The notes beneath the pieces were generated by a model that was given only the letters and a program-made list of their open reading frames with translations, had not been told where the DNA came from and searched no databases. From assembly GCA_028534125.1 (NCBI GenBank), contig CM052828.1, positions 54,994,001-55,058,000 on the forward strand: a DNA stretch of 64,000 bases, given 5' to 3'. This document shows, piece after piece, positions 1-64,000 of the stretch. This DNA is from Lama glama (lineage: Eukaryota). Within the stretch, counting starts at the first letter, position 1. Every line of letters begins with the position of its first letter. The translations under genes and the position numbers were made by a program.

Positions 1-299
1 TTGTGCGTATATGCGCTGGCTGTGTCAGAAATGTTAACAGTGGCTAGTAGGATTACAAGTGCTTTTAAATTTTCTTGTATTTATTTCTTAATTTCCTTTT
101 GTGATCAGAATTTTTTAAATTTTATTTTAATCCTTATTCTGATTTGCTTTTGGAAGAGAATTTTATTGGAAGATACAAAGAAGAAATTAAAAATCACTTT
201 TTGCCCCCTCTCCAAAGATAATCATTGTCCTATTATTGTTTGTCTATATATTTGTATGTGTAGCGAGTGAGTGACACTGTCTTGGTTTTCCAGTTACTA

Positions 300-860
300 T
301 TTGATTATGAGCATTTCCTATGCCATTTGCTAGTCCTTTAACACACCATTTTTAATGACTATGTAGTGATTCTATGGATGAAATATAACCTATTTAAATA
401 CTCCATTTGACACATTTTTAGCTTTTCTCTCTATTGCTGTGATGGGCATTTTGATACATACAGTATTTTTTTTTAACTTTTCCATCAGATAGCATCTTAA
501 AGATGTAATTATTGAATCAAAAATACTAATTTAAAAAATCATCTTGATATATTTTGCCAGATTGCTTTCTAGAGCAAATGAGCAATTTACAGTCCATCCA
601 GTGGAACACAACAGAGCCTTTCACTCCCTGTACCTTTGCCAACAGTGAGCCATGTAATTAAAAATAAAGTCTTGCTACCATAGGGTGCAAAAAGAGAAGG
701 CCATTGTTACAGTCTTAAATTGCATTTCTTTGGTTATTATTAAATTTGAGCTTTTTTTTAATATTTTCATTTCATTCTTTGGCTTCTGTCAACTGAATAT
801 GTTCTTACCTATTTTTCTATTGAGACATCAGATTTCTCTTTTAACTTTTTAACATAAAAG
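300..860 (-). mobile_element. Old degraded L1 (L1M-type) fragment
   Basis: Antisense L1 ORF2-end signatures: ttgccagattgctttc, caatttacagtcc, tttgccaacagtg, ttaaattgcatttctttg. Confidence 0.55.
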
Positions 861-2195
861 ATACTAATGCTTTTGTAAAATTTTATTTTAATCTTTCTTC
901 TGTACATGTCACAGATTCTTCCCCCAGCTTATTCTTTGACTGTAGCCTGCTTTTTGCATAGTGGAAATTTATTCTATGCAGGCAGTTCTATTGCTTTTTC
1001 CGTTAGTGTTTTGCAGTATTTTTTTAGCACAGATTTTCTCTGGGAGTCCTCATTCACTGGATGTGTACCCATCCTTACAGTCAGGTCTTGTAGAGAAGAG
1101 ACATCATCATATTGTGAAAATAACTCCCAGGGACTAAACCCTCATCGCATCAGTCACATGTAGACCTACCTTTCTTTCCACTTAAAACTAGGCTGTCTTC
1201 CTGGCTGATTGTAGAACATCATCAGCATTTGCAGGTAGAGTGTAAACTTTAAAAGTGAAATGTGGACATTGCTTCTGTCATGAAATGCGAGGAGTCCCAT
1301 GAACCTGCTCCCCAGAAAACTGGTGAAAACTCTTGAAAAAAAACCTTTTTAAACCTCTGGAAATGATCCTAAGGGCATACAGCAGATGAAGAAATGTCTA
1401 TTCAGGAATGTCTGCAGACATTTCCTTAAGAAAATGAAGCCTCTGGTGTTTGAGGCCACAATCTTCTGCCCACTGCCACTCAGTTTGCAGACCTCCCCCT
1501 CCTCTGGACAGGCTGCCACCAGGACCACAGGTGCCCCTTCCCAAGGCTCCCACCTTCCTGGGCAGAATCGGCCAAGAGGTGGGGGCTCTCCCCTGCTCAG
1601 CCCCTGCTAGGGCAGAGGGCCTGCTGGGGTGGGCGCTGCTGGGGACACGAGGCCCAACCCCCATCCCAGTGTGGTCTCCTGCGGGGCAGGACAAACCAAG
1701 GCCGCCTGGAGCTGCGGCTCCGCCCGCCTCGTGACCAGGAAGAGCTCACGGTGCACGCAGCTTCCCCAGCTAGGAATGCGGAACGTCTGTCTCTGCACTC
1801 ATTCAAAACTTCAGATTTTTTTTAAAAAGTGTGACTGTTCCTTCTTTGTAGATTTGAGACATTTCTAGGTCTTTTCATCTTTCTGTCTTCAAATATTTTT
1901 CTCTATTTATAAATCTAGTTATAACTGGTATGTAGCAAAGTTGCTGATACAGATTTTTATCTGACTATTTTGTTGGACTCATAATTGAAATAATTTTCAG
2001 TTTGATTTTTTTCGGTTTTCTAGGAAAACAGATTTATACTACTTGCAAATAAATGCAATCTTTGTCAATAATTATATTTCAGATTAATGCCTTAACTGGA
2101 ACTTTGAAATAATGCTAAATAATAGGAGAGACAGAAATTACTTTCTTTCTAAAAGAAATGAAATAATGAATGTTTCTCTCTTCTCATATACCTAG

Positions 2196-2292
2196 GCTGG
2201 ATTCTAGTGACATTTATAATGAACTGAAAGAAACATATCCTAATTATCTTCCTCTGTACGTTGCACGGCTTCATCAGTTGGATGCTGAAAAG
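2196..2292 (+). CDS. TPP2: Tripeptidyl peptidase II, internal coding exon ((K)[32 protein letters not shown])
   Basis: Pyrimidine tract and cctag acceptor (AG 2194-2195), donor AAG|gttagg. 97 nt = 1 + 32 codons. Translation matches the recalled mammalian TPP2 C-terminal region. Confidence 0.95.
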
Positions 2293-3247
2293 GTTAGGCC
2301 TGTTCATTTTTCATGAGTGTCTTATTTTGTTTGCAGTATTAGGTAAGATCTGCATTTTGACTAAAGGTGCAACTTACATGTCTTCTCTTCTTGCCAACTA
2401 AAAACATATTTCCTCAAATTTAATGTTCTGTTGAGCACTTTTCATTACGCTGACTGCAGGACTTGGCCATTACTGTGAGTTGAGTTGAGGATTCTCACTT
2501 ACACGTTTGACCGGTGGGAGGAGGAGTAGATACGACACCCTAAGGATTGTTTTTCTGACTTTAACCTGCAGAGCCAGGAGCAGAAGGCAGTGGTCCTGGC
2601 CTGCTGGAAATCTAAGCACCTTTGTGTTAACTTTGTTAACTTTGTTTCTGATTTTTAAGAGTTGGCTGTGATTCCCAGCTGTCTTCACATGGACCAGCTC
2701 TCACTGGTAATCATGGCAGTAGAAACCATAATCAGTTAAAAGTTATCGAGGGTCAAGAGTGAACTCGAAGGCGTTGAGAGAAACACCATGAACACCCTGG
2801 TGTCTGGACAGACTGTTGGTTTTATTCCTGTGTACGCTCATCTTTGTGATTTCAGTAACACATTAGAAGGAATCTGTTTGATCAGCTCTGCTTTTTTTTA
2901 CTTCTGTTTTCATGTGTGGGACTGAGGTCACGTGGCTGATCATGTCTCAAAACTCTTCTTAAGATAGAAAGAGTTGCCTTTGTGGAGAACACTTGATGTT
3001 TCTGTGAAGCTTGTATTTGTTTACTCTGTTTAGCGCCAGTGGGGAACGTCAGGTATTTTCCCGTCTGAGCTCAGGTTTTCCGGAGACGCTGACGATCACA
3101 GTGATCGCGGTGGGAGACGGCGCAGAGCCCCGGGGCTCGCAGACCACCTGCCCTCCCCGCTGCGGGCTGTAGCTCTCCTGGTCCAGACGGCTGAAGTGAA
3201 ATGCGTTAGGGTTCTCATTGATACGTCCAGTTTTTTCTTATGTCTTT

Positions 3248-3443
3248 NNNNNNNNNNNNNNNNNNNNNNNNNNNNNNNNNNNNNNNNNNNNNNNNNNNNN
3301 NNNNNNNNNNNNNNNNNNNNNNNNNNNNNNNNNNNNNNNNNNNNNNNNNNNNNNNNNNNNNNNNNNNNNNNNNNNNNNNNNNNNNNNNNNNNNNNNNNNN
3401 NNNNNNNNNNNNNNNNNNNNNNNNNNNNNNNNNNNNNNNNNNN
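3248..3443. other. N block (about 196 nt) probably hiding the TPP2 exon encoding ERMKRLNEIVDAA...DAATIK
   Basis: Directly preceded by a pyrimidine tract (ttttttcttatgtcttt). The flanking visible exons are phase-incompatible (phase 0 end, then a 1-nt overhang), so an intervening exon is required, and I found none elsewhere. Confidence 0.8.
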
Positions 3444-4824
3444 TTTAATTATTGAAAATACCCTTCTTTTCTGGTATTTGTTATATCCTTATAATTGGAG
3501 TTACCAATTTTTGGTTACTCCATCCTTAGGTATTTTGTAATCATTTTCTCCAGTCCTTGAAGACTAAACAAAAGAAAAGTCATTTGCTGTCTCCACCATG
3601 TGATGGAGAATGTGGTCGTGGTGGAGAGATTAGAGTGACCTTGATCAGGGCCAATGAAATTTGACTTGGGGGTGTTTGAGAAAAACTGTATGGAGCATTA
3701 CTGAGAATGATGTAAAAAAAAAAAATGGACAAGACACTCTCTACTCTTAGAAAACATACACTCTAATGCAGAAGGTGAGATTTCTAGGTAGAATGTGATT
3801 AAGAGTCCTGATAAGGATTTTCAATTGTGGAAGCCTATGGAAAGGAGAGCAGACTTTCCTTTAAGAGGAGAAAGCCTCATGGATTAATTGGTATTTAACC
3901 TGAGCAGATCGGTTCTAAGGTAGAAGAGGGTAGGGCAGGAATATTCCAGATTGTGGGATTTAGGTCATCGGAGTGGAGAATGGTGAAATAGGAGTCTCAT
4001 AGGCAATTTAATCTAGGACTGGTGGTCCAGCACACCTGTCCCCCCCAGTGCGGCCTCTGGATTCTGCATCCTTCGGCCCTTCCCTGGGACCAGTCAGTCA
4101 GGACGGCCACGGTTGATGGAATGTGCCAGGCTCACCTTGCCTGTTCAGTTCTGTTCCAGGGCCCCAGTTCTCCCTCACAAAATGGGGACAGAAATTTGTC
4201 TGGCTCCTGGGGTCACTGTGACGCATAAATGAAGTACTGCCAAGACCTTCCAGGTGCTGCCGGGCATCTAAGAGGTGAGGGGTGACGGGGGCCTCAGTCA
4301 GTGAAAAGCTGTAGAGCAGCCCCAGACCCATCCATCCGTCTGTGCCTAAGTCCAAAGCGACGGAGCAGCCCCAGAAACATTTCCACCAAAACAGAATGGA
4401 AGTTGGCTCTTTTAAGCTTCAAAACTCTGCGGATAAACTCTTAGGCGTCTTTTAGGCCTAATCTCATCTACGTTGCAGGTGTATTAAGGTGGGTAATTTA
4501 GGTCATAGCAAGTTGTTGGGTTGTTTTGGTTGTTTTTTTTTTTTCTCATTTTAATTGCCTTTTGGCGTCGGTGTCTAATTGGTGTTGACTGTAGAGCCCC
4601 AGCGGATTTCACATGTGGCATGTGTCGCTCAGGGTCCTTCAGAGTCATTGTTACTGCGAGACAGTTTGTTCTTCCTGTGTCTGAGGGCCTCATGGTCATT
4701 TTCTCAGCACTTTCAATCCTCATCCTCATGCATATCTGACAGAGGTTGGACATGATGCCTCAAATAAGCAAGCATTCTAGACAACACTGTTCCTGGAGTG
4801 TAGGTTGTTACTGTATTTCACTTA

Positions 4825-4910
4825 GCAGTGATTTATTGAGTGTGTTCTGTGCCAGGCATATTTCTGAGCACTTGGAATACATCAGAAAACAAAGATGCCT
4901 GCCCTGGAGC
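4825..4910 (-). mobile_element. L2 3' end fragment
   Basis: atttattgagtgtgttctgtgccaggca...ctgagcacttggaataca is a typical antisense L2 tail. Confidence 0.55.
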
Positions 4911-4926
4911 AAGGCTGGGGACCAAG

Positions 4927-5145
4927 GTGATTAAGAGCAGGGATTCTGGGACCAGCGCTGAGCCCAGAATCCTGGATCTACTGCTGTCTAACTATAGGAC
5001 CTTGAACAAACTGCCTTATCTGTTTGTGCCTCAGTTTCCTCCTTTGCAAAATAGGGGTAATTGATGGTCTCTTACTCATAGAGTTATTTTGTGTATAAGT
5101 GAGTTAATATGTTAAAATGCTAAAACAGTTGCTGGCATTTTCAGA
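4927..5145 (+). mobile_element. MIR SINE
   Basis: gtgattaagagc head and MIR core gaccttgaacaa...tgcctcagtttcctcctttgcaaaatagggg. Confidence 0.8.
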
Positions 5146-5527
5146 ATAAGCATTGTATTTGTTGGCTGTATTTATACATGAAAGTTTGTGACTCCACAGA
5201 GACAAATATGTAATGATTGGTATTCATAAGAGATCTAAACACTTAGAAGGTACTGTTCTGAGAATGACTTAGCCAACAGGATTTAGAATGGAACAGCCTT
5301 TCCTGTGTGGTTTATGACAGGCTGTTTAACCAAGTACAGCGACCCTGGCTCGTTCGGTCTGTGTGTCACCACGGCTCATTGACGTGCTGCACAGATGCCC
5401 GTACACGGCTACACGGAGTCCCTGCGTTGTGAATCTCAGGCGAAGAATGCATGAGTTTAATTTCGGATAAGTTGTGCCCTTAAAGAAATGTAACTCACTG
5501 TGGACTGTGTTTTGGTTTGGTGTACAG

Positions 5528-5735
5528 TGACATGGACAAACAGAAGTCGACGCTCGTAGACGCCCTTTGTAGGAAGGGCTGCGCCCTGGCCGACCATCTT
5601 CTTCAGGCCCAGGAGCTGGACGGGGCCGTGTCCAGTGATGCAGAGGGAAGAGAGGATGAGGGAGAAAGTGCTCTGGATTCTCTGGCAGAGACTTTTTGGG
5701 AAACGACAAAATGGACTGACCTTTATGACAATAAG
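5528..5735 (+). CDS. TPP2: TPP2 internal coding exon (DMDKQKSTLVDALCRKGCALADHLL...AETFWETTKWTDLYDNK)
   Basis: tacag acceptor (AG 5526-5527), donor AAG|gtaccg. 208 nt = 1 + 69 codons. Lies within ORF 5517..5864. Confidence 0.95.
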
Positions 5736-6969
5736 GTACCGTTTGTGCGTCTTGTTCTGGCTCAGTTCTGGGGGGGTCCTTCGCAGGCCTCTCTTGTGGC
5801 CGCTGCCTGCTGTTGGCTATTCTGGCTGATGGGCAGAGGGGAAGGGGGTAAACAGAGAGGCTGAGCTGGGCCCTGGGGAAGACGCTGTGTTTATTAGCTC
5901 TGTCTTCCTAGCTTGAAAACCACTTTACTGTTGTGTTATCTACCTGTAGGGTGGCCGCTTAGCCACGCTAGTTTCGAAAACAGAGAATCTGTGTAGTGGT
6001 CTCCTGTTAAGCCATTTACGTATAAGCTGAAATTAAGAAACATCTAGAAGCTGTCTTTTTGCCTCCCCACATCTGGCTGTGGGCTGGTTTGTCAGGGGTG
6101 GAGGTTGGGCACTGCAGGTAGTTTAGATGTTAATTTTCTCAAAACTCTTCAGCTTCTAAATAATTATCATCTTGATTTGCAACTGATAGTTTTTAAAACC
6201 CAGTTCATAGAAAAAGTAACATTGATGTGATGAACTTTTTGAATGTTGATTATAAAAACATTTGAAGTCCCCTTTTAGCTCCCTTCTGTAATTCTTACAG
6301 TGGAGATTATGTAAGCACAGGCTTTGGCAGTCTTCCTTTCTTCTGGACACACGGGAAAATATGAAATCAGTGCAATTCTGCTCACCCAGCTCAAACTGTT
6401 GGGGTTTTTTTTAGTAGACAGATGCTTGTTTTCAGGGTAAACTATGGTAATTCGTAGTAAAAACCCCTGAAAGTAGGAGATTCTTCCTGTCAGCTTGAGG
6501 GTTTTCCACCACAGTGCAATAGTGCTTTTGTAGAAGGAACTCAGTTATGCTCCAGAAACTGAAGGGACCTGCACCAGAGGGTAAGGATTTGGATCTGAAA
6601 TCAGACCCTTGGGGCTTCAGTCCTGCCTTAGCCACGTTTATCTGTGTGACCTTAGGCTGGGGACTGAATTCTGGTGTGGGCTAGTGACACTGCCTACCAC
6701 AGGCTTTTATGACAGTGTATTAAGCACGTGAATGGACATCAACAGTATTGGCTGTTGGTACTAACAGCTATCGCATGTCCGCCACGTGCCACACACGGTG
6801 CCTGCTGCTTTGCTGCTGTAGGAAGCTGAGTCAGAACCAGGTCCAACAGCGAGGCAATAAACATTTGATGAGCATCACAGTAAAGTTGCTATAAATAATT
6901 TTATTCTTGCCCCAGTGCTGCTGTATTAGAGGGCATGCAGTTATCACCTGCTGTTTACCACGTCTGTAG

Positions 6970-7539
6970 TGTTAGAGCAGGCAGATGTGAGGGGAGAGAG
7001 TGGGGCACGGAAACCACACATCTTGTGAACAATGGGGGTCCTTGGGCAGGCGGAGAAAAGCAGGAACCTCCCGGCTGATAGGAAATCACATATTTGGGGG
7101 TGACAGATGTCCTGGAGGCAAAGAAAGGTTGGAAAAGGTGGGAATCTCCAGCATCCAAATATGAACTTTTGCTCATTATGCCCTCATTACAATAACATTA
7201 GCCTTGCAGATTAGAAGTGCCCATCATGCACCGATGCTGTGACACTTCCGTCAAGACTAAATCAGGACAAATATCCCTCTGCCCCTCGGGAAGGTGGAGC
7301 TGGGGTGGAAATCAGGGAATACGACCCCAAACCCTCCCCTCTCCAATGAATATTCCGCGCATTCATTTTTACACCCTGTCTAGCGGGCTTGCCAAGGAAA
7401 CTCAGGGCAGCACTCACCTGAGTCTGCCTGCTCTCCCCTTGAAAACATCCTTAATAAATCCTCACTTTCCTTTCCTGTCCTCTGTGGCTCATCTCTGAAT
7501 TCTTTCTGCCACAAGACAAGAAGCTGCTCTCCAGTAACA
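6970..7539 (+). mobile_element. Solo ERV1-class LTR (570 bp)
   Basis: Termini TGTTA...TAACA (5-bp inverted repeat), perfect 4-bp TSD GTAG at 6966-6969 and 7540-7543, AATAAA 7453-7458 followed by a U5-like ctgaattctttctg tract. Confidence 0.85.
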
Positions 7540-7900
7540 GTAGCAACAACTGTTAAACACTGTGCTTGGCTCTAGAACACAAACAAATGTGACAGGATTC
7601 CTTTCTCTGAGGATGTTCTCCATGTCCTAAAGTGCAGACTAAAAATACAAATAAATGATTATAAGTGTATCTGACAGATCAATAATTAAAGGACCCAGAC
7701 TCATACAAAAGGAAGCAGATGAAAGTAATAACATGTGTATATAATTTGATACTTTATTTTTTTATTTCTGTCCTCTTTTCAAGTTTTTAAAATTTCCTTG
7801 CTGTAACATGTTTATTTGAAAAGTTGCACTTCTGTTAAAACCTTGATTCTTTCATTATGAAAGCAATATGCCTTAAAAGGTAAATATTTTGTAGATAAGC

Positions 7901-8072
7901 NNNNNNNNNNNNNNNNNNNNNNNNNNNNNNNNNNNNNNNNNNNNNNNNNNNNNNNNNNNNNNNNNNNNNNNNNNNNNNNNNNNNNNNNNNNNNNNNNNNN
8001 NNNNNNNNNNNNNNNNNNNNNNNNNNNNNNNNNNNNNNNNNNNNNNNNNNNNNNNNNNNNNNNNNNNNNNNN
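7901..8072. other. N block (about 172 nt) probably hiding the penultimate TPP2 exon (VLTFAYKHALVNKMYGRG...NCIQ)
   Basis: About 40 residues of the recalled TPP2 sequence are missing between DNK and LMKLLGW. I did not find them in visible sequence, and the gap is large enough to hold about 120 nt. Confidence 0.7.
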
Positions 8073-8849
8073 TATCATTTCAATATCGTATAGTGACAGG
8101 ACAGCCAGAGAGCCTTAGGGTAGTGATACAGCAGTACCAACTTCAGCATGACTGGTTATTGGTCTAATTAACGTAATGTGAATAAATCCGTGAGAGATAG
8201 TCAATAAGCTATTTATAAATTTTTAAAACATTTTTTACATCTGTCCAGAAAACCTATATTTAGCCTCATGTGTTTTCAACATAGGCAAAATGCGTTACAA
8301 GTTTTCTAAAGTTAGAAGACAGATTTCCCTTATGAAGGAAATGAATAATTCCTTCTAAACACATGTTGGCTCAGTTCTAAAAATGGGTGAACTTTAAGAG
8401 TTTATATTTGATTTTATTCTTCATTTGAAATGATAGCTCATTTGTTATTTTACCATGTGTAGTGTTATATGCAAGGAAGTTCTATGGTTGAGCTTTCTGC
8501 ACAAGTTAAATGTCAAGTGTAAAAATTTACTGAATTCCGCAGAAATTGTCTTAGCCTGGCCTTTGTACGTGCATAACTGATTTTACCTGAAAGATGTATA
8601 GAGGTTGGGGTAGGCTACAGGTAATCTTTATTCTTAGACCTTTCCTGTGTATCTTCCCCAGTCAGTTCAAATTGTAAGACTTTTTAAATTAGCTTCTTCA
8701 GGTCTTTGAGGAGGTTGAGAGCTCTTTCTGGAACTGGTTGTTAATGTCTTCTCATCACATAGACCATAAACCGTGAGCTCTTCTGTTTGTGAAGCCAGTG
8801 GTCCACCCAGATGCTCACATCAGGGGTGTTTCATGCCGTGTCTCCCCAC

Positions 8850-9420
8850 CACTCTGCTCCCCTGAGGTCTGTTCCCACACAGCAGCCCCTAAAAAATGGC
8901 TTTAGGCTCCTGCTGGTGAAGCTCCATCACATTTGAGCCACATCCAGATCCCTCCCCATGGCCTAGAAGGTGTGATCCGGCTCCTACCTCAGCCATGCCT
9001 CACGTCCCACTTGCACACACGCACCCTGCCGCTGCCACGCCAGCCTCCTCTCCGCTTGGCGCACGGCCACGCCCCTGCCCCCGGAGGACCCACTACTCCA
9101 GCCCCTGGGGAAGCCCCTGCCCAGAGTTCTGCAGAGTAGGCTGCTTGTCATCCGGATTCCAGCTTCACTGTCCCCTCCTCAGAGAGCCCTTTCTTGATCA
9201 TCTCTCTTCCCAGTCTGTGTCACAGCAAGTTCCATTTTTACTCTGTCCCTGATTTATTTCTTAATTATTTACTCATTTATTCATCTCTGCATTAGCTTGC
9301 TTATTTACTATTTGGCTTTCCTGACTAGAGCGTAAGTTTCCTGAAAACGGGAAGTGCGTGTGTTCAGTGCTGTTTTCCTAGTGGAGAACAGAGTTTGCCT
9401 ACGGTAGGCGCTCAGGGAGC
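8850..9420 (+). mobile_element. L2 LINE 3' fragment followed by purine-rich low-complexity sequence
   Basis: ctagagcgtaagtttcctga...gttcagtgctgttttcctag...ggtaggcgctcag matches the L2 3' terminus pattern. Confidence 0.6.
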
Positions 9421-9756
9421 ACGAACGAGAGGCAACTAGGTTGGCAGGAAGGGAAGGAGCAGGCTAAGGCAGGTCGGCAGGAACAAAGGCAGACGGAGAG
9501 GAAGGAAAGCAGGCGAAGTGGGCGGGGCCGATGATAATCTCCAGGGTAGGCTGGTTGGTAGGAGAGTTGGTCAGTCAATGGTCAGGAAGATTGGTTGGCA
9601 GGAAGGAAGGTCGGTGGGTGGGTTGATGTTGGGTTGGATGGAAGGAAAGTTCTATGTGCAACTACTTCTTTATTACTAAATATTTAATGCAGAACTTACC
9701 CTAAATACTGAGCTTGAAAAACCTGTTCTTTCATACTTGTGTGTGTTTTATTATAG

Positions 9757-9846
9757 CTGATGAAGCTACTTGGATGGACTCACTGTGCATCTTTTACTGA
9801 AAACTGGCTCCCCATCATGTATCCTCCTGATTATTGTGTATTCTAA
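9757..9846 (+). CDS. TPP2: TPP2 terminal coding exon (LMKLLGWTHCASFTENWLPIMYPPDYCVF*)
   Basis: ttatag acceptor (AG 9755-9756), 29 codons then TAA at 9844-9846. Matches the recalled TPP2 C-terminus YPPDYCVF. Confidence 0.97.
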   Translation: MMKLLGWTHCASFTENWLPIMYPPDYCVF

Positions 9847-10710
9847 AATCGGAACCAAGACTTCAAATTTTAAAAAAGGAAGTTTTATAGTGAATGGATA
9901 TAAAACCAAATTTGTGGCATTTTTAGTCTAATGCATGTTTTCATCCGCTGTCAAATATTGATTATTAAAGTGATGTGTATTTATCAGAGAGTTTGCTGGC
10001 GTGTGGCTTGGTAAATCATGTAAATCTAGACCTCTGACATCATGGTGTTTCCGCAACGCCTCACCTTACTGGCGGCGAGCTGTGCCCTGACTGCCAGCAC
10101 CAAGGACTTCCAGTTGGGCTGCAGCTGTTACATGCATGAGATTTTGAACAGAACTTTTACCTGCAGACCTATAAAGTTCTATTTTTTATTTTATAAATGA
10201 ACAGGGTTTTAACATGCTCGACTTTAATTTTTTTCAATTGTGTGAAGGCCTTAAAAAAGCTACATTAAGCGTAGCTAAAATTATTTATTGGACTAAAAAG
10301 TAACAGAACTTCATTTCCAGGTTTTTGGGGTTTTTTTTTTTTTTTTTTTTTTGGCAAATGGTTTACATTCAATTAAGGGAAAGAAATAAACCCAGCACAA
10401 ATAAACGCTTGGCAAATGCTGGAGCTTCTGCTTCAATCAATCTTCATCTTGGAGTCATTTCAGGCCAATCATTTTTTAACATCCTCGTGACGTACAGAGC
10501 ATCAAAATGAACTAACAGTACATGTATAAGTGCCAGACAGCTTGACTCTGTATCAGGTATTGTAAAGATACACATACGGTATGTTTATTAAAGTTGAAAT
10601 AATGTAAACACGTGAATAAATGTGCAAAACCAAGATCGCAGGACACCATATGCACTCTGAACTTTAATTTTTTTATAAATAATAAAAGTGAATATTGAAG
10701 CTTCTTAAAG
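9847..10710 (+). other. TPP2: TPP2 3' UTR with several candidate poly(A) signals
   Basis: AT-rich unique sequence after the stop. ATTAAA 9964-9969; AATAAA 10385-10390, 10615-10620 and 10681-10686; T22 run 10331-10352. True cleavage site not determinable. Confidence 0.65.
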
Positions 10711-11639
10711 TTGGTCTTAATTTTTCATAAATGATTTGGGGTTGGAACAGAAATAATATATTAAATCCATAGACAAAAAATTCAACATGAAGTAATTTAT
10801 AATGTTTCTTATAGGCGTGTAATTATTTGACTATATTTCCAATTCTTATGTGCTTTAGTGTATGTTTAACTTTTTATCTTTCTGGCTGCTACACTTGCTT
10901 CCCTCATCCTTCCTCCATCAAATAAACAGACGTACATAGACGGTATTAAAAGGCCTCTACTCACAGCCAATGTGTTTGTGTGTGTGTGGTTTTTAAATCT
11001 TGTTCCTTTAGAAGTTCCTACTGGAAAAGGCCTCCCAGTGATCTGGTCTTAGTCATTCATAATTGTGTTTGAATAATTGACTCCATCTGATGAAAACATT
11101 AGAGCCTCTATGAAAAAAGATGCAAATATGCATGCAGACATTTTGCACAGTTCCTGAGCTGCCCAGAGTCCATCTATGAACAACTACGTGCATGTTCTCT
11201 CGCCTACACGTATCCAGGTCCACATACATACAGGTTCACTCCATCAGGAAACTGAGGTGCTCAGAAGGGGTCAAGTGACACCCCAAGGTCATGCTGACGG
11301 ACTGACTATAAGAGAACTCATTTTACAACCAGGTTCGTCATTTCTATAAGCACCACCTGCTGCAGAGCCTCAAGGCCCGCCGGGGGTGAGCACTTGGGTC
11401 CTCCTCGGGCCTCTCCTGAGGACGTGTTCAGCTCTGCCACGAGTGGGGCTGATACCTAGGAAAATGGCAGCTCCCAGCGCCCCTCCGAGCATCTCATTTC
11501 CCAGCATCTCCTTAAGCTTCTTAACTAGTCCCAAGTGTATCCACCATGTCAGGTGGCCACAGAATTATACAATTGCCTGTAATTACCTAGACAAATTCCC
11601 CTGGGAACAGGCTGAGAGAGAGCTGGGTCCAAAGACGGC

Positions 11640-11950
11640 CTCGCACCTGGTGTTTTCTGGGGAACAAGCTCCAGTGATGGCCAGGCTGCTGGTTTTCAAG
11701 GCGGTCCGGGAGCTGGAGATGGGATGGGGACGGGGAGATTGAAAACATCACAAGGACACTGTTCATACTGAGATTCAGCCATTTTAACTGGAGTGAACAA
11801 ACCTCAAGCTGCTATGCGCATTTGGTTAATTGCCAGAATTCTGCAAATGTTGCTTCCGAGAATTTCTGTCAGTTTTCTCATAACTTTAATGGAGGAGAGA
11901 TGTTTGGAGGTGCTTTTTCACTGACAAAAAGTTACACCATTTTCACTGAC
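11640..11950 (-). mobile_element. Old L1 5'-end fragment
   Basis: tttggttaattgccagaattctg...ttttctcataactttaatggaggagag resembles antisense L1M 5' termini. Confidence 0.45.
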
Positions 11951-13255
11951 AATCACGGATACCTTTTTTGGGGGGAACGTGAATTCATTATCGAACTTTA
12001 AGTTTCCGAACTTCCTGGCAATAGATTTATTTTGAAGTACACCCTTCTGAGCTATGTTGAGATATAATAAATTCTAGGATCCTACAATATGACTTACTGA
12101 TTTATATAAAATCACCATTGTTGCAGTTTCTTTTTCTCACTTTATTCCTCAGGTTTTGTTCCTTTTGCTATATTCTCTAACGTGGGAGGAGAAGAAAAGC
12201 CCATGGTGGGTCTGGACACACTCTCTGAAGTGAGGTGCGGAGCTCCAGGTGCAGTAAGCGGCCGGGCCGCCCCGAAAGCCGTGTCAGCAGCAGCCTGACC
12301 GTCTGATGTTTGCACAGTCCTCGCTGGGGGTGAGAAGCGGACAAGCAAGGAGCTGGCCGGGGGAGGTGGTGAGTAACGGTGCCTTTTAACAGTATATTTA
12401 GTACAGCATGAAAGTTGACAGGCAAATTGTTTCTTCTTTTTCGAATCCATCAGCCGCGTCCAGGGCTCTGTTGTAACGAGGACTCCTCTGTAATTACTAC
12501 TTCTCTCTTTCAAAGGGGTGTAAGTCTTTCTCAGATAGTGTAATTTTAGAATGAAGTTTATGAAGTTTGCTGTGGAAACTAGAGATACATCCACAGCCTG
12601 GCAAACTCTGCTTTGAACCGTGATTCCCAGGGGGACCATCAGTGGTGCCCGTGGTGAGTGATGCTGGGATCTGGGGCGGTGACACAAAGCTGCCTTGTCA
12701 GCCTTGCTCTCTGTCTAGGTCACTCTACCTCCACGCTGACAGCTGGACCCGAATTCATTCCAGAAGAAGGTGTCCTCGGCAAAAATGTCACATTTCTGCG
12801 TGATTAACACAGGAAGCAAAATGGTGCTTTTAAAAGTCACGATGGCTTTCCAGTTTCAGGTAATGGTGGCCAGTGTCTGCACCACATCACTGAAAACAAC
12901 AGAGAGAGCTCTGTCCCAATAAAGAACTTCTGAAGGAGGCGTTCGAGATGGTGCAGAGTGGATGCTCAGCGCTAGTCCTGCGGCCCCTAAGACAACACCC
13001 ACTCTCTCATTCCAGCACTGTCTCCGTAGCTTTCAGTGTTAATTTAAGCCTATAGCTTTTTCTTATTAACTAGCACCCTCTCCCTTTGCTGCAAGGAGCA
13101 AAAAAATCTGTATTAAGTAGATCCTTCAAATTAAGACATCCAGACCCTCTCAAGCTCAGTTTCAAAAAGCATGTGACAGAAATATATCAACAAGTTTAAA
13201 ACCAGCAGAAATAACGAGGGGAAACCCGTGTGTTTGTTAACTTACTCATGTAAAA

Positions 13256-13261
13256 TTTATT
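13256..13261 (-). terminator. Probable METTL21C polyadenylation signal (AATAAA)
   Basis: tttatt on the + strand about 255 nt downstream of the METTL21C stop codon. Confidence 0.6.
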
Positions 13262-13516
13262 AAACACGTAGCTGAGACTCTTGGAAGCCAACAAAGCTAC
13301 TTTTACGTTTTTCACGTTATTCTTTGTGTATGTTTAGGTTAGTCAGATAATCCTGAATAGATTATTTTAGAAAGTCACTGTAGTATGATGTTTATTCTAG
13401 GTATGCAAGTTGTTTCTATGGACTACCTTCGCGTTTTTAGAAAAGAAATCTTTTCTTGAAATGCGATGTCTAACACTGTTTAAAAAGACACTCTCTTGTT
13501 TCGAAAGGCATTTTGT

Positions 13517-14209
<693 letters not shown>

Positions 14210-14887
14210 AAATAGACTAATGTTTCTGTCTTTTAACAAACTAAGTTAAACAGCGCGGTTTGGGGAGATTTCAGCATAATTAACTAAAGATACCAAGGTT
14301 CTTAGCATTTGCTTAGTGTAATAATTCATGTTTTTCCTTCTAAAATTGTGTTTATCTGAAGATTTTGGTTTTCTCTTACCTGAGGTATCAACACCCAGTT
14401 TTCTTTCCCCAAGGGATGGTCTATTTTGTATAATTCTGCCCCCTACTAAATGCATTAGATTAATTTTTAGGCCTTTGAAAGCTAGTGATAAGGGTTCACA
14501 AAATCACCCCATTTCCAGATGGGTTTTGATAGAAAAAGATCTGTAACCGTGTCGGCAGAGGTTCCTGCCTCTTGCCCAAGGCCCAGGACTTAACCAGCAT
14601 TTGGGGTGTAAATCTGTCTTCACCTTGGATTAACTCGCTTATGTTTTTTAAATGTTGGTTATAATAGTTGCAGTGGAAAGCAGGAGACAGTGTAACACCG
14701 TTGTTTACAACAGGGATTCAAGAGTCACACCTTCAGAATCTCAGCTTTGTCACACGGTCATCAATGGATTGGATAGGTTACTTAACCCCTCGAAGGTGCG
14801 ATTATGTTTTCTGGGGTAACAGTGGTAATTCTTGCTCTTGATCAATTTTGGGGAGATTCGGTGAGTGAGATCAGAGCCAAGCACCTA

Positions 14888-15166
<279 letters not shown>

Positions 15167-15581
15167 TTAAATACTGGAAGACATGTTATAGCTTCAGTTT
15201 GTTGAGGGGGTTCATAAGAATCAAAGCACCCATGCAACGCTGTATTTGGACCTCTGGAATATGGCAGCTCTAACATCCACCCAAGGAACTAGAGGAACGG
15301 ACGTTTTAAATCGCCTGCATCAGAAGCCTCTTGATCCAACCCCAGGGAGAGGAAGACGAGACCAGCGCTGACAGAACCAGGAGGGGAGGGCCCAGGACGG
15401 CAGCTCTGGTCAAGTCACATCAGGCCTCCACCCGCTTTACGACCGTTTTGCATAAACCCCCACAGCACCTCCCTGCCGACTCCGTCAGCACTCAGGTTGG
15501 TTCAGACTTTGCCTGCTACACTGGACAACCGTGCAGTCATTTTTGAAAGTGTTTCATCTAAGCCACACTTGACTGGCAGGA

Positions 15582-15722
15582 CAGTGCTTCCCAAACTTGA
15601 GTGCGCTGTCAGGTCGCCTGGGGCCTGGGGCAGGAGGTCTGGCGGGGCTCAGCACCGCATTTCTCACAAGCCCCCGGGTGATGCTACCGCGGCTGGTCCA
15701 GGGCCCACGCTCTGAGTGGTAG
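15582..15722. mobile_element. MER5A-like hAT-Charlie element
   Basis: cagtgcttcccaaacttgagtg ... gcatttctcacaagcccccgggtgatgct...gctggtccagggcccacgctctgag. Confidence 0.7.
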
Positions 15723-17791
15723 CAAGGAGGTTACATCCTTTACACAGTTAAAAAAAATCATGAATAAATTAAGGGAGATTTTTGTACAGAAAATCAACGT
15801 CCCTTTCCTTACTCCTTCATTATCCTCTGCCTCCGCCTCCTGACCTGTCTATGAAAGATGGAGGGTATCTGATCTGCGTGGGGTGTCAGGGGTGGGCCAG
15901 CGGGCGTCAGGTAGCAATGTCGCGGCTTCGAGTCTGGGCCGAGTTAGGCCTGAGAGTGTTATGAGCTGGGAATGTGAATACTGAGGTGAAAAAGCCAAAT
16001 GGACTCTCGAGTTTGCATGTTTCCAGCCTTGCCTTCCCCCCGGATGCTCTAGACTCCTTGCTTCCTATTTAGGACGAGGCCAGAGCAGGGGCGGTGTGGA
16101 CCATCTGAGCTCTCCCCACGGCCCGAGGCCACTTTCCTTCCTCCTTGTCTGTTCCTACTGAGCAGTCATCTCCTCTCGGGGACCCGAGGAGCAGGGGCCG
16201 GGACACGGAAACCGATTCCAGACGGCACCACTGGGAGCTAAGGGGCATACGGAGGCCCCGGAGAGGTGGCCTGGGTGCTGAAGGATGAGCCGGGGGTGAC
16301 GGCACGAGAGGCGACGCCGCAGGGCAGGGCGGCGGGCTGAGCGGCACGGTGCAGAGCGGCACCAGCCATAGCGGGACCTCTGGAGCTGGGAGCTGAAGTT
16401 TGGAGGGAGGAGTTCTTTGGTTCTTGAGGAGAAAGGGTAATTATTCACCGTGTGGGGAGGGTTCATTGTGAGGAAGCATGTCACCCAGAGCCAACCAGAC
16501 CTGTGCATTGAGAGGCTTTTGAAGGGATGGCTGTAGGCTTCCTTCCTGAAGTGCCCTGGGCCCGTCGGGTGCCACCTGGAGGAGGATCCCCCCTCCCCCA
16601 GGAACAGCTGCATCTTTTGGCGTTGCCACCACCGCCCCCTCCCTTTCTAGTCCTATTAGCAAACTCCGAAAAGCACCCTCTGTCAGCTGCTCCTGAAGTC
16701 ACACACTCTAGAAACCCTTCTGCAGCTCTTAGGAAACCAAGGTCCCAAGAGGGGCCAGGGTTTGGTGCATGAAAGGCTGAGGCCTTATTAAAACAGTCCA
16801 GTGGACAAATACTCTTTCTCCATTGCTGATCTCTGAGGCGCTGCTGCAGGTGTCGGTCAGACCCTGCCAGTGGGAAGCCGTGTAGCAGCTTGGGAGTTTC
16901 TGACCTGTGACGCCAGAGAAAAACCCTTATCTGGAGGAAATCCTACTTCTGTTAAGCAAAGGGGTAAAGATTGAGCTTCCTTGGGTGGGAACAGGATGGG
17001 TGGAGCTGTAAGAGCCTGGGGTCTGAGGCTGGCCCTCCCCTTCTCTGCCCTGCGTCTCCCCTCCCTGGCCACCTAGGAGAGCTCCAAGGAACCCCTGATC
17101 ACGGCCACCCGATGGACCAGCAGGTCTGCGTCCCCCGGGAGGATGTAAGAAATGCTGCCCAGACCACCCTCCCCCATCCGCAACCTCCTGAGTCAAAATC
17201 TGCATTTAACAAGAACCCAAAAGGAGCCGCAACCCTCCCTGCTAACAGCTGAGCAGTTCTGGTCTGAAGCCTCTCCGAGCACCAGCATGAGAACCTCTGT
17301 GGTGACAAGAACGAGGGTGCTGGCCCTGAGGGCCACTGTCCTAGCCTGATCCTGCACCATGCCCCAAGTGGAAACAGCACACACAGCCTGAACATAACAG
17401 GTTTTCTGGCTCTAAACTCAGGGTTTCCACCCATCGCAGGGCCGTGCTCTTAGGACCGTTGCAGGCAGAACATGAGCTGAAGCACCACTTCCTGAGCGCT
17501 TCCACTGGGACCTGCACACCATGCAGCGGGAGTGGCCCAAAGGTGCAGGCTACAGAAGCTAAACTCTCAACACTTTTTTCTGATTTTTTTCTTAATTCAT
17601 ATGAATGTTTCATCCTACTTCCTGATATGTTCAAGGTTATTTTAAAGTAAAAAGTAATGTTTCAAGAAACAGCATAGAGGGAAGTCATCGCTCCTAGGAG
17701 AGATGCCGTGTGTCTGCAGGGTCGAAGCACACCAGCAGCCCCCCCCCCCGGGGCCATCAGTTGACCCTCAACTTGAGAAGCGCGGATGTTA

Positions 17792-18238
<447 letters not shown>

Positions 18239-21013
18239 TCAATTCGGGAGAAGACAGACATGCGGTGGGCCCATCCCTCCCTCTGTCTGGATGAGAGGAG
18301 GAAGCTAGCCGACCGGCAGAATGGCACAGAGGAACCGTCGGCATAAGGGAGACCGAGGCTGGCATGGACCTGACTTATTTTTAGGTCTTGAAGTAACCTT
18401 CCCACATGTTGGCTGGAACGTGTTCCTTAAATCCTTCCTACGGCTCCTCAAAAGGTACAGGTCACCCAAAGACAGCCAGCTCCACAGTCGTGGGGGAGGT
18501 TGTCAGATGAGCTCCGGCTATTAAGTTACGACTCCTTTAAATACTCCTTTACATGCCTGACCCACTCAAGCCGCTCTCGAATATCATATAAAATGAGAGG
18601 AAAAGGGCACCTGATCGGGGCTGACCTCATGCGAGCACAGAACATCACGGGGTTTTGCAGAAGGTTTCAGAGTAAAAGGAACAGTGAGTCAAAAGGTCAG
18701 AGTGAGGATGCTGAGAATACGAAGGGGCTGAGGCAGGAAGGGGCGCTGCTGGTACCTGCGGTGGGAGGGCAGCAGCTGCGAGGAGTCTGGGGGAAGCTGC
18801 CTGAGACCTGCCTTTGCTGCCCAAGCGATGCCTGGGAAACAGCCAGCCCGGCATGGAATACGGGAGGAGCTTGGATCAGAAACACACACTTGAGGTGGAA
18901 GAGGGGTGAATTCAAGCTGAGGGGAGCTTCGGAGAGGCCTAACCAGGACCCACCCTCAGCTTTCGGGCATCACTGATTTCCACCCACACTAGACAGTTCT
19001 CCGCCACGGCTCTGCACACCGTTTGTAATGGGGTCCCAGTAAGAAGAGGACAGAAACGTGGAGAAAGCACTTAAGAATCTTGACAACAATTTGACCACGT
19101 CTATTGAATCTAATTATGAGAAACCAAAGCTCATATCATGTATGTATTTGCATTTTCATTTTGTTTTTCCAGAAATTCATTTTTGTTCTGTTTTACCAAA
19201 GAAAAGTATCAGAATGGTCTCTGACCACAGTGTGAGCAAAGTGGCTGCCGGTGATGCTGGCAGCTCTTGGCCCTGGGTTCTGACCTGGTGTGTTCCAGCC
19301 CCAGAAGGAGAATTCTCTGTCCTGACCAAAAAGGCGAGCTTCCAGAGATCTGGAACTTCACCGAACTTTCCAGAACCTGCTGGTGAACAGTGGCCGAGTC
19401 AGTCCTGAGACTTTGTCCTATCCTGTCATGGGCCCCGGTGGAGGCTGTGGGGAGGCCGTTGGGGGTTGGGGGTCGAGGCCTGTGGTCCTCACCTCCTCCT
19501 GTAAGGGAAGCTACTGACATCTGACAATGTCAGCCCAACAGAGAGGACCCCGCTCCTCCTGTAGGCTCAGAGGCTGACTCTGAGTTCTGTTTCAGAGACA
19601 ATGAGAAGGCAGAGGAACAGACCACGACGTGCCGGTAAGCGTTTAATAGCCAGGTTGGGGCGGGCGGTGAGGAAGCCCTGACGTGCAGGGTTCAGCCGTG
19701 ACCACCATGTAAACGCCATCACCTCTGTGATTTCAAAGGAGCAGCGACCACCCCAGAAGAGGCGCAGTGGCCGCTGGCAGGTAGCATTGCTACCATGGAC
19801 TCCAGGCCTGTCGGCTGCTTACGAGCACAGATCATCGTCAAATGTAGGGAAATCATTCATGGTGAGACGTGAGTGTTGGTTACCTAAGTTTTTACATATA
19901 CCTTTGCCCTTTACATAACCCATTTCATTGTATGTTTCTATAACGTAAATTTTACCAAAGGCCATGTTTAACAACCAGCTCAAGAAATTGCTGAAATCCA
20001 CCAGCTGGTGTAGGCCCTCCGGTGCCCGGAGCCCGTGCAGGGCCCTCCTTTCCTCAAGCTGCTCATCACCGGACCACCTACTCCAGCAGCCAGATCATCA
20101 GGGACTGAGGCGCCTGCCGGCTTCCTGTCCCTTCGTCTCGCCCAGACCTTTCCTCCTTCCCCGCCTCCTCCCACGTGTCACTAACTGGAGGCTATCTCTT
20201 CTCTCAAGACTGTAGGAAAAGCCAGTGGGCTGATTTTAAGTGGCTCATTCTTCCACAGGATGACAGATAATAACTTTCCGGGTCAACATTATAAAGAAAC
20301 TTGGGCACATAAATTTCCTCCCGTAAGACCTGTTTCTGTGCCGCAGAGATACAGAAATGTATGCTTACTGCACATTACTTTCACTTATTGTATCTATGCT
20401 AGCCTGATAGTTCTGGAGAGGTCAGACTTTAGAGATAAGTAGAGTTGAATTTTTATGTAACAATTTAGCAAAAATGAATTACACCCTGATTTAGCAGAGT
20501 TGGGACATGATTTTCCCCATTCAATGATTATAAATGCTCTAAACGTGGTATCTTGGCTTTTATGACATCATGTGTTATGGCTGTTATTTCCATACTGCTG
20601 AGCCCCTGCCCAGAAACGCAGCCTTCAATGTTTGCCTCGTCAGAATGGGAAAATGCATTTGGCTTTACAAGGAGCCGCTGGGTGACCCAGCAGCCAGGGG
20701 TACATTTTGGCCAAAAGTAGAAAGGAACGTAGATTTTGTTTCTTTTTAAAAGTTCTGGCTACAAAAATGTAACTCTTAGATTTATAGCCAGAGTGAAACA
20801 AAGTTGTGGACTTTTGATAGGTAAATGATGAAAACAGGGATGACTCTGGGTGCTATGCATATAATAGCCTAAAGGCATTTTTCTACCAAGCTTCACTAGA
20901 GGGAAAAATCTAGAGTTACCAGGAAACAGACATCCTTGGCCCCCTAGGCTCCCTGGAAAATGACATCACCAGGAAAAGAACTGAGGTGCTATGGAGGTGA
21001 GGAAGGAGGTTAC

Positions 21014-21140
21014 CTCCGGGGGGTCCGCTGCTGCCGTCTGTGTGCAGAGCCTCCTCGTCTGCCTCTGTCTGGCTGTCCGGGGGGCTTGGTCCCTCCTGCA
21101 GGTGCCCAGGCTGCTGCTCGGAGCGCAGACACACATCCAT
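21014..21140 (-). CDS. METTL21C: METTL21C protein-lysine methyltransferase, coding exon 1 ([12 protein letters not shown]...SGPPG)
   Basis: ATG at 21140 in strong context (atcATGg), donor GAG|gtaacc. 127 nt = 42 codons + 1. N-terminus resembles human MDVCLSSAQQPG. Confidence 0.9.
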
Positions 21141-21899
21141 GATGGGAGTTGCTGGAGAGGGGAGAAGCGGCCAGGAGCGAGCACTCAGCCAGGCTGTCTG
21201 CATCGCCCAGAGCCTCTGCAAGGTGCAGCTTATCGCCTTAGCATCTGCTGAGCCGGAAGGAACACTTGCTTTTCAGCTTAGCTCCCGGGTGAGGAAAGCA
21301 GCCACCCCAGAGCTGCCATCCTGGTGTTGCAGAGCAGAGTGGAGGGAGACCATGAGCCATTACCCCACCTGCTCTGTGTGTGCAGAAAGGCAAAATCAGA
21401 GCCACCGGAGCCTGAGACCAGCACTGCGTCGCGGTGATCTAAAATGTACTTCCAAGAGCTCTTGGAACTGAATCTTGATAAAGAAGGTCTGATCCAGCCA
21501 TGCATACCCCTGGAGGTACCTTGCAGACCGCGGGTTAATGACATCATGGGTTTGGCCCCAGTGCAGGGCTGCTCCCTTTCCGTCTGAGGCTTAGAGCAAG
21601 ATAGTAGAAAGTGCCGGGGGCTGAGAGCCAGGAGGCTGGTTTGGCTTCCCGCTCTGACTCTTGGCAACTCACTTAATCCCCTCCATGCCATTTCCTCATC
21701 AGCAAAGGGGGCGGATCATTTCTGCCTACCTCCTAGGACTGTGGCAAGCAGCAGGAGTGCAGAAGTGGTTCTTGCGGCACAGGAAAACTCTGCTGATTCA
21801 GAAGAGAGGACCTAGCTCTTGGGCTCATTGATCAGCATCAGACTCATGGCCCCTGACCCGGCTGCAGGGCTCCTCGCGTTGTTGCCAAGCCCCATTCTC

Positions 21900-22095
21900 G
21901 TGCTTTGAGTGCATCGATTCATCTGATCCTCACAGCAAACCCTCTGAAGCAGAAGCTATTATTATGCCTCTTCTCAGATGAGAGACATTCGGGCACAGAG
22001 AGATTCAGAAGCAGCCCAGGAGCTCGCAGTTGGCCAGCAGCAGGGCCAGGAGTCCGGTCCAGGAGGTCCAGATGCAGGACCTGCATTCTTGACCA
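21900..22095 (-). mobile_element. MIR SINE
   Basis: tcatctgatcctcacagcaaaccctctgaag...tattattatgcctcttctcagatgag is the antisense MIR core. Confidence 0.7.
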
Positions 22096-23452
22096 CGAGG
22101 CGGGACACGGCTTGGTTTCCTGGCTTGGTTTGCCCTGGAATTACTCGTAATGCTTAGTTGTCGCAGTTGTTTTCTAGTCTTTTTTTACAAAATGTAAATA
22201 ATTTTCCTGATTTGTTTTTACACCCCAGAGTTGCCCCATCATATTGCTTCAGCCAACTGGGGAGCGCCACCAGCCACACCGGCAACACTAGTACGAACTC
22301 GTTGACTCTAGTGAGCAGACAGACAAAACACCAGAAAGAGCGCCCGGGTCTTCAGTGAGTGTAATTCCACTCCACGCCTGGAGCGGTTGCGTGTCCCTCA
22401 CATTCACGTGCAGCAGATTGCACACAAATGGGATTGCTGTGAAAGTAATTCAGCATTTTCACTGGCTCTAGAATCACACAATCAGATGTTTGCTCCTCTT
22501 CTCCAGCTCACCAAGGCAGCCAGCAGAGCTCTTCCAGCCCGTGCTCTCTCCTCCCGCAGATGCTTGCTCCTTCTTTTCAACTTCCTCCCAACTCCAGGAA
22601 GTTAGTTGTTCCCCCAAAGATAGCTGACTGGTTGGTTGTGGGTACCCAGAGCATCTTCAGGGCAGAAGTCTCAGTGCTGGGCTGAGGGGCCTTCCCCGGA
22701 ATCTTGGCCGTACGATGTACAATCTTTGTTGAAAATGTGGATAATGGTGATGCCGACGTCACATGACAGTTGTAGGAATTAAGCAAGGTAATTTGTGCAA
22801 AGCCTCTCCCACATCCAGTATCAATCGCTACTCTAATGTCCAAAGCTCTCTCCAAAGACATAGTCGGGCAATACAGCACTGGATGCGGGACACCCACCCG
22901 GCACCATCGGAGTCTGCACATTGAATTTAAGACATTTCTCCCTTTTGCACTCAAAAACTAGTACTATTTTTGTCCAAATAACAGGTGATATTTTCCTCGT
23001 GAAGTGAAATGACCCTCTCCCCATCATTATAGCTGGCATGAGAGATTGTTTCCCCAAAAACCAACCTAGAAAATAACTACAGAAATCTACCGAGTGTTCA
23101 TTATTTATTAGTTCAATACATCATATGATCTATAGCATATGTTAGTATTTAAGAGTTAGGAAGTTCAGAGAATGGCTCCTTGTTAGAACTCTCAAAATAA
23201 GTTTGAACTGTTAATTTAAACATATCTTTACCTTGTGCAGCAGACGAGATTTGAGATTTCTGTGCACCCTTTAACCCCCAATGTTTTATATAGATCTGCA
23301 CCTAAAAGGATTAGCATTTTATGAACAAAAGCCAGCCAGTGGACGTCCAAGTTATTTAGGGTAGCATTATCCACCAGTACTCAGACACATTACTTTGCTA
23401 GAATTTCTTTTCTCTCTCTCTCTTTGCCATTCTCAGTTCTCATTTTTCTGCC

Positions 23453-23454
<2 letters not shown>

Positions 23455-23484
<30 letters not shown>
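23455..23484. repeat. (AC)15 microsatellite
   Basis: Perfect dinucleotide run read directly. Confidence 0.95.
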
Positions 23485-23486
<2 letters not shown>

Positions 23487-25165
23487 CTTGCAACATGAAA
23501 TGGAATCGCTCTCAAAAGATCCGGAAAATCACTCCAGCAGGACAGAGGTTGGTATCCAGTTGCTGTGATGTGATTTGAAATATAAACATATGTTTCACTT
23601 TAAAAAGAAGCGGGGCGGGGGTGGGGGGGACAGTCGGGGTTTCATGCGGACCTGCAGACTGTGTGTTCATCAGCCCAGCTTCTGTGGCTGAAGGAAAAGG
23701 CGTGCCTGCTGTGGGCTCTGTCCTGGACCCTGATTCCAGCAGCCAGAAATAATACAAGACTCTCCAGAGAGGAGGGCTGGAGAACGTCTATCCATCAGAT
23801 GGGACATGAGTCAAAGGCTTCAAGTCGCATAAGTGGTAGTTAGTTGGGGCAGCTATCAACAGGAAATCAGAAAACTCTCCCCAGAAAAAGCAAACCACTG
23901 TAATTGAACTGGAATAAGTGGCAGTTAAAAAGGAAGGAGAAAAACCGTGTGCTCATTTAGGAAGCCTGGAAACCCTTGAAATAGAATAAGGGCGCATGGG
24001 AATTAAATAGTCCCTTGGATTTGTGAGGGGCCAGAGCTCTCTTCTCTGCTGTCATTTTTTTTTTCCTTTAGTCTACTTCTTTTAACTCTGGCTCTTCATC
24101 CAGATGTGCTGGGGTCTCATGACTACCTCTGTCCCACCCCCTGAGATGAAGGGAGGGGCCTGGAACCTTCCAAACCTGTCATTCCAATGCCTTCTTATTC
24201 CCCACGTGGTCAGGCTGTGACCCAGGTGTCATCACCCCTGTGAGAGACAGCAAAAAAATGCTGCTCATTACAATTCTGTGAGTGACTTTTACAACCTGAT
24301 TGCCATTTATATGAACATATATATGTATATTTACAAACACACACATTTATTCTCAAGCTTTCAAATGAAAAGGACAAAGAAGAAAAATATTTTGAATCTC
24401 TTTTAATCTCACTACCTGGGCAAGGAAGCCTGACCAACATTTTTTGGTGTCAACTTCTAGGTTTTCTTGTATAAACCTTATCAAAGCCATCTGACCAAAA
24501 ATGAAACTGCATAGGAATACATATCTCTTTGACCTAGTATGGAATATTCAATTATTTTTTCAGAGTTTCTTTTTAATATTTTCTTTAAAAACCATCTTCT
24601 CAGCAGCTGCTTTAAGAAACAAAACAGGATTCTACTCCTTGGACCTGGAATAAATTAGTCCAAGCCTCTTGAACGCTGGACTGTAGGCAGGGATGTGTCA
24701 GAATTACCTGGAAGCTTTAAAGTACTCTGGGCCCCTGGAAATTCTTGTTCAACGGTCTAAGAAAGAGTCTCGAAGTTTGAACTCCCCGTCTGACTGTTCC
24801 CCGTGTGTCCAGCTATGGGGCAGGGGACACGTGAGATGCTTTCACACAGCTGAAGTACCGCCCCGCGAGGAGAGATTAGCTTCTGCCTGGCTCCGCGGGG
24901 ACCGCCGATGAAGTAAGTTCCCGGGAGGCAGGTTTGGGCGCACTAGGAAAGATCTTTGTCACAGGCAAGGCAGTGCAACAATTGGCCTCAGGGAGCCTGC
25001 CATGGTGGAATGTGGGCCAGATTCGGATTAGAAGATGCAGGGTTGGATGAAAGATTTACACAGGGTCAATGAGAGGGCTACATCTGTGCACCACCACCTT
25101 TCTCCATCAGCATGGGCTCCAATGTGTCACGGGGCTTTCTTCCCATTGAGCCCAGCCGTCTCGGC

Positions 25166-25359
25166 CAACGGTCCTCAGCATGGAGGGGTCTCTCCTCCTC
25201 CCGGGGATACTGGGCAATTTGCAGACTTCTTGCTTGTCACAACTCGGGGAGGCGCTATTGGCATCTGGCGCTGCCAGACGTTGTATGTTACACAGGACCC
25301 CCCCGCAGCAGAGACCCGCCCAGCCCAGAATGCCAGCAGGGCCCAGGCTGAGAACCCTG
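25166..25359 (+). mobile_element. MER20-like hAT-Charlie DNA transposon
   Basis: ggcaatttgcagac...ttgtcacaactcggggg...tattggcatctgg...cacaggac...gctgagaaccctg. Confidence 0.75.
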
Positions 25360-27349
25360 GTCTCGGCGACAGACTGGAGTTGTCATGCAGGTAAATTCTA
25401 GTTGCCCTCCTGTGTATACCACCTCCCAGCAAGTGGTCCCTGCCTCCTCTGCCTCAGGGACCTCACGTATGAGACGGGTGGTTCGCACGAACGCATGTCA
25501 GGTTCAGAGCTGCGGCCTCACAGCGCCCCGACGCCATGGCCCCTGGCTTTGTCTGGCTTCTCCCAGGGGCAGACCCAGTGACAAGCATTTCCGAGAGTGT
25601 ATTTTATTTCAGCAAGTGAGGAAGAGAGAATGATCCAGGGAAAGGGCAGCCGCCAGCAAAGGGAGTTAAATGAAGTCAGGGGGTGATTAAAATCTTAAAC
25701 CTGTGGGGGAGGGCTGGGAAACGAGGCGAAATACTCAGCTCGGAATTATTCCGCTGCAGGTGCACAGGGCTTCTGGCGTGTCTGCACATCAGCACATCAG
25801 CACAGATGCAGAGACCAGCAGCGGGCGCACTCGGGGGTGTCCGAGAGGCGAGTGAGACAGTGCCCTTCCTTTTCACAAGGGTAAGGGGTAAGTGTTATGT
25901 ATCTGAAAGGATTTGGCACAGTGTCTGCTGTCTAGGAGGTCACTCGTAAGTCCACGTCTCGTGTTCAATTGTATGGTTCAAGCAGTGAGTAGACTAGGTT
26001 GGGCTCCTGGGAAGGGGGGTCGTTCAGCGAATCAAATGGAAAAGCTAGGCATCGGGGCTTGAGACACAAAGGGCCTAGGGCTGCTCTGGTCCCCGATGGT
26101 CAGCCGCAGGAGTTCACGGGCCTTCTCTTTGAGCAGAGCTGTGGGGAGCCCCCACCACAGCCACCTTCCGCCTCGTGTACCTGTGCTTGAGTGTCAGGAT
26201 CTGGGGGAAACGGTCCTCATGGGTCTCACTTGGTCATTTGCTCTGCCTGGTAGTCAGCTGGTCGGTGTGAGAGAAGCACCCCTCCCAGTCATGAGGGGTG
26301 GGGCCCACAAGCAAGACTGGTGTGTGGCCCTCCTCCCCTCTCTGGCCACCCTGTGCGTACACACTTTCTTATTTTCATAAATACAACTTCAAAATGGGGG
26401 CCCATCCTCTCTGCAATAAAAGACAACCTAAGTCTTGTTGGTTATTCCCTCTGGAGGGAGTGGTGCCATTCCTCTCCAAGCTGAAACCTCTAGACAGTGG
26501 CCATTTCTTCCTTCGTTCCATGCTTCTCCCTCAACAGGCAGGCGTTCCCGGGAGACCACAGACGATAACCTGATGCACCGTTTCATCACTGCCTACTGTG
26601 GGCTGCCACTCCCATCTCCGAGTATGAACCAGAGGCTCCCTGATCTTCCCCAAACGCTCTGCCGAGGAAGGGGTGCTGATCAGACTGTGGTGGGAATTCA
26701 CTTCTGGGAAAGTGGGGGTTTCAGTGGGGAGCTAGTTGTTCTCTAAAACCCCTGGTAGCCACTAACATTCAAAAAAAGTGTGTGATTTGCCATGTGTCAT
26801 GCAGAAAAACTTTGATCACAGTGAAATGCAACGCCAGAATTTCTGGTCCCTCAATTAGCCAGTAACACAGTGGTTCAAAGTTCATGATCCTCTCTGTCAA
26901 ATGATTCAAGGCTGCTACCAGCAACCCCCGCCCCTCAGTTGCCAGACTTCTGGGGACACCTGGACAGTGCTGGGGAAGGGGGCTGGTGATACTGCCGTGG
27001 GGGTGTATGGATTTGAACCACCTGGCCCTGAGGAGGGTCAGACACGGTGAATCTGCACAGAAAGATTCTTAAAATGGGACCCTTCTTGTCTTGCTTTTGG
27101 CTGGAACATGAAGACGATAGATTCCTTGCCACAGTAAAAGAAGACCGCCATCAGAAATGCTTAAGTAGGGGTTCAAAAACATCCAGGCAACCCTTAAATT
27201 TTGTCAAGCTTGTGGACATACCTAGAAGAATTTCCTTGTTTCATCTTAAATGCCCCTGGGATAACGGCAAACATGACCAGTGAGGAAGGAAGGAAGAATA
27301 TGAGTGAAATAACCCAATATGTTTGGAAAGAGCAAGTGAAGTTAGAGTC

Positions 27350-28130
27350 ATTTCATTTTAAAAATAGCACATGCCTGTTCCTAAGCATTTGAGTTGGCGC
27401 TTAACCATGCAGAAAGGCATGGCTCCCCATAAATTATCTGCCTTATAAAGTGGCTCTGACAGGAGACCATGAGTAGCCTTAGATGCATTTTGGAGAAGAG
27501 TTTGCTTCATTATTTGCTTCTATTCTTAACATTTTCTCAAGCCAGTTCTTAAAACAGATTTCCACACCCCCCCAAAGAAATTTCATTGTTATTTTAGAAG
27601 AATCTTCGACTGCAACCATGTATAAATCACAATTGGTGATTGCCAGGGTTCATGTCATCAAAATAGCCAAGAATTCTCTGGAGCTGAACTAAAAGCCTGT
27701 GATACTGTGGAGGAATGTCATGCTTGGGAAATGGGTTTAGATAAGAAATTCTGATATTGAAATATCTACAACATAAAGGTTCATTGGCTGATAACATTCC
27801 TCTTAATTTAACATTTAATGAATGATAGTTTTCTGATGCTTATCTTATAGGGATAGGTGGAACCAAATGAATCTATCCTATGGGGAAAAAAAATCCCTTT
27901 GCAGTAATTCAATTTTGAAAGTGAGGATGGGAGAGGATCCTCAGTTCCAGCCTCATTGTCAGACCTGGGACGACAAAGCAGAAATGACCACGTGAGCCTT
28001 ACAACTGTCCAGATGCCTCCGATGCCATCTGTTCTTTCCATTTTGCCATCAGCTGCTTGGAAATGGCACTTTTTAGAGGGGCTTAGTGGGTAAGTAATCA
28101 TGCTCCGATTTTAGCAACAGCAGTTGACCT
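27350..28130. promoter_or_regulatory. Candidate muscle enhancer upstream of METTL21C
   Basis: MEF2 consensus TTAAAAATAG 27358-27367, two MCAT/TEAD sites (AGGAATG 27711-27717, CATTCCT 27795-27801), near-CArG ccttataaag 27441-27450, E-boxes CAGCTG 28050-28055 and CAGTTG 28121-28126. Motif evidence only. Confidence 0.4.
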
Positions 28131-30229
28131 GTGTTGAACAGAAAGACAATAATTTGTTCCCAACAGATTTCTATTAGGAAAGAATGTTTACCTGATGGGA
28201 CTATTCTGGGATGTGCCACAATGGAGAATTCCTGTCATTCTTTCCCCTCATTCTAGGGCAGACTCGATTTGGGAAGCACGTGTTCTCATCGAGGGCTGTG
28301 CTGTCATGGATTTGGGGAAATACGCCAAATGATTTCAGTATCAATCCAGGCAAGGAGGAGCGAGAGAGGCGTGGTGGAGCAGAGGCACAGGCCGTGTCCG
28401 TGGAGCCCAGCCGTCCCACCCTCCCACTGTGGGATCTCAGAGAAGTCCCAGCTCCGGGCTCCCTTCCCTTCATCCACTGGGGATGGGACCACCTCTCACA
28501 TACCGACTCCACAGGTCCACTGAGGGCTCAAGTGAGACAAAGTTTACGAAAATGACAGGGCCTACGTAGGCATCATCGCTGGTGCATTCAAGAGGGGTTT
28601 GGATCCTATGTTGTGTGTGCATCAATAAAGTTACAAAAGAAAGGAAGCGTTCACTTCCGGCCACGGAGCTGATGAACCCGTCGCCCGTGTCCCTCCCATC
28701 CCCGACACAGAAAACACCAGCTGACGTCTTTTCAAAGATGCTTTAGAAATGCATATCCAGGCCCGAAAGAGAAACCCCTAGATGCCCTAAAAGACGAAGG
28801 GAATCAGAGCATCAGTAGGAAGTGAACGAGTTCATGCCACCACAGCCCGGGGTGTGCTAGCTCGGTGCTGGCCTGGAAACCAGAGGCTTTGGGGTCTCGA
28901 TGCGTTCAAAGGACAGAAGATACGTCCTTGGGAAGACAGGATGTGAGATCTGGGACCAAGGTTTGGGGGGGCCTGATATTTATACAACCTGGGGGGAGTG
29001 TCCTCCTTAAGGAAAAACATTTTTAATTACAAATGCAAAATTGATTAGAAAAGTAACGTTGACTTAGAAATTACCAAAATTAACAAAAGATGAAAAATAG
29101 AGTAATTTTAAAATAACACGTTAATAATCGCGATTTGCTATGTATAATAAATATTATTATAACTATGTAATATATTGTATTATATAATTATAACCTTAAT
29201 AATTATTCTAATAGTATATTAAATATTATATCAATTAACTTCCTGGAACACTTTAAAAATATTTCCCAAGTTTTTGGCTGCCTGCTTTTTGATTAGTGTA
29301 TAAGACAACAATATAATATATTTCTTAGAGAAGATAAGGTAGAATGATTAGAAAGAAATTAATTTATTTCATGCAGTAGGATTTTCCATATGGAATATTC
29401 AATCAATCCTATCAACAAACCATTAGAACTAATGGAAGAATTCATGTGCACAAACAATATCATACACTAGCAACATTTTAGAAAGGGTGATTCTGAAAGT
29501 AATTTGCAATATAACCAAAATGATAAGGAACCAAGGAACGAATCTGTTGAAGTTGCTATAGGAAATTGTCTTTTTCATATCTTTCCCTCCAGTTAGCGGA
29601 AACACAGCTCCATAAACACCCCCATCACCGTGGGATGGAGGTGACATGAGCTGTCATAACCCACCCGCTAGGACATTTGCCAATAATGACGCCTTTCTCC
29701 CTACAGTTGTTGACTAGAATTTCAGCAAGAAGACTCAGACACTTTTAGAGCTTCACATGGTGCCTCTCTCTTTCTTTCTCTCTGTTTTTCTTTTTCTTGT
29801 CTTTAGTTATTCAGTTCAAGCGTACTGCACTTTTATTTAGTTATATCAGAATCAATGGAGAGAAAATCCTGAAGCAGGGAGATGAACGTAAACTGGAGAA
29901 ATCTTGCAGAATCACAGAATAATTCTCAGTGCTTCCAGAGACAGAAGAAGCCACTGAGATGGACCCACACTCCTCCTAAGAGAGTGAAAGTTGACAGCCT
30001 CTGGAATTAAAGGTGACATTTGCCGCATCCTATCTCTTTGATTCCAAACGGTATTGTCAACTGTAATGAGAACTTGATGTCTTTTTAATTGGTATCGTGA
30101 ACACATCCATTGGCCAAAGAGGAGAGAAAGGTGTGTGTGTGCGCTTGTACGAGTGTGCTATCAAGAGACTGGTAATGCTGCCTGATGTGTGTACATGTGC
30201 TTTTCAGTTTTCAAAACCTATTTATATCC

Positions 30230-30465
30230 GGGGGAGAGGGGGTGGGAAGGGATAAATTGAGAGTTTGAGATTTGCAAATACTAATAACTATATATATAAA
30301 ATAGATAAAAAACAAATTTGTTCTGTATAGCACAGGGAACTGTATTCAAAATCTTGCAGTAACATAATGAAAAAGAATATGAAAACGAATATATGTTATG
30401 TCTATGTCAACATTATGCTGTGCACCAGAAACTGACACATTGTAACTGACAATACTTTAATTTTT
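30230..30465 (+). mobile_element. 5'-truncated L1 3' UTR, cetartiodactyl type
   Basis: gggataaattgagagtttgagattt...ctgtatagcacagggaactgtattcaa...acattgtaactgac, with a degenerate TSD aaaacctatttata / aacacctattcata. Confidence 0.85.
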
Positions 30466-30659
30466 AAGAACACCTATTCATAAACTTTGTCTCATTTGAT
30501 GCTCACAGGAATTTTGTAGGATCCACAGAAACAGCATCCATACCAGGGGACAGAGTAGGAGGAAAGTTTCAATCAGTCATCTCCACAAGGTGGCTTAGAG
30601 GACAGCAATCTTTACCAGAGGGAAAAGGAAACTAATGGGTCAAATAAAAACAAACTTTG

Positions 30660-31870
30660 TCCATGAAAGAAATAATTGATAAGCCGGACTTCATTCAAAT
30701 TAAAACCCTCTGCTCTCCAAAGGATAAATATACAGCAAAGGAACAAGACAGGCCACAGACTGAGAGAAAATATTTGCAAAAGACATATCTGATAAAGGAC
30801 TGTTATCCAAAATATACAAAGAACCCTTAACATTCAATAATAAGAAGATAAACAACCTGATTTTAAAAATGGGCCAAAGACCTTAACAGACACCTCACCA
30901 AAGAAAATATATAGATGGCTAATAATCATATGGAAAGATGTACTACATCATATGCCATCAGGGAAAGGCTACTGGAACAACAATGAGATACCCCTATCCA
31001 CCAGCACAAGGGCCGAATTCCAGAGCACTGACAACAGCAGATGCAGGTGAGACTGTGGGGCCGCAGGAACTCTCATTCATCGCTAGTGGGAATACAAAAT
31101 GGTGCTGCCACTTTGGAAGACAGTTTGGTGCCTTCTTACAAAACTAAACATACTCTTACCATATGACCCAACAACCTTGCTCCTTGGTTTACCCAAAGCA
31201 GTTGAAAAGTTACGTCCACACGAAAACCTACTCATGGATGTTACTAGCAGNNNNNNNNNNNNNNNNNNNNNNNNNNNNNNNNNNNNNNNNNNNNNNNNNN
31301 NNNNNNNNNNNNNNNNNNNNNNNNNNNNNNNNNNNNNNNNNNNNNNNNNNNNNNNNNNNNNNNNNNNNNNNNNNNNNNNNNNNNNNNNNNNNAGAAAAGA
31401 CATGGAGGAANNNNNNNNNNNNNNNNNNNNNNNNNNNNNNNNNNNNNNNNNNNNNNNNNNNNNNNNNNNNNNNNNNNNNNNNNNNNNNNNNNNNNNNNNN
31501 NNNNNNNNNNNNNNNNNNNNNNNNNNNNNNNNNNNNNNNNNNNNNNNNNNNNNAGGAAAAGGGGAAGTAAGCACATGGGATTTTTAGGGCAGTGAACCTA
31601 TTCTGTGTGATTCTGTAATGGCACATGCCATCCTACATTTGTCAAAATTTATAGGATGTACAACACTAAGAATGAACCTTAATGTAAACTATGGACTTTG
31701 GGTGATAATGACGTCTTAGGTTATAGCAGAGGTACCACTGTTGGGGGGCTGTGGAGGAGGCTGCGCATGTGAGGGGCGGAGTGGGGGATGGGTATATGGG
31801 AACTCTCTGTACTTGCCCCTGAAGTTTACTGTTAACCTAAAGCTGCTCTAAAAAATGAAATTATTAATTA
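30660..31870 (+). mobile_element. Old L1 (L1M-type) ORF2 end and 3' UTR, interrupted by N blocks 31251-31392 and 31411-31553
   Basis: gagagaaaatatttgcaaaa, ORF2 C-terminal peptide PLWKTVW..LTKLNILLPYDP, and 3' UTR tatatgggaactctctgtactt. Confidence 0.88.
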
Positions 31871-33361
31871 AAAAGGCAAACAACAACAAAACGCCTCAAG
31901 ATTGAACATTTTAGTTAAGAGATTTTAACTGCAATAATGAGGGTGGTTTCCATTTTAGTTTTCTGTGGAAAAAAAAATTTGACAAGTTGCTTTTTTACTG
32001 ATCCCTTCTCACAATGTTAATAGAAAACCCTGAGCAGAAATCAGAATTCAATCGTCAAGTTGGTGCAAGTTGAAACTCCGAATTGCAGGACAGCTTAAGT
32101 GCTTTACACATGTGTCAAAGGATCAGCTGATTCAGTTACAGTCTTGGTTCTCTGCCTAGCACAGCAATAACGGTGGCATTATCAGTGGAACCGATACGGG
32201 ATCATCTTTTCATTCCAGACGCATGAATCATTCTAGGTATTGGAATAACAACATAGTGACTTCTCCCGAAGGAAAAAGATTGCGGCATGCCTCAACACAT
32301 AGACAACAAGATTGGAAATACTCCATTACATATACATGGAAAACAGCTATCTGATCTTGCAGTATCTTTTTGAGAAGCCCAGGAGAGACAGGAGAGGGCA
32401 TGCAAACATGAAGATGAATGTGATAAAATGCACAGTTCATGAAAGATATAGGTGTTACCCATCCCAGAATGGGTTGATTCTAGTCTGAAATGCATGCTGA
32501 GTTATCCCAACCATCTCAAACCTTTAGCATTGAAGAGAGTCAGAAAACTGATTGTGGCTCAAATACAGTCTCTCTCTGTCTCTCTCTAGGTCTTCTGGCA
32601 CATGAGAATCTGTAGGATCACAGATCATTTATAAATGTTTCAACTCCATCAAACTTATTACTCATCTTACTTAGAATATATCTCTTTTTTATATTTTATA
32701 GACGTTTCTTATTTAGAGTATGCCTTTTTCCATTCTCTTAGTTTAATTAGTTTATAGGTGAAAATTTGAGCTAGACTTTTAATTTTGCCAGACGGTTGTT
32801 TTTCTCTCTAAAATATTCTCTCCCAGATAATTCTTATTATTTCCTTCAGCACAAGTCAGGCATCACCGTACCAGGAGGACTTCAAATCTCCTTCTGAGTA
32901 TATACCTCTGTTACATTCTCTTCAGTTATGGTCCAGGGTAACTGTCCATAGTTTTGTCTCTTGCCCTCTGGACTGTGAAGAGCTTGAGGGTTGGGAGCTA
33001 ATATGGTTATCGGCATGGAAAAGATGCTCTTAAATGTTTAATGAATAAGTTAAAGTATGAATAAATGATGGGAACTTCTTATTTCTTCAACAGAATTCGG
33101 ATCATACATGTTTAAATAAATGGATGTAGTTCAGTTTCTTTAGATGTGGAGGGTTTCATGTACCAGCTCGAGAGTTCTTCAGCTTAAGTAATATATCATT
33201 CACTTTTTCTCACTAGGACTTTTCTTTCCTAAATTTAAAATATCTTGAAAGCTACAAAATGACTACAATAAACACCAAAATTCCCACCACTTAACCTTTT
33301 ATTGTACTTGCTTCTGAGTTTTTTCAAGATACCGATACAAGCAAAGGTCCTTTTCAACAGG

Positions 33362-34055
33362 TATATGGTGCCAATCATGGACTTCCTGCCTTTTGACTCC
33401 ATGTTAACCCCTTTCTGCCTGCTCTGTGAAAATAGATGTGGGTCCTTTAAATAGTTTTCCTTTGCCAGCTGGGACATGCTAAACCTTATCAGTAGAGGGC
33501 GCCAGAGGACAGGGTTTGCCCCCTAGGTCAGGTGTGCTCCCTCAGCCCAGCCGGCTTCCCCAGGTGAGGCTCCTTTAGAGCAGGTGGCTTCCCCAGGGCC
33601 CAGAACCCGCAGAGCTCACAGCTTCTCCAGGGCTCTATGTGCAGGGCCTGGCAGCCAGCCCCAGCATGGCAGCAGTGTACCCCGTCTCCCCCAGGCCTTG
33701 GACAGTTTTGTAGCTCAGTCCTTCCCCGTAACACCTTTCCCTGGCACCTTCTAGGGCAGATTTCCAATAAATAGGTCCAGCACAACACCACGGCAACTTC
33801 TCTCCTATCTAGGAAGCCGTGGCCAAGCCTTCTCAGCAAGATGTGGATGTCAGCCCTCTTGGTGGGGTAAGTGGAAAGATGGGAGTACCATCTTAGCCCT
33901 AAGCGGGGTGGCTGCTCCTCATATTTGCTGTTTCCACATTCTTTAGGTCTCTTCCTGATAGCCTCATCATTCCAGTCTTCTGTTATTGATTCTTTCCGTT
34001 CAACTTTCCCTGTTAAATTAATGTGTGGTTTCTTTCTTCTGAGTGGACCCAAGCA
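33362..34055 (+). mobile_element. ERVL-class LTR (LTR33/LTR41-like)
   Basis: ccctttctgcctgctctgtgaaaat...tcctttgccagctgg...tcagtagagggcgcc and terminal tgtgtggtttctttcttctgagtggaccc. Subfamily and orientation recalled, not verified. Confidence 0.6.
33489..33503 (+). promoter_or_regulatory. CTCF-like motif within the ERVL LTR
   Basis: tcagtagagggcgcc fits the core (C)CASYAGRKGGCRS. Confidence 0.5.
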
Positions 34056-34699
34056 GAAGGAGGTACCGGCAAGGGTTCCCTGTCAGCAAGTATATTAAAT
34101 TCCTATTTCTCTAATAAGATATAATGTTAAGTAATATTGCTGGTGTAGCTGCTTTTACATGTGGCTGTATGTTACCTGCTTGTACTTCCCGTCCCATTAA
34201 GCACCAGAGAGAATGATTCTGATCACGTAGAGAAGTGTTAACTAACCCTTGGATACTCGCCATCCTGACTCCCCTGAGCTGTAAGTCACTGTGACTGATG
34301 ACTGGAGTCTGGAGCCTCCACTCAGATGGACCCTGAGAGGTTTTGGACTTGCTACTCCCTGATGCGACCACCAGACCCCCCCGCCCCCATGCTTTTGAAT
34401 AGCAGCTAGTGGCTGGTTCTTGGGCTCTGGCTGGAACTGCACACCTGACTCATGGAGGCCATGTGGCTCTCCAGCCTCATATTCCCATCTCAGGTGGGTA
34501 AACTCAAACTCAGTGACTAACAAGATGGGAAAACCCCAAAAGGCTTGCTTGTAAAGTGGGATTCAGCCCATCTGGTCCCAGCAGGGTTATAGCTTTTCCA
34601 TGAAAAATGGCTGCCAACTCTCCGAGGGAAATTTCATCCCCCAAGTCACCCCCTGGCTGCTGGTTCTAGGGTGTCCTCAACTCACAAAGGGGCACAATT

Positions 34700-37600
34700 G
34701 GAAAATTAGTAAGAAACACGTATTCATTCCACTAATTTAAGCAACTGAATATATGTAAGAGAAAATGAGAGGAGACAGGGAGGGAAAGACAGAGATTCCA
34801 GCTCATTGGGCTTCACTGGAAGTACCATGGCACCAATTTCTTACTCTGAAAATTGACAATTACAAGGAAAGAATTATACATTTATCTTGACTTTCAAGAT
34901 AATCAAATAGCCCTAATTGAAGACTGACAGTTTTTATTTACGGGGGAGTTCCAGCTAATACATACATAAGAAATGATTGAAAAGTATCACTTTGCCACCT
35001 CTGATGAAATAATTGAGTTATGCAACAGTCACCGAAGGATCATATCACTTGACCAATGACTGGTGGGGGGTTATAATGGAGAGATCAGGCTGTCACCACC
35101 CGAACCCTTTGATCAATCTTAGCATCACTAAAAATAGAAAGCAGGCATTAGGTGCCTCCAGATGTAATGCAACATGAAGAACACAGCACCAACTGTAACA
35201 TAGTCCTACCAAAAAAAAAAAAAAGTTAAACCTGAATCTAATTAAGTCTCTAGGGTGAAGTAGAAGACATTCAGGGGATAGAAAAGAAGTTAAATAAAAC
35301 CACAGAGATACAGAGAAGCAACTCAGAATGTGGGGCATTCTACAGGACAGCTGGTCGGGCTTATTGAACAAGCCAGTGGCAGGGAAAAGGGAGAAGAGGA
35401 CAGACTCAGTTTGATAAAAGAGTCTTAAAAAGCATAGCCACAAAATGCAAGGCGTGGGCCCTGATTTGAATTTGAATAAACAATGTGTACAAATATTTTG
35501 AGATAATCAGGAGAACTTGGTCATGGTCTGATTACAAAATGGTTCTGAAGAATTATTGTTAACTTTATTAAGGTGTGATAATAACATTGTAGTGTAGTTA
35601 AGGAAGAAACATTTTTATAATTTAAGGGAGGGAAATGACATGTTGTCTAGGATTTTCTCGAAAATATTTTAACAAAGGAAAAGAAAACAGAAATGAAGAG
35701 ATGAAATAAGTGTGGAAAAAATTTGATAACTGTTGAATCTGGGGAAATGGTATATAGGGATTCATTGTACTGTTGTCTGAAAATTAGGGCACATTTTATA
35801 ATGAAACTATTTAAAGTCTTTTGGACAACAGATTAAATAACAAAGTGGAAATTAGAAACCATTTAAAGTGAGTAGCAAAGGAACTAAATATCAAACATTT
35901 GGGGCTATGTAAAAAAATGTTCACTGGAAAATCTGTAGCCTTAAATGCATTCATTATGTTTTTTTAAAGAGTAAAAAAAAATCAAGAAGGATTTAAATTT
36001 GAAACTTAGGAAAAGGGACACTTCTGCATCTAGCCAAGATGTGTAATGGGGACTAGATTGACCCACTTGCCTGAAACAACAGAAAATTGGACAACATGTA
36101 GGAAACAGTAGTTCCCAATACACTGAACATGAGACAACAAAAGAAAGTGATCCCAGAGAAACAGAAAACAGAACAGGTGGGCCCTATGCTTAACCCTTCT
36201 TCTTGTATCAAGTTTGCAGGACACAGAGAAAGGAGACGGAACCCAAGGCAAGCCCAGCAGAACTCCATGACTGGAAGAGATGGAGCTAGGAGTCATGGGA
36301 GGAGACAAGGCAGCTAGAGTTCAAAGGATAGAATAACAGAAAAGAGGGTTCTGCATATAGAACTTGAGGATCTATAAAAGGTCTTTGAGTGTTCAACTGA
36401 GTAGTGATCAGCACATGTATGTGAGGAAACTGTCCACGGCCAGAAAAAGAACCACCTCCCCAAATTAGGACAATCTAGATCCCATATAGAGCTGGGAAGA
36501 GTACTTATTCCCACCAGCCAGAGTGAAAACTTAATTTACTGGTTAACAATTCCAAAGGGTCTTCTAAACAATGAGAAAATTAAAAAAATGTTATATATAT
36601 TTTATTATAGCATCAACAATGTAAAATATTTAGAGATACATCTGAGGAAAGATGTGGAAGAACTGAACTCTGAAAACTATAAAACATCACTAAGAGAAAT
36701 TAAAGACAACCTAAATAAATAATGAGATGTACCATGTTCATGGATTAGAAGACTCAATATTGTTAAGATGTCATTTCTTACCCAATCTATAGTTCAACCT
36801 AATCTCAATAATAATCCCAGCAGGCTTCTTTGTAGAAATTGATGAGCTTATTCTAAATTTTGTACTGAACATAAAAACCATAGAATAGTCAAAATAACTT
36901 TGGAAAAGAGAACAAAGAAGATTTACACTACCTGATGTCGAAACTTCTTATAATCTACAGTAATGTAGACTGTATGGTGGTGGTTGGCATCAAGATAGAC
37001 AAACAGATCAATGGAACAAAATGGAGAGTCCAGAAATAGACCTATATGTATTTGGCCCATTAATCTTGGACATAGATATAGAGGAAAATCAGTGGAGAAA
37101 AGACAATCTTTTCAACAAATGGTGCTAGAATTATTTATCCATATGTATAACAATAAAATCTGATCCATACCTCTCACTGTATACAAAAGTTAAATCAAAA
37201 TGCATCACAGACCTAAATGTAAAACCTAAACCTACAAAATTTTTAGAAGAAAATACGAGAAAATATTTTTCTTACATATAACACCAAAAGCACAGTAGAT
37301 ATAAAAAAGAATATTGATCCATTAGATTTTATCAAAATGTAACATTTCTGTTCTTTGACAAGACACTCTTAGAATAATTAAATATAAGCCATGGGACAAA
37401 AGAACATATTTGCAAAGCAAAATACCAGATAAAGAACTTATATCCAGTTATACAAAATGCAACTCTCTAAACTCAATAATAAGAAAGCAACAACATAAAA
37501 AATGCACAAAAGATTTGAACAGTTTACCAAAGAAGATATATGGATTGCAAATAAGTACATAAAAATTTGCTCAAAATCGTTAGCCATCAATTAAATAGAA

Positions 37601-38310
37601 ATTCAAACCACAAAATACCACTAATACCACTTATTATAATGACTAAAATTTAAAACTGACACTACCAAGTATTGCGGAGGATGTAGAGAAACTGGAATTT
37701 TCATTCACTGCTGGTAGGAGTGTAAAATAATACGGTTGCTTCAGAAAATAATTTAGTAAAAAGTAAAATATAGGTTGACATAAAATCCATCCACTCACTT
37801 CGGTGTTTACATAAGTGAAATGAAGGAATACTTCTATACAAAGATTTGTACATGGATACTCATAGCAATTTTCAAATGTTCATAGTAGCCAAAAACTAAA
37901 CATTGAAGTCTAACAATAGGTGGGTAAATAAATTGTGGGATGTTCATACAATGGAGTACCACTTAGCAGTAAGAAGGAACAAGCAACTGATAGAGCAACA
38001 TTATGGGTGAATCACAATATAATTATACCATTTATGTAAAACTCTGCAAAATGCAAGCTAATCTATAGTGTCAGAAAGCAGGTCAGTGGTTTGCTGCAGC
38101 ATGGGGGTGGAGTGGGTGAGAAAAGGCAGGATGAAGAGTTTTTTTTTTCTTTTAAATTACAAGAACACTTTTGGGAGTGATGTATATGTTCATTATTTTG
38201 CTTGTGGTGATGGTTTCATGGATGTATGAATATGTTAAACTTAGAAAACTGTACAATTTAACAATACGTAGTTTATTGTGTTCAACTATATCTCAATAAA
38301 GCTATTTAAA
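34700..38310 (+). mobile_element. Cluster of old L1 fragments (3' UTR piece, 5' piece near 36020-36540, ORF2 and 3' UTR 36580-38310)
   Basis: ccatgttcatggattagaagactcaatattgttaagatg, caatggaacaaaatggagagtccagaaatagacc, ttcaacaaatggtgct, terminal tatatctcaataaagct. Confidence 0.8.
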
Positions 38311-39585
38311 CAACAACAATGAAATACTATTTAACATTCATCAAGAGGAAAAATTTTAAAGGTTAACAGTATCTGATACTTGTGAGGTATAGAAGAAAAA
38401 ACACTATCATATATTGTTTATGGTATATGAATAGGGAATGGCATCTTGGTGATTTGTCAGAGTCCTTCAAGGTTTAACAGGTGCATTAAAGTGCTGGAAA
38501 GGTAGAGGGCTCTCTGGGAAGATGGCGACCTAAATCCATCTGTGCCACCTTCCTCTTCCAACCACTTATTTTGAGCAAAACAGTGGCTGGGCTTCCAGAT
38601 TTCCATATGGTGCCTGGGGATCTGCCAGGGTTCAGATGCAAAAGGACCCTGCTAGCTGCCCACTCACCCTCTACTGGGCTCACCCCCTACAAACCTGAAA
38701 AGCTTCTGAACTGAAAACTAAAAAACTTACTGAAGAAAAGATTTGGAGCAGTGTTGAATGTCTCGCTTGTCATCACTTGAGGCTGGGAGGCGGTTAGACA
38801 GTATTTATGAACTGCTGCTAGAAAAGGCTGTAATCCAAGAATCCAAATGGTTGATGATAGGCTGATAGAATCTGTATAAATGTTAAAAAAGGAATCTTGC
38901 AATAGAAAGGCATTCTGCGTAGGAAAAACCTGTCAAAAGGCTGAAAGTAAAACATCCAATTATCTTACCTATACCTGGTATTGGGGAAAGGCTGGGACAC
39001 ACAGGAAGCAAAACTGTCTAAAGATCTTATCTGACAAGAGGGAAAGAAGGGGAGATAAAAGTAAGAAAGCGTGAAAGGAATGTCACAGGTTAGTACCGCC
39101 TTCAGTCCCCAGCAAGAGGGTCCCCTGCTCTGCCTGCATGTCTTACAGGGTCTGGCTTTCTTCCATCCAGAGCCCACCTTCCAGGGAGGCAGTGTGGCAG
39201 GGGAAGTGACCATCCACCTTCTTCTGGACCATGCCAGGGGTTCTCGTGATTCTAGAATACCCCATCCCAACAGTCCTGAGCCAACTGTTAGGGGCTGAAT
39301 GTGTTTTTTCCCCAAGTCAGTTCTCCAGGGAATGAACACACACTGCAGGACCCAATGGTGGGCAAAGGACAGCTGTGTGTGGCAGGGGTGGTTGCGGGTG
39401 TTGGGTAAGGTTGATGGAGCTCGCGTGTGTGTGCTGGTGGTGTGTCCACTCCTATAAGCATGAAGCTGTCCTTCTTTGTAGGAACAAAGCCAGGCTGGGG
39501 AGAAAGACGGGGGAGCTGTGGACCAGAGTCCTGAACCCAGAGTGGCCTTCTATGTCACTTTCCCAAGCAGAACTTTAAGAAGACA

Positions 39586-39840
39586 GGGGGCGGGGGGTGG
39601 GAAGGTACAGACTGGGGTTTCAAAATTTGTAGATACTGACAGGTATATGCAGAATAGACAAACAAGATTATACTGTATAGCACAGGGAAATATATACAAG
39701 ATCTTGTGGTAGCTCACAGCGAAAAAAATGTGACAATAATATACGTATGTTCATGTATAATTGAAAAATTGTGCTCTACACTGGAATTTGACACATTGTA
39801 AAATGACTATCACTCAATAGAAAAATGTTGGAAAAAAAAA
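39586..39840 (+). mobile_element. 5'-truncated L1 3' UTR, camelid/cetartiodactyl type
   Basis: gggaaggtacagactggggtttcaaaatttgtag...ctgtatagcacagggaaatatatacaagatcttgtggtagctcacagcg followed by an A tail. Confidence 0.85.
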
Positions 39841-41439
39841 GTCGGGATTCTAAATTTGAGCCTGAGCTCCCAGGGCATTTTGAAGTTTTGTCACCAGAGA
39901 AGGATAGAACATGTTTTATATAACAGCTTGTTAGTTTGATTTATAACTTTTACATATTTAGACAAATGGTATGTGGGTCTTCATTTGCATTCTTGCCCTG
40001 GGCCCTGTAAATGTCAAGGCAGTATTTTCTATGGCAAACGATGAGCCATGAATTCAGAGAAGAAAGAGACCACTGTGGGCTGGTGTGAGCTGTTAAGAAA
40101 GGCTTCATGAGAATTCATTGCAAATCGTGGTGTTTTAGGCTAGGAGGAGACAGCTGAGATTGCGCTAGCTAAAAAGTCAGGTATCTTTCATTTAGGATCT
40201 TGGATACACACAGGGGAAACCACTAATCTAGTACAATGCTCTTATCTCATGATAGGAAACCCATGGAGGTCCAGCAGATAGTAACAGAGCGGTCTGATCC
40301 CACGGCTCCTGGCGGTCACACCCATGTCTCTCCATTTCCCCAACTGCTTCCGCTGGCCTGGGAGGAGCTGCAGCTTTGGAGAAGTTCAAGGAGAGGCTGA
40401 GAGGAGATCTAAGCTCCTGCCCGAAATGGGGAGGTAGGTAGCAAATGAATGCCTCCCCTCTTGTGTCTGGAAACCCAGCCTAAAGCAGCCGCTGTTGAAA
40501 TCTCATATCTGATCTTCAAAGGTAATGTGTATTCTGTATACAACAGAATTGTATATTCTGTTCTCTGATAAGGCTTTGGAGTTATATTGGGAGTGGAGCT
40601 CAGTTGCTGCCCCTTAATTGGTGAATTTGCGCACATTACCGAAACTTTGAACCTCAGTTTTGGCATCTGTAACGTGAGAGCGTGAAGAGTACATGATATA
40701 ATGTATATCAAGCGTGCCTGGAGCTGACTTGGTGTTGGCTGCTGAGCTCTCCCTGGCACCTGTGGAAACAGAAATGCCCTAAAGAAACGGTCACTCGTGA
40801 TACAGTCACATGGTTCTGCGCTGTCCATCGGGATGGTGTGATTTGGTGTTTAGGATGTATGTTGCAACTTATTTACTCCCTTTGGAAAATGATATGCCAG
40901 CGACAGCTGAGTTTTGAAGAACTGATGCCATGTTAACTCAGAATGAACACGGAGTAATGCTGAGTCCTGGTAAATTTCCTGTGCGGCTGCTCACAATCAG
41001 TTGAGATTCTTGGATGTAGGGCAAGCTTTCCTTTCCAGAGTTCCAGTCTATTTTTGTCAGCAAGGAGAGGTGATATGGCTTATTTTGTAATAATTCTTGT
41101 AATCCTATGATGATAAGCGTGTTCTGAGTCTACTAATGAATTGTCTGAGATGTAGTAGGATGCTCTTCTACATATTTAGGGGGAATATCTATCTGAGTTG
41201 CTGGAAAAGCCATGGAATTGTTTATGTCTCGTGTAGAGGGGATCAGGAATAGATCTTTGATGGTTTTTTTTAAACTACCAAATATCTTAAATATGAAATT
41301 TATAATTCTTAAAATCAAAATAGAAAAAATGTAGGAACTTGATGGTGAGCTCTCCATGCAGGGGACTATGAATTTTAGGAGAAATGAAATGTTAAATTGT
41401 GCCAAAGTATCACTGACAGTAAACTGCTTTCCCCACATT

Positions 41440-42161
41440 TCTCCCTCCCTCTTTGGATTCTTTTATTCCCTTCACCCATTTCGCCCAACAACCCACCCCA
41501 TACCTCAGACAAGCACCAGTCTGTTCTCTAGATCCATGAGCTTGTTTTTTTTGGGGGGGGGTTGGTTTGTTTGTTTTTATATTCCACACATAAGTGAGAT
41601 CATATGATCAAATGATCATAGCTTTTTCTGTCTGACTTATCTCACTTAGTATAATGCCCTCAAGTCCATCCACGTTGTCACAACTGGCAAGAACTCATTC
41701 TTTTTTTATGGCTGAGATTTATATATCTCACATCTTCTTTATTCATTTATCCATCAGTGGACATTTAGGCTGTTTCCATGTCTTGGCTATTGTGAATAAT
41801 GGTGCAACGACCATAGAGGTACACATACCTTTTTGAATTAGTGTTTTCATTTTCTTTGGATAAATACTCAGAAATGGAATTGTTGGCTCACATGGTGGTT
41901 CTATTTTTATGTCTTTGAGGAAATTCCATACTGTTTTCCACAGTGGCTGCACCGATTTACATTCCCACCAGTAACACACAAGGATTCCCTTTTCTCCAAA
42001 TCCTCACCAGCACTTATTTCTTGTATTTTTGATCATAGCCATTCTAATAGGTGTGAGGTGATATCTCACTGTGGTTTTGATTTGCATTTCCTTGATGATT
42101 ATGATGTTGAGCACCTTTACATATACCTGTTGGCCATCTATGTGTCTTCTTCGGAAAAATG
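41440..42161 (-). mobile_element. L1 ORF2 C-terminus and 3' UTR
   Basis: ORF 41743..41979 reads [18 protein letters not shown]...LFTIAKTWKQPKCP, the classic L1 ORF2 C-terminus. Confidence 0.92.
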
Positions 42162-42379
42162 CAGAAATGTTTAAGTGTTCTCAGGATGTAAAGTTGGAGC
42201 TGAAATGTGATATCAAACCAGTTGCAAGAAGTGTACAGCAGCCATCCCTCGAGGTCAAACCTGGTACCCAGTTATGCAAAAAAGCTTCAGGACACATAGC
42301 TTTTTGGTCTAGTTCCATCTTGTCTCATAATCTGATCGTGTGAGTTTGACACACACACACAGAATTATAGAACTATTCA

Positions 42380-45300
42380 AATGACCTATTTCATCTTGGG
42401 TAAGTTTTGGTAATTTTTGGTTTCTGAGGAATTGTTCCATTTCATCTAACCTGTCAAGTTTTTGTGCAGAGTTGTTTGTAGCATAGCCTTATTGTGTCTG
42501 TTAATGTCTGGGGTCTGTAGTGATATCCCTTTTCCTCTCTGATATAATTTGTGCCTTGTCTTTTGTATTTGTCAGTCTAGCTAGAAATTTATCAATTTTA
42601 TTGAACTTTAAAAATAACTTTCTTTTGGTTTCATACTTTCTCTCAATTTCATTGATCTCTGCTCTTACACTGTTTTCTTCCTTGTGCTTGCTTTGGGTTT
42701 ATTTTGCTCTTCTTTTTTCTTATTTCTTGAGGTGAAAACTTAAGTTATGACTTGAGAATTTTTTCTTTCCTAATATAAGGATTTAATATAAATTTCTCTC
42801 TAAGCACAACTTTAGTTCACAGATTTTTTTATGTGAATATATTTTCATTTTCATTCAGTTAAGTGTATTTTTTAAAATTTCTCTTGAGACTTTCTCTTTG
42901 ACCCATGGAGTATTTAGAAGTGGATTGTTTAATTTCCAAATGCTTGGAGATTTTTCCTGTTACTTTTTAAAAAATCGATTTCTAGGGGTTTTTTTTTCCC
43001 CAGAAATACCAGGGATATTATCAGAAAACATACTCTGTATGATTTTAATTCTTTAAAATTTGCTGAAGTTTGTTTTATGTCCTAGTGTATTGTCTATCTT
43101 GGTAAATGTTCGATGTACACTTGACAATATGTATATTTTGCCATTGTTGGATAGAGGTTACTATAAATGTCAGCTGGATCTCAGCAGTTAATGGTGTGGT
43201 TCATTCTACATCCCTGCTGATTTTCTGCCAATTACTGAGAGGGGTTTTGAAGTCCCCAGATAGAACTGTGGATTTGTCTATTTCTCCTTTTAGTTGTCAG
43301 TTTTTGCTTAACATGCTTTGAAGCTCTGTCGTTTGGCATATACACAATTTAGAGCTGTTTTCTCTTCTGAGTAAACTGACCCTTTATCATTTAGTCCCGC
43401 TCTGTCCCTGGTAATTTTCTTTGCTCTATAATTTACTTTATCCGATATTAAGATAGCCAGTCCAGCTTCCTTTTGAATACAGTTTGCATGGTAAATCGCT
43501 TCCCATCCTTTTAACCTACTTATATCATTGTATTTGAATTGAGTTTCTTACAGTCAAGCATAATTTTTATACACTCGGCTAACGTGGCTTTTAATTGATG
43601 TATTTAGATCATTTGCATTTAAAGTAATTACTAACATGTTAAGACCTAAATCTACCATTTTATTATATTTTTAAGTTGTTCCCTCTGGGTTTTGTTCCTG
43701 TCTCCCTTTTCCTACCTTCCTCCGGGGTGTTACTTGAAAGATTTTTGGAAATCCATCTTGATTTCTGTAAAGATTATTTTGAGTATATCACTTATATATC
43801 CATGTGAATATATATATATATGTATGTGTGCACATGCATTATAATATGCATGTGTAACTAAATATATTCCACTAGTATAAATATTTTACTTCTTTCCTAC
43901 AGATTGAGATCCTGAATCTGGATGGTATTCCTCATTGCAGTCCACTTCTAAAACCTTCTGTTGTGTTCATTCTAGTTGGTTTCATGTATTGGTCAGTTTG
44001 GAGTCTTCCTGGAACTTCGTAAAGCTTATTTAAATAGTAGTAAATAGTGGAATATAGAAACCTTACCACTTAGGTTCCCTTACAAATATCCCTTTTAAAA
44101 TATACTTGTCCTAAATATTTTCTCTACCTACATTGAGAATCACATTTTGCTTTCAACCATCAAAGGCGAAGGATAGTCTGTTACATTTCCCGGATACTCA
44201 TCTCTTCCATAGTCCTTTCTTCATTCCTCGTGTTCCAAGTTTCATTCTGTTATCACTTCATTTTAGTCTGAAGAACTTCCTTTGGCAATTATTTCAGGGA
44301 CAGTTTACTGGTGAAAAATCACTTCAGTTTTCCTTCATCTGAAAATGTATTTTACCTACATTTCTAAAGAGCATCATTGAATGTAGAATTCTGAATATAG
44401 AAAGTTCTTTTCTTTCAGTACTTAGGAAATACGGTGTCACTCCCTTCAGGCTCCATGTTGTCTGATAAGAAATACACCAGCATTCTAATTGTTTTTCCCC
44501 ATAAGTAATGTATCATTTGAGTGCTTCCCATATTTTTCTTTTTTGTTTTTCAAAAATTTTATGATGATGTATTTTGGCTTGAATTTCTTTGGGTTTATCC
44601 TGTTTGGGATTTCCTCAGATTCTTGATCTATTTTCAAGTTCACTGATTCTTTCCTTTGTCATTTCCAATCTCCTATCAGGCCCACTCAAATAAGCTTTTA
44701 AATTTTATTTTTCAGCTTAAAATGTTTCAGTTGATTCTTCTTTCATCCACTGCTTCTTTCCTGTGACTTTATTTTTTCATTTGTTTCAAGAGTATTCACA
44801 GTTGCTTACTGGAGCATTTTTATGATGACTGCTTTTAAAATCCTTCACAGATTCTTGTCTTTTCTCACTGAAGTGAGATGAGATGTTCCTGCATGTTGGT
44901 GTGATGAGTAATATTTGATTATACTCTGGGTTTTGGGGTTTTTATGAGAATCTAGTTCCTCTTTAAGTCTTCTAATTTGGCAGCTAGTTATCCTATTTGG
45001 TCAAAGACTGAGCACCACCTACAGCCTCTGTGGACACTTTGCCTCTGGGCTGGCAGGAAGGGGAGATGTGCCAGCTCCTTGCTAGAGGACAGGGATGGAG
45101 GTTTAGAGTTCTGTGTACACTGTGCTGGGCGTCGTAACCAGCGGGGAGAGGAAAGTGTGATTCATTTGTGGTATTTGGAGTAGGGCAGGTATTGTCAAAA
45201 GGATTCTGTTCTGCTCAGATTCCCCTTTCCTGTTCCTTTGGGTACAGACAGCAGTCTTTTGTCGGGGCTTTTATTTTGTCTGCTTCTTTTGTTAGTATCT
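42380..45300 (-). mobile_element. Old degraded L1 fragments
   Basis: T-rich antisense L1 signatures (ctttgacccatggagtatttagaagtg, gtggatttgtctatttctcctt, ttcatctgaaaatgtatttt). Confidence 0.75.
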
Positions 45301-45399
45301 CTGGGCAGTTCCAAACCTGTGCCCTTCCGCCACCTGGAACCAGTTTAAACTGTGAGGGAAACACAGCGACATCTGTTGGACACAGTGAATTACTAGCTA

Positions 45400-45818
45400 A
45401 AGGTTGTTCAGTTTCATTATTAGATAGATGGTGCTACATTCCTTTCCATTATGCAATTTCTTTGTAAAGCTGAGCGTTTTCGCTGCTGTGGAAGAAAAGT
45501 AAATACTGCACAAAAATCAGTTTGGAGTGTCCAGTCTGATTCCCAAAGCTTAAAAATTTATTCAGTGCCCAACAGGCACACACATCCCACTAGTAACTAA
45601 GTGTGGTTATTTTAGAATGAAATAAAAATATTTTTTTTTCTGTCGACCTATATTTTTTTTTCAAGGAACTCCTAAGCTGTTAAGATACAAATCATAATTT
45701 AAATTGTCTGGACCTATGCTACTTAATATGCAGAATTGTTGGCTTTTTTCTTTTGCCTAGGGGTGCAATGAAACAATGAGCGGCACTGAAGGCACTGAGA
45801 AAGCCTGGGAACCTCTGA
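45400..45818 (+). mobile_element. hAT-Charlie-like DNA transposon remnant
   Basis: cagtgcccaacaggcacacacatcccactagtaa and terminal ctgggaacctctg. Family uncertain. Confidence 0.45.
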
Positions 45819-46840
45819 CTAAAGGATGAATTCCTGCTGCTTTCTCTATTTCTTCTAAGTAATGGGCCAAGGCCCTGGAGGGGTGTAGCTGTGTGCAGTA
45901 GAACCAGGAAATTCTCAGACCTAAGTCTGCATCTTACTGGGGATAGCTCATGACCCCCTCTCCACCCTGTCCTCCCCAATTCGCTCATCTTACCGTATTC
46001 GATGCATCCTGTCCTGATGAGGTCTGGCAGTTCCCGAGGAAAGGTATGCTAAATGGCCACTGTGTTAGCAAAGGTGCCTGAACTTTCTAAATAGTCAATA
46101 ATAAACAGCAAGTTTTGATCAACCCCTAGAAGACTGGTTTACTTTTAATCTCTATATGGAAAATTATATTACAAAATTGTTTTATGAAGAGATGATCAGA
46201 GAGTGTGCAGCCAAAAAAAATAATAATGTAGAAAAAAAGTATATTAAGCAGGTAGTAAAAAGTGTAAAAAGCAGTTATTTTAGGAACTATCAATGATGGT
46301 TTTAGTTTGATCAGCTTTATAAAATTTGAAATTTGTATTGATTTTTCAGTCTAAATAAATATCCCCTCTCATATCTAATTTTGTATTCAAAAATTTGTAA
46401 TATTTTTCTATTGACAATAGACATTTGATTTTTTAGGGCAAGTTCTTCATAATACATGAACTAGTCACCTAATCCCTCCCCCTCATTTACGGTAAGGAAT
46501 TTTGCTATTTCAGCTACAACAGCTCTAAGTATCTAAGCGCTGTCTAACCTGTAACTGTGTGACAGCTCGATATAACATATGTAATAGCCCTGTAGCTGTA
46601 GCATCTCTAATCTGCATTGCCAGAAGCCACAATCTTCTGAAACAATGCATTTTATTCTAAATGCTACACACTGTATAATCTATTTGAAGACCTCTTAAGG
46701 AACAAGTAGGAATTCAAAGTTAAATAATTTCAATCTGAAATGGGGACACTATCAGCAAAATGCAGGATGTGGGAAACTCTACAAACCACCTGGTTTCTTT
46801 AATTTGAAAAAAAAATTGGTAAGGAAAAAAAAAGCAATGG

Positions 46841-46958
46841 GGGGAGGGTACAGCTCAAGTGGCAGAGTGCATGCTGACCATGCACGAGGTTCTGGGTTCA
46901 AACCCCAGTACCCCCTCTAACAAATAATAATAAATAAACCTAATTACCGCCCCCCCCC
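46841..46958 (+). mobile_element. tRNA-derived SINE, camelid Vic-1-like
   Basis: Head GGGGAGGGTACAGCTCAAGTGGCAGAG (A box) ... GGTTCAAACCCCAG (B box), tail aataaataaacctaattacc-poly(C), 11-bp TSD aaaagcaatgg at 46830-46840 and 46959-46969. Confidence 0.88.
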
Positions 46959-48658
46959 AAAAGCAATGGAATGAGAACTATTAAAAAATGACATTCATGA
47001 GGTAGTTGGAAATCATCTGATTATATATTTGATATTAAGTCATTACTGTTACTTCTTAGATATGAGACGGTTGTTAATAGTAGTTATCCTGTAGAAATAT
47101 GTAAATTATTTATAAAATTATATATCTTTGATTTGTTTCAAAATACAAATGGAGAAGTCGATAAGGCAGGCATCCTATAGTTAAAGTTTGAGGGCTGAGT
47201 CAGGGACACATAGAGTTCATCACACTATTGTCCTCTTTATGAGTGTAAGCTCACAATTCTGTATAATAAAAAGTATTAAAATACTCAATCTGATTGTCAA
47301 ACCCAACAGACACAACTCATATAAGATGCCAAGACCATCATACTGACGGCAGACTCTAATACGTGCTTGTAGTTCATGTCTTGGGGAATTAAAGTCTTGT
47401 TAAATATCAAGAAGTAAAATCATTTCATTGTTTCTACTACTAAAATGAAAAGTTGTATGTAAATTGTATAAAATTAGATACTTTGCCTGGTAAAAAAAAT
47501 GGAATGTTTTATAATTTTATATTTTATTAAGCATGCCTAAATATTTCACTCATGGTAAATATGTGTTTTAAAGAGATCAAGTAGCATTTATAATAGAGGA
47601 AGCATTGTTATTGCCAGCATGAATGTAAAGATGATATGAAAAACCATCATCTGTCTTGTCATTATAATAAGAAAATAATTAACATTATGAAATTTTTATA
47701 GGGCAAAAAAAGTTTTTTTTTCCAAATGAGACCAATACTCTACTTACACATTAGAAATAAGCCAGTACAAAATACATTCTAACAAATTCACCTGATGCTA
47801 AAAATCCCACCACCCACACCCCACCCCCAATCTTACCCATCTGTATTCTCTACTGGCAGCCCCTGGGTCGATTCAGCTTTTCTGGGCCTCCTGCGAGAGC
47901 CTGAGGGCGAGGGTCACCAGCCCTGAGGGCAAAGGTGAAGGTGACTGCTGGTACTGCCCCAGACCACCCTCCAGTTCTCAGTCTCCTCTGCCCACAGGTG
48001 AGCCTGCTCCAGCCCCTACCGGGGGCCTCAACGCCCAGGGCAGGAGGTGTAGGTGCATTGAGAGGCATCTCCCTTCACCTGGCAGAGCTGTGGGCTGCCC
48101 CCTGGATCTCTCCCAGGGCCGCTCCTGTGCAGTGGTAGGTACTACAGGGTGAGGTCCCCAAGCGACCTGATGTCCTGTCATGGCAGGTGGTGAGCAGATA
48201 CAGGTCATGGAGCTGCTTTGGGTGTCACTCGCGGTTAGGGATGGGGACAAAGCCATCAGAGGAATCTGGGTTTTCGCAACGAGTCCTTACCCCTTCATCT
48301 TGCGATGTCTGAAATTGTTGAATCCCTGCTGCTACTTGAATCTGTCTCCCTCTAGTTTCTGTGTTCTCCTGCCTTTCGTGTCATTCTCTCTCAATCACAT
48401 TTATGGGCTACAATTCCTCCGACTCACCCTTTAGTCATCTGTGTGTGATCAGGAAGGGGTTCAGAGTCTGCAGGCTTCTCCTTTTAGGATTATAAAGAGG
48501 CCGCAGAAACTGAAAGGAGATCTCAGGCATGGTTGGCCCAAACCCAAAGTCATCAACTTTCCCATCCACTCCTTCCAGAACTATGCAAATCTACTGCAGA
48601 AATAAAAGGCATCAGTTTAGCAGACACTTCACAAGGAAATCATTTGACTTTATATGAT

Positions 48659-48664
48659 TTTATT
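48659..48664 (-). terminator. Probable CCDC168 polyadenylation signal (AATAAA)
   Basis: tttatt on the + strand about 55 nt downstream of the TGA stop. Confidence 0.6.
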
Positions 48665-48718
48665 TTTCCCAGAATATCACGACACCTTTCCCTCGAGATG
48701 AACCTTAATGTGGTAAAA

Positions 48719-51700
48719 TCATTTTTGACGAACCAGGCTGAAGGACTCTAACAGTGACCCCAATAACTTTTTGGATGAACTCCATAGGTTATAAGAACTT
48801 GAAATCTTGGCCACCATGGGGACTCTGAAGTCTTTCTTCCTTAAAGTTTTGGGAGGAATAGTCCAGCGAATGGTTTTGGGTATAGTCTCCAGTGAGTCTG
48901 CCGGTATACAGGCATAAAAAAATGGCTGGCTTGGTTTTCCTTCAGAAAGGAAGTCGCTGTCCTCTGGAGGAGGTTCTGAGGCTGACTTATGTTCACCTGG
49001 GAAATAATCCGATCTTTCTGACTCAAAATCACGCTCTTTCTTCTTTCTTGTGCGTTTCTCTTTACTCTGTGTATAACTGTAGTCACATTCCCAAGGAATG
49101 TTGTTCTTTCTAAATGAATCGCATTTGGCCTTCTTTCTTTCTTTGCTTTCTGAATGCCTGCGAGGTTTGCCTTGGCTTTTTGCAAGATGTAATTTAATAT
49201 TTGATTCCGTTAAGGGAACTAAGGAGTAATTTTTTCTGCTCTTAGTAGTCTGTGAAAGCTTCTCATCACTGAATGGAATGGAAGATGATATAGACAGATC
49301 TACAGTAGTTAAGGAACTGTTACACGAGTCACGAGATTGCATTTTGGAGGATGACCTATATTTCCTGCTTTTGTGGGAGTCACAAGAAGGTGGTGTCACA
49401 ACTGAGGAATGTTTTCTACGGCCTCTAATATGATGGGAACCTGTATCTTCAGTGTAAAATGGTTTCAGATCAGTTTTGATTTTTTTCTTCCTGTAGAGAT
49501 TTGCCAAAGGCATGCCTTTCTGTAATTCAAGTAGAATATTTTGTGATTCCTGACTTAAACAAGAGTTGGCTTCTAAAAACACATATTCTTCACTGTCATG
49601 TGCATCAAGAGCTGAGCATCCCCCCCAGGTTTCTGAACTCTCAGTATTTGTGTGACTATCAGTAGAATCTTCAAAATTCTGAATTGAATGGGAATCAACC
49701 AAATCATGAGCATTTTCCCAAGTCTTTGAATCAGCAGATTCACATGTATTTGTATCTTGAAACCATACGTGACATTGTTTGTCTTTCCCTGGAGGCACGT
49801 GAGATTTTAAATTTGAAAGAGCCGTAGTGTCTTCCTGCACTGTGCTGTGTTGATCAGGGTCAGAAGAACACACCTGCTGGGGCTCCAAGAATGTATTGAT
49901 CAGTGATGAATTTTCACGGGGACTTTGCTTTTTGAAAGAGATATGTTGTTCTAACTGTCCGGTATCAATGGGAAGACCACCACTTTCTCCACTACTGTCC
50001 ACTTTTTTACATATTGCAACTGTGTGTAACTTAAGAATATGTTTGGGAAGTGTGTTCGGCTTAGGGAACATACTTTTGACTGGAAGCCCCAGGAGAAAAC
50101 GAGTGTATTTGTATCGTAAATCAAGATCTATTTGATGAAGAGATTTTTCCTCAAAAAGTAACAAAATTCTGTTTTCTCGTTTTGGTACTTTGACATCAGA
50201 ATGAATACATGTTGATAAAAGTTTCCTTCTATCCTGAGCACTGGCCATTGTGTAAGATTCTCTTACAATTCTGGGAAAGGTTTTCATTTGAACCTCCAAT
50301 GTTTTCCTAGAAAAGTGTATGAGAAGTTTGTCTTTTTCTTTTACTGGGTAGTTTTGGAGAATACAAGGCAATGGCATTTGTCCAGCAGAAATTAATGAAG
50401 GTGTTCTACTCTCTAGCGCATGTATTCTCTTTAGCTTTGTAATAATCTCCTCACTGCCACTCGAAACATTAACAGTCAGTGTTTTCACACAGCTGACAAG
50501 AGGTGAGTCTTTTTGGTATCTGTGTTTTAGGGTGAGTTTTACAGTATCAATCCCTCTGAGAGACAAAAAGCACGTTTTTCTATGTCTTTGACTGAGCCTC
50601 CAGCTGTTATGTTTCGAAATAGCCGGTTTTGGATAACAGCTGAGCCTTTGGAAGGATTGTTTCCTCATCTCTGGTGTCAAATTCAGATTTATTTCAGGTG
50701 CTTTTGACTCTAAATGATTCGTGAGCTTGTTTTTTCCTTCGCAAGTAAAACTTTCTACAATAGGCTTTGGCTGCACTTTGGAATGTGTTATTGTGGACGT
50801 TGTATCTGCACACCCTGCAGAAGGTGGCGCCTCCCAGCTACCAGGTTTATCGTCTTCCACTTTTTCTAGTATATCAGCATAAATTTTGTCTTGGACCATA
50901 TTTTTCACCTGGGCTTCGAAGACATCTTTAATTGCTTCATAAAGAGGAAGTAAACTTTCTGCTCTTGGACTATCTGCCACTATTTCTATTTCATTACCTT
51001 TAACTTGGGATGCTTCGGGCTCAGTTCCTGGAGGAGTTTTCTGTTGCTGAAGCGTTTGTGTGGCTGTGACCTGTACAGGTTCACGCTGATCTCCATCCTC
51101 AGGTGGTGGGGCATGCTCTGCGGTACCAAACAGCTGAGTTTCACACGGTGGTTCTTCTACCCCCAGCGGGGGAATATTCGTACTGAGGGTACTTTTCATG
51201 TGGGTTTCCACATTTTCGTTTGGATCTTCAGGCATGAATGGACAATCTGTAGGTGTTTGAATGGATTTTGGTGCCTTTTCTTGCTCGATCGTAAGCAAGT
51301 CAGGCTCTTTTACAATGCTTGAGATGTCATGGCCTGGAACAACCCTTTCTTTTGTTTGTGGAGTTAAACTTTGATTTGCTTCACTGCTGAGGTTTGCTTC
51401 TGACTTGGCACTAGGAAGCTTGTTCATTTGTTGCTCATCCACCACGAAGGGCTGAGAATCCTGAGGAACTGCGCTTGTAGAATTCTGGTCGCCTTCTTTT
51501 ACAGTGCTTGAGCTGTCCCTCTTGACAGCTGTACTAGCGTTTGGTGATTTATGCGGAAATTTTGAAAGACAAGTTCTCTTTGCTCTTTCTAAGTTTGTCT
51601 CAGGTTCTACTGTTTCTCTAGTCTGAGATGGACTCATCATGGAAATAGAAAGACTTCTGATAAAAATTCCTGAGGCTTCTTCTCGCCACAAAGATATTTT

Positions 51701-54700
51701 CTTTGATCTGTTAAAGTTATACTCCAATTTCTTTCTGTTGCTTGGAGTACCACGTCCTGTGTTGCCTAGAATCTGTAGAACAGGATGCTTTGGGATTTTC
51801 ATGCTTGAATATTTGGGGCTCAATTCTCTTTTCACATCTGCTATTGTTAATCTGCCTTTCTGACCTCCAAAATTGGAAGAAACTGGAATATCGGCATAAA
51901 ATGAATCCAGCATATGTTTTTGAAACATATTTTGTAGCTGAATGCTTTGTTTTGTGCAAGACACTTCTCGTTCCTTTTTATGTTTTTGTTTCCTTGGGTC
52001 GTGGTTTGCCATATGAGTGACGACCTGAGCCTTGATTTGCGGTTCCTCTGCCTTTAGAGATGCCATGCTCAGGTTTACTGTGTTGCTTGTGTCCATTTTT
52101 ATTTTCTCCTCCTCCAGATTGACGGTGGTGCGTTTGTGCATTTCTATTTTGTCCTCTTCCAGGTGGACGGCTATATTTGTGTCTATTTTTAATATCCCTT
52201 CTTTCATGTCTAATTTTTTTTGCTCCAGATTTATAGTTGTGCTTGTGGCAGTTTCATTTTTTTCCTCCAGATCACCAAACTGAGGTGGAAAGTTCCAGAA
52301 GGAAGAAAGAGACTTCTGAAGCGACTCTGGGTTGCGCTCCTTTTGTTCTGGAACAAACAATGCCTGACTTTTTTGCCCTTTTAGGGCATCAAACTCTGTA
52401 ATATCCATGTGCATTCTTGGTAGTACTTGTGCTCCAGGGTAGACTGTAGTTTGCTTATGCACATCTATTTCTAGCGGTGTCCTCTGCTTTCCATTTTGAA
52501 GTGGAATCTTCAGAGAAAGGCTAGAATCCACCCTGGTCTGCCGCCCACTCCCAGACCGCAGCACCATTTGCTTTTCCGTGACAATTTCTTGTTCTATATT
52601 CGGGGGGGCATTTGACTCTGTGATACTCATTTTCTCAACTGATTCCTTTGCCAGCACTTTGGGAGGGGACGTTTCGCTTATTTTTTCATTATTTTGTCCA
52701 TCTTCCTCTGGTTTATCAAATTTACATGAATCTGCAGATCCTGGAGACGCCTTTGATAAAGTCTCTTGTTGGTGGGCATCTTGCTCTGAAGCAGAAAATC
52801 CTTCTGAACTGACAGGGGTGCCACGCGTGGCACACATTTCCTTGGATATTTTCCTCGGCAGCGAAACTAAGTCCTGAGGACTTATTCTATGGCTCAGGCT
52901 ATTCATTATTTCCGTTTCATTCTTCAGACTTTCAATGTTAGTTAGATCTATCGCGGGGAAGGAAAGAAACGTAGTAAAATGTGCTGTTCTGTATTTTTCT
53001 CGCTGAGCCTCTTGCCCTGTGAAGAAATATTCCAGCCTTTTCCCACCTCTTATGGTACCAAGTCCTGTAAAATAGAGGCCCTCATGCTGTGAATTTAACT
53101 CACTCAGATCTCCTTCAGATTTGACTCGTGGAGGCTCCCTCCTTTGCTGGATGCTGATCATGAAGTTGGAGGTCCACTGTCGCTTGGCCTCTTCTCCTGG
53201 AACCGAGTGTTCAGCGTTCTTAACCAGTTCACTGTCGCCACTAACTGACTCTCTGATTGCTGTTTCCTGGGTGTCTGATGATTCTTGGAGATTTTGCTGT
53301 GGATAAGAGGATCCCGTGATTCCTGGCATATCTTTGTCCATTTTGCTCCCTGAATCTAGATAAAGAGGTGCTGACGGGATAGAAAGGAAAGTCCTTGTCA
53401 GAACCACACCTGGTTCATCTTTACCTTTGTGTACACGCCTCCCTGGCTCTTTAATAACATTCAACACAAATTCCTTTGTACCAAGGACATGTGAAATTGG
53501 GGAAAGTCTTCCCTCTTTGTGATGCATCCTGATCCGCATGTCTACTTTTTTCATGTCATACTTTTTTTCTTTCTCTGACGTGTGTTGTTTTCCAGTTCCT
53601 TTTGAATCTGCTCTCTTCTCTGCATCTGATAATGCTGAAAGCATCAGTGGAAGCAGGGAAGGTCTTTTAATTCCAAGTCTTTCTTCATCTACTTGTGTGC
53701 CTTTATCCAGTTTCAGCTTAATTAGAGGTCTGGAAACATACATTTTTCTTAACAGAGAGGATCTTTTAATTCCAAGCCCTCCTTCATCTACCTGTGTGCC
53801 TTTATCCAATTTCAGCTTAATTCGAGGTCTGGAAACAAGTATTTTTCTTTGCAAAGAGGATCTTTTCATTCCAGGCCCTTCTTCATCTACTTGTGTACCT
53901 TGATCCGATTTCAGCTCAGTAGGAGGTATGGAAACATACATTTTTCTTAGCATCATACTGGGCGGGTTACCTTGACCTTCCTGTTTCTTTGGCTCTATCC
54001 CTCTGATGTTCAGATGCAATTCTGTCCTATGGAGCACATATGAAGGAGGTATTCTCTTGGACTTCAAAGTTATCTCTGTGGTGTGTGTTGGACCCCTTGT
54101 ATCTACCGTTCTTTCCCTGACCCTCTCTTCTTTCTCAGGCATAGGTTGTTCCTCGTTTTGAACGTCTTTCGCGATATCACCACTAATTGACTGTGTACGC
54201 ACTATTTCCCCTGCATTTGATATTCTCGGCAAAACAGACCTTTCAAGTGCTAGCATTTCATCATCTACTTGTACTTCTTTATCCAAGCTGAGGGCAGGGA
54301 GAGATGGTAACCAAGTAGAAGATGTGGTGGGAACCATACCCGGTTCAGCTTTAGTTTCTTGCATCTCCTTTTCTTGATGTTTGGGGAACACGAGGTTTCC
54401 TCTTTCTGCTCCATCCTCTCCCTTGTTCTGGGACATATGTTGTTCTTCCTTTCGTGGACTGACCGCAGTATCACTAGCAATTGGCTCTACATGTACCACT
54501 TCCTCGGAACCTGGTGACTTCTGGAAGTTTACTGGGGGAAAAGAGGATCTTGGTAATATCGGCACGCTCTCTTCCTTGATGCTGGTATTTTCATGAGGGT
54601 GAAGGTGGGCAGGCCTAGAAATACAAGTCTCAGGCAGCGTTAGGTCACCTGGCTCCCGTTTAGCTCCCTGAACCTCTCCCTCTTGCTCTTTAGTTTTCCA

Positions 54701-57700
54701 CTGAAGCTCACTTGGATTGCATGTAAGCAAAACAAGCGATTCCTTTGCTTTCAAACCCGTATTATTGGGGTCCACGATAATATTCATATGCACACTTTCC
54801 TGTCTGTCCTCCTCCTCTTTCTGTAGCATGTGCTCTCTTATCTCTCTTACATCTTTTGCAAGTTCTCCATCAGTTGTTTCAGCATATTCTATTTTCATTG
54901 TGTGTGCTGATTCCTTGGACTGTGATTGTGGGAGAGGCAGTTTTGTAATTCTTATCACATACCCCTCTCCTTCCGCTGCATCGGATTTAAGACATGGTAG
55001 AGTAAGTAAAGAAGTACAAATGTTCTTCAGGTTTGTAACTAGTTCAGTGTCGTTTCTCTGTACCCTTCGCCCTTGCTCTTTAATTTTCCACCACGGTTTT
55101 TTGGTGTCAAGTAGATGTGAAAGCGGTGGCTCCTCTGCCTTCTGATCCAGAGAGAGAGAGACTGGGAGCACTCTGTCTTCAGTATCTGTTTTGAGTCTGT
55201 CTTCCTCTTTCAACATAAGTGACCTCGTATCTGCTTTTTGGCTTGGAATGAATGGATCATAAATCTTCAGTGGTGGAAAACAGGACTGTGTTATTCCTTC
55301 TGCGCCTTCCTCCTGGTTTGTGCTGGGGCCCCGCTGCAGGTCAGATAGAGAAGGTAAGGAAGCCCGGGTTTCCCTCAGAACCACCTCCTCCCCTCGCTCC
55401 TTGACATCCGGAGGCAGCCTGTCTCCACTGAGTAGATGGGTAAGTGCGGACGAGTGGGCTTCTAAAGTTGTTACTTGGGGGGATCGTCTGTCTCTCCCGC
55501 CTTTTGTTGTGACTCTGTCCTTTGCCTCTTTACATGGCGCGTGTCTGTTAGCTTTTATTATGACATTACATGAGCTGATACCCTGACTGGGATCTGCGTA
55601 TCTGACTCCCCCTGTACCTGATGACTCAGGGAGCTGTAACTGGGAAGGAGCGGATCCTGCGTCTGCTTTGGTTCCTGCATCCAGTCTATGGTGAGATGGA
55701 TAAGGCGAGGAAGGAGGAGCTTTTGCTGGAGCCACGTGCGGGTCCCCGCTTCTTCCCTGCTCCTGTTCCACTCTCTTCTTAGTGCTCGACTGTGGTTCCT
55801 TTCTCCTACTCCGGGCACCGGGCTCAGCAACACCGAATACGTGAGGAGGCGATGCTGTCCCTGCCTTGACGTCTGTGCCGTTGGGGCGCGTGGTCAGGGC
55901 TGCTGCTGGCACTCCGGCCTTTTCTTTCGGTGGTGGATGCGGTCTTCCTCCTTTTCTCCGGCTGTCAGCTGACTTTGTAGGTGCCGTCTGCACTGAAGAC
56001 AATGAGTCTTGGAGCTCGAGAGGTGACACGTAATTCCTTATTATTCCTGGTTCACCTTTCTCTTCTTTTATTGTGTCAAACTTCAGATGAGCTGAAGAAG
56101 TGACAAAAGGACAAATTTTGCTCAGAAGCACAACTGTGTGCTTGCTACCGTCCTGCCCCCTTCTCACTTGCTCTTTAATGTTGACTTGCAGTTTCTTCGC
56201 TCTGAGTACATGGAAAAGGGGTGATTTGTTTGCCTTCAAAGCTAAGCCTTTGGGATGCATTAGGTCTCTCTCAAAAATATTTGCTTCATTCTCTTCTCTC
56301 TGTGCCGTGTATTTTGTTCCCTTTGAATCTCTTGAGATACCATTTCCAGGTGACGTCGTATATTTTAATCTCTTTGTGTCTGATGATTCCTTGGGCCATG
56401 AGGATGGAAGGCAGGGTCTCACTACTCCTTGGCTCCCTTCCTTGCCTTCTGCAACTCTGTTTAACTTAAACTGAGGTAAACAAGGTCCTGCCAGAACGTC
56501 ATCTCGTTCACTTGTTCTGTCCTGTACGTGTCCCAGGTTTCCCCTTATGTTTGTCTGCATGTCTCTAATTTGGGGGCCACACCCCCCGGGGGAACTGGGA
56601 AAATGTGGAAGTGGTAGTAATATCTTTGCCTTGGGAGTGCTGCCTTTGCGGTATATTTTATATTTCATGTTTGCTATTTCCCCTCCGTCCTCCCCTCTCT
56701 GGGGCTTGTACTCTTGTACCGTTTTCACATCATCTGAGACATCATCTCCAGTTGAAGGAGCAGGTAGGGACGTACAGGTCAAAACCACACCTGGTCCACC
56801 TTTAATTCTCTGTGTATTTTTCTTTTGCTCTTTGATGTCCAACTGGATTTCCTGTGAAATTGGTGATTTATTTTTCTTCAAAGGTACGACTTTCGCCATT
56901 TTTACTCTCTCTTCTTCTTCCGTATCACCACAGGTAGACTCTTTATATGCTATTTTCCCTGTATCTGATGAGTCCTGGAGCTCTGGTTGTGGAAAGGGGG
57001 ATCTTGTTTTTCTTAGCACGACTGCTTCTTGTTTCCCTCCTGTGTCCACCTCAGAGTAAGGTGGAGAAGACACAGAGAGGCGCGGTCTTCTCTGAATCCC
57101 AACTTGTTCACCCGAATCTTCCTGCATCTTTTCCTCTTTTTCTTTGATGTTCAAGGGCAACTCCTGTGCAGTCGGAGACTGATTCGCCTTCAAAGCTATT
57201 CTTTTGTGAAGCCTTATTTCTTCTTTCATTTCCACTTTATCTTCGGTTTTCTGTGGCAAATATTTTGCTCTTTTTATGCTGCTTAAAATGTCACCCATTG
57301 GCTCCTCACATGTTATCATTGCATCTGATAATTCCTGGAGGGTCAGTGATGGAAAGCAGAGCCCTGTTACTCCTCGCATGTGTGCCTCTTCTTTTAATCC
57401 AGGACCCCATTCTAGGCGGGATGAAGAAGGAATGGAAACATGGGGCTTGTTCAGAACTACATCTAGACCACTTGTATCTCCCTGCATCATTTCCTCTTGT
57501 TCTTTGTTGTTCCACTGTGGTTCTTGTCCACGCGGTGTAAGCTTAAAAAGCTTTTTCTTTCTTCTAAAAGTGGCACATTTGCGGTGCACCATATCCTTCA
57601 TATACACAGTATCTTCTCCACCTTCCTTCTTTTTCTGTGGCAAATGTTGTTTTGATTCTATTATATCATTTAAACTATCCCTACTAATTGACTCTGGAAA

Positions 57701-60700
57701 TGATGTTTTTCTGATATTTGAGGATGCCTGGAACTTCAGTGGCGGAAGGCAGCTCCTTGGTATTCCTGACTTACCTTTTCCTACTTTTATTCTTGAATTC
57801 AAATTAGGATGTGACAGAGATGGTAAGGAAATCAGCACGTCTGTCAGTTTCACACCTGACTTACCTTTACCTGTTTGCACCTTGCTCTCTACTTTTACAG
57901 TGTTCAGCGGCACTGGCCATTCCTCTCCCTCGTGTGTGTGTGACAGTGATGATTTCTTTGCCTTCAAAATAACGTTGGGATCCATTATCCGTTTCATATT
58001 GACTCTTTTTATTCTATCCTTCTTTTTCTGAGATATATGGTGTTTTATTCCCTTTACGACATTTGAGATAATCTCATCAATTATCTTTTTATTCAATTTG
58101 AGGTAAGGTGAAAAAGGGATGAACTCATACGTATTTGTCACAACCAAATCAGGTCTGACCTTTTTATGTTTCATATTTACCATCTTCTCTTTTAGTTCCC
58201 ACTGCAGTTCTGGTCTGTTGCCTGGGGTTCTGTAGTTCGCAGTATTAAACGTATCTGAAGAGACTGATTTCTTAAACATCAAAGTTCTTTCGGGGCATAT
58301 TACGCCTTTCTTAAGTCCTTGTTTTATGTCACTCTTCTGTCTTTCACTCTCAGGCAAAAGAGGCAAATGGACAGAAAGAGAATGTAAAAACAATCCAGGT
58401 AGGCACACCTCTTTTTGTACCTTTTTTTGATATGCTTTGCATAATTGTGCCTTCTCTCTTCGCTTGGAGCTACCATGTGATACTGAATCAATTACCTGTG
58501 CCCCGTCTGATGCTTTCTTTCCTTTTGGAAATGAGACATCCTGATATTTTATATTTTCACTGAATGATTCTGAAGGCAGCATTGTATTTTGTCTTTTTGT
58601 TTGCCTTGGAGGAATCAAGGGCACAGCCCATTCCAGGCCATACTCACTTCCAGGGTTCAGATGAGCTTTAGAAATCAAGTCTGATCCTTTTGTCCTGCTC
58701 GACGTGTTGCCTGCTTCTGATAATGCTTCCTTGGCCGGAGGCACTAACTGCGGCAGGAACCAGGGATCATTCTGAGGGTAGGACCTATGCTCCAGAAAAT
58801 TCTGAGAGGGAACCAACAGGTGCTGCTGTGTTTGTTCCGCACTGGGTAAGTGTTGTCTCTTTTCACTTGTTTGAGTATATCCAACAGTAACATCCATTCC
58901 TTTTAATGCTCCCTTAGCCTGCGGAGTTGAATGTTCACAGTGCATCATATTGGTGTCATCCAGTTTTACTCGCTGCACTGAGGTACTAATGTGCAGTCGA
59001 CCTGCTGGCGAGTGAGACGCAGGCTTTAGAAGAGCCTCGTTCGTACGTTTTTGTTGCTGTAATCCCTTTCCTGTAATTAGCAAACCAGCTCCTTCTGCAC
59101 TTGGGGTGCCATGCATAGTGCTAGCTACTTCTTCCGAAGCTTGCTTTTTACATGGCATCTTACTTTGAAATACATCTCTCAAAGAGGGAGAAGCAAGATT
59201 TGGGCAAATATGTTGTATATATTCTGGTTGCTTTTCTTCTTTTCCTGAAAAAAGCAAGCCAATTCCTTCTGTATCTGAAGCGTGGTACTTTGCACTCTCT
59301 GCCTCCTTTAATGCTTTCTTTACCCTTGGCAATTTAACCTGGAGTCTATCCACCAAAGAATGAGAAGCAGATGGTGGTAGAGCCTTGCATGTACTTTCTT
59401 GTCGATGCTCTTTTCTTCCTCCGGTATGCAAATCAGTTCCTGCCGAGCCTGGAGTTGGAGCCACTGGAAAATATGTTTTGTTTGATGCTTTCTCTACCAT
59501 TGGGCTCAAAACTGTTGAACTCATTCCTTTGGCTGAGATTTCTTTCTTTAGCTTTTCAGTGTGGAGTTGATGCAATATGCAAGAAGACATGGATTCCAGA
59601 ATATTTTCTTTACTTTGTTTAGAACTATTTTGTTGCTCTGCCTTCTGTGTTTTGGAAAAGTTGATTTTCTGTCCATTTGATTCTAATAGAATATCAGTTC
59701 CCTCTGATTTCTCTTTTCTCCATGGATTTACAGTCAAACCTACAGGGATGCTAACGTGTTCTTTCCCTGTTGCATTGGCTGCCTCTTTTACCTGAAGAGG
59801 TTCCCCACTGGGGCAAGATACAGAATCCAGGATGCTTGCAGAAATGCAGTCTGGTTTCATCTCTCCTTTCTGCACTGCAGACATATTTTGCTGGACCTCT
59901 CCATGTGTACAAAGAAATTTATATCGTTTTGAACCTTGTAAGATAGCAGTTTCTTTTACTCCTTCTCTTCCAAATAGATGTGAAGCATGTCTTCTGTCAA
60001 GGTACGCATCTTCCTCAGCAACCTTTCCTGTGTTTTCTGAATGAGGAGTTTCCACAGTGGGGTAGGCGACAGGTTCCAGATGTGTCACTGAAATACTTCC
60101 TCGTTCCTGCCGTTCTTGCTCCTTGTGTGTCTTCTGTGGAGAAGCAGCCAACTCCGTAAGAAACAAAACATGTCCTTTTGGACTTAAGGAGATGTCCATT
60201 TTCCCTGATACCTCTCTCCCCTGTGGAGCTGAAGCTGAACGTCGGACCACATCTGCGTCACCTTCCTTTACTCTCCGTTCAGTGAGGAGTTCATGCTTTG
60301 TATGTGGTCTAATTCTTGAGATGTCAGACGCAGTGCGACTGAGTTCCCTCTTTTGTGAAGGGAGATCGCGGTAAACGTCTCTTTTCAAATTGACTGTGAA
60401 CTTGACACAGTCGGGCTCCTTCTTCACCTGCTGGCTAATCACCAGCTGGTACCTACGTTGTGGGGGAAGGTCTAGTAAAGCAGCTCGGTAGTTCTCCCCT
60501 TGCTCTCTAATGTACTGTTTCAGGGTTTTAATATTTCTTGACGTAGCACTCTTAACAAGGGACTGTGTTTGTCTTCTGTTTGGTGATTTCTCCAGCTTCA
60601 GCTGCGGAGGAATGTGTATCAATTTTTGTGGCCTGCCTTTCTCCCTTCTTACTTCCATAAACTCTTTCATTTGAGATGGAATAGATCCAGAGTCACAGAG

Positions 60701-63700
60701 AGTATTGAGAACTAACTCTGCCTCGGCTCTGCCTTGCTGGAACCTCTTCTTCTGTTTCTCGATGTTAAATCTCATCTTTTTCTCCAACTCTGCCTTTTCC
60801 TCTGTGATATGACCATTCAGATTTCTGTGAGGTGTTCTGTTGTTAAACAGATTATCCCTTACTGTTGTATTGAATGAGAGCTTATCGATCACTAGCTTGG
60901 ATGGTGAAATGTTAGCTTCCTCCGTGGCATGAAATAATGTCTGTCTCACGCTCCCGTTCCATTGCCTCTCATTTGTCTTGTGCTTAAATCTGTGCCTTTT
61001 CTTTCTATGGTTTCCTGTAAGACACCTTGCGGTATTCAGCAACTGTGAAACGAGTAGTCTCTTTGCCTCCAAAGTTACATACTTGGGACTCGCTGTACTT
61101 TTCTTTTCTACAAACTCTAATGCGTAACTCTGGCTTTGGGGTTCAGGTGAATAAAGGCTGGAGAAATCTAAAGGCTTTAAGATGGTTCTTACTAAGTCAC
61201 TTTGATTCCATGTCTTTCTCTGAGAAATAGGACTATCCCATTTCTTCCTAGGATTTCCATTCCAGAGACCACATTGTATGGAGCCAGTCTCTGATTTCCT
61301 AGCTTCTGGAAATGGAGTCTTTAGACCTACCATGTATTTTATTCTCTCTTGAGCATGAAGACTTTTCTTCAGTGTTTGTACTTGAATAAAATTCATGACA
61401 TTCCTAGAAACAGGCTCCAAAATAGATTCTCTAACATGTTTTTCTTGCCTCATATTTTGCACTGCGCAAGACGAACTCCAAGTGCTTCTGGCTTCTGAAC
61501 TATTCAGTTTAGATTCTGATTTGCAGGAGCCAAGATTTTTCAGATGGTAGGAAGTGAAATGGAAGTGTTGGCTCCAGCGTGGAACTGAGTCTGCTAACAC
61601 TTCTGGGATGTCTTTCTCTGCCTTTGCACGCTGCACAGTCATCTTCACTGCGTTGCTGGACTGGTTTTGTGTATCAGTCAGATTGGCCTCCCATGCCTCT
61701 CGGTCACACGGTGATTTCTCTGGCTCTGGATGGGTGCGGGTGTGTATTTGAACTCTTGGTTGATCTGTCTCTGGTTTTGGTGTGCCATCCATTTCAATAT
61801 CTAATTTGTTATATGTTGAAACCGGTGTGGGAGATGAAAATGCATCAGCTGTACTTTGATTTTGTTGCATGTTGTTTATCACAGATTTTAAATTGCATTC
61901 CTGTTCGTTTCTACTGTATAGATTACCGTGCTCAGTGATATTAAGCACCTGTGAACAAAGAGGTTTCGTTGCCTTCACGGTTACACATTTGGGACCCAAA
62001 AGATCTTTCCTTTCCAGATATTTTAATGCCCTTTTATGCCTTTTAGACTCAGCTAAGACAGACAGCATGGATATTATTAGCGAATCTCTTTGCAACTCTT
62101 TGTGTTTCTTGGCAACACGACCACCTGCTTTCCTTTTGGCGCTTTTATCACATGGATCTCCAAGCACTGACATTCCTGACTTGGGAGGTGGGATATTTTG
62201 ATCGGCTGTGTATTTTATTCCTTTTTGAGTTTTTATGTCTCCCTCTTCTCCTTCACACGGTAGGGAAACTGCACTGGAAACATCTGGCTTCTTTGTGGGG
62301 CTCCCAGCAGATGGACTACAATACTCTGCCTCCCCAGTGAAAAGACCATCAAATCTTGCTCGCCTGCTTTTCCGACATGCTGTCTTCTCACTCAGTCTAT
62401 GGAGTATGTCTTTTTGTGGTGGGACAGTCTTTGTCAGCTTCTCAGTTGGAAATGGAATTATCAGAGGAGAACAGAGAGACTCCAATATATTTTCTGAAGC
62501 CAGTATTTTTTGCTGCCCATCTTGCTCTGTGATAAGCATAATTTGATCTTTTCTACTTCCTGTCCTATTCAGGGGTCGAAGACCTGCTTCGAATAAAACT
62601 TCGTTGCCCTCTTTTTCTTTTTCCTGCTGCCATCTTGATTCTGGTGTGTCGCTTGAGGTGCTCCGTTTATTAGAGGAATATTTACACAGTCTTTTCCCTT
62701 CCTCTTGCTTTAGCTGTAAAAACGTGCTTTTTTCCCTAAATGGGCCTTTCTCTGCTTTCAGTTTTTCATGTGTTTTGATGGCAGGTGAAACAGGTGTAAG
62801 TGAAAACAAGGCATTCATAAATATATTTGACATACTTTGAGGTATTTCTTTGGCCACATCATCCAAGGTGTGGACCTGTTCCTTTCCACGGCTCAGGGCA
62901 CCAGACCTAGTGATGTTAATTGTCTTTAAAACCGGTGCCATCTGTGCTTTCTCAGTCCCAGACTCAGGGATTTGTGCTGCGTTTCTCCACCCTTTGATTT
63001 TAGATGAAGCTGGCCGGGAGCAACCAAAAGACTGTAGGCTTCTCACTTGTGAACCCGTCTGTAACCTCATCTTTCCCTCTGGCACAGAACTAGCAAGTTC
63101 CTTCCGAGGGCCTCTTCCAGATGGAAAGCCACTCTGTGCTATAACAATTAAAGATTCACTGATTGATTTCTCTGTCACTGGGGATGAAATCTTTAAACTC
63201 CCTGTATCTTTTAAGCCTCTCTGGGTTTTTGTTCTTTTTGGTAGCTTCTGAAATGGCAGTAAATTCAAAACAGAGCAGGAAACAGAATGCGACACATTTT
63301 GCATGAAACGCGCATGTTGCTGCAGCTCCTGAGCTATGGTAAGTGACTCTGGGGTTATTTTCCTTGCTGAATTCTTCCGTTCTAGGTCTGATTTCACAAA
63401 GTGAGGCTCCTCCTTTTTATGAGCATGAACAGTGAAGTGTTGAGAATTCCGTGGGGCTGCTTCTCCGCCGTAGTCTTTGACTTCCTCCCCGACCTTTGCA
63501 GCCCAGACCCTCTTCTCCCTGGAATGGGCCCCCCAGGCTCCCTCTCCGCCTGGTGACTGCCCTCGCTCTTGCAGCTCATGACTGAATTTCCTCTTCCATG
63601 GCCTCCCCGTCTCTATTTTTATTCTATTATGCTCTTCCACGTCAAGTGAAACAGGCATGGAGGAGGAAATGGCATTGAGGATGACATCTGCCACAGACTG

Positions 63701-64000
63701 ACCCTGTCTTGTCATGGTTTTGAAGTTGCATTCCCATTGCCTCCTGTGGCTTGGGGCACCACCTTTGCTGGAGTTAAAGGTCTGGGAAATTGGTGCCTTC
63801 TTTGCCTTCAAAGTGACACATTTGGGACTCATTTTATTTCTCTTGCCTGTAAGTTTTACGTTGTTTTGCTTTCTTTTCGACACAGCTGAAACAAGTGTGG
63901 ATATATCCAAAAACTCCAGAGTTGTTGCTGGTAATTCTTGGGCTAGTCCTTCCTTTTCCTCTGCGGTGAGGTTTTCCAGGATCCCAGAGTATTTTATGTG
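48719..64000 (-). CDS. CCDC168: CCDC168, 3' part of the giant terminal coding exon (5' partial; 5093 codons + TGA)
   Basis: Uninterrupted 15.3-kb ORF. The frame stays open from 63910 to the window end ([30 protein letters not shown]), so the listed TTG start is not the real start. K/S/E-rich with C-terminal [24 protein letters not shown]. Position and orientation match the known TPP2-METTL21C-CCDC168 synteny. Confidence 0.93.
   Translation of the reverse strand, partial: [5093 protein letters not shown]
53655..53952 (-). repeat. In-frame tandem repeat, 3 x 99 nt (33 aa), inside CCDC168
   Basis: The g(a/g)tctttt(a/c)attcca motif recurs at 53661, 53760 and 53859. Protein unit is approximately [33 protein letters not shown]. 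Confidence 0.95.

Follow-up and report, generated by a model that had tools for sequence, protein, structure and literature searches.

A preliminary description of a 64,000-nucleotide stretch of the Lama glama genome (this whole stretch is the window referred to below) placed about 13 degenerate repeats of 100-140 aa in the middle of CCDC168 and read them as the product of serial duplication inside one exon, giving a multivalent scaffold rather than a coiled coil. What the repeated unit is, how far it extends and what a protein built from it might use it for are the questions considered here.

Results

The repeats lie in the giant last exon of CCDC168

The minus-strand frame that holds the array (5,093 aa in window 48719-64000) is open at its 5' side and extends 6.4 kb past the window edge, to a total of 7,216 open codons; three small exons complete the gene. 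Across the array region it shares 93% identity with Camelus and 45% with human CCDC168 (7,081 aa), as befits an orthologue, and those of the 77 similarity search matches for which names were available are CCDC168 or unnamed predictions. The neighbouring METTL21C was found as well, with the methyltransferase part (PF10294) of a fused sheep prediction aligning at window 21155-13520 on the minus strand. Several database orthologues (bats, pangolin, bison) are split or partial, possibly through assembly faults or real truncations.

Each of the three proteins scanned has a single hydrophobic segment (one 19-aa window above 1.8, at 2.6-3.1), located at the N-terminus of CCDC168 with acidic residues before it and lysines after it. 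By this one segment, CCDC168 is predicted to be a single-pass membrane protein, and the flanking charges would place its C-terminal side in the cytosol. CCDC168 is reported to be specific to early spermatids in humans and to be a candidate gene for azoospermia (PMC9933954), and it had no mouse knockout as of 2020 (PMC7436996). Mouse Gm8251, a name also found on a hamster CCDC168 record, is termed a putative E1-class ubiquitin ligase in PMC12001970, a reading that none of the Pfam scans of the CCDC168 exons supports. Six RNA sequencing runs contain 0.08-0.31 of the sampled words, which we do not count as expression evidence.

Fourteen degenerate units are arranged in tandem

The array proved to be tandem, as first described, with 14 units (hereafter A units) of 81-187 aa (median 124) in place of the count and lengths given originally (Table 1). 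All eight motifs looked up from the preliminary description lie in one minus-strand frame and where it had placed them, at 57982, 57208, 56257, 54772, 54076, 53503, 53416 and 53290. When every unit was scored against a profile of the other 13, all 14 reached 29.6-84.0 bits, and not one of 200 shuffles per unit equaled the real score (highest shuffle, 11.0 bits). Reversed units scored -1.7 to 4.2 bits, and 15 control chunks lying outside the array scored between -1.4 and 6.3 bits. Thus, the degenerate repeats are real. They are also strongly diverged, with a mean pairwise identity of 24% (14-35%) among the 12 units of one alignment and no invariant or nearly invariant column in the paralogue alignment. 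Self-BLAST of the whole frame gave no off-diagonal rows and the frame had to be chunked, after which the 5,093 aa yielded 105 off-diagonal matches at E<=0.01 versus none in any of 10 locally shuffled copies. At the DNA level, traces of duplication persist as an uncontrolled count of 25 off-diagonal BLASTN matches of 57-85% identity.

Some units bear later changes. At unit 5, camelids lack most of the second half together with the next unit present in other orders, and the best-match order skips there from reference unit 17 to 19. The homologue of unit 12 is the unit re-expanded in ruminants and pig, and the lengthening of unit 13 is due to a young threefold repeat of 99 bases (~53952-53654, 84% identity) common to Camelus.

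Table 1. Features of the CCDC168 exon in the window, listed in the direction of translation
Feature	Window position	Strand	Evidence
3' part of the giant last coding exon, CCDC168 (5,093 codons + stop)	48719..64000	-	open frame; 93% identity to Camelus CCDC168 over array
Last copies of the alternating ~290-aa A/B repeat	60494..63847	-	A at 63832, 62968, 61996, 61090, 60811; B at 63466, 62653, 62266, 61600
Decayed B-like remnants between ~290-aa repeats and array	59330..60469	-	14.1 and 34.5 bits
B module, partial, directly before array	58322..58621	-	42.3 bits, model positions 69-170 of 177
Tandem array, 14 A units	53201..58315	-	leave-one-out profiles; A/B profile map
A unit 1, 106 aa, C-terminal part short	57998..58315	-	leave-one-out 32.3 bits; Pfam 28.7 bits
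A unit 2, 132 aa	57602..57997	-	leave-one-out 83.3 bits; Pfam 30.6
A unit 3, 125 aa	57227..57601	-	leave-one-out 84.0 bits; Pfam 31.4
A unit 4, 104 aa	56915..57226	-	leave-one-out 77.5 bits; Pfam 51.6
A unit 5, 81 aa	56672..56914	-	leave-one-out 29.6 bits; Pfam 14.2, below cut-off
A unit 6, 133 aa	56273..56671	-	leave-one-out 32.8 bits; Pfam no match
A unit 7, 123 aa	55904..56272	-	leave-one-out 77.3 bits; Pfam 137.6
A unit 8, 135 aa	55499..55903	-	leave-one-out 32.3 bits; Pfam 45.3, model positions 139-203
A unit 9, 105 aa	55184..55498	-	leave-one-out 39.1 bits; Pfam 18, below cut-off
A unit 10, 132 aa	54788..55183	-	leave-one-out 67.7 bits; Pfam 76.8
A unit 11, 129 aa	54401..54787	-	leave-one-out 72.6 bits; Pfam 34.8
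A unit 12, 100 aa, without first third	54101..54400	-	leave-one-out 56.2 bits; Pfam 20.4, below cut-off
A unit 13, 187 aa	53540..54100	-	leave-one-out 67.3 bits; DNA self-match
A unit 14, 113 aa	53201..53539	-	leave-one-out 80.3 bits; Pfam 35.5
B module directly after array	52682..53194	-	101.4 bits, model positions 5-169
B-A-B remnant after array (B 52252-51830, A 51820-51485, B 51487-51011)	51011..52252	-	63.5, 58.2, 70.7 bits
Non-repeat C-terminal block, most conserved region measured	49841..50560	-	72-78% identity between orders; weak SPATA31-motif resemblance

The A unit is one half of a two-module repeat

The coordinates given originally delimit the tandem array correctly, but about 13 more A copies lie beyond it; copies per protein number about 28. 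The A unit is one half of a ~290-aa two-module repeat (B-A) that tiles the N-terminal half of CCDC168 and continues outside the window as far as the equivalent of position ~69310. Of the nine stretches that separate N-terminal A units, eight score 83-153 bits in leave-one-out profiles and the ninth 17, with shuffles at no more than 7.9. About 11 B-A pairs precede the array, where the module order becomes B-[A]x14-B, and B matches occur on both flanks of the array and nowhere inside it. Together, the profiles of A and B account for 5,281 of the 7,216 aa (~73%) and match the reversed frame nowhere. Serial duplication within the exon is supported by an array embedded in one 7,216-codon open frame, but its extent had been understated. 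In a tree of 26 A units, which has no outgroup and a bootstrap that had not settled (0.98), a branch at 100/100 separates the 14 tandem units from all the others (none of 500 label shuffles gave as low a value), which points to one origin of the array. The A unit of the B-A-B remnant after the array groups with the dispersed class.

Pfam covers the array in part

The model PF15804 (CCDC168_N), presumably described in the Pfam text as a repeat with several copies per protein, matches this same array, but mid-protein rather than N-terminally as its name implies. It finds eight stretches in window 52001-59500 (467.7 bits) and, genome-wide, six places over its cut-off, all in CCDC168. On single array units, 9 of 14 exceed the 27-bit cut-off and 13 of 14 have E<0.1, as compared with none of the 11 other A units and none of the 11 B modules over the cut-off; the exon's first 3,120 aa yield no match. 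Its 204 positions amount to ~1.6 units, a complete unit and the opening two thirds of the following one, and its end-to-end fit (model positions 2-203) accordingly spans unit 7 and the first two thirds of unit 8 (window 55697-56302). Judged by these profile comparisons, the A unit as part of a two-module repeat, and the B module, are missed by Pfam. The full Pfam coverage that the preliminary description named as grounds for refutation exists in part.

An A profile of 23 units run against 1.84 billion representatives gave 48 matches, 8 of them already-known placental CCDC168 proteins and 40 new, with 38 of the new ones aligning to ass CCDC168. Looking up names for 29 of the 40 gave 20 named proteins, 19 from placental mammals and one from Artemia. 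The Artemia protein is the weakest match (E 4e-4), does not align to CCDC168 and was taken as chance. No marsupial or monotreme name occurs among these matches, which are to annotated proteins only. One 313-aa record (P0112) contains a 61-bit A unit and has no BLAST match to the ass protein. The B profile, in a weak search, returned six proteins of 301-2,000 aa, five named CCDC168 or CCDC168-like and one unnamed with PF15804. No published description of the CCDC168 repeat was found in the literature searched, and two supplementary files of PMC10511089 gave 0 hits; subscription journals, Pfam/InterPro/UniProt texts and bioRxiv supplements (e.g. PhyRepID) may contain one.

The units have no confident fold and the database names are probably wrong

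AlphaFold returned no confident fold for single or double units: two units with 20 homologous rows gave pLDDT 43.8 and pTM 0.13, and one dispersed unit with 22 paralogues gave pLDDT 62 and pTM 0.25, values that alignments this shallow (21-23 rows) depress by themselves. A five-unit homologue in the Atlas has a pTM of 0.12, and Atlas look-alikes score at most 0.80, the level reached by shuffled proteins. Within the limits of such alignments, a compact fold per unit, whether solenoid or beads-on-a-string, was not found. The dispersed-class unit does have predicted helices (pLDDT 70-77, residues 21-50), which could be segments that fold upon binding. Neither A nor B has a PDB sequence match at E<=1, FoldIndex is -0.04, and proline and aromatic residues make up 7.8% and 3.3%, respectively. 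Relative to base-shuffled DNA, the composition is richer in E, K and P and poorer in C, W, Y and R.

The doubt first raised about a coiled coil was borne out by a simple home-made test, which found 39 heptad-like windows in 7,216 aa versus 10-56 in 20 shuffles; the longest proline-free run in the array is 53 aa. A relaxed leucine-rich repeat core (LxxLxLxxNxL, ~24-aa period) has 0 matches in the human and camelid proteins, and Pfam scans of the exon list no leucine-rich repeat family. Both database names, coiled coil and leucine-rich repeat, are therefore likely to be wrong.

The array is old, weakly conserved and kept open

Units map one-to-one across placental orders, with whole or part units gained or lost later. 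The best matches of 13 other proteins to the 28 ass units run in order, sengi included. Among 64 proteins of at least 6,000 aa, many of them close relatives, 47 have 13-16 A matches in the B-free stretch and 30 have exactly 14, and total length is ~6,000-8,000 aa in most. In most orders the array has remained close to 14 units, a constancy not required of pure filler.

At single residues, constraint is weak. Camelid-ass identity is 57% in the array versus 64-76% in the other regions, and in five of six species pairs the array ranks lowest or shares the lowest rank, the C-terminal end being lower between human and mangabey. Units are no better conserved among orthologues than the sequence outside them (mean identity 0.551 over 2,993 positions versus 0.560 over 2,125, with 0.556 expected from residue type), and residues matching strong consensus columns gain +0.017 as compared with +0.014 for weak columns. 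Set against assumed neutral distances, divergence of the array appears near neutral. Drift without selection would put ~17-25 stops per lineage into the 1,705 array codons at distances of 0.2-0.35, and the frame has been kept open despite this expectation. Substitutions in the array were slightly more conservative than in a neutral simulation in three of four pairs (mean BLOSUM -0.29 to -0.31 versus -0.42 to -0.52; the seal pair gave no alignment for the array), and thus some chemical constraint exists.

Lineage expansions amplify fragments rather than whole units (33 aa in camelids, ~58 aa in ruminants and pig); a putative extra duplication is present in P0001. In-frame losses include 106 aa in apes, seen here and in bioRxiv 10.1101/692749, 830 aa in human versus ass, and part of the array in Myotis (rows P0070 and P0071), with the horseshoe bat intact.

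Discussion

On balance we favor the reading that the array consists of 14 decayed tandem A copies, amplified from an older B-A repeat before the placental split, and that it probably serves as a disordered spacer or bulk in the presumed cytosolic tail of a membrane-anchored spermatid protein. The A half of the ~290-aa repeat would have been amplified locally, the direction being from B-A repeat to A-only array, with copying by unequal crossing-over or slippage inside the exon. The product would be long and flexible, a spacer or bulk and not a string of conserved binding domains, and selection may act less on single residues than on the open frame, the length and the charged, low-aromatic composition.

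The multivalent scaffold originally suggested would instead have a short motif in each unit (the basic 'PK..TLKAKK.PIS..L' or the amphipathic helix that follows) bind the same partner repeatedly, be it membrane, microtubule, actin or a hub protein, gaining strength by number and not by fit. The ~28 A copies per protein and the steady ~14 in the array would suit it, as would the helices predicted in the first half of a unit, the slight conservative bias of substitutions and three columns (K9, L30 and S93) at 0.67-0.70 orthologue identity; moreover, low-affinity repeated motifs can drift fast. However, neither units over spacers nor strong over weak columns show excess conservation, paralogues share no near-invariant column, the array is the least conserved region, and lineages expanded fragments instead of whole units. 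As a conserved binding module with a predicted fold, the scaffold is not supported, and overall we regard it as unlikely, though the most credible of the alternatives.

Near-neutral divergence, highest conservation at the two ends and tolerance of large in-frame losses would also be expected if the array were mostly a fossil of tolerated duplications, with only the N-terminal anchor and C-terminal block mattering and the repeats persisting because any change that breaks the frame would remove the C-terminus. Yet length and array count are steady in most of the 64 long proteins, and if deletions are tolerated, an exon of 21 kb without use should have grown shorter, which makes this account improbable. 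A small folded domain on a string, as in Ig or spectrin arrays, that predictors had missed is hardly credible, since its domain-sized length of ~125 aa and ordered motif set are outweighed by pTM values of 0.12-0.25, high proline and low aromatic content, units 1, 5 and 12 cut at arbitrary points, free indels and the lack of a PDB relative.

With the array taken as decayed spacer copies, the repeat map reveals no new mechanism by itself but gives CCDC168 an anatomy of anchor, ~11 B-A repeats, 14 A repeats and conserved C-terminal block. PF15804 should be re-cut into two families, one for the 125-aa A unit and a new one for the 175-aa B module. CCDC168 ranks among the longest human proteins and is present in many exome gene lists; missense variants in its array deserve little weight, and frame-breaking variants and those at the two ends more.

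Two groups of known proteins invite comparison. SPATA31/FAM75/FAM205 (PF14650, PF15371) likewise have, by consensus, a hydrophobic segment at the N-terminus with a long low-complexity tail behind it, and SPATA31 genes end in one long exon after three small ones, as found for CCDC168. CCDC168 is about five times longer. They are testis proteins by name, and FAM205A is called acrosomal (PMC13423385). The C-terminal block of CCDC168 weakly resembles SPATA31 motifs (6 of 120 proteins at E<0.001 versus 0 of 120 reversed; profile-profile score with the repeated motif 30.5, E 0.009, with one of nine column-shuffled nulls reaching 29.0 and seven regions tried). Descent of the A unit from that motif was rejected (0 of 120; profile-profile 10.3, within the null of 7-12), and the B module gave 2 of 120 against 5 matches on reversed sequences. 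Pfam scans of exon 1 and of the giant exon list neither PF14650 nor PF15371, and the PF14650 genome search lists no place in CCDC168. It would be a long shot, slightly more so than the fossil account, that CCDC168 is a placental invention in which the last exon of a SPATA31-like membrane-anchored ancestor grew to 21 kb by two nested amplifications of a two-module repeat not described before. The result would be a disordered tether or brush of 7,000 residues on a spermatid membrane, and its length, still altered by unit gain and loss in single lineages, would set distance or spacing in sperm-head shaping.

The second group, Ki-67 (~122-aa repeats in one large exon), KNL1 with its MELT repeats, AHNAK and BRCA2 exon 11, comprises giant disordered proteins made by repeat amplification inside an exon. 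The A profile shows no sequence relation to them among the 1.84 billion representatives, and they keep a short constrained motif, whereas none stands out in the CCDC168 units. What CCDC168 shares with them is the architecture itself: long degenerate tandem units in one very large exon, predicted disorder and lineage-specific gain and loss of units.

CCDC168 contains a tandem array of 14 repeat units

The repeat array lies within a single minus-strand reading frame, which remains uninterrupted over 7,216 codons once genome sequence beyond the window is included; together with the neighboring DNA, it yields a gene model of three small exons and one exon of ~21.6 kb. The array region is 93% identical to camel CCDC168 and 45% identical to human CCDC168, and the protein carrying it is identified by sequence as CCDC168. 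A single AATAAA past the stop codon suggests a very short 3' untranslated region, and a METTL21C-like gene lies downstream inside the window.

Features of the CCDC168 region, in window positions
Feature	Position	Strand	Remarks
CCDC168 reading frame	48719-64000	minus	contains the repeat array
Tandem array of A units	58315-53201	minus	14 units
Local repeat	59053-59440	 	frame residues 1521-1649; 58-aa offset, 32-43% identity
Region with second copy in P0001	53290-53850	 	~190 aa, near-identical
C-terminal block	49841-50560	 	strongest conservation within the protein
AATAAA	48664	minus	~55 bases past the CCDC168 stop codon
METTL21C-like methyltransferase gene	21155-13520	minus	four exons; match to the methyltransferase (PF10294) part of a fused sheep prediction

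A preliminary description had proposed ~13 degenerate repeats forming a multivalent scaffold; its observations were borne out, while its interpretation was borne out only in part. All eight motifs that we looked up were found at the places it had assigned to them, and self-BLAST of frame chunks produced 105 off-diagonal matches, versus none in 10 shuffles. An iterated profile started from one unit recovered tandem units at window-frame residues 1896-3600, from which 14 units (hereafter A units; 81-187 aa, median 124) were delimited by hand. When each unit was left out in turn and compared with a profile of the remaining 13, the scores were 29.6-84.0 bits, versus a maximum of 11.0 bits among 200 shuffles per unit and -1.4 to 6.3 bits for 15 control chunks. 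Mutual identity of the array units is ~24%, and DNA self-comparison of the array gave 25 matches at 57-85% identity. The origin of the array by duplication within the exon is established far more firmly than any functional reading. P0001, a database protein 99% identical to the window, carries an extra ~190-aa copy that takes in most of unit 14 together with the last part of unit 13, and this copy is absent from the window and from two camel proteins and is either an allele or an assembly fault.

The array is embedded in a two-module repeat

Using a profile seeded with 12 camelid units and trained on 16 non-camelid orthologues, we found the A unit ~28 times in camelid CCDC168, between residues ~500 and ~6,500. 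The N-terminal copies are spaced ~290 aa apart, and their spacers constitute a second repeat of ~175 aa (B): in leave-one-out searches, eight of nine spacers scored 83-153 bits and the ninth 17, whereas shuffles reached at most 7.9. From N to C terminus, the protein consists of an anchor, a unique stretch, ~11 B-A pairs, a decayed zone, B-[A]x14-B, B-A-B, and ~760 unique residues. Mapped with both profiles, the two modules account for 5,281 of 7,216 residues, with no matches to either in the reversed frame; the mapping profiles contain camelid rows, so no camelid unit was withheld from this scoring. The median count in 64 proteins of at least 6,000 aa is 26 A and 17 B matches. The decayed zone preceding the array also contains a separate local repeat. 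Relative to the ass protein (P0018), human CCDC168 (P0051) lacks ~830 aa and 195 aa of N-terminal repeats, the former gap being close to a whole multiple of the ~290-aa repeat.

The Pfam family PF15804 (CCDC168_N) matches the array in eight stretches. Its end-to-end fit comprises unit 7 and two thirds of unit 8, so its 204 positions correspond to ~1.6 units. When units were scanned singly, 9/14 exceeded the cut-off and 13/14 matched at E<0.1, with no match for unit 6; therefore, the array is largely known to Pfam. In contrast, neither the non-array A units (0/11 above cut-off) nor the B modules (0/11) were recovered, and a scan of the first 3,120 aa gave no Pfam match. Full coverage by an existing Pfam model, which the preliminary description had considered, holds in part for the array and not for the remaining modules. 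The Pfam text for PF15804 reportedly mentions multiple copies. The array is an already partly catalogued repeat of a known kind; we did not find the nested two-module architecture in Pfam or in the papers retrieved by searching a limited literature library.

History of the array

In an unrooted tree of 26 units, each represented by the majority sequence of its orthologues (two short units omitted, bootstrap incompletely settled), the 14 tandem units form one side of a 100/100 branch. Since B occurs on both flanks of the array and nowhere within it, the array would most simply have arisen from a single B-A repeat whose A half was amplified by itself, a direction of change that we infer. For units of 13 other proteins, one of them from a sengi, the best-matching unit of the ass protein is the one at the equivalent position, in most cases by a wide margin; therefore, the array is older than the split of the sampled placental orders. 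In 47/64 long proteins, the B-free stretch contains 13-16 A matches (range 1-23, the lowest counts coming from partial or divergent records).

Individual lineages exhibit further changes. Short matches to one unit number 10 in ibex and six in pig, the sengi has ~9 additional copies whose nearest units are 15-16, and camelids have a threefold 33-aa repeat in the array. Ruminants and pig (P0011, P0020, and relatives) share one array unit at which additional ~58-aa copies occur, and these copies are lacking in hippo, whales, and camelids; the pattern would fit two separate uses of one hot spot or a single event with losses. An ape-specific loss of 106 aa, reported in bioRxiv 10.1101/692749, maps to human residue 2701, N-terminal to the array. 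No named profile-search match outside placental mammals was upheld after inspection. P0112, an unnamed database protein of 313 aa, contains a single A unit of the dispersed type (61 bits) and gave no BLAST match to the ass protein; it might be a fragment of a highly divergent orthologue.

Constraint and possible function

CCDC168 has been reported as early-spermatid-specific (PMC9933954) and as specific to the male reproductive tract, with no mouse model as of 2020 (PMC7436996), and Gm8251 RNA is listed among the mouse spermatid RNAs bound by NSUN7 (PMC12001970). A hamster CCDC168 record carries the name Gm8251.

CCDC168 is probably anchored in a membrane and largely unfolded; the stretch from its anchor to the conserved C-terminal block would owe length and charged bulk to the array. 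Its one hydrophobic segment, encoded in the first small exon, is preceded by acidic residues and followed by lysines, which suggests a cytosolic location for the long tail. Camelid-ass identity is 57% in the array, 64% in the dispersed repeats, 72% at the N-terminus, and 76% in the C-terminal block, and the array has the lowest between-order conservation of all regions compared. We consider it rather unlikely that the array is a multivalent low-affinity scaffold; in a 23-protein alignment, mean pairwise identity was 0.551 at unit positions and 0.560 outside units (residue-type expectation 0.556), and the gain for residues matching strong consensus columns was 0.017, versus 0.014 for weak columns. 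Still less probable is a tolerated fossil. Array identity between human and mangabey is 0.891, compared to 0.894 simulated without selection at a neutral distance which we take to be 0.06, but in three of four pairs the observed substitutions were slightly more conservative than those of the neutral simulation, which counts against pure neutrality. The frame is clearly maintained, because drift alone would bring 17-25 stops per lineage into the array at distances of 0.2-0.35. A missed folded domain is highly improbable: predictions gave pLDDT 43.8, pTM 0.13, and two short helices for two array units (20 homologous rows), pLDDT 62, pTM 0.25, and three or four helices that do not pack into a compact fold for one dispersed unit (22 paralogues), and pTM 0.12 for the Atlas model of a five-unit homologue, and no PDB relatives of A or B were found.

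Coiled coil and leucine-rich repeat both failed simple tests as identities of CCDC168: heptads are not in excess, in agreement with the preliminary description, and no leucine-rich repeat core pattern was found. Overall, the repeat map is useful in laying out the anatomy of a giant protein that has gone unstudied, and it reveals no new mechanism.

Comparison with SPATA31

A SPATA31 gene of the genome that contains the window shares 99% identity with an alpaca record. The A and B repeats were ruled out as SPATA31 relatives, being unrelated by sequence tests. Only the C-terminal block shows a weak and uncertain likeness to SPATA31: 6/120 proteins matched, versus 0 when reversed, and the profile-profile comparison gave an E of 0.009, a score almost equalled by one of the nulls. 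Its three best alignments, also weakly scored, all fall on the SPATA31 repeated motif. In layout, SPATA31-family proteins are similar to CCDC168.
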